11,662 nucleotides of DNA, taken from IMG/VR virus record IMGVR_UViG_2695420859_000009; one strand, written 5' to 3'. The position numbers and the translations under genes were made by a program. Of this stretch, positions 1 to 11,662 are shown in pieces (positions within the stretch are counted from its first letter, which is position 1; each line of letters starts with the position of its first letter). The notes beneath the pieces are model-generated. The model had not been told where the DNA came from, did not search any database, and was given only the letters and a program-made list of their open reading frames with translations. This DNA comes from a virus (taxonomy: Duplodnaviria > Heunggongvirae > Uroviricota > Caudoviricetes).

Positions 1-116
1 CTGGCTTCATTGGCCCATTTCAGATCCTGCGCTGCATTAATTTTCTGGTGCATCCACTCATAAAGTTCATCATCGGTATAGTCTGGCGCGATGATGACGG
101 GTTCTCGTTTCTGCAT
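1..116 (-). CDS. Hypothetical prophage protein, N-terminal 38 codons only (gene continues past the window start)
   Basis: ATG at 116..114 (minus) preceded by GAGGAA Shine-Dalgarno 5 nt upstream; open frame to the window edge translating MQKREPVIIAPDYTDDELYEWMHQKINAAQDLKWANEA. Not in the ORF track because it is truncated. Confidence 0.45.
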   Translation of the reverse strand, partial: MQKREPVIIAPDYTDDELYEWMHQKINAAQDLKWANEA

Positions 117-145
117 ACTGATTCCTCGCGGTGCTGTTTCGCTTA

Positions 146-274
146 TCAGCCGTTAGATTTTGCCGAACTGGAAAGCGCCTGTTTAAATTCGTTGAAGCTG
201 AGAGCTTCTTCGCCTTCGGCAAGACCTTCGAAGTATTCTTCGTAAGCCTTTTCCATGATTGTGTCGAAATCCAT
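146..274 (-). CDS. Small hypothetical protein, 42 aa (MDFDTIMEKAYEEYFEGLAEGEEALSFNEFKQALSSSAKSNG), acidic; Rac-type small early-left ORF
   Basis: Hand translation of the minus strand: ATG at 274..272 with GGTGA-like SD, stop TGA at 148..146. Below the track size cutoff. Codon usage looks enterobacterial. The ydaF/ydaG-type naming is a guess from memory and is not assigned. Confidence 0.45.
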   Translation of the reverse strand: MDFDTIMEKAYEEYFEGLAEGEEALSFNEFKQALSSSAKSNG

Positions 275-275
275 A

Positions 276-431
276 TCACTCACCTGAGTTTCTTTCCAGC
301 CAGCGACGGGCACCATTTTCGGTTTTAAACGTTTTGCTTTTGTTATACGTCATCGCGGTGAACGTACCGTCCTGGTTGGGGAACACGCCACATACCAGAG
401 ATTCGCTGTTGCCAAGATCGATAGTATCCAT
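276..431 (-). CDS. Small hypothetical protein copy 1, 51 aa (MDTIDLGNSESLVCGVFPNQDGTFTAMTYNKSKTFKTENGARRWLERNSGE)
   Basis: Lies inside track ORF 276..512 (minus). The internal ATG at 431 has a GAGG SD a few nt upstream and is the more likely start. A near-identical paralog lies 335 bp away. Confidence 0.5.
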   Translation of the reverse strand: MDTIDLGNSESLVCGVFPNQDGTFTAMTYNKSKTFKTENGARRWLERNSGE

Positions 432-516
432 GCTGACCTCATTTCCCCTTAACGCCGGGGTAGCGGAACAAAAACCTGCTGCATAGTTATTAAAGTTGAA
501 CCCTGCCGTCATGTTC

Positions 517-609
517 TTACGCCTCGGGCTGGCTACTTAACCCCTGACCACTGCCTGGTAACTCGAAGTATTCTTCGTAAGCCTTTTCCATGATTGTGTC
601 GAAATCCAT
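517..609 (-). pseudogene. Duplication-generated 5' fragment of the 146..274 gene: first 15 codons (MDFDTIMEKAYEEYF) fused to 15 unrelated codons, then stop
   Basis: The unit junction at 563/564 cuts the copy of the small gene after codon 15. Minus-strand translation from ATG 609 gives MDFDTIMEKAYEEYFELPGSGQGLSSQPEA, stop at 519..517. Confidence 0.4.
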
Positions 610-610
610 A

Positions 611-766
611 TCACCCACCTGAATTTCTTTCCAGCCAGCGACGGGCACCATTTTCGGTTTTAAACGTTTTGCTTTTGGTATACGTCATCGCGGTGAACGT
701 ACCGTCCTGGTTGGGAAACACGCCGTACACCAGAGATTCGTTGTTGCCAAGATCGATAGTATCCAT
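611..766 (-). CDS. Small hypothetical protein copy 2, 51 aa (MDTIDLGNNESLVYGVFPNQDGTFTAMTYTKSKTFKTENGARRWLERNSGG)
   Basis: Paralog of 276..431 inside track ORF 611..847. Differs from copy 1 at four residues (S9N, C14Y, N30T, E51G) plus three synonymous sites. Confidence 0.5.
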   Translation of the reverse strand: MDTIDLGNNESLVYGVFPNQDGTFTAMTYTKSKTFKTENGARRWLERNSGG

Positions 767-949
767 GTTGACCTCATTTCCCCTTAACGCCGGGGTAGCG
801 GAACAAAAACCTGCTGCATAGTTATTAAAGTTGAACCCTGCCGTCATGTTCTTACGCCTCGGGCTGGCTACTTAACCCCTGACCACTGCCTGGTAACTCG
901 AAGTATTGCCCTGCATTCTGTGGGGTGGGGTGGGTTGGTATGAAAGGAA

Positions 950-989
950 GGATACCCATGGGTATCCAAAAAGTAAATACCCATGGGTA
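950..989. promoter_or_regulatory. Two operator-like palindromes (GGATACCCATGGGTATCC at 950..967; TACCCATGGGTA at 978..989) overlapping a candidate leftward promoter
   Basis: A perfect 18-bp palindrome and a perfect 12-bp palindrome sharing the core TACCCATGGGTA, centres 25 bp apart. On the minus strand they overlap TTTACT-N17-TATCCT, a weak sigma70-like promoter pointing at the small leftward genes. Confidence 0.45.
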
Positions 990-1031
990 ATTTTTTGATG
1001 TGTCTTAACTGGTGACTGGTTGTTTGGTGAG

Positions 1032-1451
1032 TTATGATGCGTTTTGTGCTTTCTTTTTACGGATTTCTTCGTAGATCATATTGTAATACTGTTTTTTCTC
1101 TTCAAGAGTTTTTAATAAGTTATCCGCTTCACTTTCTGGCAGTTCGTCTAAGAGATCTAAAAAAATACGTTGTCGTGGCGTTAGAACCCTTGTTTCATAA
1201 TTGGAGGCTGTGTTCGTTGATGATGAAACGATACCATCCATCCATCCCCGGGGTAACCCAAAGGACTCTTCTATAATCTCCACCATATCATCAGCGATCC
1301 GTTTTTTTCCTTTTTTCCCCTCTGGGTACAACATTCTTGATACATAAGAAGGCTCGCGACCGATCTTTCTGGCCACGTTAACCGCTTTACCATCGCATTT
1401 CTCATCACGAATTTTGATGAGTTGTTGTCGTCTAAATTCATATTTGTCCAT
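1032..1451 (-). CDS. racR: RacR-like prophage repressor (cI-type immunity repressor)
   Basis: Track ORF 1032..1493 (minus). The product from MDKYEFRRQQLIKIRDEKCDGKAVNVARKIGREPSYVSRMLYPEGKK matches my memory of Rac prophage RacR. ATG at 1451 is preferred; the track start at 1493 is a TTG and would place an operator-like site (1472..1483) inside the coding region. Start is uncertain. Confidence 0.75.
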   Translation of the reverse strand: MDKYEFRRQQLIKIRDEKCDGKAVNVARKIGREPSYVSRMLYPEGKKGKKRIADDMVEIIEESFGLPRGWMDGIVSSSTNTASNYETRVLTPRQRIFLDLLDELPESEADNLLKTLEEKKQYYNMIYEEIRKKKAQNAS

Positions 1452-1471
1452 AGGTAAATAATAGATGCGAT

Positions 1472-1528
1472 TACCGCAAGGTAAACAACCCAAGGGTATT
1501 GACTTTTGTTTACCTGTGGGTATTCTTT
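1472..1528. promoter_or_regulatory. Divergent promoter/operator region between racR and ydaS: three operator-like sites and a rightward -35/-10
   Basis: Sites TACCGCAAGGTA (1472..1483), AACCCAAGGGTA (1487..1498) and TACCTGTGGGTA (1511..1522) share TACC-N4-GGTA with the palindromes at 950..989. A candidate rightward promoter, TTGACT (1499..1504) with TATTCT (1521..1526) 16 bp downstream, overlaps the third site, just upstream of the ydaS SD AAGGAG. Confidence 0.4.
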
Positions 1529-1551
1529 GCTGTGTTTACTAAGGAGTAGCT

Positions 1552-1833
1552 ATGGAAGAATTAAGAATATTTCTCAATTCTCTTTCGTCAGATGAACAGC
1601 GTATGTTTGCATGTGAGTGTGGTACTAGCATCGGTTATCTAAGAAAGGCATTGAGTAAAGGTCAAATGTTAGGGGCATCGTTATGTGTCCTTATTGAGCG
1701 AGCCAGTAATGGTGAAGTTACACGTCAGCAACTAAGGCCTTTTGATTGGATGAATATTTGGCCCGAGCTGGAAGATACCAAAACGTTAACACAACCACTT
1801 ACTAGGAGCTTGATTCATGAAAATCAAGCATGA
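1552..1833 (+). CDS. ydaS: YdaS-like small HTH protein (Cro-like, first gene of the rightward operon)
   Basis: Track ORF with AAGGAG SD upstream of the ATG. It sits divergent from the repressor and upstream of a ydaT-like gene; the sequence matches my memory of Rac YdaS. Confidence 0.75.
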   Translation: MEELRIFLNSLSSDEQRMFACECGTSIGYLRKALSKGQMLGASLCVLIERASNGEVTRQQLRPFDWMNIWPELEDTKTLTQPLTRSLIHENQA

Positions 1834-2242
1834 ACACATCCGCATGGCGATGAATGCCTGGGCGCGTCCTGATGGCGAAAAAGTTCCAGCAGCTGGAATA
1901 ACCCAGGCTTATTTTGAGTTGGGTATGACGTTCCCAGAACTGTATGACGACAGCCATCCGGAAGCCCTGGCTCGCAATACCCAGAAAATTTTCCGCTGGG
2001 TAGAGAAAGACACCCCTGATGCAGTTGAAAAAATTCAGGCGTTGTTACCAGCGATCGAAAAGGCAATGCCACCTTTGCTGGTGGCCAGAATGCGCAGCCA
2101 CAGTTCAGCTTATTTTCGGGAGTTGGTGGAGACGCGGGAGCGACTGGTGAGAGACGCTGATGATTTTGTCGCAGTGGCAATCGCCGGTTTCAATCAGATG
2201 AACCGTGGTGGCCCGGCAGGAAATGCTGTGGCAGTACATTGA
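1817..2242 (+). CDS. ydaT: YdaT-like protein (toxic when derepressed in Rac)
   Basis: Track ORF overlapping the ydaS end by 17 nt, with AGGAG SD. Order and size match the Rac racR-ydaS-ydaT module. Confidence 0.75.
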   Translation: MKIKHEHIRMAMNAWARPDGEKVPAAGITQAYFELGMTFPELYDDSHPEALARNTQKIFRWVEKDTPDAVEKIQALLPAIEKAMPPLLVARMRSHSSAYFRELVETRERLVRDADDFVAVAIAGFNQMNRGGPAGNAVAVH

Positions 2243-2313
2243 CTGACAATAGCCATATCGAATCGCTTCCGGCAATTCGTGAGTAAAAAGATTCGGTATC
2301 AGAAGAGGTGAGT

Positions 2314-3384
2314 ATGGCTAACGCCTGGCTCAGATTATGGCATGACATGCCAAATGACCCTAAGTGGCGAACAATTGCCAGGGTGTCAGGGCAGCCAATT
2401 GCAACAGTGATGGCAGTGTATATCCACCTCCTGGTGAGCGCGTCACGAAATGTCACGCGAGGTCACATTGATGTCACGACAGAAGATTTGGCAAGTGCGC
2501 TCGACGTGACAGAAGAGGTAATTGATTCAATTTTGCAGACGATGCAGGGGCGGGTACTTGATGGTGATTTAATCACTGGATGGGAAAAACGCCAGGTGCT
2601 TAAAGAGGACAACGGCAATATTTCGCAAACCGCAAAATCTCCGGCAGAGCGCAAGAGGGCGCAGCGTGAGAGGGAAAGAAAGCGGGAACAAAATGGCGAT
2701 TGTCACGGCGCGTCACGAAATGTCACGCACATGTCACGACGAGTCACGACAGATAAAGATACAGATAGAGATACAGATAAAGAAGATCAAAACACTATGG
2801 TCCATGGCGTAAAAAACGCCACGAACCATGTAGGGGATGTTCAGACCGTCACTCCTGGCCAGCCCGCAGGCACGACACCGGAAGCCGATTCAGCGTATGC
2901 GCTGAAAGCCGATTCGGGCGCTGTGCAGCAGGCGATGACCGCTGGGCCGGAGCAATCACACCAACTGCAGCAGCCTGAAGCCGATTCCGCCATTCAGCGG
3001 GAAGCCGATCGGGTAGTCCCGGAAAACACCGGGCAGCCTGTGGGACGAGTGGATTATCCGGATGTGTTCGAACAGGTCTGGCGGGAATACCCGTTACGAG
3101 CCGGGGCAAACCCGAAGAAATCCGCTTTCAGTGCCTGGAAGGCCAGATTACGCGAGGGGGTGCCACCAGAGGCCATGCTGGATGGTGTAAGGCGTTACAC
3201 AAGATACCTGGCTGCTACCGGGAAAACGGGAACGGAATTTGTTCAGCGAGCGACGACGTTTTTTGGACCGGACCGGAATTTTGAAAACCCCTGGTTGCTC
3301 CCGGTAAGCGGCACGAACAACCAGCGTTGTGTTAATCATATTTCTGAACCGGACACCGAAATTCCGCCGGGATTCAGAGGGTAA
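2314..3384 (+). CDS. Phage replication initiator, lambda O-like (iteron-binding N-terminal part, acidic linker, C-terminal domain)
   Basis: Track ORF 2308..3384; ATG at 2314 with GAGGTGAG SD is preferred over GTG 2308. Two iteron clusters and an AT-rich GATA-repeat tract (encoding DKDTDRDTDKEDQ) lie inside the gene, as for ori-lambda inside gene O. It directly follows the immunity/cro-like operon. Confidence 0.65.
   Translation: MANAWLRLWHDMPNDPKWRTIARVSGQPIATVMAVYIHLLVSASRNVTRGHIDVTTEDLASALDVTEEVIDSILQTMQGRVLDGDLITGWEKRQVLKEDNGNISQTAKSPAERKRAQRERERKREQNGDCHGASRNVTHMSRRVTTDKDTDRDTDKEDQNTMVHGVKNATNHVGDVQTVTPGQPAGTTPEADSAYALKADSGAVQQAMTAGPEQSHQLQQPEADSAIQREADRVVPENTGQPVGRVDYPDVFEQVWREYPLRAGANPKKSAFSAWKARLREGVPPEAMLDGVRRYTRYLAATGKTGTEFVQRATTFFGPDRNFENPWLLPVSGTNNQRCVNHISEPDTEIPPGFRG
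2439..2480. repeat. Iteron cluster 1: GTCACG repeated at about 10-bp spacing
   Basis: GTCACG at 2442, 2452 and 2473 plus GTCACA at 2462. The 21-mer CGCGTCACGAAATGTCACGC is repeated exactly in cluster 2 at 2709..2729. Confidence 0.5.
2701..2800. repeat. Iteron cluster 2 (5 x GTCACG at 10-11 bp spacing) followed by an AT-rich GATA/GATACA repeat tract; candidate origin of replication
   Basis: GTCACG at 2702, 2712, 2722, 2733 and 2743, then AGATAAAGATACAGATAGAGATACAGATAAAGAAGATCAAAACACT (2751..2796). Iterons one helical turn apart beside an AT-rich unwinding element is the classic ori layout. Confidence 0.5.
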
Positions 3385-3421
3385 CAGATTTCAGGTCATG
3401 GGGTAATTTTCAGGAGGGCTT

Positions 3422-3697
3422 GTGGCAAAAGTTTTTACTCCCGAACTGCGGGAAGAAGTGAAGGCGCGCATTGTGGAACTGGTACGCAGAGATGGGCGAA
3501 AAACGCGTAAACAACTGGAAAATGAAACCGGGGCGACGAGACACCTGATAGAAGTTCTGGTGAAAGAGCTGGTAGTTAGTGGCGCAGTATATGGTTCAGG
3601 ACATGGAATATTTCCTTCGGAGCAGGCTCGTAAGGACTGGGGAAAAGCCCGCAAAAAAAATGTCGAGAGCGGCAGTGAAAAAGAAGAGCGACCCTGA
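3422..3697 (+). CDS. Small basic protein (91 aa, possible winged-helix DNA-binding), possibly frameshifted into the next ORF
   Basis: Track ORF; GTG start at 3422 with a strong AGGAGG SD 4 nt upstream. The frame ends shortly after an A8 homopolymer (3653..3660), and the +1 frame stays open for another 56 codons. Confidence 0.4.
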   Translation: MAKVFTPELREEVKARIVELVRRDGRKTRKQLENETGATRHLIEVLVKELVVSGAVYGSGHGIFPSEQARKDWGKARKKNVESGSEKEERP

Positions 3698-3830
3698 CCT
3701 GATTTATTCATTGCTAGATGGCGAAATACGCCGTTACAACAGACGACAGAATATAATTTGTCGCGAGTGTCGTCAGAGCGAAGTTATGCAGCGCATACTG
3801 GAATTTTATCAGGGAAATGTTCGGTATTAA
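3579..3830 (+). CDS. Overlapping-frame ORF; its 3' two-thirds (from about 3660) may be the C-terminal continuation of the 3422 gene
   Basis: Track ORF 3579..3830 overlaps 3422..3697 by 119 nt in the +1 frame. The tail LIYSLLDGEIRRYNRRQNIICRECRQSEVMQRILEFYQGNVRY looks protein-like. There is no good RBS for an independent start. Confidence 0.3.
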   Translation: MAQYMVQDMEYFLRSRLVRTGEKPAKKMSRAAVKKKSDPDLIYSLLDGEIRRYNRRQNIICRECRQSEVMQRILEFYQGNVRY

Positions 3831-3974
3831 TTGAAGTGACGAAATTAAAGAGCATTAGTTCAGATATTAATTGACACTTCGATGGCACAGGCCCAGACCT
3901 AGTCTGGTTGTCAGCTTTGAGCTAGGTGAACGTTGGTATCGTTAGTTTGTATTAATCAACGGAGAATAGGCCAA

Positions 3975-4005
3975 ATGACTTTTCTTTGCCTCTTTTAATT
4001 ATAAT
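3975..4005 (+). promoter_or_regulatory. Candidate sigma70 promoter in the AT-rich tract upstream of the 932-aa gene
   Basis: Perfect TATAAT at 4000..4005 with an ATGACT/TGACTT -35-like element 18-19 bp upstream (3975..3981). The gene SD AGGAA at 4063..4067 lies 6 nt before ATG 4074. Confidence 0.3.
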
Positions 4006-4073
4006 TCAAGTTCAATTGATTACATTGAAGTACTAATGTGAGTCCGTCAAACAAATAGCTCAAGGAATAGGTC

Positions 4074-6872
4074 ATGTGGGGAAGTGAAAACAAACAAAAT
4101 CTGGACGTACTGGATCCTGTGCAGTTGGTGCGTATCGAAGCGGTACACCGGGGGTTCCTTTACCAGCATCTTTACGCTGTAGGCTGCTTACTTTTGGCGC
4201 AGAGGGCAGCTATGGACTCAGTAACTGTCGAGCTTGATGAGGATATTGAGCTGAAATCCAAACAGGAACGTCTCTACATTCAGGTTAAAACCCGTTCAAA
4301 ACCTATTATGCCCAACGATGTGTCGGGGGCTCTGGAGCGATTTGTAAAGCTCAGAAATGAGCATACTTCGGCAAACCGCGAAGGGGTGGCTTCTTTTGTG
4401 ATTATTGTAAACCAGGCGCCTGGACCGCTGCTTCAGAAGATGATTGACGATAAAAAGCTTCCTTCTGATGTTCTTATTGTCTGGCCCCAGTCGACAGCTG
4501 GACGTCACCCGGCACTTCCGCCCGCATGGAGTACTCTGGCTGATGCGGCCACATGGTGTATCGCAGAAGCAGAAAAGCTGAAATTTTCACTATTGTCCCC
4601 AGAATCCTTGATTTGGAAGTTAGCAGGATTGGTTCAGCTTGCCGCCACCGGAGGCGATACCAATGGACAACATACGTTTTTCACGGAAGAACTTACTGAA
4701 CTATTTGAACAGTTGATCGTTCAGCTACAGGACTTTCCTGCACCACCAGCACTGTACCGCCCACAGAACGAAGAACCTTCTCTCACATCTGGTGAGCGGA
4801 TCCGTATCCTTTGTGGACTCTCAGGTGCAGGCAAGACAGCTTGGGCCGCACAGGCCGCATTACACTCCACTGCACTTTGTGCTTATTACGACACCGGTGA
4901 TCTTCCCGGTCCAGCTCTGGCCAGTACGCTGGTGCGCGAGATGGCTGCTAGATTTACAGCCCGTGACCAAGACGGTTTGCGCAGGATTTTGCTCCCCGGT
5001 GCCAGTGGTTTTGAGGCTCTTAGGAGTTTTGATACCTACCTGAAAGAGCAGGGTACCACCTTGGTGCTGGTTCTGGATAACGCCCATCGTGTACCTGCGG
5101 AAAATCTACTGGATGTTCTGAATGCAACTACACATATTCGTTTTGTGCTGTTGTGCCAGCCTCACGAAAACGTTCGCGAACTGGAGGTCATGACGGGGCT
5201 ACAGCGCGAGGGCCTGCAGGGATGGAATCTCGATACGGTAGCTGTCGTTGTAAACGATATCGGAGGATTTGCCACCGCTATGGGATACGAGCAGCTACGG
5301 GCTTACACTGGTGGTCTTCCCCTGTATGTAGAGAGCGCCGCAAAAATCGCCGTTTCTGATTATGAGCGTAATGTCGATGCTCTGTGTGCTGAACTCCAGC
5401 AACAAACCCATACTGCGGAAACCGCCCAAGAAATTATTCTGTCACGTGTATTTCAGGGATTTGAATCACTACTTCAGAGCGCGCTGGCATTGTTCAGTCT
5501 CTCTGACGTAGGGCTGAGTCGCGAAGAGATTTCTACGCTCCTAATCAATTCGCTGAACATTTCACCAAGCAGTGCTGCTTCTTTAATTAGGAAAATGCGC
5601 GCTACTGGCACTATTGAAATTTATGGAAACCAGACCCTGAAGGTACATGATGCTGTCAGGGGGCTAGGACTGCAACATCTGGAACTGATGGATCAGGGTA
5701 TATCGAACAAAGCGCTACTAGCGCTGAAAGACCTTTTAGTTGAAAGTCTTCATAATACCCGCAATACAAAACGGTTATCGTTGTTGACTCAACTTTATAT
5801 TAAGCTCAATGATGTCACGACGTTGATCGAACTCTCAGGCCAAGAAATGTTTTATGAGATGGGCGTGACGGTCGACATTCTTGCAAGCTTGGAGCGTGCT
5901 GCAACATCGGACTTATTGGGACCTGTTCATAAATTCTGGGCATTGGATGGCCTTGTTTTCGTTGAGCTTAAAGACGGAATATCCGACCACATTGCTCAGA
6001 GGTTAAACATCATGGGAGCTTTACTTGCGGAGCACAAGTTCGGCTATCAAGAAGAGATGGCCTATGCAATGAAACGAATGTTATTTTCGGCAGAAAGCAA
6101 TGATGCACGAGAAGTTCAAAAGCTGGCACAGGAAGTCCGCCCCCAACTCCCAGATGAAGAACATAAACGCATCTTTGACTACAACCATGCCATTGCACTC
6201 TGGAGATTAAAAAAACTCAAGGATGCTGAAACATTAAGCTGTAATGTTATACAAGGGTACTATTCTTTATTTGGTATCACACCTGCTGATGTCATAGGAA
6301 AAAACGCCGACGCATTATGGAAAACTATTAATCATTCCGAAAATATGCAGGAACACTTTAAACATATGGCTGATGCTCTGGAGTTGCTGGCCAGAATTCG
6401 TGATGCGCAGGGAAAACTGTCACCATTACTGCGTATTCATTCGATGAAGTTCTACAATCTGGCCATGGCCCCGGAATCCATGGTCAGGGTGGGCCAAGAT
6501 CTGGCGGATGAGTTTGTTGCCATAAAGGATTACGACGGTGCCAAGGAAGTCATGGAGCAACATGTCCTGCCGGTTGTCAATGAGGCAGGTCTAGTACATC
6601 GACTGATTCAGGTTCGAAGCCAATACGCAGTCATATTAGCACTATCGGGTCAGCATAAAGCAGCTGATGTCGAAATGCAGCGCCTTGCTCCCTATATCGA
6701 AGGCCTCACAGGTGTACAGCGTCAAGAAATCCAAAATCAATCAAATTACATCGTACAGCTTGCCCATAAAGCAGCAAAGACTAAATTAACTGAAGTTTTT
6801 GGTGCGGTCGGCCGGAATGAACAATGCCCCTGTGGCTCGGGAATAAAGTACAAAAAATGTCACGGTGCCTGA
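4074..6872 (+). CDS. Large multidomain protein (932 aa): N-terminal PD-(D/E)xK-like nuclease-type region, STAND/NB-ARC-like P-loop NTPase, helical repeat region, C-terminal SEC-C zinc-binding motif; candidate single-gene antiphage (Avs-like) defence protein
   Basis: Track ORF with AGGAA SD. Walker A GLSGAGKT (residues 248-255, nt 4815..4838); Walker B LVLVLDN (D335 at nt 5076..5078); GLPL motif at residues 413-416 as in NB-ARC/STAND NTPases. N-terminal GFLYQ...VELDEDIELKS...IQVK resembles Cap4/Mrr-type nuclease signatures (from memory). Terminal CPCGSGIKYKKCHG (residues 918-931, nt 6825..6866) matches the SEC-C motif. About 450 residues of the C-terminal half are predominantly helical by eye. 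The gene is flanked by AT-rich intergenic DNA. Confidence 0.85.
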   Translation: MWGSENKQNLDVLDPVQLVRIEAVHRGFLYQHLYAVGCLLLAQRAAMDSVTVELDEDIELKSKQERLYIQVKTRSKPIMPNDVSGALERFVKLRNEHTSANREGVASFVIIVNQAPGPLLQKMIDDKKLPSDVLIVWPQSTAGRHPALPPAWSTLADAATWCIAEAEKLKFSLLSPESLIWKLAGLVQLAATGGDTNGQHTFFTEELTELFEQLIVQLQDFPAPPALYRPQNEEPSLTSGERIRILCGLSGAGKTAWAAQAALHSTALCAYYDTGDLPGPALASTLVREMAARFTARDQDGLRRILLPGASGFEALRSFDTYLKEQGTTLVLVLDNAHRVPAENLLDVLNATTHIRFVLLCQPHENVRELEVMTGLQREGLQGWNLDTVAVVVNDIGGFATAMGYEQLRAYTGGLPLYVESAAKIAVSDYERNVDALCAELQQQTHTAETAQEIILSRVFQGFESLLQSALALFSLSDVGLSREEISTLLINSLNISPSSAASLIRKMRATGTIEIYGNQTLKVHDAVRGLGLQHLELMDQGISNKALLALKDLLVESLHNTRNTKRLSLLTQLYIKLNDVTTLIELSGQEMFYEMGVTVDILASLERAATSDLLGPVHKFWALDGLVFVELKDGISDHIAQRLNIMGALLAEHKFGYQEEMAYAMKRMLFSAESNDAREVQKLAQEVRPQLPDEEHKRIFDYNHAIALWRLKKLKDAETLSCNVIQGYYSLFGITPADVIGKNADALWKTINHSENMQEHFKHMADALELLARIRDAQGKLSPLLRIHSMKFYNLAMAPESMVRVGQDLADEFVAIKDYDGAKEVMEQHVLPVVNEAGLVHRLIQVRSQYAVILALSGQHKAADVEMQRLAPYIEGLTGVQRQEIQNQSNYIVQLAHKAAKTKLTEVFGAVGRNEQCPCGSGIKYKKCHGA

Positions 6873-7149
6873 GTCTTTGTACGACCATGCGGGCCTTATT
6901 GTCTTGCTATTGCTCTTATGGTTCGCCTTTCTGATTGATTTCATATTGGCGAGGTGACGGGAGTTAAGTAGAATGGCTGCGGGTGCTTGAGGCTATCTGT
7001 CTCAGGCATGAACACCAAAGGCAGATAGAGAAAAGCCCCAGTTAACATTACGCGTCCTGCAAGACGCTTAACATTAATCTGAGGCTCAATCTATGAACGG
7101 CAAATCTAGGTTAGCCTCTTACGTGCCGAAAGGCAAGGAGAAGCAGGCT

Positions 7150-7305
7150 ATGAAGCAGCAAAAGGCGATGTTAATCGTCCTGATCGTCATCTGTTTAACC
7201 GTCATAGTGACGGCACTGGTAACGAGGAAAGACCTCTGCGAGGTACGAATCCGAACCGGCCAGACGGAGGTCGCTGTCTTCACAGCTTACGAACCTGAGG
7301 AGTAA
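7150..7305 (+). CDS. hokD: Hok/Gef-family type I toxin (51 aa membrane peptide)
   Basis: MKQQKAMLIVLIVICLTVIVTALVTRKDLCEVRIRTGQTEVAVFTAYEPEE matches the Hok/RelF family as I remember it. SD AGGAG at 7136..7140. The track ORF 7093..7305 adds an in-frame 19-codon 5' extension. Downstream rem-like and ydfU-like genes fit the Qin hokD neighbourhood. Confidence 0.85.
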   Translation: MKQQKAMLIVLIVICLTVIVTALVTRKDLCEVRIRTGQTEVAVFTAYEPEE

Positions 7306-7373
7306 GAGACCAGGCGGGGGAGAAATCCCTCGCCACCTCTGATGTGTCAGGCATCCTCAATGCACCCGCACTT

Positions 7374-7400
7374 AACCCGCTTCGGCGGGTTTTGTTTTTT
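7374..7400 (+). terminator. Rho-independent terminator / 3' stem-loop of the hok mRNA
   Basis: Stem CCCGC (7376..7380), loop TTCG, stem GCGGG (7385..7389), followed by TTTTGTTTTTT (7390..7400). Confidence 0.55.
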
Positions 7401-7472
7401 CCTGGCATTCTGGTTTACAATTCGCACGCCAGCCTGAACAACTGGCACCTGCTGCGCCAGCAGAGACAACCG

Positions 7473-7751
7473 ATGGCGCACGATACCAAATTACACAATT
7501 CTAATGATTCTGCTGTCTTTGCCAGCAGGTGCGGACGGCGTTTTCACGCATTCACATCAGACTGGTTCCAGCATCCTCCATGCACTGAAGAGCAGGCTGA
7601 ATGGATAATTCAGTGTTACCGCAGGCGTGGATACGAGGTTAAGAAAGCTCTTAGTCTCGACTATCGTCACTGGATAATCTCAGTCAGACTCCCTTACTCC
7701 GAACGCCCACCGCGTCCGTCCCGCACATTCCAGCAACGCATCTGGAGGTAA
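7473..7751 (+). CDS. Small hypothetical protein in the rem position of Qin-like prophages (92 aa from ATG 7473)
   Basis: Track ORF 7344..7751, but its first 43 codons span the terminator hairpin, so the internal ATG at 7473 is preferred. Its SD is weak. The rem-like call rests on synteny only. Confidence 0.4.
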   Translation: MAHDTKLHNSNDSAVFASRCGRRFHAFTSDWFQHPPCTEEQAEWIIQCYRRRGYEVKKALSLDYRHWIISVRLPYSERPPRPSRTFQQRIWR

Positions 7752-7752
7752 C

Positions 7753-8808
7753 GTGCGGGTATTACTTCGACCTGTTCTGGTACCGGAACTCGGGCTGGTG
7801 ATCGTTAAGCCGGGCCGTGAATCCATGCCGGTATTCCACAATACCCGGGTACTGGTGGAGCCGGAACCGAAAAGCATGCGTAATCTGCCGTCCGGGGTCG
7901 TTCCTGCCGTTCGCCAGCCGCTGGTGGAAGACAAAACATTGCTGCCGTTTTTCAGTAACGCACGGGTGATTCGTGCTGCTGGTGGTGCTGGTGCATTGTC
8001 TGACTGGCTGTTGCGCCATATTAAATCCTGCCAGTGGCCACACGGCGATTATCATCACAGCGAAACCGTCATTCACCGTTATGGTACCGGCGCAATGGTG
8101 TTGTGCTGGCACTGCGACAACCAGTTGCGTGACCAGACCTCCGAATCACTCGGGCAACTTGCTCATCAAAACCTGTCAGCATGGATGATTGACGTCATCG
8201 GTCACGCAATAAGCGGTACGCAGGAGCGTGAATTATCTCTGGCTGAATTATCCTGGTGGGCGGTCCGCAATCAGGTGGCGGACGCGCTACCGGAAGCGGT
8301 ATTACGTCGTTCGCTGGGGTTGCGTGCGGAAAAAATCCGCTCAATGTACCGTGAAAGCGACATCGTGCCGGGAGAGCAGACCGCCACCAGCATACTGAAG
8401 CAGCGCACAAAAAATCTTGCGCCGATGCCTCACGCCCACCAGCAAAACCCGCCACAGGAAAAGACGGTGGTAAGCATTGCCGTTGATCCGGAGTCACCGG
8501 CTCAGTATCTCCAGCGCCAGAAACCACAACGGGAAGAGATGCCCGTATACACGCGCTGGGTAAAAACGCAGAAATGCATGACGTGTGACAATCAGGCAGA
8601 TGATCCGCATCACATCATTGGTCATGGACTAGGAGGGATGGGAACGAAGGCTGACGATTTGTTTGTTATTCCGCTGTGCCGTAAATGTCATAACGAACTG
8701 CACGCCGGGGTAAAAGATTTTGAAGAAAAACACGGCAGCCAGCTGTTGTTGCTGATTCGTTTTTTAATGCACGCGAGAAATTCGGGCGTCCTGAAGTGGA
8801 AAGCATAA
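7753..8808 (+). CDS. ydfU: YdfU-like DUF968 protein with a C-terminal HNH-type nuclease motif
   Basis: Track ORF with GTG start and GGAGG SD. C-terminal CMTCDNQADDPHHIIGHGLGGMGTKADDLFVIPLCRKCHNELH (nt 8575..8703) has the C-x2-C ... HH ... C-x2-C-H-x3-H arrangement of HNH nucleases. Size (351 aa) and position match Qin YdfU as I remember it. Confidence 0.7.
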   Translation: MRVLLRPVLVPELGLVIVKPGRESMPVFHNTRVLVEPEPKSMRNLPSGVVPAVRQPLVEDKTLLPFFSNARVIRAAGGAGALSDWLLRHIKSCQWPHGDYHHSETVIHRYGTGAMVLCWHCDNQLRDQTSESLGQLAHQNLSAWMIDVIGHAISGTQERELSLAELSWWAVRNQVADALPEAVLRRSLGLRAEKIRSMYRESDIVPGEQTATSILKQRTKNLAPMPHAHQQNPPQEKTVVSIAVDPESPAQYLQRQKPQREEMPVYTRWVKTQKCMTCDNQADDPHHIIGHGLGGMGTKADDLFVIPLCRKCHNELHAGVKDFEEKHGSQLLLLIRFLMHARNSGVLKWKA

Positions 8809-9174
8809 ATGACTGAACGCATAGAATTTGTTTTGCCTTACCCGCCAACGGTGAATACTTACTGGCGACGTCGTGGCAGCACATATTTTGTATCAAAAGT
8901 CGGTGAGCGTTATCGCCGTGATGTGGCACTAATTGTTCGCCAGCAGCGGTTGAAATTAAACCTGTCCGGAAGGCTGGCAATAAAAATTATTGCAGAGCCA
9001 CCGGATAAGCGCCGTCGTGACCTGGACAATATCCTGAAGGCACCACTGGATGCACTGACGCATGCGGGGCTGCTCATAGACGACGAGCAGTTTGATGAAA
9101 TCAATATTGTGCGCGGTCAGCTTGTTCCTGGTGGGCGGTTGGGGATAAAAATCACAGAACTGGGGTGCGCATGA
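8809..9174 (+). CDS. rusA: RusA-family Holliday junction resolvase
   Basis: 121-aa product with LPYPPTVNTYWRRRG, PDKRRRDLDNILKAPLDALT and GGRLGIKITELG, matching RusA motifs (catalytic acidic cluster around RRRDLDN). The start ATG abuts the ydfU stop (TAAATG). Confidence 0.85.
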   Translation: MTERIEFVLPYPPTVNTYWRRRGSTYFVSKVGERYRRDVALIVRQQRLKLNLSGRLAIKIIAEPPDKRRRDLDNILKAPLDALTHAGLLIDDEQFDEINIVRGQLVPGGRLGIKITELGCA

Positions 9175-9860
9175 ATAACCAGTATTTACAGTTTGTGCGT
9201 GAGCAGCTCATTATCGCCACCGCTGATTTGAGTGGGGCAACAAAAGGTCAGCTTGAAGCCTGGCAGGAGAATGCCATGTTCGATACAGGGCGTTACAGGC
9301 GTAAAAAAATCCGGTACCGCGATGAAGTGACTGGAAAAATGATAACGCGGGATAATCCCCCAATCCCGGGAAAGCAATCGCTGGCGAAGGGGACGTCAAT
9401 TCCTCTGGTCAGTCCGATTGAGTTTTCGACATCATCGTGGCGGCGGGCTGTTCTGTCTCTTGAAGAACATCATAAAGCCTGGTTGTTGTGGTGTTACAGC
9501 GGGAGTATTTGTTGGGAATATCAGATCGCGATAACACAGTGGGCGTGGAATGAATTTAATACTCAATCCGGTACCAGAAAAATTGCAGGGAAAACGCAGG
9601 AACGCCTGAAAAAATTAATCTGGCTGGCGGCGCAGGCAGTAAAAGCAGAACTTTTTGGTGGGGAAGGTTATGAATACAAGGAGCTGGCATTACTGGTGGG
9701 AGTGACAACTAAAAACTGGTCCAAAACATTTACTCGTCACTGGGTTGCAATGAAACACATTTTTCACCGACTGGATAGTGAGGCTTTATTGTTTGTAATG
9801 AGAACGCGTTCAAAACAAAAGGCGGCATTTTCAAAGCAAAGTGTTGCAAAAGTAGATTGA
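9171..9860 (+). CDS. Late-gene antiterminator Q-like protein (function inferred mainly from position)
   Basis: Track ORF 9165..9860. ATG 9171 overlaps the rusA stop (ATGA). It is the last gene before a promoter, a short-transcript terminator and a tRNA cluster, which is the layout downstream of Q in lambdoid and Stx phages. The sequence itself is not confidently recognised. Confidence 0.5.
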   Translation: MNNQYLQFVREQLIIATADLSGATKGQLEAWQENAMFDTGRYRRKKIRYRDEVTGKMITRDNPPIPGKQSLAKGTSIPLVSPIEFSTSSWRRAVLSLEEHHKAWLLWCYSGSICWEYQIAITQWAWNEFNTQSGTRKIAGKTQERLKKLIWLAAQAVKAELFGGEGYEYKELALLVGVTTKNWSKTFTRHWVAMKHIFHRLDSEALLFVMRTRSKQKAAFSKQSVAKVD

Positions 9861-9872
9861 AAGGCATATATT
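9844..9872 (+). promoter_or_regulatory. Candidate late promoter (pR-prime-like) overlapping the end of the Q-like gene
   Basis: TTGCAA (9844..9849), 17-bp spacer, TATATT (9867..9872). The terminator about 55 nt downstream would give a short leader transcript, as at lambda pR-prime/tR-prime. Confidence 0.3.
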
Positions 9873-9923
9873 TCATGCAAATCTGATATTTTGCCGATTT
9901 TGTACGTGATGGCAAAAGCAAAC

Positions 9924-9950
9924 AAAACCCGCCCACAAGCGGGTTTTTTT
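9924..9950 (+). terminator. Rho-independent terminator (tR-prime-like)
   Basis: AAAA CCCGC CCACAA GCGGG TTTTTTT: 5-bp GC stem (9928..9932 / 9939..9943), 6-nt loop, 7-T run (9944..9950), with flanking A/T extension. Confidence 0.75.
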
Positions 9951-10070
9951 GTGCCACTTATCTCGGATAGACATGGTGAATGCGCTGGTGGAGGAAGCAA
10001 GGGTAATTTTTAACCAGGTGATTCTTGAATGCTTGCAACATTGATTTCGTAACGTTATTATCCTGCGCCC

Positions 10071-10146
10071 GGCCCTTTAGCTCAGTGGTGAGAGCGAGCG
10101 ACTCATAATCGCCAGGCCGCTGGTTCAAATCCAGCAAGGGCCACCA
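10071..10146 (+). tRNA. tRNA with CAU anticodon, closest to Ile2 (lysidine-type ileX/ileZ-like) rather than Met
   Basis: Cloverleaf folded by hand: acceptor GGCCCUU/AAGGGCC, anticodon loop CUCAUAA (CAU at 10104..10106), T-arm GCUGG-UUCAAAU-CCAGC, discriminator A, encoded CCA. Highly similar to E. coli ileX from memory. Confidence 0.8.
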
Positions 10147-10153
10147 TCACATA

Positions 10154-10230
10154 CCGCCATTAGCTCATCGGGATAGAACGCCAGCCTTCGAAGCTGGTTT
10201 CGCGGGGTTCGAGTCTCCGATGGCGGTCCA
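10154..10230 (+). tRNA. tRNA-Arg (anticodon UCG)
   Basis: Acceptor CCGCCAU/AUGGCGG, anticodon stem CCAGC/GCUGG with loop CUUCGAA, T-loop UUCGAGU, discriminator U, encoded CCA. Confidence 0.75.
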
Positions 10231-10243
10231 TTATCGGTATTCT

Positions 10244-10320
10244 GCGTTTTTAGCTCAGCCGGACAGAGCAATTGCCTTCTAAGCAATCGGTCACTGGTTC
10301 GAACCCAGTACAACGCACCA
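10244..10320 (+). tRNA. tRNA-Arg (anticodon UCU, argU/argO-like)
   Basis: Acceptor GCGUUUU/ACAACGC (one mismatch), anticodon loop CUUCUAA (UCU at 10278..10280), T-arm CUGG-UUCGAAC-CCAG, encoded CCA. Resembles argU from memory. Confidence 0.75.
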
Positions 10321-10489
10321 CACTTATTTTCCCTCGCTCGCTTTTGCGGACCTTTTTTGTATCCGCACCACGCCCGGCGCATACCAACCACAGAGCCTTT
10401 CGGGGGGAGCTTATGGAGTGGTCAGTGTGACTTTCTCTGTGGGCAGATCGCTCCCGGGCGTTGGCTCACCCACCCAAAGGAACGTCACG

Positions 10490-10922
10490 ATGTTTGGTAT
10501 TTTTGGTAAAAAAAGCCCGCAGAGCGGCAACGGAAATTAGAAAGTTTGAAAAACGCGATCTGGCACAGGTGGTGATTAACGCCGCATACCTGGTGGCCTG
10601 TGCAGATGGTGAATGTGAGGCTTCCTAGAAAGCGAAGATCGAACAGGTACTGCGTAATCAGCCTGCGCTGTACGCGTTTACGTCAGAAATTAATGCGATT
10701 AGCGCAACCATTATCGGTCAGCTGGATACGAACTTTAAAACTGGTCGTCGTGCGGCGTTACGTGAGATCGAGGATGTGAAACACGATACGCGTGAAGCGG
10801 AAGATGTGCTGGATGTGGCGGTGGCCATTGCGGAGGCAGACGGCGAAATTGAGCCGGAAGAGCGCAAGGTGCTGGAAGAGATTGCCGGTGTTCTGGGTCT
10901 TCGTCTGGAGAATTACCTGTGA
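10490..10922 (+). pseudogene. TerB-like (two ADGE motifs) gene disrupted by a frameshift at an A7 run and an in-frame amber codon
   Basis: ATG 10490 with AAGGA SD reads MFGIFGKKSPQSGNGN then stops. The other frame from the A7 run (10508..10514) reads KKARRAATEIRKFEKRDLAQVVINAAYLVACADGECEAS, then TAG at 10626..10628, then KAKIEQVLRNQ...VAVAIAEADGEIEPEERKVLEEIAGVLGLRLENYL to TGA 10920..10922. No ATG-initiated ORF covers the region, so the track misses it. Confidence 0.55.
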
Positions 10923-11086
10923 CGGTAAAACTGCGCCTGACTGTGGCTGCACTCCTGCTGTTTCTGGTGGTGATGGTGGATTTCACCAGCAGAATCATGT
11001 CGGTGCTGGCGGATGGGGTGCTGGTCTGCGGCATTATGGTATTGCTGTGGCCGGTGATAAAAAGAAACAGCCTGCATAATGCTTGA
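10919..11086 (+). CDS. Possible small hydrophobic (two-helix membrane) peptide, 55 codons from GTG or 37 from ATG 10973
   Basis: Open frame VTVKLRLTVAALLLFLVVMVDFTSRIMSVLADGVLVCGIMVLLWPVIKRNSLHNA with CTG-rich enterobacterial codon usage, overlapping the preceding stop (GTGA). No strong RBS. Confidence 0.25.
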   Translation: MTVKLRLTVAALLLFLVVMVDFTSRIMSVLADGVLVCGIMVLLWPVIKRNSLHNA

Positions 11087-11287
11087 TTTTTTTGTTTGCT
11101 GTTTATTAAAAACACTTCTGCATGGTGAATCCCCCTGTGCGGTGGGGCAATCAGCAAGAAGGAATATGGGGTAATCGCGGATTCAGGTGCTGATACTGAA
11201 TTCACCGGGAGGCACCCGGCACCATGCTTTGCCACAAAAGTGTTATTTCTGTTTTTCTCAAACTATCATCGTTATCCCTTTATTTTC

Positions 11288-11314
11288 GGCTGCGCATGGC
11301 GCGGCCTTTTTTTT
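11288..11314 (+). terminator. Candidate rho-independent terminator
   Basis: GGCTGCGC ATG GCGCGGCC (8-bp stem with one mismatch, 3-nt loop) followed by T8 (11307..11314). Confidence 0.45.
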
Positions 11315-11400
11315 ACGACCAGCCACTGGCAGATGGTCATCCTGTGATTTGATTCCGCTTCCGGCTTTTTAACTCTGTTCCTCTACACGGGAGAAATTCG

Positions 11401-11662
11401 ATGTCGATTAAACATTATGATGTTGTCAGGGCGGCGTCGCCGTCAGACCTTGCGGAAAAGCTGACACACAAACTGAAAGAGGGCTGGCAGCCATACGGCG
11501 GACCGGTTGCCATTACGCCGTACACACTGATGCAGGCGGTGGCTATTGAAGGAGAGCCACAGGTCGGCCCTTCATCTGAGCCGGATTGGTACTACGTCAT
11601 CGTACTGGCCGGGCAGTCCAATGCCATGGCTTACGGTGAAGGGCTTCCGCTGCCGGATTCAT
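11401..11662 (+). CDS. N-terminus of a NanS-p-like prophage sialate O-acetylesterase (DUF1737-type N-terminal domain, then start of SASA esterase domain); continues past the window end
   Basis: ATG 11401 with GGGAGA SD. Translation MSIKHYDVVRAASPSDLAEKLTHKLKEGWQPYGGPVAITPYTLMQAVAIEGEPQVGPSSEPDWYYVIVLAGQSNAMAYGEGLPLPDS includes the GQSN esterase motif. In Stx-type lambdoid phages this gene follows the Q-tRNA-stx region. Confidence 0.7.
   Translation, partial: MSIKHYDVVRAASPSDLAEKLTHKLKEGWQPYGGPVAITPYTLMQAVAIEGEPQVGPSSEPDWYYVIVLAGQSNAMAYGEGLPLPDS

Follow-up and report, generated by a model that had tools for sequence, protein, structure and literature searches.

The 335-bp tandem repeat described here, which doubles the small gene ydfA at the head of a prophage operon, is most likely not a biological feature of the prophage that carries it. 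From the sequence comparisons below, it is probably a chimera of assembly or gap closure, that is, a false join of two paralogous prophage copies. This explanation accounts for a junction that is a singleton, for relatives that hold a single copy, for two units that carry different alleles, and for a foreign tract that is centered on the join. The stretch of DNA analyzed, hereafter referred to as the window, corresponds in full to contig CYER01000050.1 (11,662 bp) from the draft assembly GCA_001283965.1.

Tandem Repeats Finder reported positions 228 to 907 as 2.0 copies of a 335-bp period, with 97% matches and 0% indels. A comparison of the window with itself at an offset of 335 resolved two head-to-tail units, 228 to 562 and 563 to 897, which differ by nine mismatches and no indels. 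Together with the translations of the open reading frames (ORFs), these analyses confirmed what a sequence-only reading of the window had described: two such units, nine differences without indels, and a doubled 51-codon gene. Repeat identity is cut off sharply at 227/228 and at 907/908, and a 335-bp repeat of such similarity cannot be due to chance. The mismatches (copy-1 coordinates 280, 288, 343, 381, 390, 391, 393, 406, and 433) are all confined to positions 280 to 433, which make up 154 of the 335 bp. Both unit ends have in common the 10-mer TCGAAGTATT, which is present at 228 to 237, 563 to 572, and 898 to 907. The novel junction sits on this 10-nt microhomology at 563 to 572, and the third occurrence, at 898 to 907, is the wild-type right boundary.

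Each 335-bp unit contains codons 1 to 15 of ydfB, one copy of ydfA, and the 131-nt ydfA leader. In unit 2, the allele is the resident (A-type) one apart from positions 615 and 623. We use A-type for the immunity of the resident prophage and X-type for prophages that carry the copy-1 allele and a different immunity region, with a WP_000233320.1-like repressor. Eight of the nine changes lie inside ydfA, where five nucleotides produce four amino acid replacements (C14Y takes both 390 and 391) and the changes at 288, 381, and 393 are synonymous; translation of the minus strand bore out the replacements S9N, C14Y, N30T, and E51G and the three synonymous changes that had been read from the letters. 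The remaining change, at 433, falls 2 nt before the ydfA start codon. As had also been noted, the junction truncates the neighboring gene after codon 15: codons 1 to 15 of ydfB are fused to 15 new codons from the ydfA leader, forming a chimeric ORF of 30 amino acids (aa) at 517 to 609 on the minus strand.

From its genes, the locus appears to be the promoter-proximal end of an early-left operon of the dicBF type in a lambdoid prophage. All of its genes in the window are on the minus strand. The window begins with the 5′ part of ydfC (1 to 116), which is cut by the contig end; the identical flank is annotated ydfC in the closest complete genome, NZ_CP148374.1 (locus L001). Next to it is an intact ydfB (146 to 274; 42 aa), whose exact protein, named YdfB, occurs on 998 contigs and whose identical L001 locus is annotated ydfB. 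Two 51-aa ORFs match the DUF1391 profile PF07151, namely, ydfA copy 1 (276 to 431), which encodes S9 C14 N30 E51, and ydfA copy 2 (611 to 766), which encodes N9 Y14 T30 G51 and whose exact protein is present on 221 contigs. Both belong to the YdfA/DUF1391 family by profile match and by identity to named members, each protein sequence recurring exactly, under the name DUF1391 family protein, on hundreds of contigs. The protein of copy 1 is placed in the YDFA_ECOLI cluster as one of two queried variants there, for which the counts, 684 and at least 1,000 contigs, are not assigned per variant. All three intact proteins (two YdfA and one YdfB) are exact matches to widespread E. coli proteins. A GAGG ribosome-binding site stands 6 nt upstream of each ydfA start codon (ATG at 431 and at 766). 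We preferred the 51-aa product with this ribosome-binding site over the 78-aa ORF of the draft record, and the RefSeq genes that relatives have at this position are 156 nt long.

Upstream of ydfA, in the position of dicA, is a 139-aa immunity repressor-like gene (1032 to 1451, minus strand), annotated in L001 at the same coordinates after adding 335 bp. A cro-like gene (1552 to 1833, plus strand) diverges from it, and this neighborhood suggests that the 1032-to-1451 gene acts as the immunity repressor. Downstream of the repressor, the window has ydfA, ydfB, and the 5′ part of ydfC, and dicB comes next in L001, whose flanks are identical. The annotated order in that genome is exonuclease, DUF1482, dicB, ydfC, ydfB, ydfA, and repressor, beyond which lie the divergent cro-like regulator, ydaT, a replication organizer, DUF977, a SEC-C protein, hokD, DUF968, rusA, Q, and three tRNAs.

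The dicBF operon of the Qin cryptic prophage of E. coli K-12 has the order ydfA-ydfB-ydfC-dicF-dicB-ydfD and is repressed by DicA/DicC (PMC5069750). The window is like the Qin operon in its gene order, with ydfB and ydfC after ydfA and then dicB in the relative that has both flanks, and in having a repressor gene of the same orientation just upstream, beside a divergent cro-like gene; the resident ydfA allele of its relatives encodes K-12 YdfA. The window departs from Qin in the immunity type of its repressor and operators and in having ydfA and codons 1 to 15 of ydfB twice. The dicF and dicB genes of a Qin-type operon fall beyond the end of this contig.

Two perfect TACCCATGGGTA palindromes (953 to 964 and 978 to 989) stand upstream of the operon, in the interval from the repressor gene to the ydfA leader, and two copies with 2 mismatches each (1487 to 1498 and 1511 to 1522) occupy the interval on the other side of the repressor gene, before the divergent cro-like gene. 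This layout resembles the OL and OR operator sets, and from it we infer that they may serve as such for the immunity type of the window. The duplicated unit stops ∼45 nt downstream of the left TACCCATGGGTA set and comprises the leader, ydfA, and the ydfB start only. Two functional elements were considered for the unit and rejected: a duplicated promoter, since the only promoter-like sites flank the repressor (∼1458 to 1526) and the operator palindromes (953 to 989) are outside the unit, and an RNA element in the duplicated leader, where there was no Rfam match in positions 1 to 1000 and the structure was not unusual (z = +1.25). The ydfA leader (434 to 562, 769 to 897, and 898 to 925) is invariant across five fetched loci with different repressor genes (L001, L004, L006, L007, and L012), unlike the ydfA coding part, which is a shuffled set of about a dozen single nucleotide polymorphisms (SNPs). 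At a DicA-type locus (L013), the leader diverges from position 470 onward.

Over its full length, the window aligns at 99.9% identity with the closest relative, NZ_CP148374.1, where the matching span is exactly 335 bp shorter and holds one unit. The flanks of this relative show 0 mismatches in 227 bp on the left and 3 in 10,765 bp on the right (3/10,992; 99.97% identity), the three differences being at 1933, 1936, and 8588. The first two are 3 nt apart in a ydaT-like gene, a spacing more suggestive of a very small conversion patch than of independent mutations. A second relative (NZ_CP148579.1) and the more distant strain FDN-4, which has the same immunity region, are single-copy, and all other A-type relatives examined are likewise single-copy with resident alleles. 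A comparison with related prophages had been proposed in the sequence-only reading; it brought out single-copy alleles in the relatives and the double-copy form only in this contig.

The junction itself was also found nowhere else. A 46-nt query centered on it had 0 matches in 5,426 complete E. coli genomes and 0 in 50,697 phage records; with identical settings, a 46-nt control from the wild-type right boundary matched 2,892 genomes. An exact 28-nt pattern of the junction was not found in species-representative genomes, IMG/VR, or JGI metagenomes. A looser 19-nt pattern had 4 matches (Flavobacteriaceae and Saprospiraceae metagenome-assembled genomes and two metagenome contigs), which we rejected as chance 19- to 20-mers with no further similarity. 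Among 15 billion proteins, the 30-aa chimeric protein forms a one-member cluster (CTY46912.1, “Uncharacterised protein”), and the single contig behind it is the window.

The two units carry alleles of different types. Bases 238 to 562, from copy 1, are 100% identical to an allele that is single-copy in 16 complete E. coli genomes, and strains C5 and FDAARGOS_1255 (L004 and L005), which have a different repressor, show no mismatch to window positions 1 to 562 plus 898 to 925. Bases 573 to 897, from copy 2, have no exact match in the 5,426 genomes. Their best matches, at 99.4%, include the closest relatives, L001 and L002, from which copy 2 differs only at 615 and 623. The C/A pair at these positions is typical of other allele types (strains 4/4, 2013C-3264, and Z1323CEC0015), and its combination with resident-type bases over 600 to 710 is present in two complete genomes. 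From 624 to 11662, the window equals the A-type relative except for 3 SNPs, and from 1 to 562 it matches the X-type exactly; the sides of the join, in other words, match paralogues that exist separately. All of the nonresident bases fall in a single unbroken tract that spans 343 to 623 and has the junction at its middle. A single foreign donor for this whole tract, which would have C/A at 280/288 together with the copy-1 bases at 343 to 433, was rejected: the predicted protein, S9 C14 N30 G51, is absent from the 15 billion proteins, the nearest natural alleles (L012 and L013) carry a G at 343, and no donor with a single copy could contain the junction.

When 17 variable sites were tabulated for ten loci, the SNPs turned up in many different assortments beside at least five immunity types; they are therefore old polymorphisms exchanged among paralogous prophages. 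On this comparison of alleles, the nine differences between the units are evidently such polymorphisms, swapped among paralogous prophages, and not mutations that followed a duplication. At the divergence of the flanks, ∼0.18 differences would be expected over two units versus the 9 observed [P(≥9), ∼5 × 10−13; Poisson test]; the differences were therefore imported rather than accumulated. The sequence-only reading had taken the 2.7% divergence of the copies as an argument against a very recent duplication and against an assembly artifact. Both arguments fail: the differences are preexisting alleles in a contig whose single-copy relative is 99.97% identical in the flanks, and a short-read mis-join of paralogous prophage copies would mix alleles in the same way. 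Its suggestion of “an older event or recombination between related prophages” is on the right track as to recombination, in that the copies carry different preexisting prophage alleles, and falls as to the older event. The case is a caution that divergence between tandem copies neither dates a duplication nor excludes an artifact when the segment has paralogues in the genome, every apparent “mutation” between these copies being a borrowed allele.

A false join would have had a favorable setting. The contig opens within ydfC. The segment in question is found in E. coli genomes in a median of 2 copies and as many as 9, and a multicopy segment at a contig start is the usual setting where short-read contigs break; contig size and record style point to short-read data. 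We envisage that the strain carries several lambdoid prophages in which the ydfC-ydfB-ydfA-leader segment would be nearly identical, with a few SNPs in ydfA. The contig would then run through the X-type ydfA allele (window position 1 to ∼572) and restart in the resident A-type ydfB (∼563 to 11662). The paralogous contig ends would truly have overlapped yet stayed unmerged because of the SNPs, and a greedy scaffolder and gap closer might then have fused both ends on the chance 10-nt identity TCGAAGTATT. A join on 10 nt is beyond a de Bruijn assembler by itself, and a chimera therefore needs a later merging step.

Tools for such a step have been described. GapFiller extends both edges of a gap base by base, checks for an overlap after each base, and closes the gap at an overlap of at least 10 nt (default), provided that the filled length fits the estimated gap within 50 nt (PMC3446322). 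The authors of a widely used pipeline of Velvet, SSPACE, and GapFiller noted that such tools work greedily and tend to make false joins, and they counted 4 to 10 misassemblies per test genome (PMC5320598). The 10-nt overlap at the junction equals the GapFiller default minimum, and the use of GapFiller on GCA_001283965.1 is only suggested by the style of the record (CT*/CY* accessions and “Uncharacterised protein”). The proposed chimera presumes the identity of the assembler and a lack of junction-spanning reads, and its weak point is that a false closure would also have to pass the GapFiller gap-size check. It also counts against a chimera that the odd left end of copy 2 could be a natural recombinant allele, given the two genomes with the same combination over 600 to 710. 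The window is like false duplications of the SSPACE/GapFiller type in being a draft contig, in a multicopy prophage segment, with different paralogous alleles, a 10-nt join, and a junction unique to the assembly.

Microhomologies of 10 nt are typical of real illegitimate recombination as well, and a real duplication of the same shape would look identical out of such a pipeline. Microhomology-mediated (RecA-independent) tandem duplication is known, as are the illegitimate recombination joints that create the mosaics of lambdoid phages. A very recent and private recombination at TCGAAGTATT, between two prophages or between a phage and a prophage, is thus a possibility, which we hold to be somewhat unlikely. 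The X-type partner would give the left arm up to the ydfA leader, and the A-type partner would give everything from ydfB codon 15 rightward; in a variant, the A-type prophage would first undergo an ordinary slipped duplication, and a paralogous prophage would then convert one of the two copies. The substrate for microhomology joining exists, as both 10-mers stand 335 bp apart in every single-copy relative; as in microhomology-mediated duplications, the head-to-tail units are bounded by a short direct repeat that preexists at both sites in the single-copy progenitor, and the partners would be related prophages. Exchange is frequent in the segment, as the shuffling of ydfA SNPs among prophages indicates, and the copies of the segment in E. 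coli genomes, a median of 2 and as many as 9, are potential partners. Both ydfA copies and their ribosome-binding sites are intact, and operon control would be kept, with the promoter and operator region outside the unit.

Against a real event stands, first, its timing: a rare illegitimate exchange between nonidentical partners, or else two events, would have to fit within the time of 3 substitutions per 10.8 kb. The two junction-proximal nonresident SNPs of copy 2 demand a further exchange. New microhomology-mediated duplications are born with identical copies, whereas those of the window are distinct alleles that differ from each other far more than the flanks differ from a relative (9 versus 0.18 expected). 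The joint was found in no second genome and had no independent support in the genome, phage, metagenome, and protein records searched, and its sole witness is a short draft contig in a multicopy region.

Were the join real, it could be a fresh illegitimate-recombination joint of two coresident lambdoid prophages, caught before selection or homologous collapse trims the 335 bp, a reading that we put forward only tentatively. It would then be a direct snapshot of a step thought to make the boundaries of phage mosaics and a minor example of arm exchange at microhomologies; the genes, the operon, and both candidate mechanisms are already known. The early-left transcript would be 335 nt longer and would encode two YdfA variants and the 30-aa YdfB(1-15) fusion before ydfB-ydfC-(dicF)-dicB. 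The small protein YdfA would be doubled at the head of a dicBF operon; with no function known for YdfA, no recognized phenotype is to be expected.

It is very improbable that the double copy is ancestral and that the relatives arose from it by collapse through a homologous crossover between the units at 289 to 342. The L001 unit, with copy-1 bases at 280 and 288 and copy-2 bases at 343 to 433, is indeed the predicted product of such a collapse, but that product is the commonest ydfA type, its protein being K-12 YdfA (YDFA_ECOLI in the cluster; WP_000379575.1 in relatives). The same allele, with the same nine bases, is found beside immunity regions that are unrelated and in A-type relatives that are more distant (L006, L014, and L015) and therefore predates the lineage of the window. 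Among the collections searched, there was no double-copy genome elsewhere. The older event of the sequence-only reading, taken as a tandem duplication in which point mutations then separated the copies where they lay and in which the four replacements might point to the two YdfA proteins diverging in function, would fit copies that are 2.7% different without indels and with both frames intact, but it has almost no credibility left given the 99.97% identity of the flanks to a single-copy relative, a copy 1 that is base for base an allele found single-copy in the 16 complete genomes, nine variant bases that all already segregate among single-copy prophage alleles, differences bunched in 154 of 335 bp, and the absence of the duplication from every other genome searched.

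Several other features of the window were recorded. An iteron-like array at 2442 to 2783, in which 10-nt repeats containing GTCACG are followed by a 12-nt repeat, lies within the 358-aa replication-organizer gene (2308 to 3384) and is probably the phage origin. The DUF977 gene (3422 to 3697, plus strand) is a 91-aa ORF in the window, is annotated as frameshifted in the two closest relatives (L001 6087 to 6495), and is intact at 138 aa in more distant relatives. Between the replication genes and hokD, a 932-aa protein is encoded at 4074 to 6872 (plus strand) that has a SEC-C motif and weak matches to Cap4 nuclease and AAA_22; it may be a defense-type cargo gene, and in one relative it is split by ISEc52. 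Rfam searches placed a sok antitoxin RNA adjoining hokD at 6981 to 7155 (110 bits), three tRNA genes downstream of Q at 10071 to 10317 (Ile, Arg, and Arg according to the annotation of a relative), and an STnc100 small RNA at 11091 to 11263 (100.8 bits).

Follow-up and report, generated by a model that had tools for sequence, protein, structure and literature searches.

In phage lambda, dyad-symmetric operator sites overlap the PR, PRM and PL promoters, about 24 bp separate the two sites that cover a promoter, OR2 is centred near position -42 of PRM, and the cI mRNA is leaderless. The locus described here lies in a stretch of 11,662 nucleotides of viral DNA, referred to in the following as the window. 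It resembles lambda in having dyad-symmetric sites over the candidate PR, PRM and PL and a repressor mRNA predicted to be leaderless, as well as in the distance between its promoter-covering sites and in the placement of its OR2 equivalent. It differs in having a conserved core of 12-14 bp instead of 17-bp sites, two left sites instead of OL1-3, 15 bp instead of 23 bp between OR2 and OR3, and a repressor without a peptidase domain.

The Qin prophage of E. coli K-12 carries the DicA/DicC/dicBp system, in which, as in the window, the repressor is short and has no RecA cleavage site, the cro-like gene is divergent, the operators are intergenic, and a PL-like promoter directly precedes the leftward operon, which in Qin is ydfA-ydfB-ydfC-dicF-dicB (PMC10448788); the leftward genes of the window are of that type. 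The last 55 residues of the window repressor weakly resemble the C-terminus of DicA, whereas the two DNA-binding domains are unrelated. Qin also differs in its right arm, which is of the dicC type and not of the ydaS/ydaT type found here, and in the number of left sites, three having been reported for Qin against two in the window.

The CP-933P prophage of E. coli O157:H7 has a CI-like repressor (PaaR2), a PL, divergent ydaS-ydaT genes that act as analogues of Cro and CII, and operators in clusters of the OR and OL types (PMC8630535), all of which have counterparts in the window. Its YdaS protein binds the intergenic operators and the PaaR2 mRNA is leaderless (PMC8630535). PaaR2, however, starts with MQKKE and has another sequence, its operator is an 18-bp palindrome with the half-site GTTTAGTAA, and the paaA2-parE2 toxin-antitoxin pair that lies behind the repressor in CP-933P is missing in the window.

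The Rac prophage of E. coli K-12 has the same gene order as the window and likewise has two sites with a 25-bp spacing beyond the repressor gene and a cluster of sites in the intergenic region. The operator of its repressor, RacR, was published as (T/A)TAGGC-n3-GCCTA(T/A), and racR has a leaderless promoter (PMC9638921). Both the operator and the repressor differ from those in the window, the two repressors having no detectable similarity. The plaque-forming lambdoid phage mEp043 shares with the window the motif, the number of sites, the spacings (15 and 25 bp in OR, 25 bp in OL) and a cro-like gene that is 73% identical. It differs in its 228-aa cI, which has a LexA-type S24 C-terminal domain and is presumably cleavable, and in its PL, which drives gene N, whereas the window PL faces a dicB-type operon.

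The arrangement in the window is that of a classical, ordinary lambdoid OL/OR system with a textbook mechanism. The novelty appears to lie in the motif and in linking it to a repressor domain that is widespread and unnamed; neither for the motif string nor for the mEp043 operators did the searchable literature yield a description, and the motif has seemingly not been described before. From the sequence comparisons presented below, we estimate at roughly 85% the probability that the five palindromes around the repressor gene are the operators of a lambdoid-type immunity switch, made up of an OL pair and an OR triplet.

Operator-like sites and candidate promoters

The window is from a lambdoid prophage of E. 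coli and has a 100% match in strain Z1323HEC0108, adjoining a tRNA-Ser gene and mtfA. The segment 880-1560 was found at a coverage of at least 80% in 822 of 5426 complete E. coli genomes (about 15%). To the left of the sites, on the minus strand, are DUF1391, ydfB, ydfC and dicB-type genes; to the right, on the plus strand, are the gene for a 93-aa cro-like protein, a YdaT-family gene, a replication initiator and later genes. Divergent ydaS-ydaT-type genes, as in Rac, are thus present, the YdaT match being above the Pfam threshold and the YdaS match below it. The features of the locus are collected in Table 1.

Table 1. Candidate operators and promoters, genes, and segments compared with Tritos, in window coordinates
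Feature	Position	Strand	Sequence or elements	Remarks
OL1	953..964		TACCCATGGGTA	Promoter-proximal left operator candidate; spans the PL spacer and the first two bases of the -10
OL2	978..989		TACCCATGGGTA	25 bp from OL1; abuts the upstream side of the PL -35
OR3	1472..1483		TACCGCAAGGTA	Nearest the repressor; overlaps the PRM -35; fixed offset of -32 from the repressor ATG
OR2	1487..1498		AACCCAAGGGTA	Between the -35s of PRM and PR; offset -47 from the repressor ATG
OR1	1511..1522		TACCTGTGGGTA	cro-proximal; overlaps the PR spacer and the start of the -10
PL candidate	949..977	-	-35 TTTACT 977->972, 17-nt spacer, -10 TATCCT 954->949	Predicted start near 942; read by eye
PR candidate	1499..1526	+	-35 TTGACT 1499-1504, 16-nt spacer, -10 TATTCT 1521-1526	Promoter scan
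PRM candidate	1458..1485	-	-35 TTTACC 1485->1480, 16-nt spacer, -10 TATTAT 1463->1458	Promoter scan
Repressor gene	1032..1451	-		139 aa; HTH domain 1-70, disordered linker, C-terminal helical domain 92-138
cro-like (YdaS-like) gene	1552..1833	+		93 aa; PHROG 35
YdaT-like (CII-like) gene	1817..2242	+		Pfam YdaT_toxin above threshold; PHROG 163; outside the swapped immunity patches
Leftward operon and 5' UTR	up to 935			97% identity to Tritos
Left immunity patch	936-1031		OL/PL	Unrelated to Tritos; both sides homologous
Repressor C-terminal domain	1032-1148			76% DNA identity to Tritos
Right immunity patch	1149-1804		DNA-binding domain coding region, OR, cro-like gene	Unrelated to Tritos
ydaT-like gene onward	from 1805			95% identity to Tritos

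A preliminary description of this DNA, made from the letters, had listed five copies of an operator-like TACC-N4-GGTA palindrome in two promoter regions flanking the repressor gene, and all five were recovered by reading the window. Four of them are exact (953, 978, 1472 and 1511), and the copy at 1487 has one mismatch; CCATGG, an NcoI site, occurs within three of the copies. The exact pattern TACCNNNNGGTA has four matches in the 11,662 bp, against 0.06 expected from dinucleotide-preserving shuffles, and none of 200 shuffles reached four. When one mismatch was allowed, the only added sites were that at 1487 and one at 1991, inside the ydaT-like gene, with 2.2 expected; the 1991 site was judged to be a chance match because it is within expectation at this stringency. 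A motif scan across the prophage, which the preliminary description had proposed, gave no further exact copy beyond the four in 24.7 kb of the same prophage in strain Z1323HEC0108. A repeat finder independently grouped the sites, and the left and right clusters are inverted copies of each other.

The first left site is embedded in a longer palindrome, GGATACCCATGGGTATCC (950-967). This 18-bp extension (GGA...TCC) is specific to the variant in the window, most E. coli relatives having AAATACCTATGGGTATCC, so that the conserved part is the 12-14 bp core only. Among 80 E. coli relatives with an identical DNA-binding domain, variation was found mostly in the four central bases and in the spacers. 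The centre of OR2 is atypical in the window, reading CAAG on the plus strand where most E. coli relatives read TGTG, equivalent to CACA in the repressor orientation.

All three candidate promoters are sigma-70-like, and the sites flank and overlap them. That the third right-hand site overlaps a candidate ydaS promoter, and that the left palindromes overlap a candidate leftward promoter, had both been suggested before; the former was confirmed by the promoter scan, and the latter was seen for OL1 on reading the sequence. At PR, the predicted start of which is near 1533, the 1511 site lies over the spacer and the start of the -10, and the 1487 site abuts the -35. At PL, the 953/978 pair is in register with the -35 and -10 in the same way. 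PL is a weak match, agreeing with the consensus at 8 of 12 positions, and was missed by the promoter scan because the threshold of the scan was 9 of 12; its homologues in relatives are stronger (e.g., TTGACA/TATATT). The repressor ATG, with its A at 1451, comes 7 nt after the PRM -10 and has no Shine-Dalgarno sequence, which together predict a leaderless repressor mRNA. The PRM geometry recurs in related loci, and the centre of OR2 is about -41.5 from the predicted PRM start.

The repressor, its relatives and alternative readings of the sites

The 139-aa repressor matches PHROG 5736 ("transcriptional regulator", E = 5e-70). No Pfam family matched it, including the S24 peptidase domain, PADLOC gave no match, and a PDB sequence search gave chance-level matches only (E >= 0.07). 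Its sole NCBIfam match, to the DicA model PRK09706, is sub-threshold (24.1 bits against a cut-off of 101) and covers residues 84-136 only; membership in the DicA family was rejected, as there was no full-length match above the curated cut-off. The protein had also been labelled RacR-like, a name that suits the position of its gene and not its ancestry: BLASTP against K-12 RacR gave E = 2.3, and RacR was rejected as a homologue.

AlphaFold2 modeling with a 24-sequence alignment gave a mean pLDDT of 85.8. In the model, residues 1-70 fold into a compact domain of helices (3-18, 23-30, 34-41 and 54-63), which is followed by a disordered linker (77-87) and a helical hairpin (92-138). For the N-terminal domain, the prediction of an XRE-type HTH fold has high confidence. 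A Foldseek search against the PDB returned first the Rep protein of Salmonella phage SPC32H (5D50), the structure of which was solved as a complex of Rep with its antirepressor, and then XRE-type HTH proteins (C proteins, HigA, HipB). Since the global superposition with 5D50 is poor, with an rmsd above 10 A, only the domain-level similarity counts. Residues 34-41 (PSYVSRML) are the predicted recognition helix. This stretch is invariant or near-invariant across the family in the 24-sequence alignment, which fits the invariant half-sites of the operator.

The first 72 residues of the mEp043 cI are 76% identical to the window repressor, and the remainder is a different, longer C-terminal domain. 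The conserved HTH region of mEp043-type cI, SYVSRMLYPEGK, is present in the window protein, which is 70-76% identical to the phage proteins. Homologues come in two forms: a long form of 221-242 aa with PF00717 (S24 peptidase) and a short form of 125-150 aa without it. In the window protein, Pfam found no C-terminal PF00717 domain, and the C-terminus is instead the predicted helical hairpin. Between cI and cro, mEp043 has the sites TACCTGCCGGTA, AACCTATGGGTA and TACCTACAGGTA, spaced by 15 and 25 bp, and its interval from the cI operon to gene N contains TACCTACAGGTA and TACCTATAGGTA at a spacing of 25 bp. Phage CharmingMan has the same operator pattern as mEp043.

A breadth scan with one genome per species yielded 35 loci with relatives of the domain, at 42-82% identity. 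The sources, which extend from Enterobacterales to Burkholderiales and beyond, included Edwardsiella, Klebsiella, Pantoea, Yersinia and Aeromonas as well as Paraburkholderia, Herbaspirillum, Alcaligenes, Nitrosomonas, Stenotrophomonas and one Xanthobacteraceae genome. Nearly all 35 loci have three sites, with offsets of about -72, -47 and -32 relative to the repressor ATG. A downstream pair with a spacing of 25-26 bp was found in 29 loci, counting the window and the two phages, at 70 to 1875 bp past the repressor stop codon. In each such pair, a -35, typically TTGACA, comes right after the first site, and the -10 begins at the TA of the second site's GGTA. Both left sites in the window are exact matches that conform to this pattern, OL1 having an equivalent place relative to the -35 and -10 in 29 related loci, and the OL1-OL2 spacing being kept in the relatives.

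In the 177 kb that make up the 35 loci, 53 exact sites are located within 100 bp upstream of the repressor ATG. An exact downstream pair is present in 20 of the 35, and seven other exact sites are halves of pairs with a one-mismatch partner. Elsewhere in the 177 kb there were no exact sites, against 2.7 expected overall by composition. A frequency matrix gave the consensus t-TACC-YRYR-GGTA-a, in which TACC and GGTA are invariant and the YRYR centre is variable. The outer half of the middle site (OR2) is degenerate in 26 of 30 scored homologues, reading GGTT, GGTC or GGCC, and the repressor-proximal site (OR3) has a non-YRYR centre. The conservation of the TACC of OR3 and of the GGTA ends of sites could partly reflect the -35 and -10 hexamers that they overlap.

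The variable distance of the downstream pair bears on an alternative reading, by which the left pair (953-989) would be mainly an intrinsic terminator of the repressor transcript. Pairing of the two identical palindromes within the transcript would end PRM transcription 40-80 nt past the stop codon, leaving any operator role secondary. Minus-strand RNA from 930-1035 does form a 16-bp hairpin of -25.4 kcal/mol (z = -4.3) that none of 200 shuffles matched in stability, and a terminator scan listed the same hairpin, which starts 43 nt past the stop codon. We nevertheless regard this as an improbable primary function. A hairpin is an expected by-product here, since any two near-palindromic copies will pair, and its tail, UCCUUCCUUU, is pyrimidine-rich and not a run of U. 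In the relatives, the distance from the stop codon to the pair varies by 1.8 kb, with genes in between, and when the window and six relatives were folded, only some of the relatives formed the inter-site hairpin, which was absent, for example, in L012 and L020. Conservation is seen instead in the half-sites and in the register that they keep with a -35 and -10 directed away from the repressor. We thus retain the reading of the left pair as operators, which in this window only may also terminate the repressor transcript as a secondary role.

A second alternative is that the motif is recognised by the cro-like (YdaS-like) protein alone, while the repressor uses something else. The cro-like protein scores 25.9 bits against Pfam YdaS, under the gathering score of 30, and is 39% identical to K-12 YdaS over 44 aa. 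Of the 35 genome loci, 29 have a homologue of it alongside the motif, as do the two phages mEp043 and CharmingMan, so that the cro-like gene is co-inherited with the DNA-binding domain of the repressor and the operators; in L022 and L030, the gene was established by tblastn, both having been mis-called by the automatic ORF calls. YdaS of CP-933P, moreover, does bind intergenic operators (PMC8630535). However, five Klebsiella loci have no cro-like gene (tblastn, E <= 1; no ORF upstream) and still keep the repressor domain, OR1, OR3 and the downstream pair, which ties the motif to the repressor domain, and no other conserved intergenic repeat that might serve the repressor is visible. In lambda, Qin and CP-933P, both proteins use the same operators, so shared use is to be expected. 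Recognition by the cro-like protein alone is therefore very improbable, and by analogy with those three systems it is likely that the operators are shared by the two proteins, although their contributions cannot be fully separated by comparison because the cro-like gene is co-inherited in most loci.

The remaining alternative, by which the palindromes would have no regulatory role and would be repeats due to chance or composition, or relics of restriction sites, has the NcoI site in three copies as the sole point in its favour and is already refuted by the motif excess (four observed, 0.06 expected) and by positions that are kept across bacterial classes while the centre, and hence CCATGG, varies freely.

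Exchange of immunity patches among the window, Tritos and Rac

Comparison with phage Tritos shows two patches in which the DNA is unrelated, set in homologous surroundings (Table 1). The repressors of Tritos and the window align well in their C-terminal 55 residues only. TACC-N4-GGTA is absent from Tritos, which has two pairs of the motif GTACT-N4-GTWC, one downstream of its repressor and the other in the divergent region, both with a spacing of 24 bp (0.04 expected). K-12 Rac is homologous to the window in the leftward 5' untranslated region, up to position 942, and again at the start of ydaT, and has the motif TAGGC-N3-GCCTA at the same two places; the six Rac sites found served as a positive control. 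A search of the window for the RacR operator gave no match near the repressor and two matches with two mismatches elsewhere, against 3.4 expected.

By their sequences, the window, Tritos and Rac represent three types of immunity built on a common layout. Where the DNA-binding domain differs, the left patch differs too, despite the conserved coding segment between them, and the OL patch and the patch of domain, OR and cro have been exchanged together, making this a clear case in which parts that interact were transferred jointly in mosaic phage genomes. The OL/OR-like layout named in the preliminary description is upheld by this comparison: both motif and layout follow the DNA-binding domain of the repressor, and another motif is found where the domain has been swapped.

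Proposed regulation and its wider occurrence

We infer the following scheme for repressor binding, the order of site occupancy, PRM activation, the leaderless start and the route of induction. Dimers of the 139-aa repressor would bind t-TACC-YRYR-GGTA-a through the N-terminal HTH domain. Bound at OL2 and OL1, they would bracket the PL -35 and cover the spacer and the -10, turning off the DUF1391-ydfB-ydfC-dicB-type operon. OR1 and OR2 would likewise occlude PR and turn off the cro-like, ydaT-like and replication genes.

From its position, OR2 could also promote transcription of the leaderless repressor gene. That PRM is stimulated is plausible because the positions of OR2, at about 41.5 bp, and of OR1, about 24 bp further, match the known lambda geometry. 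OR3, which lies on the PRM -35, would mediate autorepression at high repressor levels. Whether OR2 and OR3 can be occupied simultaneously is uncertain, since their centres are only 15 bp apart, unlike in lambda. The cro-like protein is probably a competitor for these operators. That the strong sites have a YRYR centre and OR3 an irregular one suggests affinities graded via the deformability of the DNA. The predicted order of affinity is OR1/OL1 > OR2 > OR3.

Release from repression would more likely proceed by an antirepressor or by instability of the repressor than by RecA-stimulated cleavage, since the protein is without the S24 autoprotease domain. Its resemblance to DicA and SPC32H Rep also disfavours RecA-stimulated self-cleavage; repression by DicA is relieved by the antirepressor Rem (PMC10448788). 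PaaR2/YdaS (PMC8630535) and DicA/DicC/dicBp (PMC10448788) are characterised analogues that behave as proposed here. Because the left promoter of the window lies before cell-division inhibitor genes of the dicB type, the silencing of a toxic operon probably depends on these sites.

The comparison provides a precise and testable operator consensus, t-TACC-YRYR-GGTA-a, together with the order of the sites and their promoter register. The repressor domain that it serves has no Pfam model or solved structure, yet it is found in about 15% of complete E. coli genomes and in prophages across the Proteobacteria. More tentatively, the HTH domain, the TACC-YRYR-GGTA operators, the cro-like gene and the leaderless PRM might form a portable immunity cassette. 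Its specificity would have been frozen from E. coli to the Burkholderiales and Xanthomonadales, and it would be joined interchangeably to an S24 autoprotease or to a short helical domain of the DicA/Tritos type, with the left pair here perhaps also terminating the repressor transcript. We consider this possible, with the odds against it. If it were true, phages and cryptic prophages of very different hosts would have one immunity specificity while differing in induction.

The YdaT-like protein is 33% identical to K-12 YdaT. An exact copy of the published YdaT site, TTGATT-N6-AATCAA (PMC9986795), is found in the window at 1810-1827.

Operator motifs in related loci

In K-12 Rac (L002), two copies of TAGGC-N3-GCCTA, 25 bp apart, were found downstream of racR and in front of ydaG/ydaF, at 2631–2668 of the locus (approximately NC_000913.3 1419630–1419667). 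This RacR operator motif is present in the racR–ydaS intergenic region as well, and the RacR operators described in the available portion of PMC9638921 are the intergenic ones only. The pair downstream of racR is OL-like and occupies the same position as the downstream pair of TACC-N4-GGTA sites in the window.

Five Klebsiella loci (L007, L010, L011, L013 and L014; ≈2400–3480) encode a 233-aa S24-type repressor with the same DNA-binding domain as that of the window. Of the three upstream sites, these loci retain the outer two, with TTTGCTATATTTT in place of the middle one; the downstream pair is likewise retained. No cro-like gene was found upstream of the repressor in any of the five, which may represent another kind of element, or a remnant, employing the same repressor–operator pair. 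The most divergent repressor homologue, from Advenella (L036), has the recognition helix PASISHML. The TACC-N4-GGTA motif is absent from this locus; ATACCGC-N8-GCGGTAT, located upstream of the homologue's gene (2440–2475), may reflect a drifted specificity.

Leader of the cro-like gene and a putative YdaT site

In seven Burkholderiales and other non-enterobacterial loci (L027, L029–L031, L033, L037 and L038), the ATG of the cro-like gene is ≈83–85 bp upstream of the repressor ATG and only ≈7 nt past the predicted −10 element of the rightward promoter, PR, so that the repressor and cro-like genes may both be leaderless. In contrast, a 19-nt leader containing AAGGAG precedes the cro-like gene of the window.

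At 1810–1827, TTGATTCATGAAAATCAA conforms exactly to TTGATT-N6-AATCAA, the YdaT binding site published for CP-933P (PMC9986795). The putative site spans the start codon (1817) of the ydaT-like gene, in a segment common to the window and K-12 Rac. By analogy with CP-933P, for which a YdaT-controlled PRE-like promoter has been described (PMC8630535), it may mark a promoter of this kind.

Other genes of the window

The DUF1391 gene is present in two copies due to a 335-bp tandem duplication (228–527 and 563–862; 97% identical). Only one copy occurs in phage Tritos and strain Z1323HEC0108.

Positions of these genes in the window
Feature	Position	Strand	Location
DUF1391 (ydfA/ydaF-like) gene, copy	276–512	−	within tandem duplication
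DUF1391 (ydfA/ydaF-like) gene, copy	611–847	−	within tandem duplication
932-aa ORF	4074–6872	+	between replication genes and hokD

The N-terminus encoded by the 932-aa ORF is Cap4-nuclease/LmuA-like; AAA ATPase domains are also present, as is a SEC-C motif at the C-terminus. The ORF is a candidate prophage-borne anti-phage defence gene.

Follow-up and report, generated by a model that had tools for sequence, protein, structure and literature searches.

A candidate replication origin within the initiator gene of a Qin/Rac-like lambdoid prophage

A Qin/Rac-like lambdoid prophage appears to carry its vegetative replication origin, in two parts, within the coding sequence of its own initiator gene. 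We give this reading, drawn from sequence comparison and prediction, a probability of about 0.7. The window analyzed here, i.e., the whole stretch of 11,662 bp, contains two clusters of short direct repeats inside that gene, and the second is followed by a tract of easily melted DNA. A probable prophage origin had been proposed in the initial annotation, and the proposal is strengthened by the conservation of both clusters, by synonymous positions that are frozen, and by a hexamer type that switches jointly in the two. A search of the literature for this origin family found no description of it and nothing relevant on the motif as an iteron.

The initiator gene (2314 to 3384, + strand) codes for 356 amino acids that match PHROG 3729, “replication initiation protein,” over their full length (1-356/356, E = 5.5e-253). 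It is placed after cro-like and cII-like genes, the position of O in lambda, and is 96 to 97% identical in the phage records Tritos, Evi, and vB_EcoS-640R1. The first 95 residues (2314 to 2598, + strand) form an N-terminal winged-helix-like domain, presumed to bind the sites, a role reached by elimination. The AlphaFold2 model of this domain is confident over aa 4 to 95, with helices at 4 to 9, 16 to 25, 29 to 45, 56 to 63, and 67 to 77, a predicted loop at 46 to 55, and a beta hairpin at 78 to 88. Its Foldseek matches are weak (E > 0.1) and mostly to winged-helix regulators; nothing in the PDB scored below E = 0.16, and for this reason we name the fold merely “winged-helix-like.” A profile of the domain compared with PDB chain sequences gave spurious low-complexity matches only. 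In Pfam, residues 5 to 123 align with positions 1 to 119 of the 121-position model PF09681 (Phage_rep_org_N), below threshold (16.6 bits versus a cutoff of 23.3; E = 0.008). There are weak PHROG matches to “replisome organizer,” and some relatives are labeled “phage replisome organizer” by their database sources. By these sequence matches, the initiator seems to be a distant, sub-threshold relative of the replisome-organizer proteins.

The remainder of the protein is an exchangeable C-terminal module (2830 to 3384, + strand), the presumed recruiter of the host helicase machinery. It matches the “DnaD-like helicase loader” and “primosomal protein” families of PHROG and ends in a DnaT-like tail, VNHISEPDTEIPPGFRG (3331 to 3381, + strand), the last 24 residues of the initiator matching the C terminus of the NCBIfam DnaT model. 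Downstream there is a DUF977 gene and then a 932-aa ATPase/nuclease-like ORF, and no P-type helicase-loader gene directly follows the initiator in the prophage. One homologous locus with the same N-domain and sites (L003) has “replication protein P” as the next gene. Frameshifts are present in both the integrase and the DUF977 gene of the source strain, whose copy of the prophage may never fire.

The hexamer GTCACG is found 18 times in the window, versus 4.9 ± 2.3 in 200 dinucleotide-preserving shuffles (maximum, 15; none of the 200 reached 18), and half of the copies (9/18) fall within 2442 to 2748. Cluster 1 (2442 to 2478, + strand), which codes for the loop at aa 43 to 55, has the four GTCACG-type repeats described earlier, three of them exact (2442 to 2447, 2452 to 2457, and 2473 to 2478) and one a GTCACA variant (2462 to 2467), spaced by 10, 10, and 11 bp. 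A fifth, inverted copy that was absent from that description lies at 2505 to 2510 (- strand, CGTGAC on the + strand) and codes for Asp-Val-Thr, at the turn that precedes the putative recognition helix. Cluster 2 (2702 to 2748, + strand) falls in the stretch coding for the linker that joins the N-terminal domain to the C-terminal one. Its five direct GTCACG sites, already reported as 10 to 11 bp apart, start at 2702, 2712, 2722, 2733, and 2743 (spacing of 10, 10, 11, and 10 bp). The clusters have in common an exact 21-mer, GCGCGTCACGAAATGTCACGC, which we recovered at 2438 to 2458 and 2708 to 2728 (+ strand) as expected, and nowhere else in the 11,662 bp. Cluster 1 is positioned 229 bp upstream of cluster 2, and a search for degenerate sites that would make the two a continuous array found none between them.

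Directly 3' of the last site is the AT-rich tract (2749 to 2796, GC content of 30%), which accounts for the ca. 45 bp of GATA/GATACA repeats that had been pointed out after cluster 2; the clusters and the tract all lie inside the ORF at 2314 to 3384, as had been stated. It is made up of three 12-bp units on the pattern of ACAGATAAAGAT (ACAGATAAAGAT, ACAGATAGAGAT, and ACAGATAAAGAA) plus AGATCAAAACACT, has a purine-strand bias, and is the presumed DNA unwinding element. It is the least stable 45-step duplex between 1501 and 3400 and the third least stable of the whole window (-49.8 kcal/mol versus a window mean of -63.5, SD 4.4). Adjoining it on the 3' side there is an inverted repeat (2797 to 2829; ATGGTCCATGGCGT / ACGCCACGAACCAT), with 14-nt arms that are complementary at 12 of 14 positions and a 5-nt loop. 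This inverted repeat doubles as coding sequence in the window, and an Rfam scan of 2300 to 2900 detected no RNA family.

The arrangement is conserved in homologous initiator genes. Both clusters and the AT tract, often with the inverted repeat, are found at the same gene positions across many genera, the layout being shared by Escherichia, Rahnella, Serratia, Aquitalea, Bordetella, Pseudomonas, Acidovorax, Chromobacterium, and Ralstonia phage Firinga. The clusters are at matching positions in 26 genomes of many genera and in a 50.9-kb circular phage-like record from P. aeruginosa, and Firinga keeps both at 38% protein identity, with the site type GCAACG. Cluster 2 has three to five copies in the homologs, in the same place and with variable spacers, and in most of the homologs shown it has GATA(A/C)A-type repeats on its 3' side. 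A few homologs (L029 and L112) have the AT-rich repeats with no recognizable sites. Many homologs have a GC-rich inverted repeat after the tract even though their C-terminal modules are unrelated; the perfect stem averages 5.6 versus a background of 4.6 and is at least 6 in 47 of 86 loci. As a universal feature it was only partly borne out, and it should be described as frequent.

The sequence of the site changes among homologs, and it changes in both clusters at once. In a survey of 85 nonredundant homologs (three without the motif in either cluster and one with it in the linker only), the hexamer type was identical in the two clusters of all 81 loci that had it in both (42 GAACG/GAACG, 34 GTCAC/GTCAC, and 5 GTAAC/GTAAC). 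Most GTCAC-class genes (25 of 28) have the inverted site, with Val encoded by GTG in every case; the site reads GTTAC in the GTAAC-class locus L024 and CGTTGC in the GCAACG-class phage Firinga. The GTAAC class has a wider site spacing, of roughly 21 bp. Distances between the clusters lean to whole helical turns (Rayleigh P of about 0.006), a modest signal that comes from 32 distinct distances in phylogenetically related loci. The joint conservation and the helical phasing of the distance are indirect signs of possible looping or handcuffing between the clusters, both of which are presumably bound by one initiator.

We propose the following mechanism for such an origin. The winged-helix-like domain of the initiator would bind the short direct repeats (T/G)GTCACG, and, with one helical turn from site to site, the bound proteins would align on one face of the DNA. 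At cluster 2, the five sites would bring the protein array up to the tract of GATA(A/C)A repeats, and this tract, as the least stable duplex of the replication module, would open first. The exchangeable C-terminal module, with its DnaT-like tail, could then recruit the host DnaB/DnaC machinery, the prophage itself encoding no loader. Cluster 1, with its four direct sites and its inverted one, would be a second site set for the same initiator and, as an architectural partner, may contact cluster 2 through a DNA loop and help assembly.

Cluster 1 and its inverted copy could instead form a negative control element, with the origin consisting of cluster 2 and the AT tract, a reading that we consider unlikely. 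Control could be exerted by handcuffing with cluster 2, by titration of the initiator, or by an autoregulatory block of transcription through the initiator gene. Plasmids of the P1, F, RK2, and pPS10 types have separate control site clusters and inverted half-sites, and the sites at 2473 and 2505, one direct and one inverted, are reminiscent of the operators to which dimers of plasmid Rep proteins bind. The prophage likewise has two discrete clusters of one site with nothing degenerate between them, and, with cluster 1 in a transcribed part of the initiator gene, a protein bound there could hinder the expression of the gene. In lambda, unwinding in vitro needs only the iterons that adjoin the AT tract (PMC7466680). 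However, a lytic phage has little use for the copy-number limitation of a plasmid, and in the lysogen the module is already silenced by the repressor. The near-constant position of cluster 1, ca. 230 bp upstream, and the suggestive phasing fit an architectural role equally well or better. Besides, the inverted copy is missing from 38 of the 39 genes of the GAACG class, the largest one, so that an operator role for it cannot be general.

C-terminal modules have been swapped at the AT tract among the E. coli loci, and the copy number of the tract differs among these loci by steps of 6 and 12 bp. The 86 homologs fall into 20 groups of C-terminal similarity that are independent of site class (GTCAC is paired with 10 different groups), and the neighboring loader or helicase genes vary as well. 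Within the N-domain, the only residues that track site class are aa 45 to 56, i.e., the loop, and aa 65 to 69, the turn and the start of the putative recognition helix. That the tract is demonstrably the junction of module exchange, and presumably a recombination joint, could be taken to mean that the repeats are mere sequence at a hot spot between modules, or else cis sites for a factor other than the initiator (a repressor, a Cro- or CII-type regulator, a host protein, or a packaging or recombination function). We regard either version as improbable. Site class follows the varying N-domain segments only and is indifferent to the C-terminal module and to widely differing neighbor genes, while a hot spot would leave the helical spacing, the second cluster, and the synonymous positions frozen from Escherichia to Bordetella without explanation. 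The repressor-operator version was rejected, as there is no GTCACG in the repressor-cro intergenic region, where operators would be expected.

Selection on the repeats acts at the DNA level. Successive hexamers are read in different codon phases (as SR, VT, and GH), and the use of all three marks them as DNA elements rather than peptide repeats. When the first 160 residues were kept and their synonymous codons resampled 20,000 times, GTCAC was expected 1.8 ± 1.2 times (maximum, 7), versus 9 observed in these 160 codons. Across 16 homologous genes from different genera, with GC3 from 0.36 to 0.76, third-codon positions within the cluster 1 hexamers are 0.992 conserved, versus 0.559 elsewhere in the N-domain (permutation P < 1e-5). 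In cluster 2, where the amino acid sequence of the linker is otherwise unconserved among homologs, nearly all the point changes among about 90 E. coli loci are in the spacers rather than in the cores. Scanning viral contigs with the N-domain of the window gave 80 loci. The N-domain was identical in 79 of them and 99% identical in the other, so that these loci are uninformative on divergence and were used for population variation. Every Val-Thr dipeptide does encode GTNAC, and the 12-bp units of the tract are always in an Asp-Lys/Thr frame, so the tract, taken by itself, might serve as a charged linker in the protein, but the codon phases and the resampling led us to reject the idea that the repeats reflect a peptide or chance codon choice without a DNA function, which is hardly credible with hexamer synonymous positions frozen while the surrounding ones are saturated.

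It is precisely cluster 1 and the inverted site that code for the residues that track site class. It is tempting to speculate, though we hold the idea doubtful, that these sites encode the residues that set their own site specificity, so that site and reader change together. If true, origins of new specificity (GTCACG, GTAACG, CGAACG, and GCAACG) could arise by a route built into the gene, and a prophage could in this way come to replicate independently of others in the same cell. The reading frame would also restrict the permitted sites, with GTAAC excluded from the phase that reads TAA, which is consistent with the ca. 21-bp spacing of that class.

The region had been likened to ori-lambda, a comparison that holds for the layout (sites, AT tract, and junction of the N- and C-terminal domains) and fails for lambda-type iterons, the O domain, and the P gene. 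In lambda, experiments have established an origin in the middle of the initiator gene, with the iteron array followed by an AT-rich tract (PMC7466680). The candidate origin similarly lies inside an initiator gene, between the presumed site-binding N-terminal part and the loader-facing C-terminal part, its site array is directly followed by the AT-rich tract, and its gene comes behind cro-like and cII-like genes in the early-right operon, as O does in lambda. A palindrome lies beyond the AT tract in lambda as well. In hybrids of lambdoid phages, ori specificity reportedly goes with the N-terminal half of O, which matches the exchange of modules at the AT tract here. However, the initiator is without the lambda O domain (Pfam Phage_rep_O had no match in its N-terminal part even at E ≤ 10) and, judged by its sequence, is not a homolog of lambda O. 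Lambda iterons are longer, intrinsically bent sites, in contrast with direct repeats of a 6-bp core every 10 to 11 bp. The iterons number four in lambda and six in Stx phages (PMC7466680). The prophage differs also in its second cluster, 229 bp upstream in the sequence coding for the DNA-binding domain, and in the absence of a P gene after the initiator.

Another relevant system, likewise established by experiment, is oriL of SPP1, within gene 38, where repeats bound by G38P (AB boxes) adjoin an AT-rich unwinding element (PMC5737612). The likeness would be in the repeats and adjoining AT-rich element embedded in an organizer-like gene, and may extend to G38P through the end-to-end, though sub-threshold, alignment of the N-domain with PF09681. 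The prophage has a proteobacterial host, whereas SPP1 is a Bacillus phage; in the window, the initiator is not followed by loader and helicase genes of the G39P/G40P type; the sites differ in sequence and spacing; and oriR, the other region to which G38P binds, is located elsewhere in the SPP1 genome rather than 229 bp away in the gene. Two discrete clusters of the same site are also known from P4 (ori/crr), R6K (gamma with alpha/beta), P1 (incA), F (incC), and RK2 (oriV). Initiator-mediated looping between clusters is established for P4 and R6K and handcuffing for P1, F, and RK2. The role proposed for cluster 1 can be likened to the situation in P4, where ori and crr each have their own set of sites, or in oriC, with its spread DnaA boxes. 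The difference from these replicons is that both clusters are inside the initiator coding sequence, 229 bp apart.

As for Rac, with which a comparison had been suggested, the overall plan is the same but the N-domains and the repeat sequences are not, and this applies both to Rac ydaU (oriJ) and to the O157/PhiR5_2-type initiators. In ydaU, (A/G)TGTTCAA repeats are followed by AATAAAGATACAGATAAAGAT and then by an inverted repeat of a C run and a G run; the protein has a DUF1376 N-domain, unrelated to that of the window's initiator, and the same IPPGFRG tail. The loci L004 and L005 have two clusters of AAGGGGCTT repeats and then GAACAG repeats, and they share the inverted repeat and the C-terminal module of the window. 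In the Rac and O157/PhiR5_2 types, unlike in the prophage, the initiator is followed by a gene for a DnaC-like ATPase. Plasmids based on oriJ are cited as replicating, by way of a reference listed in PMC11014345, and the function of ydaUVW is still described as undetermined (PMC11014345).

The initiator module is common: among 5,426 complete E. coli genomes, 1,647 contain at least 80% of a 1,171-bp query (window positions 2250 to 3420, i.e., the initiator and short flanks). Relatives are found across the Proteobacteria, and isolated phages of Escherichia, Aeromonas, Pseudomonas, and Ralstonia also have them, with the protein labeled mostly “hypothetical” by RefSeq. A search of plasmids for natural mini-replicons yielded nothing but large records and two circular phage-like records of 50.9 kb, which are suggestive, though no proof, of autonomous replication. 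Location of the origin provides a testable model of how replication starts in lambdoid phages without a loader. The signature may be useful for annotating phage origins and for building mini-replicons, and site class, as a signature in the sequence, should predict the replication compatibility of co-resident prophages. The initiator gene would also be a natural case of overlapping codes, in which the sequence of a protein and the presumed binding sites of that same protein are written in one stretch of DNA.

The window derives from a Qin/Rac-type lambdoid prophage, which adjoins tRNA-Ser and mtfA in E. coli and matches strain Z1322HEC0003 at 100%. Its genes run from a repressor (1032-1493, minus strand) through a cro-like gene of the YdaS family (1552-1833) and a cII-like gene of the YdaT family (1817-2242) to the initiator, a 356-aa ORF (2314-3384, plus), followed by a DUF977 gene (3422-3830). 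A 932-aa nuclease/ATPase-like ORF (4074-6872) that matches the Cap4 dsDNA endonuclease domain, AAA ATPase and SEC-C motif separates this replication module from hokD and the sok antitoxin RNA, after which come DUF968, RusA and Q, with three tRNAs (Ile, Arg and Arg in the source genome) downstream of Q. Rfam matches (sok, the three tRNAs and the sRNA STnc100) lie at 6981-7155, 10071-10317 and 11091-11263. The 932-aa ORF looks like an accessory anti-phage defence candidate; phage Tritos has a different gene at the same place, on the opposite strand. The initiator had no Pfam match at standard thresholds, but its entire length aligned with PHROG 3729, "replication initiation protein" (E = 5.5e-253), which, together with the gene order, places it in the lambda O position. 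Its DNA is 96-97% identical in phage-deposited records (Tritos, Evi, vB_EcoS-640R1 and others), and 1,647 of 5,426 complete E. coli genomes carry at least 80% of a 1,171-bp query made of the initiator gene and short flanks (2250-3420). In the source strain, the prophage integrase (L001 5164-6214) and the DUF977 gene are both annotated as frameshifted, so this copy is probably defective and may be inactive, though the initiator gene and its sites are intact.

The window contains 18 copies of GTCACG where 4.9 are expected. Half of them are within 2442-2748, where the sites form two clusters with a site-to-site step of 10-11 bp throughout. The initial annotation had reported four GTCACG-type repeats in cluster 1, and four sites are indeed present (2442, 2452, 2462 and 2473), of which the third reads GTCACA, but it had overlooked an inverted GTCACG copy beside them (2505-2510). 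The rest of its description holds, i.e., five repeats 10-11 bp apart in cluster 2 (2702, 2712, 2722, 2733 and 2743), an exact 21-mer common to both clusters (2438-2458 and 2708-2728), and AT-rich repeats after cluster 2 (2749-2796). The latter tract has 30% GC and is the least stable duplex stretch across the entire cro-to-initiator region. No degenerate sites were found between the two clusters. Directly 3' of the AT tract there is an inverted repeat with 14-nt arms (2797-2829), also overlooked before. Read on the minus strand (2829-2797), it is followed by a T-rich run and scores as intrinsic-terminator-like; this could be coincidental, or it could keep antisense transcripts from running into the origin.

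The repeats are DNA elements. Because of the 10-11-bp step, the codon phase changes from one hexamer to the next, with readings of Ser-Arg, Val-Thr and Gly-His, and GTCAC appears 9 times against 1.8 when synonymous codons of the same protein are resampled; both results rule out a peptide repeat. Homologous initiator genes, to which the initial annotation had pointed, tell the same story and provide the more powerful test. Scanning one genome per species recovered 26 loci with N-domains 47-91% identical to that of the window, in Escherichia albertii, Rahnella, Serratia, Aquitalea, Bordetella, Pseudomonas, Acidovorax, Chromobacterium, Gilvimarinus, Pantoea, Enterobacter, Sphingomonas and others. 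Both clusters recur at the same gene positions in most of them: four GTCAC lie at 129-160, a further three to five at ca. 387-430 and, between these groups, the inverted copy at 193. Alignment of 16 homologous genes, whose third-position GC spans 0.36-0.76, gave a third-codon-position conservation of 0.992 within the hexamers of cluster 1, versus 0.559 elsewhere in the N-domain (permutation p < 1e-5), and cluster 2 is kept within a linker whose protein sequence otherwise barely aligns. Among ca. 90 E. coli loci, point differences are nearly all in the spacers, and length changes in the AT tract come in 6- and 12-bp units.

In more distant homologs the hexamer itself differs: it is GTAACG in Pantoea, Enterobacter hormaechei, Marinobacter and Sphingomonas, GCAACG in Ralstonia phage Firinga, and CGAACG(C) in numerous viral contigs from the environment; the ACG end is common to all, and the first three positions differ. 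Each of 85 non-redundant loci was assigned its dominant motif twice, once for the loop segment and once, independently, for the linker. The resulting pairs were GAACG/GAACG (42), GTCAC/GTCAC (34), GTAAC/GTAAC (5), none in either (3) and a linker-only motif (1), counts that overstate the number of independent events given the shared descent of the loci. Despite this kinship, the site classes number at least four, and inter-cluster distances take many distinct values. The inverted copy, where present, switches with the class: GTCAC-class genes always encode Val65 by GTG (site GTGAC), L024, a GTAAC-class locus, encodes it by GTT (GTTAC), and phage Firinga reads CGTTGC. It is not universal, because the GAACG class lacks it. 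In the GTAAC class (L020 and L024; gene nt ca. 125-190), cluster 1 has a spacing of ca. 21 bp, not 10 bp, with GTCAC or GTGAC variants interspersed. GTAAC is barred from the codon phase that reads TAA, so that the reading frame seems to limit the positions open to this class. Three loci lack the usual hexamers in both segments; two of them (L029 and L112) keep long GATAAA repeats and have no recognisable sites, and the third (L178) has five 9-bp CGTAG(A/T)TGG repeats beside (GATACA)n, with GTAGTAACTACG copies ca. 330 bp upstream.

Site class does not follow the C-terminal half of the protein. The 86 C-terminal parts form 20 similarity groups, of which 10 are joined to the GTCAC class, and several are common to more than one class. 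Nor does it follow the neighbouring genes, since the same N-domain and sites are found with no recognisable loader alongside (the window and phage Tritos), beside a lambda P-like gene (L003) and beside a DnaB-like helicase (phage Firinga and a P. aeruginosa 50.9-kb circular record). This last record (L193, CP137943.1), deposited as "plasmid unnamed1," is the genome of a lambdoid phage: it encodes an S24 repressor, CII, an initiator of the window type with GTCACG sites in two clusters, the helicase, NinB and NinG, and the assembly may have captured the phage as an episome or after induction. The N-domain columns informative on site class are aa 45-56 and 65-69 and, more weakly, 30-33. AlphaFold2 gave a confident model for aa 4-95, with helices at 16-25, 29-45, 56-63 and 67-77 and then a beta hairpin, a predicted topology that is winged-helix-like; the fold assignment is weak, with weak Foldseek matches, mostly to winged-helix regulators. 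In this predicted structure, cluster 1 encodes a loop (aa 46-55) and the inverted copy the turn before helix 67-77. Loop length changes in frame-keeping steps (45, 48, 66 and 90 nt), and an Arg-Gly pair is kept in all site classes, which, with the cluster 1 sites in the loop's coding sequence, indicates constraint at both protein and DNA level.

The AT tract is also the joint between the N- and C-terminal modules. In L003 and another locus, L099, the N-domain and cluster 2 are those of the window, but a DnaT-like C-terminal module takes over partway through the GATA-repeat tract. Conversely, an O157:H7 prophage (L004) and phage PhiR5_2 (L005) share the window's C-terminal module from AAAACACTATGGT on, preceded by an unrelated N-domain with different repeats, AAGGGGCTT, in two clusters (2160-2200 and 2420-2455 in L004; 2085-2125 and 2330-2365, the second inverted, in L005) and then GAACAG repeats. 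Rac ydaU has a DUF1376 N-domain, (A/G)TGTTCAA repeats followed by AT repeats of the GATA type (AATAAAGATACAGATAAAGAT) and a C-run/G-run inverted repeat (L192 3761-4160), and the same IPPGFRG tail as the window's initiator. Several initiator families therefore have a common plan: an N-domain that has sites of its own, AT repeats rich in purines, in many cases an inverted repeat, and an exchangeable C-terminal module. The linker of the latter contains four copies of GAAGCCGAT(T/C) in the window (2881, 2905, 2977 and 3001, within 2881-3010), all in one codon phase (EADS, KADS, EADS and EADR), and the first pair is one copy short in the O157 relative (L004); the unit could be another DNA element or a peptide repeat whose copy number varies.

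From these arrangements, we infer binding, melting, looping and helicase loading. The N-domain would bind the hexamers as a head-to-tail array along one DNA face, the cluster 2 array would destabilise the adjoining AT tract, and the C-terminal module would then recruit host helicase machinery. The last 17 residues (3331-3381; VNHISEPDTEIPPGFRG) resemble the C-termini of E. coli DnaT and Rac YdaU, and genes of the P, DnaC or DnaB type are absent after the initiator in the window and phage Tritos. DnaT is a preprimosome component thought to bring in DnaB/DnaC (PMC13377028), and the tail may act in this recruitment, a link that we regard as a lead. As for cluster 1, the main rival explanation is a negative role, by handcuffing or autoregulation. 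A lytic replicon would have little use for plasmid-style copy limitation. Almost every member keeps cluster 1 ca. 230 bp upstream, although a place in coding sequence carries a cost, and inter-cluster distances lean to whole helical turns (Rayleigh p about 0.006 for 32 distinct distances, a number that exceeds the independent events because the loci are related). For these reasons, we favour an architectural, positive role through looping.

An origin embedded in the initiator gene would be already known in kind, from two cases established by experiment. In lambda, it lies mid-O, with O-binding iterons and then the AT-rich tract where unwinding occurs (PMC7466680); in SPP1, oriL is inside gene 38, with G38P-bound AB boxes beside the unwinding element, and is sufficient for in vitro replication (PMC5737612). 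The window's probable origin is like both in layout. The ori-lambda arrangement initially proposed thus stands for the sites and AT tract inside the initiator gene but not for the lambda O domain, the iteron type or the P partner, none of which is found here, and the initiator does not belong to the lambda O family. The N-domain aligns to the full length of PF09681 (the G38P-type N-terminal domain) with a sub-threshold E = 0.008, and membership of the replisome-organiser family is unproven at the Pfam threshold. The comparison with Rac, also suggested initially, revealed a similar plan with a different N-domain and repeats. We found no description of the window's origin, its hexamers or the second cluster in the literature, where the function of ydaUVW-type genes is still given as undetermined (PMC11014345). 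Three things appear to be new: a second site cluster, under dual constraint, within the coding sequence of the loop and turn of the putative DNA-binding domain; the strict joint switching of both clusters; and the origin family as a whole, which is uncharacterised, very widespread and divided into at least four site classes.

Follow-up and report, generated by a model that had tools for sequence, protein, structure and literature searches.

Our analyses indicated that the window, a stretch of 11,662 nucleotides, corresponds to the early-right region of a lambdoid prophage of the Qin/Rac type in E. coli, integrated at tRNA-Ser beside mtfA, and that it includes a recombination-prone slot, between a Ren-like DUF977 gene and hok/sok, which holds unrelated accessory cassettes in different prophages. 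The reading we favor, with a probability of roughly 0.7, is that this mosaic cargo slot has received a 3.0-kb cassette (left end ~3893/3923, right end 6896), located between the replication genes and hok/sok, and that the cassette encodes an Avs-like STAND nuclease which would abort infection by a mechanism similar to that of SeAvs3 and SeAvs7. All features given below as start..end are on the plus strand.

The left backbone was 96–100% identical to related prophages up to ~3300, with the gene for an O-like replisome organizer (2314..3384; RefSeq annotation of a 100%-identical strain) being its last highly conserved gene. Identity then fell to 62–83% across the DUF977 gene, placing position 3385, where the original prediction had an accessory island begin, near a genuine mosaic junction. 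The right backbone (7753..9860; Pfam and RefSeq) comprised a DUF968/ydfU-like gene (7753-8808), rusA (8809-9174) and the antiterminator gene Q (9171-9860). The downstream order had been predicted as hok, rem-like, ydfU-like and Q-like, of which hok, the ydfU-like gene and Q were correct. The prediction missed rusA, which sits between the ydfU-like gene and Q and does not occur in K-12 Qin, and its rem-like gene was ruled out: the 92-aa conserved ORF directly upstream of DUF968 (7473..7751; PHROG 1212) had no similarity to Rem by BLASTP, and it matched an unannotated ORF in the rem-ydfU gap of K-12. The rem gene itself is absent here. hokD comes first, then DUF968/ydfU and Q, as in K-12 Qin, whose gene order had been given correctly and was confirmed as relB-relE-hokD-rem-ydfU-ydfT(Q).

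The left flank of the slot is formed by the DUF977/LygF/Ren-like gene (3422..3830), a backbone gene (PHROG 142, “Ren-like exclusion protein”) that is present here as a divergent allele frameshifted into two ORFs (3422-3697 and 3579-3830). Both ORFs matched Pfam DUF977, PGAP labels the gene “frameshifted”, and the gene is intact in strain AR_0089. It had been taken for a small basic gene belonging to the cargo that replaces relBE, an assignment that the Pfam, PHROG and PGAP evidence contradicted. A conserved spacer (3831..3922) follows, at the end of which left-flank homology stops, as determined by blastn breakpoints, junction sequences and alignment; the comparator prophages have a complete hairpin, one half of which lies in the spacer.

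The conserved right flank starts with a complete hok/sok/mok locus (6896..7400; mok at 7093-7305, hokD at 7150-7305 and a terminator hairpin at 7376-7400), which was supported by matches to Pfam HOK_GEF and to Rfam sok (6981-7155, 110 bits). From 6896 onward this flank was 93–100% identical to other prophages. The cassette had been proposed to occupy the position of relBE, and K-12 Qin, a member of the same prophage family, does carry an accessory toxin-type cargo, relBE, directly upstream of hokD. However, the two cargos do not share a junction: the relBE insertion lies 240 bp further right, within mok, where it truncates the hok regulatory region (PMC6379469), in agreement with our finding that K-12 homology to the window begins only at 7136, inside mok. 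In addition, the flank with the replication genes and DUF977, present in this prophage, is missing from the K-12 Qin element.

Homology to eight related loci ended at 3922 and restarted at 6896 (blastn), so that the non-homologous cargo is 3923-6895. The predicted island of 3385-7149 therefore held only for this central part, as the remainder is DUF977 backbone on the left and hok/sok/mok at 6896-7149. Comparison of the window by blastn with two other loci defined a mobile single-gene cassette of leader, ORF and 24-bp tail (3893..6896). This unit had 91.8% nucleotide identity with an island carrying an integrase and a type I restriction-modification (R-M) system (L018), and a Serratia chromosome (L019) aligned over 4063-6896, its right end falling at the identical base. 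We rejected the interpretation of the identical breakpoints in the eight comparators as a site-specific junction. Because the comparators share with one another an extra 13–53 bp on the left and ~250 bp on the right beyond these breakpoints, the common positions mainly represent the cassette ends of the window itself.

The cassette leader (3923..4073) is AT-rich, with 34% GC, and contains TATAAT at 4000-4005 as well as the ribosome-binding site AAGGA; a scan with consensus promoters found nothing above shuffle expectation around the gene, and none in the leader. No terminator was found around the 932-aa gene, and the hairpins at both junctions folded no better than shuffled sequences (z ~ -0.4). 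Of the two flanks previously described as AT-rich, 3831-4073 was so (37% GC), whereas 6873-7092 had 46.8% GC against ~50% in the backbone. The ORF itself has a GC content of 48% and a GC3 of 45%, a deficit too small, on its own, to argue for a foreign origin.

In 12 loci from related prophages and cultured phages we identified at least nine other cargo types between DUF977 and hok, with clustered breakpoints. These included an FRG gene that is the PADLOC candidate defense system PDC-S15 and also occurs in phage Tritos, a gene with DUF5677, a module of two genes with weak matches to HEPN_RES_NTD1 and GNAT, genes of 251 and 269 aa without an assigned function, QueH, an HTH regulator with an acetyltransferase (in phage Evi), and arrays of small Ea22/DUF7167 genes. 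The occurrence of unrelated cargos in otherwise similar prophages supported the prediction of a swappable cargo hotspot between the replication and Q modules, with “defense” a presumptive label for most of them. We did not find a description of the DUF977-hok slot in the literature searched.

The variability of the slot could also represent an ordinary lambdoid mosaic, or moron, junction, at which cassettes of any function are exchanged by recombination in the conserved flanks and the presence of a STAND gene is incidental. We consider this a possible but rather doubtful explanation. Small Ea22/DUF7167-type gene arrays were the commonest occupant (7/12 two-flank records, with QueH in one, in a rough, evenly spaced sample), and most alternative cargos had no PADLOC match and belonged to PHROGs of unknown function. 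In addition, a survey reported that hok is not enriched near known defense systems (bioRxiv 10.1101/2025.08.07.668861), and we observed a second variable slot directly after hok, which indicates that mosaicism is general in this region. However, the large cargos include a predicted STAND nuclease and PDC-S15, the DUF5677 gene is also found inside a Gabija/TIR island in Enterobacter, the two-gene module has its weak HEPN_RES_NTD1 and GNAT matches, and in K-12 a toxin-antitoxin pair, relBE, lies next to hok. Cargos of unknown function are, moreover, compatible with defense.

The large gene of the cassette is cargo rather than a backbone gene, as had been predicted. It was present in 16 of 5,426 complete E. 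coli genomes, always between the same flanks, compared with 2,342 genomes having the DUF977 flank, and it was missing from >99% of prophages with a matching backbone. The DUF977 allele of the window occurred at ≥95% identity in as many genomes as the cassette, namely 16.

The prediction that a 932-aa NTPase is encoded upstream of hok was borne out by an ORF with P-loop NTPase motifs (4074..6872; WP_000264572.1, “SEC-C metal-binding domain-containing protein”), whose product we describe as an Avs-like STAND protein. Pfam matches to this protein were Cap4_nuclease, AAA_22 (above the cut-off) and SEC-C. Its N-terminus is a Cap4/DUF4297-like PD-(D/E)xK nuclease domain (4125..4718, residues ~18-215) with a D...(E/Q)xK motif and a Cap4-like fold, and residues E53, D55, D57, E59, Q70 and K72 are invariant. 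The STAND NTPase module (4794..5693, residues ~241-540) has a Walker A motif (GLSGAGKT, 248-255), a Walker B motif (LVLDN, 331-336), GGLPL (413-417) and VHD (524-526), together with a GLPL helical domain, a conserved winged-helix His (MHD-like), fold similarity of the NBD-HD-WHD to solved STAND proteins and a repeat sensor after the module. In 45 homologues of 49–92% identity, D55/D57/E59...Q70-x-K72, GxxGxGKT, hhhhD, GLPL and VHD were all invariant, including GLSGAGKT at 248-255 and LVLD at 332-335. The second acidic position of Walker B is an Asn (D335-N336), and hydrolysis may therefore be weak.

The third domain is an all-helical, TPR-like sensor (5694..6788, residues ~541-905) based on the secondary structure of the AF2 model, with TPR matches that include PlcR, APC subunits and KLC. 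The mean pLDDT of the model was 79.7, and its pTM of only 0.54 makes the inter-domain arrangement unreliable. The protein ends in a SecA-like SEC-C metal-binding motif (6804..6869; Pfam PF02810, 38.8 bits vs a 20.4 cut-off), with a CxCx8CH putative zinc-ligand motif in which ≥90% of homologues keep C918, C920, C929 and H930. This motif matched the structures of the SecA and YchJ metal-binding domains, and it was the only part of the protein with a match in sequence and profile searches of the PDB. Searches with PADLOC v2 gave no full-length match and no AVAST/Avs or PD-lambda-4 model at E ≤ 0.01; only fragments covering the N-terminal nuclease and the SEC-C motif were matched, the latter by the E1-E2, E2 and PDC-S12 models. 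Similarly, NCBIfam models matched only domain fragments.

Homologues of the 932-aa protein form a widespread family, always encoded by a single gene of ~900–960 aa. At E ≤ 1e-30 it comprised 287 clusters (50% identity), and down to ~30% identity its members kept their length and every catalytic motif. A search of the literature by accession and by SEC-C/STAND/anti-phage terms found no paper naming the family. The frameshifted integrase and DUF977 genes of this prophage, its TerB-family gene with an internal stop, and the disruption of one of the 16 E. coli copies by an IS3-family element (H16) might suggest that the 932-aa gene is no longer functional and is decaying as a passenger in a cryptic prophage. 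We judge this highly improbable, as the other 15 copies were intact and full length (98.9–100% identity) and the family has retained its length and catalytic motifs.

The family spans the Gamma-, Beta- and Alphaproteobacteria and was found on plasmids (54, of which 21 are conjugative), ICEs, Tn7-like elements, chromosomal islands and prophages. Gabija adjoins the homologue in V. cholerae, Yersinia and Enterobacter, and AbiH adjoins it in Pseudomonas and Alteromonas, the latter locus also having Tn7-like TnsD/TnsE genes. Another homologue lies beside a type I R-M system and an integrase, that of V. splendidus neighbors an nSTAND3 protein and an AAA_13 ATPase, and that of Variovorax neighbors DruA and an HNH protein. 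Overall, Gabija, AbiH, type I R-M, nSTAND3, TIR or DruA occurred within 7 kb in eight of nine contexts, a small, non-random sample in which the exception was a Serratia homologue among housekeeping genes.

No close copy of the gene was found in 50,697 phage records, and it has no PHROG family, from which we rejected its being a regular phage gene. A role in the phage life cycle or another non-immune role, as a MalT-like signal-transducing regulator or as a nuclease that degrades host DNA in lytic growth, would suit a gene that lies between replication and Q in the orientation of the early-right operon, and that could therefore be transcribed on induction, but we regard it as highly improbable based on the protein having no HTH DNA-binding or LuxR-type domain in Pfam searches, the invariance of the nuclease residues, the absence of the gene from cultured phage genomes and from nearly all prophages with the same backbone, and the location of homologues on mobile elements and islands beside Gabija, AbiH and R-M, not in phages.

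The interpretation as an Avs-like STAND nuclease draws on SeAvs3 and SeAvs7 (Gao et al. 2022; Lee et al. 2026, PMC13581612), two antiviral STAND proteins that begin with a Cap4-like nuclease and with which the 932-aa protein shares a tripartite effector-STAND-sensor layout in one polypeptide. It is much smaller than SeAvs3 (932 vs 2,028 residues) and, unlike SeAvs3 and SeAvs7, has a conserved C-terminal SEC-C zinc motif. We detected no sequence relationship to named Avs proteins in comparisons covering the Avs1-5 models and the solved SeAvs3, EcAvs4 and EfAvs5. Identity to the MNS and AP-ATPase-type STAND NTPases MalT, PH0952, Apaf-1 and plant NB-ARC was 11–13%, and these bear regulatory or CARD/CC effector domains where the 932-aa protein has a nuclease domain. 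The slot resembles the P2/P4 hotspots (Rousset et al. 2022, PMC9122126) in that a short interval flanked by conserved core genes takes up many alternative cargos, some of them defense-related; it differs in belonging to a lambdoid phage, in lying between a Ren-like gene and hok/sok, and in a defense content that is predicted and concerns a minority of the cargos. Sensors of the Avs type are already established, as are cargo hotspots in prophages, and our findings add no new principle.

By analogy with the Cap4-STAND-TPR proteins SeAvs3 and SeAvs7, which act by the mechanism proposed here (PMC13581612), we infer that the gene is expressed in the lysogen and has an anti-phage function. The C-terminal TPR domain would bind a protein of an infecting phage, and this trigger would release autoinhibition and lead to ATP-dependent oligomerization through the STAND module. 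Oligomerization would gather the N-terminal Cap4-like PD-(D/E)xK nuclease domains, and the assembled nuclease would cut dsDNA indiscriminately, aborting the infection and protecting the lysogen population and therefore, we propose, the prophage.

The SEC-C zinc knuckle would be an extra C-terminal module with a regulatory or partner-binding role. The same CxCx8CH motif is present in the metal-binding domains of SecA, YecA and YchJ and in lactococcal Rugutis. In SecA it binds SecB and ribosomes (bioRxiv 613315; PMC6620043). Rugutis demonstrates that validated anti-phage proteins can carry the motif (PMC11381338), although in Rugutis it is N-terminal and the protein is otherwise unrelated to the 932-aa protein. 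We speculate, as a distinctly unlikely idea, that SEC-C tethers the immune sensor to a host factor (for example, SecB or the ribosome), such that phage proteins are sensed co-translationally or together with a housekeeping partner. If this speculation is correct, it would be a second independent co-option of a host factor by an Avs-type receptor, beside that of EF-Tu in SeAvs7, and it would explain the recurrence of SEC-C in defense-linked proteins such as Rugutis and those of the PADLOC E1-E2, E2 and PDC-S12 models.

If the Avs-like function of the 932-aa protein is confirmed, the bacterial STAND pattern-recognition receptors would gain a widespread family of at least 287 clusters (50% identity), in a compact 932-residue format with an unusual zinc tail of the SecA type, the role of which is directly testable. 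The two conserved flanks of the slot occur in >40% of complete E. coli genomes. The Ren-like-to-hok slot, several of whose cargos (DUF5677, the 251-aa and 269-aa proteins and the two-gene module) are without known function, is a defined place in which to seek new conflict genes in lambdoid prophages.

The gene order of the window ran from dicB and ydfABC-like genes, through a repressor gene and ydaS-like and ydaT-like genes, to an O-like replisome organiser gene (2314-3384), a DUF977 gene (3422-3830), the 932-aa gene (4074-6872), hokD (7150-7305), a 92-aa ORF (7473-7751), a DUF968/ydfU-like gene (7753-8808), rusA (8809-9174), Q (9171-9860) and three tRNA genes 3' of Q. The original prediction of a 932-aa ORF of NTPase character proved right, as did the K-12 Qin order it gave (relB-relE-hokD-rem-ydfU-ydfT(Q) in NC_000913.3, in transcriptional order). 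The downstream order of hok, rem-like, ydfU-like and Q genes was sound for hok, the ydfU-like gene and Q, but it omitted rusA, and the rem-like ORF was not Rem. Two parts of the proposed island were reassigned. The small basic gene taken for slot cargo is the backbone gene DUF977 or LygF (PHROG 142, "Ren-like exclusion protein"), which 2,342 of 5,426 genomes carry, and 6896-7149 is part of a complete hok/sok/mok locus (Rfam sok, 110 bits).

In the window, DUF977 is interrupted by a 1-nt frameshift; the AR_0089 copy is intact (138 aa). Identity to other prophages was 96-100% up to ~3300 and 62-83% across DUF977, and the window's DUF977 allele (at ≥95%) and the STAND cassette seem to occur together, each being found in 16 genomes. 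Based on this drop in identity and the 16-genome allele, the left limit originally placed at 3385 is a genuine mosaic junction, although the DUF977 gene beyond it is homologous backbone. The flanks had been described as AT-rich, which was correct for the left (3831-4073, 37% GC; 34% in 3923-4073) but not for the right (6873-7092, 46.8% versus ~50% in the backbone).

Comparisons by blastn showed that homology stopped at 3922 and restarted at 6896 in eight of ten related loci, with limits of 3822 and 6961/6962 in two loci with small-gene arrays. A site-specific junction, as the common breakpoints might imply, was rejected: the comparators share further sequence among themselves, 13-53 bp on the left, including the hairpin GTCCGCTTTG-TGC-CAAAGCGGAC, and ~250 bp on the right. 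The interval 3893-6896, comprising the leader, the ORF and a 24-bp tail, had a 91.8% identical copy in an unrelated context (L018), adjacent to a P4-type integrase gene and type I R-M genes, and the copy in a Serratia chromosome also had its right end at exactly 6896. Together, these data indicated a mobile unit of ~3.0 kb with one gene.

The slot between DUF977 and hok is variable. The 932-aa gene was present in 16 genomes, in one of which it was disrupted by an IS. Elsewhere the slot held an FRG-domain protein gene (E. coli AVS0947 and the cultured phage Tritos), a DUF5677 gene (2188-3213 of L008), a two-gene module, opposite-strand genes for unrelated proteins of 251 and 269 aa, QueH, an HTH regulator with an acetyltransferase (phage Evi), arrays of small Ea22/DUF7167 genes, or an unannotated 1.2-kb stretch. 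Cargo was sampled from 60 evenly spaced records of the 5,450 that matched; both flanks were present in 12, and a small-gene array in seven of these, so such an array is probably the commonest occupant.

The FRG protein matched the PADLOC candidate PDC-S15 (E 7e-99), and DUF5677 is a candidate defence gene because an Enterobacter island also carries it (L022/L024, 2391-3452), flanked by Gabija and a TIR/SEFIR gene. The remaining cargos had no PADLOC match, and their PHROGs were of unassigned function. A recent survey found no enrichment of hok near known defence systems (bioRxiv 10.1101/2025.08.07.668861). These analyses support an accessory hotspot with a conflict-system flavour; the swappable toxin/defence hotspot first proposed stands as a variable accessory slot, but its role in defence is only partly shown. 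Cargo hotspots of temperate phages are already established for P2 and P4 (PMC9122126), and we found no description of the lambdoid DUF977-hok slot in the literature searched.

Pfam identified a Cap4_nuclease domain at residues 25-77 of the 932-aa protein (just above cut-off), AAA_22 at 239-364 and SEC-C at 914-931, while PADLOC returned only N-terminal LmuA/DUF4297/HamA fragments and SEC-C fragments, and none of its Avs models matched. Homologues are abundant and strikingly uniform (287 clusters at 50% identity, E ≤ 1e-30): they span ~900-960 aa and align collinearly over their whole length down to ~29% identity. In 45 aligned homologues the PD-(D/E)xK residues (E53/D55/D57/E59...Q70-x-K72), Walker A (GLSGAGKT) and Walker B (LVLDN) motifs, GGLPL (corresponding to GxP/GLPL in STAND helical domains), VHD (containing the winged-helix domain's MHD-like His) and C918/C920/C929/H930 were all invariant or nearly so. 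Conservation was only a little lower in the sensor than in the NTPase, and it peaked in the SEC-C tail. Foldseek with an AF2 model (mean pLDDT 79.7, pTM 0.54) matched 6mfv (E 2e-13), plant resistosomes and EfAvs5. The protein has the architecture of Avs receptors with Cap4 effectors; its SEC-C tail is without counterpart in the matched Avs structures. An SEC-C-type motif in SecA binds SecB and ribosomes (bioRxiv 613315; PMC6620043), and the validated lactococcal defence protein Rugutis also bears one (PMC11381338).

In SeAvs3 and SeAvs7, autoinhibition is lifted when the TPR sensor binds a conserved phage protein; the STAND module then forms tetramers with ATP, and dsDNA is cut by the Cap4 domains thus assembled (PMC13581612). 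By analogy, we infer that the TPR sensor of the 932-aa protein would bind a phage-protein trigger, relieving autoinhibition, that ATP-dependent STAND assembly would follow, and that the gathered Cap4-like nuclease domains would cut dsDNA. Expression from the gene's own AT-rich leader is plausible, judging from a TATAAT (4000-4005), an AAGGA ribosome-binding site and conservation with the L018 copy; a consensus scan of the leader returned no promoter.

In the contexts sampled, the STAND homologue was always a lone gene, and it sat on mobile or island DNA except for the Serratia copy, the sole one among housekeeping genes. The homologue adjoined Gabija in Yersinia; Gabija, DUF5677 and TIR genes in Enterobacter, in a locus with a TraI-domain gene; and Gabija, AbiH and a PIN-domain gene in V. 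cholerae, with a umuC-like gene upstream. In V. splendidus its neighbours were an nSTAND3 protein and an AAA_13 ATPase, and in Variovorax DruA and an HNH protein were nearby. AbiH followed the homologue in a Pseudomonas metal-resistance element and in Alteromonas, the latter in a locus with Tn7-like TnsD/TnsE genes, and lay 4.5 kb off in V. cholerae, in differing orientations (L011-L014, L027-L028, L010), which may reflect a recurrent partnership or co-transfer. Homologues were carried by 54 plasmids, 21 of them conjugative, and no close copy was detected in cultured phage genomes.

The 932-aa gene had been proposed to take the place of relBE. The neighbourhood is the same, but relBE sits at a different junction: K-12 homology begins at 7136, inside mok, in agreement with PMC6379469, where truncation of hokD/mokD is attributed to relBE integration. 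The 92-aa ORF had no similarity to Rem; its K-12 MG1655 homologue is an unannotated, intact 92-codon ORF between rem and ydfU (NC_000913.3; L002 8306-8585, minus strand) that ends right at the ydfU start and is a "hypothetical protein" (PHROG 1212) elsewhere. Immediately downstream of hok is another variable slot (window 7375-7400; loci L004, L005, L015 and L017), containing an HTH and ImmA/IrrE pair, a 130-aa ORF or, in K-12-type elements, rem. A copy of the hok terminator hairpin ACCCGCTTCGGCGGGTTTTGTTTTT stands on either side of these inserts, a layout suggestive of recombination between the terminator repeats.

Window 228-862 contained a tandem duplication (period 335 bp; copies 228-527 and 563-862, 97% identical) that doubles the ydfA/ydfB-like small ORFs (276-512 and 611-847; 146-316 and 517-651). 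This stretch is single-copy in the closest genomes, and the window consequently lacked a one-piece match among complete genomes of the collection. Downstream of Q, at 10071-10320 and 11091-11263, the tRNA cluster (ARAGORN: Met(cat), Arg(tcg) and Arg(tct), the first being Ile in RefSeq) is followed by an Rfam STnc100 sRNA match (101 bits); AR_0089 has a different four-tRNA set at this position. A TerB-family gene (~10494-10922) has an internal stop and is a RefSeq pseudogene, and the prophage integrase is frameshifted in strains matching the window. Based on these two lesions, the prophage is probably defective, with the STAND gene still intact.

The 932-aa protein is Avs-like in its predicted working and yet belonged to none of the named families tested (PADLOC Avs1-5 and PD-lambda-4 models, and PDB sequences). 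The work of Lee et al. (2026) covers 589 STAND clades and 684 sensor clusters; it counts at least 90 STAND sensor clusters as defence-associated and describes Avs7-24 (PMC13581612), and since their seeds came partly via Cap4 effectors, the family is probably already within that census. The gene introduces no new principle and is a good candidate for experiment.

Follow-up and report, generated by a model that had tools for sequence, protein, structure and literature searches.

The HNH classification of the DUF968 family and its neighborhood with RusA and Q genes were already published in 2017. In that study, Jablonska et al. placed DUF968 and DUF1364, with YdfU and YbcO (PDB 3g27) as members, in His-Me finger group 7, named RusA, Q, and antirepressor genes as neighbors of the group, and hypothesized a role in recombination; one family member is annotated there as a phage transcriptional regulator (PMC5714182). 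Curtis et al. (2014) had described DUF968 proteins as having a C-terminal zinc-finger HNH motif and as sometimes being fused to Erf, Rad52, or RusA (PMC4118853), and DUF1364 was predicted to be nuclease-like by Kaur and Subramanian in 2016 (PMC4999995). YdfU is one of the uncharacterized "y" genes of E. coli K-12, and we found no biochemical or genetic study of it or of other enterobacterial-type DUF968 proteins in the literature.

The closest characterized relatives are two phage proteins. Ref of phage P1 is a nickase that cuts D-loops made by RecA (PMC3973344), and it is reported to raise the lethality of ciprofloxacin (PMC4713147). Gp16 of S. aureus phage ΦNM1 is an "HNH subclass 6" protein with the motif C145-x2-C148, H157, C181-x2-H184-H185-x3-H189. 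It binds dsDNA and nicks and linearizes plasmid, and its C181A mutant is inactive. Gp16 also binds RecA, which stimulates it and through which it blocks the growth and replication of the host (PMC12817073).

The C-terminal HNH domain

The window, by which we mean the whole 11,662-nt stretch of viral DNA that was analyzed (IMG/VR record IMGVR_UViG_2695420859_000009), has an E. coli lambdoid prophage as its source element, and the protein considered here is of the YdfU (DUF968) type. Its ORF matches Pfam DUF968 (PF06147; E = 2.8e-63) with a score of 213.4 bits against a gathering threshold of 27.8, covering positions 1-169 of the 171 in the profile, and it shares 78.7% identity with E. coli K-12 YdfU across 348 aa. 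Proteins that are 98% identical and likewise 351 aa long occur in E. coli, and E. coli prophages and phages annotated with ydfU-rusA-Q carry 94%-identical DNA. Close YdfU homologues are common in lambdoid and Stx-converting prophages. The start context, as read in the sequence, places the GTG codon 5 nt downstream of a GGAGG.

Table. Coordinates of the features in the window
Feature	Positions	Strand	Details
rem-like gene	7473..7751	+	92 aa; begins at an internal ATG of the listed ORF 7344-7751; PHROG_1212
ydfU-like gene	7753..8808	+	351 aa; DUF968; GTG start, TAA stop at 8806-8808
N-terminal domain	7915..8217	+	~residues 55-155; predicted helices and ββα unit; no Pfam family
Cys/His core, C93 to N123	8029..8121	+	putative zinc site C93, H101, C118, C121; then W119, D122, N123
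Predicted C-terminal His-Me finger (ββα-metal) domain	8536..8787	+	~residues 262-345
Flagged Cys/His motif	8575..8703	+	residues 275-317 of the 351-aa ORF
rusA, Holliday-junction resolvase	8809..9174	+	121 aa; PF05866 E = 2.7e-15; PHROG_34 E = 4e-56
Q-type late-gene antiterminator	9165..9860	+	overlaps the end of rusA; PF06323 E = 9.8e-93; PHROG_304 E = 1.4e-108

The flagged motif translates, in frame with the ORF, as CMTCDNQADDPHHIIGHGLGGMGTKADDLFVIPLCRKCHNELH. This string is identical in every detail to the one given in a preliminary description of this DNA, which had read it as an HNH-type metal-binding nuclease motif. Its elements are C275-x2-C278, the H286-H287 dyad, and C309-x2-C312-H313-x3-H317. 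The profile comparisons, the alignments to known nucleases, and the conservation of the putative catalytic residues all favor that reading at the level of sequence. Pfam HNHc_6 (PF16784, "putative HNHc nuclease") matches the full protein with 30.0 bits against a gathering score of 26.6, and it matches residues 260-351 alone, the region that had been proposed for comparison with HNH profiles, with 32.8 bits (E = 6.6e-8). The match is limited to the nuclease part of the profile (positions 119-184 of 204). HNH_5 (E = 0.015) and HNH (E = 0.083, profile positions 1-46 of 47) give weaker matches to the same residues in the same register. Over nearly its whole length (residues 1-348) the protein also aligns with positions 1-334 of the 334 in PHROG_96, a family annotated as "HNH endonuclease" (E = 4e-164), and the similarly annotated PHROG families 131, 7370, and 144 match weakly.

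Comparison with individual nucleases points in the same direction. A profile of the C-terminal domain built from 26 diverse relatives aligns by hhalign to P1 Ref (probability 77%, E = 2e-5), with the PC-x2-C, HH, and PLC-x2-HH elements paired, and to YbcO (probability 71%, E = 3.7e-5). Pfam RecA_dep_nuc (PF16786), the family of P1 Ref, gives no match to YdfU. Searches of the PDB by sequence only were marginal; they gave YbcO with E = 0.43 for the single sequence and 0.069 for the profile. The region was not placed in a non-nuclease zinc-finger family, since the only zinc-finger matches in the PDB, to C2H2 proteins (E = 0.6-1.1), were all non-significant, ranked below YbcO, and were judged to be composition artefacts. 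Judging from the HNHc_6 score and from conservation, the Cys/His cluster is not due to chance.

An AlphaFold model made from 33 sequences (mean pLDDT 68) has good confidence at residues 55-190 and 270-345 and low confidence at residues 1-53, at residues 221-261, and in the loop beside the active site (residues 290-300). The modeled C-terminal region has ββα topology, with strands at 284-287 and 305-308 and a helix at 310-318, followed by two more helices. The two-strand hairpin followed by a helix that defines a His-Me finger is thus present in the predicted structure. The general-base histidine expected at the end of the first strand would be H287, which aligns with the HH of Ref, and H313, H317, and D302 would supply the metal ligands on the helix and the Asn/Asp in the middle of the motif.

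Conservation distinguishes these putative catalytic positions from the zinc ligands. A search of all 50%-identity cluster representatives returned 1738 relatives, from which we took 31 full-length representatives with 25-49% identity to the query for alignment; counts are given per 32. C275, D302, and P307 are invariant (32/32), position 287 is a histidine in 29/32 representatives, and H313 and H317 are each kept in 28/32. The full set of H287, D302, H313, and H317 (HDHH) is intact in 28 of the 32. The zinc quartet at positions 275, 278, 309, and 312 is more changeable, reading CCCC in 14, CCCH in 10, and being lost in 8. Because all eight of the representatives that lack the zinc ligands retain HDHH, selection acts on the catalytic residues and not only on the zinc finger. 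The catalytic residues are lost, with the cysteines kept, in 4/32, and therefore some members of the family are probably not nucleases.

The C terminus of this protein is accordingly described here as a real and well-conserved zinc-finger HNH nuclease domain by prediction, and we consider it likely that residues ~262-345 form a zinc-stabilized His-Me finger (HNH, ββα-metal) nuclease domain, a role as a nickase included. By homology, C275, C278, C309, and C312 would hold a structural zinc that joins the β-hairpin to the helix. The general base, which activates water, would be H287 where the first strand ends, and a catalytic divalent metal would be held by H313 and H317 of the helix together with D302 at the "N" position. 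A domain with this arrangement would nick DNA.

A second Cys/His module at the N terminus

Residues 1-157 matched no Pfam family, and the DUF968 profile covers residues 160-343 only. This half of the protein nevertheless contains a Cys/His core of its own, which may be a second zinc site. C93 and C118 are invariant, position 101 is a cysteine or histidine in 31/32 representatives, and position 121 is one or the other in 32/32; the four positions are kept together in 31/32. W119 is kept in 31/32 and D122 in 30/32. The identities at positions 101 and 121 swap between lineages, mostly as H...C or C...H, which matches the expectation for a four-ligand zinc site that is maintained.

When residues 50-195 were modeled separately (pLDDT 86, pTM 0.82), the prediction contained a β-hairpin (105-110/113-118) and then a helix that starts from C118 (α 119-125). 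The resemblance of this module to the HNH fold is supported by fold search alone, and the scores are modest. An hhalign comparison of the N-terminal and C-terminal profiles was not significant (2%), and BLASTP between the two regions returned just a 12-residue match (E = 0.098); these two results rule against an internal duplication at the sequence level. The register within the 2% alignment is as expected, in that it equates C93 with C275, H101-H102 with H286-H287, C118 with C309, C121 with C312, D122 with H313, and R126 with H317. The equivalent of the general base, H102, is a histidine in only 14/32 representatives, and the equivalents of H313 and H317 are D122 and R126.

The N-terminal domain is thus probably a second HNH-like zinc module that, as modeled, is without the catalytic set, and this half of the protein looks like a degenerated HNH fold, possibly a second domain of the same kind as the C-terminal one. 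It probably serves in binding DNA or a partner. This predicted module is absent from the YdfU/DUF968 literature that we found and would be a modest new point.

Two observations concern domain organization among relatives. Stand-alone DUF968 proteins of ~110 aa from uncultured phages match the C-terminal module. Apparent fusions of the N-terminal half to tail-fiber, tip-attachment J, or portal domains (P0147, P0177, P0179, P0127, and others) were rejected as deletion scars in prophages that are decaying, or as assembly chimeras.

Operon context and possible roles

In the window, ydfU is translationally coupled on both sides, to the rem-like gene before it and to rusA after it. The rem-like gene ends in a TAA stop directly 5' of the ydfU GTG, and the rusA ATG at 8809 abuts the ydfU TAA. 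PHROG_1212 aligns to residues 71-135 of the long ORF that contains the rem-like gene, and the related phage vB_EcoS-689R5 has a 279-nt CDS annotated "toxin to Rem" at this position. Other neighbors in the window include hok and a defense-like gene of 932 aa.

For comparison we used 81 loci, comprising 80 related loci (one genome per species) and one phage locus. The related loci were found with an alignment of closer relatives, are all of Enterobacterales type, and are 42-98% identical. In the other loci, the gene after ydfU is a Q antiterminator of PF06530 in 38, of PF03589 in 14, and of PF06323 in 8, and in 11 it encodes a 201-aa protein without assignment. Q antiterminators directly downstream of ydfU therefore span at least three Pfam families. 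No homologue of lambda NinG or NinB was found in any of the 81 YdfU loci.

This arrangement would make ydfU the last or next-to-last gene before Q in a delayed-early (nin-type) operon, and from its place and its coupling the protein is expected to appear when the prophage is induced, along with the recombination and replication functions of the phage. Because both characterized relatives, P1 Ref and ΦNM1 Gp16, are nickases with a link to RecA, YdfU is probably, by analogy, a structure- or partner-directed nickase that acts on recombination or replication intermediates. RecA may guide it to these intermediates. In that case RusA would often be present alongside it to resolve junctions, without being an obligate partner. 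A more elaborate, two-headed version of this mechanism is conceivable and on balance unlikely: the dead N-terminal HNH domain would recognize either a structure in the DNA or a partner, RecA for example, and so position the C-terminal HNH domain as a nickase. D-loops or stalled forks would be nicked during lambdoid induction, and the branched intermediates would be resolved by RusA. If this version is true, YdfU would join Ref and Gp16 as a third class of RecA-linked phage nickase, an enterobacterial one.

YdfU might instead be directed against the host, as a nuclease of the Gp16 kind that halts host replication or counters defense. The block of host growth and replication by Gp16 via RecA, the ciprofloxacin effect reported for Ref, and the nearby hok and 932-aa genes are compatible with such a role. 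PADLOC, however, gave no defense-system match for YdfU, and cryptic prophages, Qin among them, have kept the gene intact, which speaks against a strongly toxic product. The gene is also delayed-early and next to Q, whereas gp16 is immediate-early. The host-directed role, which we regard as unlikely, overlaps with the nickase explanation, and sequence cannot separate the two.

The RusA gene next to ydfU raises a different possibility. The window protein scores 57.5 bits against PF05866 (threshold 22.8) and is 42% identical to K-12 RusA, and a pairwise alignment shows identical residues at the equivalents of D70, D72, K76, and D91. Bolt and colleagues are said to have reported in 1999 that D70, D72, and D91 are the catalytic aspartates of E. 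coli RusA. We located RusA in the 81 loci with an iterated RusA profile, requiring the same strand and a distance within 4 kb of ydfU, and found it in 62; the count covers only loci that carry YdfU. It is directly downstream of ydfU, as in the window, in 4 loci, and directly upstream in 18. In 35 it is upstream with one antirepressor-type gene (Rha/ANT, KilA-N, or ORF6N) in between, in 5 it is further upstream, and in 19 it is absent within 4 kb. In K-12, the Qin prophage has the order hokD-rem-ydfU-ydfT(Q) with no rusA, and in DLP12, where the order is ybcN-ninE-ybcO-rusA-ylcG-quuD, a group-7 His-Me protein is likewise paired with RusA.

These data bear on the earlier proposal that YdfU and RusA form a two-gene recombination or junction-processing module. 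The abutting stop and start codons in the window, the shared neighborhood in 62/81 loci, the parallel ybcO-rusA pair of DLP12, and the reported DUF968-RusA fusions (PMC4118853) would all fit an obligate system in which the two proteins form a complex or act in a strictly coupled pathway. Against it, the gene order is reversed in most loci, with an antirepressor-type gene intervening in 35, RusA is missing from 19 of the loci and from the ydfU-Q arrangement of Qin, and nin-region genes are co-located whatever their function. Because order, spacing, and presence vary, we take YdfU and RusA to be separate cassettes and not an obligate pair, and we find an obligate system quite improbable. What survives of the proposal, with loose support, is a loose but real and frequent neighborhood within the same delayed-early region.

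A further possibility is that the C-terminal zinc finger is non-catalytic and belongs to a protein that binds DNA or has a regulatory function, such as a transcription or antitermination accessory encoded beside Q. The invariant position of ydfU directly upstream of Q, the annotation of one family member as a transcriptional regulator (PMC5714182), the N-terminal HNH-like domain apparently without catalytic residues, and the 4/32 representatives in which the C-terminal catalytic set is gone and the cysteines are kept are consistent with this role. Retention of HDHH in 28/32, including the eight zinc-less representatives, runs contrary to the prediction for a finger with a structural role only, and the nearest characterized relatives are active nucleases. 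The C2H2 matches, moreover, do not reach significance. We judge a purely non-catalytic role decidedly unlikely for this protein.

It is very improbable that YdfU is a terminase-associated packaging HNH protein of the HK97 gp74 type or a selfish homing endonuclease, because, even though many phage HNH proteins belong to these classes and PHROG families 131, 7370, and 144 match weakly, ydfU lies in the early region before Q, a long way from the terminase genes, in vB_EcoS-689R5 a different endonuclease gene immediately precedes that of the terminase small subunit, one syntenic position is fixed in 81 loci from many enterobacterial genera, and large conserved extra domains and translational coupling are unlike a homing element.

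If YdfU is a RecA- or structure-directed nickase, this would account for the presence of a conserved gene in lambdoid nin regions, and a further programmable nickase like Ref might become available. The HNH domain of YdfU is ordinary for a lambdoid prophage, and no new kind of system is proposed, because the HNH C terminus and the RusA/Q neighborhood are already in the literature. The hypothesis is sharper in two respects: the closest characterized relatives, Ref and Gp16, are linked to RecA, and selection appears to preserve the catalytic residues over the zinc finger.

Comparison with known phage nucleases

The K-12 Qin copy of YdfU is like the window protein in domain order, Pfam family, and hok-rem-ydfU-Q context. 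It differs in having a histidine at the fourth zinc position (CRKHH) where the window protein has a cysteine (CRKCH), and rusA is missing between ydfU and Q in Qin, unlike in the window.

Lambda NinG (Rap), a branch-specific His-Me endonuclease, belongs to the same superfamily and occupies the same slot late in the nin region before Q. No sequence relationship to YdfU is detectable; phmmer found no match between YdfU and NinG (PF05766), and hhalign gave 11.6% over 13 columns. The absence of NinG from 81/81 YdfU loci fits alternative occupancy of that slot. Lambda-type phages have Rap in place of RusA, whereas YdfU usually co-occurs with RusA.

YbcO, the DUF1364 protein of DLP12 and phage 82 (PDB 3g27, "putative nuclease"), shares 46.7% identity with YdfU over a 30-residue core. 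Like the YdfU of the window, it is encoded directly upstream of rusA and before Q, and it is in the same His-Me group. YbcO is a lone domain of 96 aa, however, which is without the first C-x2-C, has an aspartate for the final histidine, and has no counterpart of the first 260 residues of YdfU.

P1 Ref (PDB 3plw, PF16786) is a recombination-enhancing phage nickase whose motif hhalign aligns with that of YdfU. The N terminus of Ref is basic, disordered, and 76 aa long, whereas YdfU has folded domains there, and the Ref gene adjoins cre on P1 in a context unlike that of ydfU.

The spacing of the YdfU motif is near that of Gp16 and φETA Orf20 (HNHc_6), which can be written as C-x2-C, 8 residues, H, ..., C-x2-[C/H]-H-x3-H. 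The general-base histidine is separated from the second cysteine pair by 21 residues in YdfU and by 23 in Gp16. N-terminal to its HNH domain, Gp16 has the NinB/Orf-like domain that is reported for Gram-positive relatives of the DUF968/HNHc_6 type, whereas none was detected in YdfU. The Gp16 residues that have been mutated experimentally fall at positions of the same spacing in the motif of the window protein (PMC12817073).

YdfU relatives in the databases

The three catalytic histidines are lost in four of the 32 sequences in the alignment of YdfU with its distant representatives (P0203, P0211, P0224 and P0230). The N-terminal domain is retained in all four, as are the zinc cysteines, and these proteins may be inactive derivatives with a different role. 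In five other database entries (P0127, P0147, P0177, P0179 and P0225), the N-terminal part of YdfU is joined to a domain of tail-fibre, tip-attachment J or portal type. Rather than true fusions, they most likely reflect chimeric assemblies or deletion scars left in decaying prophages.

Enterobacterial-type ydfU genes (45-79% identity) also occur at loci L007, L010, L027, L053 and L065; the source assemblies bear the titles Veillonella, Geobacteraceae, Caulobacter, Vagococcus and Actinomycetes. Metagenome-assembled genomes account for four of these five assemblies, and the loci probably lie on mis-binned or contaminant contigs.

A putative accessory gene and the hok/rem-like interval

The 932-aa ORF looks like a defence-type moron, or accessory gene, of the prophage. 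Its predicted product has a Cap4-type dsDNA endonuclease domain at the N-terminus, ATPase domains (AAA_22/AAA_16) and, at the C-terminus, a SEC-C zinc motif; it also gives a weak PADLOC match to LmuA (E 5e-7). Further downstream, a strong terminator-like hairpin falls inside the mechanically listed ORF 7344-7751. Because this ORF spans the hairpin, the true start of the rem-like coding sequence is probably the ATG at 7473.

Features mapped in the window
Feature	Coordinates	Strand	Remarks
153-aa ORF	1032-1493	-	divergent from YdaS-like/YdaT-like pair
YdaS-like + YdaT-like gene pair	1552-2242	+	PF15943 (below threshold); PF06254
DUF977 part 1 (ORF)	3422-3697	+	profile positions 1-83
DUF977 part 2 (ORF)	3579-3830	+	profile positions 70-133
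932-aa ORF	4074-6872	+	flanked by replication-region genes and hok
hok	7093-7305		PF01848
Terminator-like hairpin	7374-7391	+	AACCCGC-TTCG-GCGGGTT, then T run; between hok and rem-like gene
tRNA genes Met(CAT), Arg(TCG), Arg(TCT)	10071-10320	+	just 3' of Q

Left part of the window and tRNA genes

A 300-nt tandem direct repeat is present at 228-527 and 563-862 (97% identity, spacing 335 nt), and the minus strand of each copy carries a 78-aa ORF belonging to the DUF1391 (YdfA-like) family. The DUF977 match (3422-3830, plus strand) is divided between two overlapping ORFs in different frames, which suggests a frameshift that arose from mutation or sequencing error.

The arrangement of the YdaS-like/YdaT-like pair opposite the divergent 153-aa ORF is the layout of Rac/Qin-type immunity regions. 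At the other end, Stx-converting and related lambdoid phages carry tRNA genes just past Q, the late-gene antiterminator, as the window does. The related phage vB_EcoS-689R5 has Met/Thr/Gly tRNAs at the corresponding place.

Follow-up and report, generated by a model that had tools for sequence, protein, structure and literature searches.

The probable late-gene control region of a defective lambdoid Escherichia coli prophage, with a tRNA cassette and a cargo slot

The window analysed here is a stretch of 11,662 nucleotides from a virus record of the Caudoviricetes (IMGVR_UViG_2695420859_000009). Its right-hand part carries a gene for the antiterminator Q, a late promoter (pR') and a terminator (tR') with a short leader RNA between them, a second promoter (pT) followed by three tRNA genes, the remnant of a terminator hairpin, a tciA pseudogene and an intact tciB gene, a small RNA gene of the STnc100 family, a further terminator, and the 5' part of an esterase gene (Table 1). 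At the sequence level, the identities, homologies and boundaries of these modules were established by comparison with related phages and prophages.

Table 1. Features of the late-region locus, with positions in the 11,662-nucleotide window
Feature	Position	Strand	Evidence
Q antiterminator gene, Q82 family, 229 aa, apparently intact	9171..9860	+	PF06323, phage 82 Q, PGAP
Predicted late promoter pR', Q82 type	9844..9872	+	consensus scan, conserved core
Predicted short terminated late-leader RNA, ~75 nt, pR' to tR'	9876..9953 (start 9876/9879)	+	folding, IsrJ position
TGATATTTT, extended -10-like element, candidate sigma-dependent pause element	9884..9892	+	conservation
Intrinsic terminator tR', AAAACCCGC-CCACAA-GCGGGTTTTTTT	9924..9953	+	terminator scan, RNAfold
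Predicted promoter pT of the tRNA cassette, TTGCAA-17-TATTAT, G+C-rich discriminator CCTGCGCC	10033..10061	+	consensus scan, 933W homology
tRNA CAU, Ile2 (ileZ/ileX) type	10071..10146	+	ARAGORN, Rfam 72.5 bits, 75/76 to 933W ileZ
tRNA-Arg UCG, argN-like	10154..10230	+	ARAGORN, Rfam 44.4 bits, 71/77 to 933W argN
tRNA-Arg UCU, argO-like	10244..10320	+	ARAGORN, Rfam 63.3 bits, 73/77 to 933W argO
Decayed post-tRNA terminator hairpin remnant, left border of cargo slot	10335..10358	+	homology, folding
tciA (TerB-family) pseudogene	10490..10922	+	translation, JLK-2012 alignment, PF05099, PGAP
tciB, DUF3927 small membrane protein, 55 aa, intact	10919..11086	+	PF13064 E = 1.7e-16; WP_000216649.1
STnc100/PasD-family sRNA gene, right border of slot	11091..11263	+	Rfam RF02076
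Intrinsic terminator between STnc100 and esterase gene	11288..11314	+	terminator scan, RNAfold
Probable NanS-p-type esterase gene, 5' part, runs off window	11401..11662	+	PF08410 (DUF1737) E = 9.8e-17

The antiterminator belongs to the Q82 family. It matches the PF06323 profile over 217 of 220 positions (E = 9.5e-93; 310.3 bits against a cut-off of 25), with the assignment of Pfam entries to Q families taken from the literature (PMC9388147), and it aligns with phage 82 Q over its full length without gaps (175/229 residues identical, 76%). In a genome that is 99.9% identical, the PGAP annotation of this gene reads 'bacteriophage antitermination protein Q'. As in the Q82 family, the gene stands directly upstream of a late promoter with a -10-like candidate pause element and a terminator. 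An earlier note on this DNA, made from the letters and reading frames alone, had listed an antiterminator-like gene, a promoter and a terminator, and all three were found where it placed them (PF06323; 9844-9872; 9924-9953). Its description of this trio as Stx-phage-style had to be abandoned: the trio is of the Q82 type, and no true Stx phage in the INPHARED collection holds either Q or the promoter-terminator segment. A tblastn search with Q against the 50,697 phage records of that collection alone yielded 73 matching records, none from a true Stx phage; those labelled 'Stx2a-converting' are composite records only, in which the match lies inside the non-Stx prophage PPompW. Likewise, no true Stx phage was among the 27 INPHARED blastn matches of the pR'-tR' segment.

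The predicted late promoter begins within the last codons of Q with the -35 hexamer TTGCAA (9844-9849), followed by a 17-nt spacer and the -10 hexamer TATATT (9867-9872). Its core is common to phage 434, Gifsy-1 and phages of Klebsiella, Enterobacter and Salmonella. Over 50 nt, the core is kept in Q82-family phages of four genera, each with its own terminator after it, and it is 86-90% conserved although the Q proteins are only ~60% identical. Its position relative to the Q stop codon is the same in phage 82, phage 434 and five other phages; for phage 82, the comparison covers the -35 hexamer and the start of the spacer only, as the GenBank record stops at the Q stop codon, ending in ATTGCAAAACTGGATTAA at the pR' position. 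Further on, the element TGATATTTT sits at about +6 to +14 of the predicted transcript, and its TGrTAT portion (here TGATAT, 9884-9889) is invariant in 8/8 aligned Q82-type promoters. By analogy with the general Q mechanism (PMC9388147), it is a candidate pause element for Q loading; the putative pause and Q-binding elements were assigned from conservation. The tR' hairpin (-13.0 kcal/mol by RNAfold) is followed by seven U residues, and a terminator lies 30-60 nt downstream of every related Q82-type promoter. The terminator scan had placed tR' on the minus strand.

Between them, pR' and tR' would define a terminated leader RNA that is predicted to fold into two hairpins (-24.3 kcal/mol). Against the Rfam isrJ family (RF01393), this RNA scores 24.5 bits (E = 0.075; gathering score 37); judged from the sequence, it is a positional and promoter homologue of IsrJ and not a member by the Rfam criterion. 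IsrJ is a Salmonella sRNA reported as needed for efficient invasion. The RNA has been detected experimentally from Gifsy-1, where isrJ starts 4 nt after the same Q82-type -10 element that is found here. The two RNAs have in common a Q82-type promoter, the first ~14 nt, a length of ~74 nt in IsrJ, two hairpins and an end at an intrinsic terminator; however, the sequences of hairpin 1 and of the terminator in IsrJ are not those of the E. coli leader. Salmonella IsrJ appears to be the terminated leader of the Q82-type late promoter of Gifsy-1, a link that is not stated in the literature we found. When six leader RNAs were submitted to RNAalifold, only the terminator hairpin was recovered, with 2 compensatory pairs; no covariation is claimed for hairpin 1, because the leaders are of two sequence types that MAFFT left unaligned. 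Separately, Rfam matches below threshold at 9852-9953, among them amino-acid operon leaders and OrzO-P, were discounted as generic similarity to a hairpin followed by a terminator.

StxS, which is made from 933W-type promoters, acts in trans in lysogens. By analogy, the leader RNA might belong to a class of constitutive, Hfq-binding regulatory RNAs that arise from Q82-type promoters and act in trans in lysogens, a tentative idea that we regard as rather doubtful. If trans-acting sRNAs were a general product of Q82-type late promoters, an unrecognised regulator would be present in many lysogens of E. coli, Klebsiella and Enterobacter. The IsrJ link is the one point at this locus that could repay experiment.

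Homology to the Stx2 phage 933W starts exactly at pT (10033). By segment, identity is at chance level before pT (14/43), 32/38 over pT, which in 933W is annotated as 'pT; putative tRNA promoter', 39/51 after the tRNAs, and 13/36 thereafter. The annotated order in 933W is pT, ileZ, argN, argO, terminator and stx2AB, and an experimentally mapped primary transcription start site drives the tRNAs of the Sakai Stx2a phage (PMC7547250). The three tRNAs with anticodons CAU, UCG and UCU proposed in the earlier note stand: ARAGORN accepted all of them at 10071-10320, as did Rfam (gathering score 29 bits). So does their match to ileZ-argN-argO, since true homologues occur in 933W in the same order and with near-identical spacing. 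The cloverleaf of the CAU tRNA is fully paired and includes C4-G69 and C5-G68. These two acceptor-stem pairs, together with a CAU anticodon, distinguish Ile2 from tRNA-Met, as is known from work on TilS. Whereas ARAGORN labels this tRNA Met from the anticodon alone, PGAP calls it tRNA-Ile, and 933W ileZ is annotated as an AUA reader; after lysidine modification, the tRNA is expected to read AUA. The UCG tRNA has one D-stem mismatch (C11.A24) and the UCU tRNA one acceptor-stem mismatch (U6.C67), neither of which is present in 933W argN (54.8 bits in Rfam) or argO, respectively.

The whole cassette (10033-10358) would supply decoders for AUA, AGA/AGG and CGA/CGG. Together, AUA, AGA, AGG, CGA and CGG account for 35.5 of every 1000 codons in 24 genes of the prophage versus 12.8 in 42 host core genes, an approximately threefold excess (Fisher p = 3e-19). 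As pT is a predicted sigma-70 promoter of its own, the cassette could be expressed in the lysogen besides being part of the antiterminated late transcript. Some of the module is damaged, however. The post-tRNA hairpin reaches -11.9 to -14.8 kcal/mol in 933W, in phage JLK-2012, in PPompW and in an empty allele but only -4.4 kcal/mol here, owing to two substitutions. With this decay and the mismatches in two tRNAs, some components may have lost their function. The earlier note did not mention pT, the decay of this terminator hairpin or the STnc100 gene. A literature search on ileZ-argN-argO, on TciA/TciB and on a rare-codon role of Stx phage tRNAs found nothing usable.

From the post-tRNA hairpin (~10359-10371) to the STnc100 gene (~11100) runs a cargo slot. 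When 933W, JLK-2012 and an empty E. coli allele are compared, a single slot proves to serve for both stx2AB and tciAB: it holds stx2AB in 933W, intact tciAB in JLK-2012, and a dead tciA with tciB here, while in the empty allele of strain 23CRST049 just 6 nt separate the hairpin from the STnc100 promoter. Relative to the intact JLK-2012 gene, tciA has a +1 A insertion in the A-run at 10508-10514; in addition, GAG has become TAG at 10626-10628. The PF05099 domain is recognizable in its C-terminal part (E = 1e-7), the reading frame is not intact, and PGAP flags an 'internal stop'. The small hydrophobic ORF that follows encodes TciB, for which PADLOC made no defence-system assignment. Elsewhere, PADLOC reported for a 932-aa SEC-C protein a weak LmuA-like N-terminal match and nothing more. 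No stx gene was found, the 1080 bases from the tRNAs to the esterase gene being fully assigned to other features, and the slot gave no alignment with the stx2AB segment of 933W.

The right border of the slot, the STnc100 gene, scores 100.8 bits in Rfam (gathering score 47) over 173 nt of the 206-nt model. It is without the 3' hairpin of the model and without the upstream TTGAC(A/T) -35 region of 933W and JLK-2012; the family lies directly 3' of stx2B in 933W and of tciB in JLK-2012. The terminator that follows has 8 pairs, 7 of them G-C, and a T-run (-15.4 kcal/mol by RNAfold). Of the esterase, DUF1737 is seen within the window; the SASA part is known via the annotation of the 99.9%-identical genome (H31), beyond the window end, as a full-length SASA family carbohydrate esterase of 616 aa. 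The remaining elements of the earlier note were borne out: a decayed TerB-like gene, a small hydrophobic ORF, a probable NanS-p-like esterase, and a late-region cargo site in a non-Stx state. The alignment with the 933W late region that it had proposed places the stx position between the post-tRNA hairpin and STnc100.

Taken together, the locus is very probably the late-gene control region of a defective lambdoid E. coli prophage, built from known exchangeable modules. From the sequence, we infer that the promoters are active, that Q loads and allows read-through, and that the tRNAs function. pR' would fire constitutively, and RNA polymerase would halt at tR', giving the leader RNA of ~75 nt. 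After induction, Q would be made and would load onto polymerase paused at the TGATAT element; the Q-loaded polymerase would be terminator-resistant and would read into everything downstream, where the slot is followed by STnc100, the probable NanS-p-type esterase gene and lysis genes. The prophage adjoins tRNA-Ser/mtfA. Its integrase and DUF977 genes are frameshifted, and IS1203 is located after the esterase gene; it is a decaying mosaic of known modules. The arrangement is common and already annotated: of the 5426 complete E. coli genomes searched, 664 contain at least 80% of 10033-11420. In all, 3298 E. coli genomes match the cassette.

Alternative readings of single parts carry little weight. 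If the pR'-tR' pair were a chance match, late transcription would begin elsewhere; this is very unlikely, even though the scans alone would permit it. The consensus scan found 5 promoter-like sites against 1.7 +/- 1.2 in shuffled sequence, which is not significant alone, pR' and pT each score only 9/12, and terminator-like sites were not enriched in the terminator scan. Yet the core is preserved at a fixed place after Q in phages with diverged Q proteins, a terminator always follows it, and the IsrJ RNA, which has been detected by experiment, arises from this core in Gifsy-1. Similarly, the tRNAs could be leftovers of host tRNA genes used for phage integration rather than cargo, and a recent preprint does interpret tRNA matches close to the sRNAs of prophages as signs of integration hot spots (10.64898/2026.05.13.724894). 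We reject this as scarcely credible, since the tRNAs lie mid-prophage in late-gene orientation behind a promoter of their own, ~14.7 kb away from the tRNA-Ser next to the integrase gene. Moreover, the free phage 933W genome holds the same cassette, array composition differs between sister prophages, and the anticodons fit codons that are enriched in the prophage.

More consideration is due to the proposal that this is a degraded Stx prophage, i.e., a former Stx-converting phage from which stxAB was lost by deletion or replacement. The tRNA cassette, STnc100 and nanS-p are common to 933W, and the prophage is decaying. The stx2 and tciAB cassettes also both start with a (G/A)TATCTGCGCC motif, so that recombination could have exchanged one for the other. 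Nevertheless, 933W has an unrelated Q, pR' and tR', no true Stx phage record of INPHARED contains those seen here, no remnant of stx is present, and intact tciAB occupies the same slot of the non-Stx JLK-2012 next to a different Q and different tRNAs. In addition, a 98.3%-identical sister prophage has an Ile-Lys-Thr-Gly tRNA array with a holin gene directly after it. These observations point to module shuffling rather than toxin loss, and we consider descent from a Stx phage unlikely.

Read as an assembly of exchangeable modules, the locus confirms that Stx2 phages have, at the stx position, a cargo slot that is general and polymorphic and may be empty or hold tciAB or stx. It also confirms that the cassette of rare-codon tRNAs travels among phages whose antiterminators are unrelated. 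For the origin of toxin phages, both points are helpful background but already implicit in published comparisons and annotation; by itself, the locus is of little weight.

Each module has its closest counterparts in different known systems. With 933W, the locus shares pT, the three tRNAs in order (spacers of 7-9 and 13 nt), the post-tRNA hairpin, STnc100 and the esterase gene (L0105/nanS-p). Unlike 933W, it is without stx2AB, in whose place stand the tciA pseudogene and tciB, and without AsxR, it has decay mutations in two tRNAs and the hairpin, and its Q, pR' and tR', of the Q82 type, are unrelated; 933W Q is a different, shorter protein. With the Q/pR' system of the phage 82 type, seen also in phage 434, it shares the -35 TTGCAA in the last Q codons, the promoter core, TGrTAT and a terminator soon after. 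In phage 434, however, there is no tRNA cassette, tR' is followed by membrane-protein genes, tciB and an esterase gene, and the body of the leader RNA is unlike the one here. The tciA-tciB cassette is 92.7% identical to that of JLK-2012, in the same slot and likewise followed by STnc100 and yjhS/nanS-p, but JLK-2012 has an intact tciA, an Asn-Thr-Gly tRNA array and a different Q. Finally, PPompW, a non-Stx prophage of E. coli O157 (e.g., LC567836), has Q, pR', tR' and pT that are 95-97% identical to those described here and shares the first and third tRNAs; its middle tRNA is annotated as Lys, and its slot is cut by ISEc20, with terminase genes directly after.

The earlier note called this locus a Stx-phage-style arrangement of Q, late promoter, terminator and three tRNAs without stx genes. 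All of the features that it listed, namely the tRNAs, the Q ORF, the promoter-terminator pair, the TerB-like gene, the hydrophobic ORF and the esterase, are present (see table), and it interpreted the tRNAs, the genes after them and the cargo slot correctly. The Stx-phage label, however, does not hold for Q, the promoter or the terminator, and an STnc100 sRNA gene was overlooked.

Features of the late locus, with identity to the Stx2 phage 933W where compared
Feature	Coordinates	Strand	Evidence or sequence	Identical to 933W
Q ORF	9171-9860	+	full-length PF06323 match, E = 9.5e-93	
Late promoter-like site	9844-9872		TTGCAA-17-TATATT	
Terminator-like site	9924-9953		hairpin then seven T	
Before pT	9990-10032			14/43 (chance level)
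pT (tRNA cassette promoter)	10033-10070		TTGCAA-17-TATTAT, then G+C-rich CCTGCGCC, then tRNA 1	32/38
tRNA 1, anticodon CAT	10071-10146	+	ARAGORN; Rfam 72.5 bits	75/76
tRNA 2, anticodon TCG	10154-10230	+	ARAGORN; Rfam 44.4 bits	71/77
tRNA 3, anticodon TCT	10244-10320	+	ARAGORN; Rfam 63.3 bits	73/77
Post-tRNA hairpin segment	10321-10371			39/51
Beyond hairpin	10372-10400			13/36 (chance level)
tciA, pseudogene	10490-10922		TerB family	
tciB, intact	10919-11086		DUF3927 ORF	
STnc100/PasD-family sRNA gene	11091-11263		Rfam 100.8 bits; right border of slot	
Esterase ORF	start 11401		N-terminal DUF1737	

Of the three mutually unrelated Q families, PF06323 represents Q82, the structural mechanism of which is still open (PMC9388147). 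The window Q and that of phage 82, a protein characterized biochemically, are identical at 175 of 229 positions without gaps, whereas the Q of 933W is a different, shorter protein. A tblastn search of 50,697 phage records returned 73 matches to the window Q, including phages 82 and 434, Gifsy-1, and Klebsiella, Enterobacter, Salmonella and N15-like phages, with no true Stx phage among them; the sole "Stx2a-converting" records matched are composites, in which the match falls within PPompW, a non-Stx prophage of E. coli O157. Likewise, the promoter-terminator segment had no match in any true Stx phage in the phage-record search. Its 50-nt promoter core is 86-90% identical in Klebsiella and Enterobacter phages, the Q proteins of which are only ~60% identical. 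In an alignment of seven phages and Gifsy-1, TTGCAAAA...CATATATTTCATGyAAATyTGrTAT is almost invariant, and in each phage the core is then followed by a different intrinsic terminator. The phage 82 record terminates in ...ATTGCAAAACTGGATTAA, with the same -35 element within the final Q codons. By analogy with the general Q mechanism, we read the invariant TGrTAT, at about +6 to +11 of the transcript, as a candidate sigma-dependent pause element and Q-loading site, and the conserved spacer as a likely Q-binding element.

Gifsy-1 (NC_010392.1), whose Q belongs to the Q82 family and is 67% identical to the window Q, has this promoter core too: in locus L014, TTGCAA (4015-4020) and TATATT (4038-4043) are separated by 17 nt, and the promoter and isrJ together take up 4015-4121. 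Between Q and the core, an isrK-C4-anrP module is inserted. Because the Gifsy-1 isrJ match (Rfam, 100.3 bits) begins 4 nt 3' of the -10 element of this conserved promoter, Salmonella IsrJ seems to be the leader RNA that starts at the Gifsy-1 late promoter pR' and ends at its terminator. IsrJ (~74 nt) has been detected by experiment and is highly expressed in lysogens; it is reportedly required for efficient invasion (10.1101/787010). In the window, a permissive Rfam threshold gave full-length, sub-threshold matches to isrJ (24.5 bits; gathering score 37) and to isrK at 9876-9948, and the putative leader RNA (9876-9953) would be the positional homologue of IsrJ. Antiterminated promoters have been proposed as a source of sRNAs, with short late RNAs noted for phage 82 (PMC7547250); the link between IsrJ and a late promoter is absent from that paper, on StxS, and from the isrK-locus paper (PMC4825925).

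Megablast of 9100-11662 against phage records matched 361 records, mostly Stx-converting phages, and in 933W-like phages the match is split in two pieces on either side of stx2AB. The segment-wise identities therefore delimit a shared block at 10033-10371, the left edge of which lies exactly at the 933W feature "pT; putative tRNA promoter." That the cassette has its own promoter has experimental support from the Sakai Stx2a phage, in which a start site for the tRNAs was mapped (PMC7547250), and the pT layout appears to resemble that of stringently controlled stable-RNA promoters. All three tRNAs exceed the Rfam gathering score of 29 bits. In the tRNA 1 cloverleaf all stems are paired, including C4-G69 and C5-G68; tRNA 2 has a D-stem mismatch (C11.A24) and tRNA 3 an acceptor-stem mismatch (U6.C67), whereas their 933W counterparts lack both and score higher (54.8 and 68.1 bits). 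The ARAGORN "Met" label for tRNA 1 derives from the anticodon alone; PGAP calls tRNA-Ile in four independent genomes, and 933W ileZ is annotated as reading AUA. Judging from related sequences, array composition is itself variable: Ile-Lys-Thr-Gly with a holin gene directly after in a sister prophage (98.3% identity over 1-10230), Ile-Lys-Arg and then an IS element in PPompW, Asn-Thr-Gly in the non-Stx Escherichia phage JLK-2012, and none in phage 434.

Codon usage in 24 annotated prophage genes (4907 codons) was set against that in 42 host core genes (10,410 codons), all from one genome. Per 1000 codons, AUA (7.7 versus 3.3), AGA (8.2 versus 2.2), AGG (5.7 versus 0.7), CGA (5.7 versus 1.7) and CGG (8.2 versus 4.9) together reach 35.5 in the prophage and 12.8 in the host (Fisher p = 3e-19). 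This excess fits the standard view of the cassette as decoders for codons commoner in phage than in host.

The point at which stx2AB would lie was located by comparison with 933W, JLK-2012 and E. coli 23CRST049. The last carries an "empty" allele, in which the three tRNAs and hairpin GGCTCGCTTTTGTGGGCCTTTTTTTT are followed by 6 nt and then CACAATTCAGGCGGTTGACTGTTG, the sequence preceding STnc100 in 933W and JLK-2012; the slot therefore spans from just after the hairpin (~10359-10371) to ~11100. It holds tciAB (~0.77 kb) in JLK-2012 and the window, and stx2AB (~1.34 kb) in 933W. The STnc100 family lies directly 3' of stx2B in 933W (207.7 bits) and directly 3' of tciB in JLK-2012. Since both cassettes start with (G/A)TATCTGCGCC, a recombinational replacement is just as probable as an insertion, and these comparisons fit change in either direction. 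The tciAB cassette start (10380-10405, ATACCAACCACAGAGCCTTTCGGGG) is also like a Gifsy-1 stretch 3' of isrJ (L014 4168-4190, ATACAACCATAGAGCCTTTCAGAAG), possibly one more short mosaic segment that the two have in common. In 23CRST049 (L012 1440-3415), a DNA methyltransferase gene lies directly 5' of pT, while STnc100 and the esterase gene are separated by iraM; 933W carries an apparent 3' end of the same methyltransferase gene upstream of pT. This arrangement and the apparent remnant suggest that the tRNA cassette once travelled together with the methyltransferase gene.

Relative to intact JLK-2012 tciA, the window copy carries two lesions: one A too many within the run 10508-10514, and TAG in place of GAG at 10626-10628. 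The post-tRNA hairpin is predicted at -4.4 kcal/mol, versus -11.9 to -14.8 in four relatives, and the window STnc100 lacks both the upstream TTGAC(A/T) -35 region of 933W and JLK-2012 and the 3' hairpin of the Rfam model and 933W version. Given the weak hairpin, dead tciA, two tRNA stem mismatches and reduced STnc100 copy, the module may be just partly functional.

The source prophage is matched at 99.9% identity across the full window length by one in E. coli Z1323HEC0108 (NZ_CP148374), which adjoins tRNA-Ser and mtfA; in this near-identical genome the esterase gene encodes a 616-aa SASA esterase. With frameshifted integrase and DUF977 genes and an IS1203 copy 3' of the esterase gene, that prophage is defective. 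The main difference is a 335-bp tandem duplication close to the window start (228-907; 2.0 copies, 97% matching). This duplication, absent from NZ_CP148374, leaves the window with two copies of a small minus-strand ORF from the ydfB/DUF1391 region. Elsewhere, tandem repeats at 2701-2783 (10-mer TGTCACGACA x5 and a 12-mer x2.9), within a 358-aa ORF (2308-3384), resemble origin iterons within a lambda O-like replication gene. A 932-aa ORF (4074-6872) is a possible anti-phage defence gene carried by the prophage; its N-terminus is Cap4-nuclease-like (weak PADLOC LmuA match, E = 5e-7), and it also has AAA ATPase domains and, at its C-terminus, a SEC-C motif. The replication genes lie on one side of it and, on the other, a hok/sok type I toxin-antitoxin module (6981-7305; Rfam sok 110 bits), for which the matching genome has a hokD annotation.

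Of 5426 complete E. coli genomes, 664 contain at least 80% of 10033-11420, and 451 records reach ≥99% identity. A cattle strain has the same tciA pseudogene and Q type. All parts of the locus are PGAP-annotated or in curated families, and the locus is a mosaic of an already known kind.
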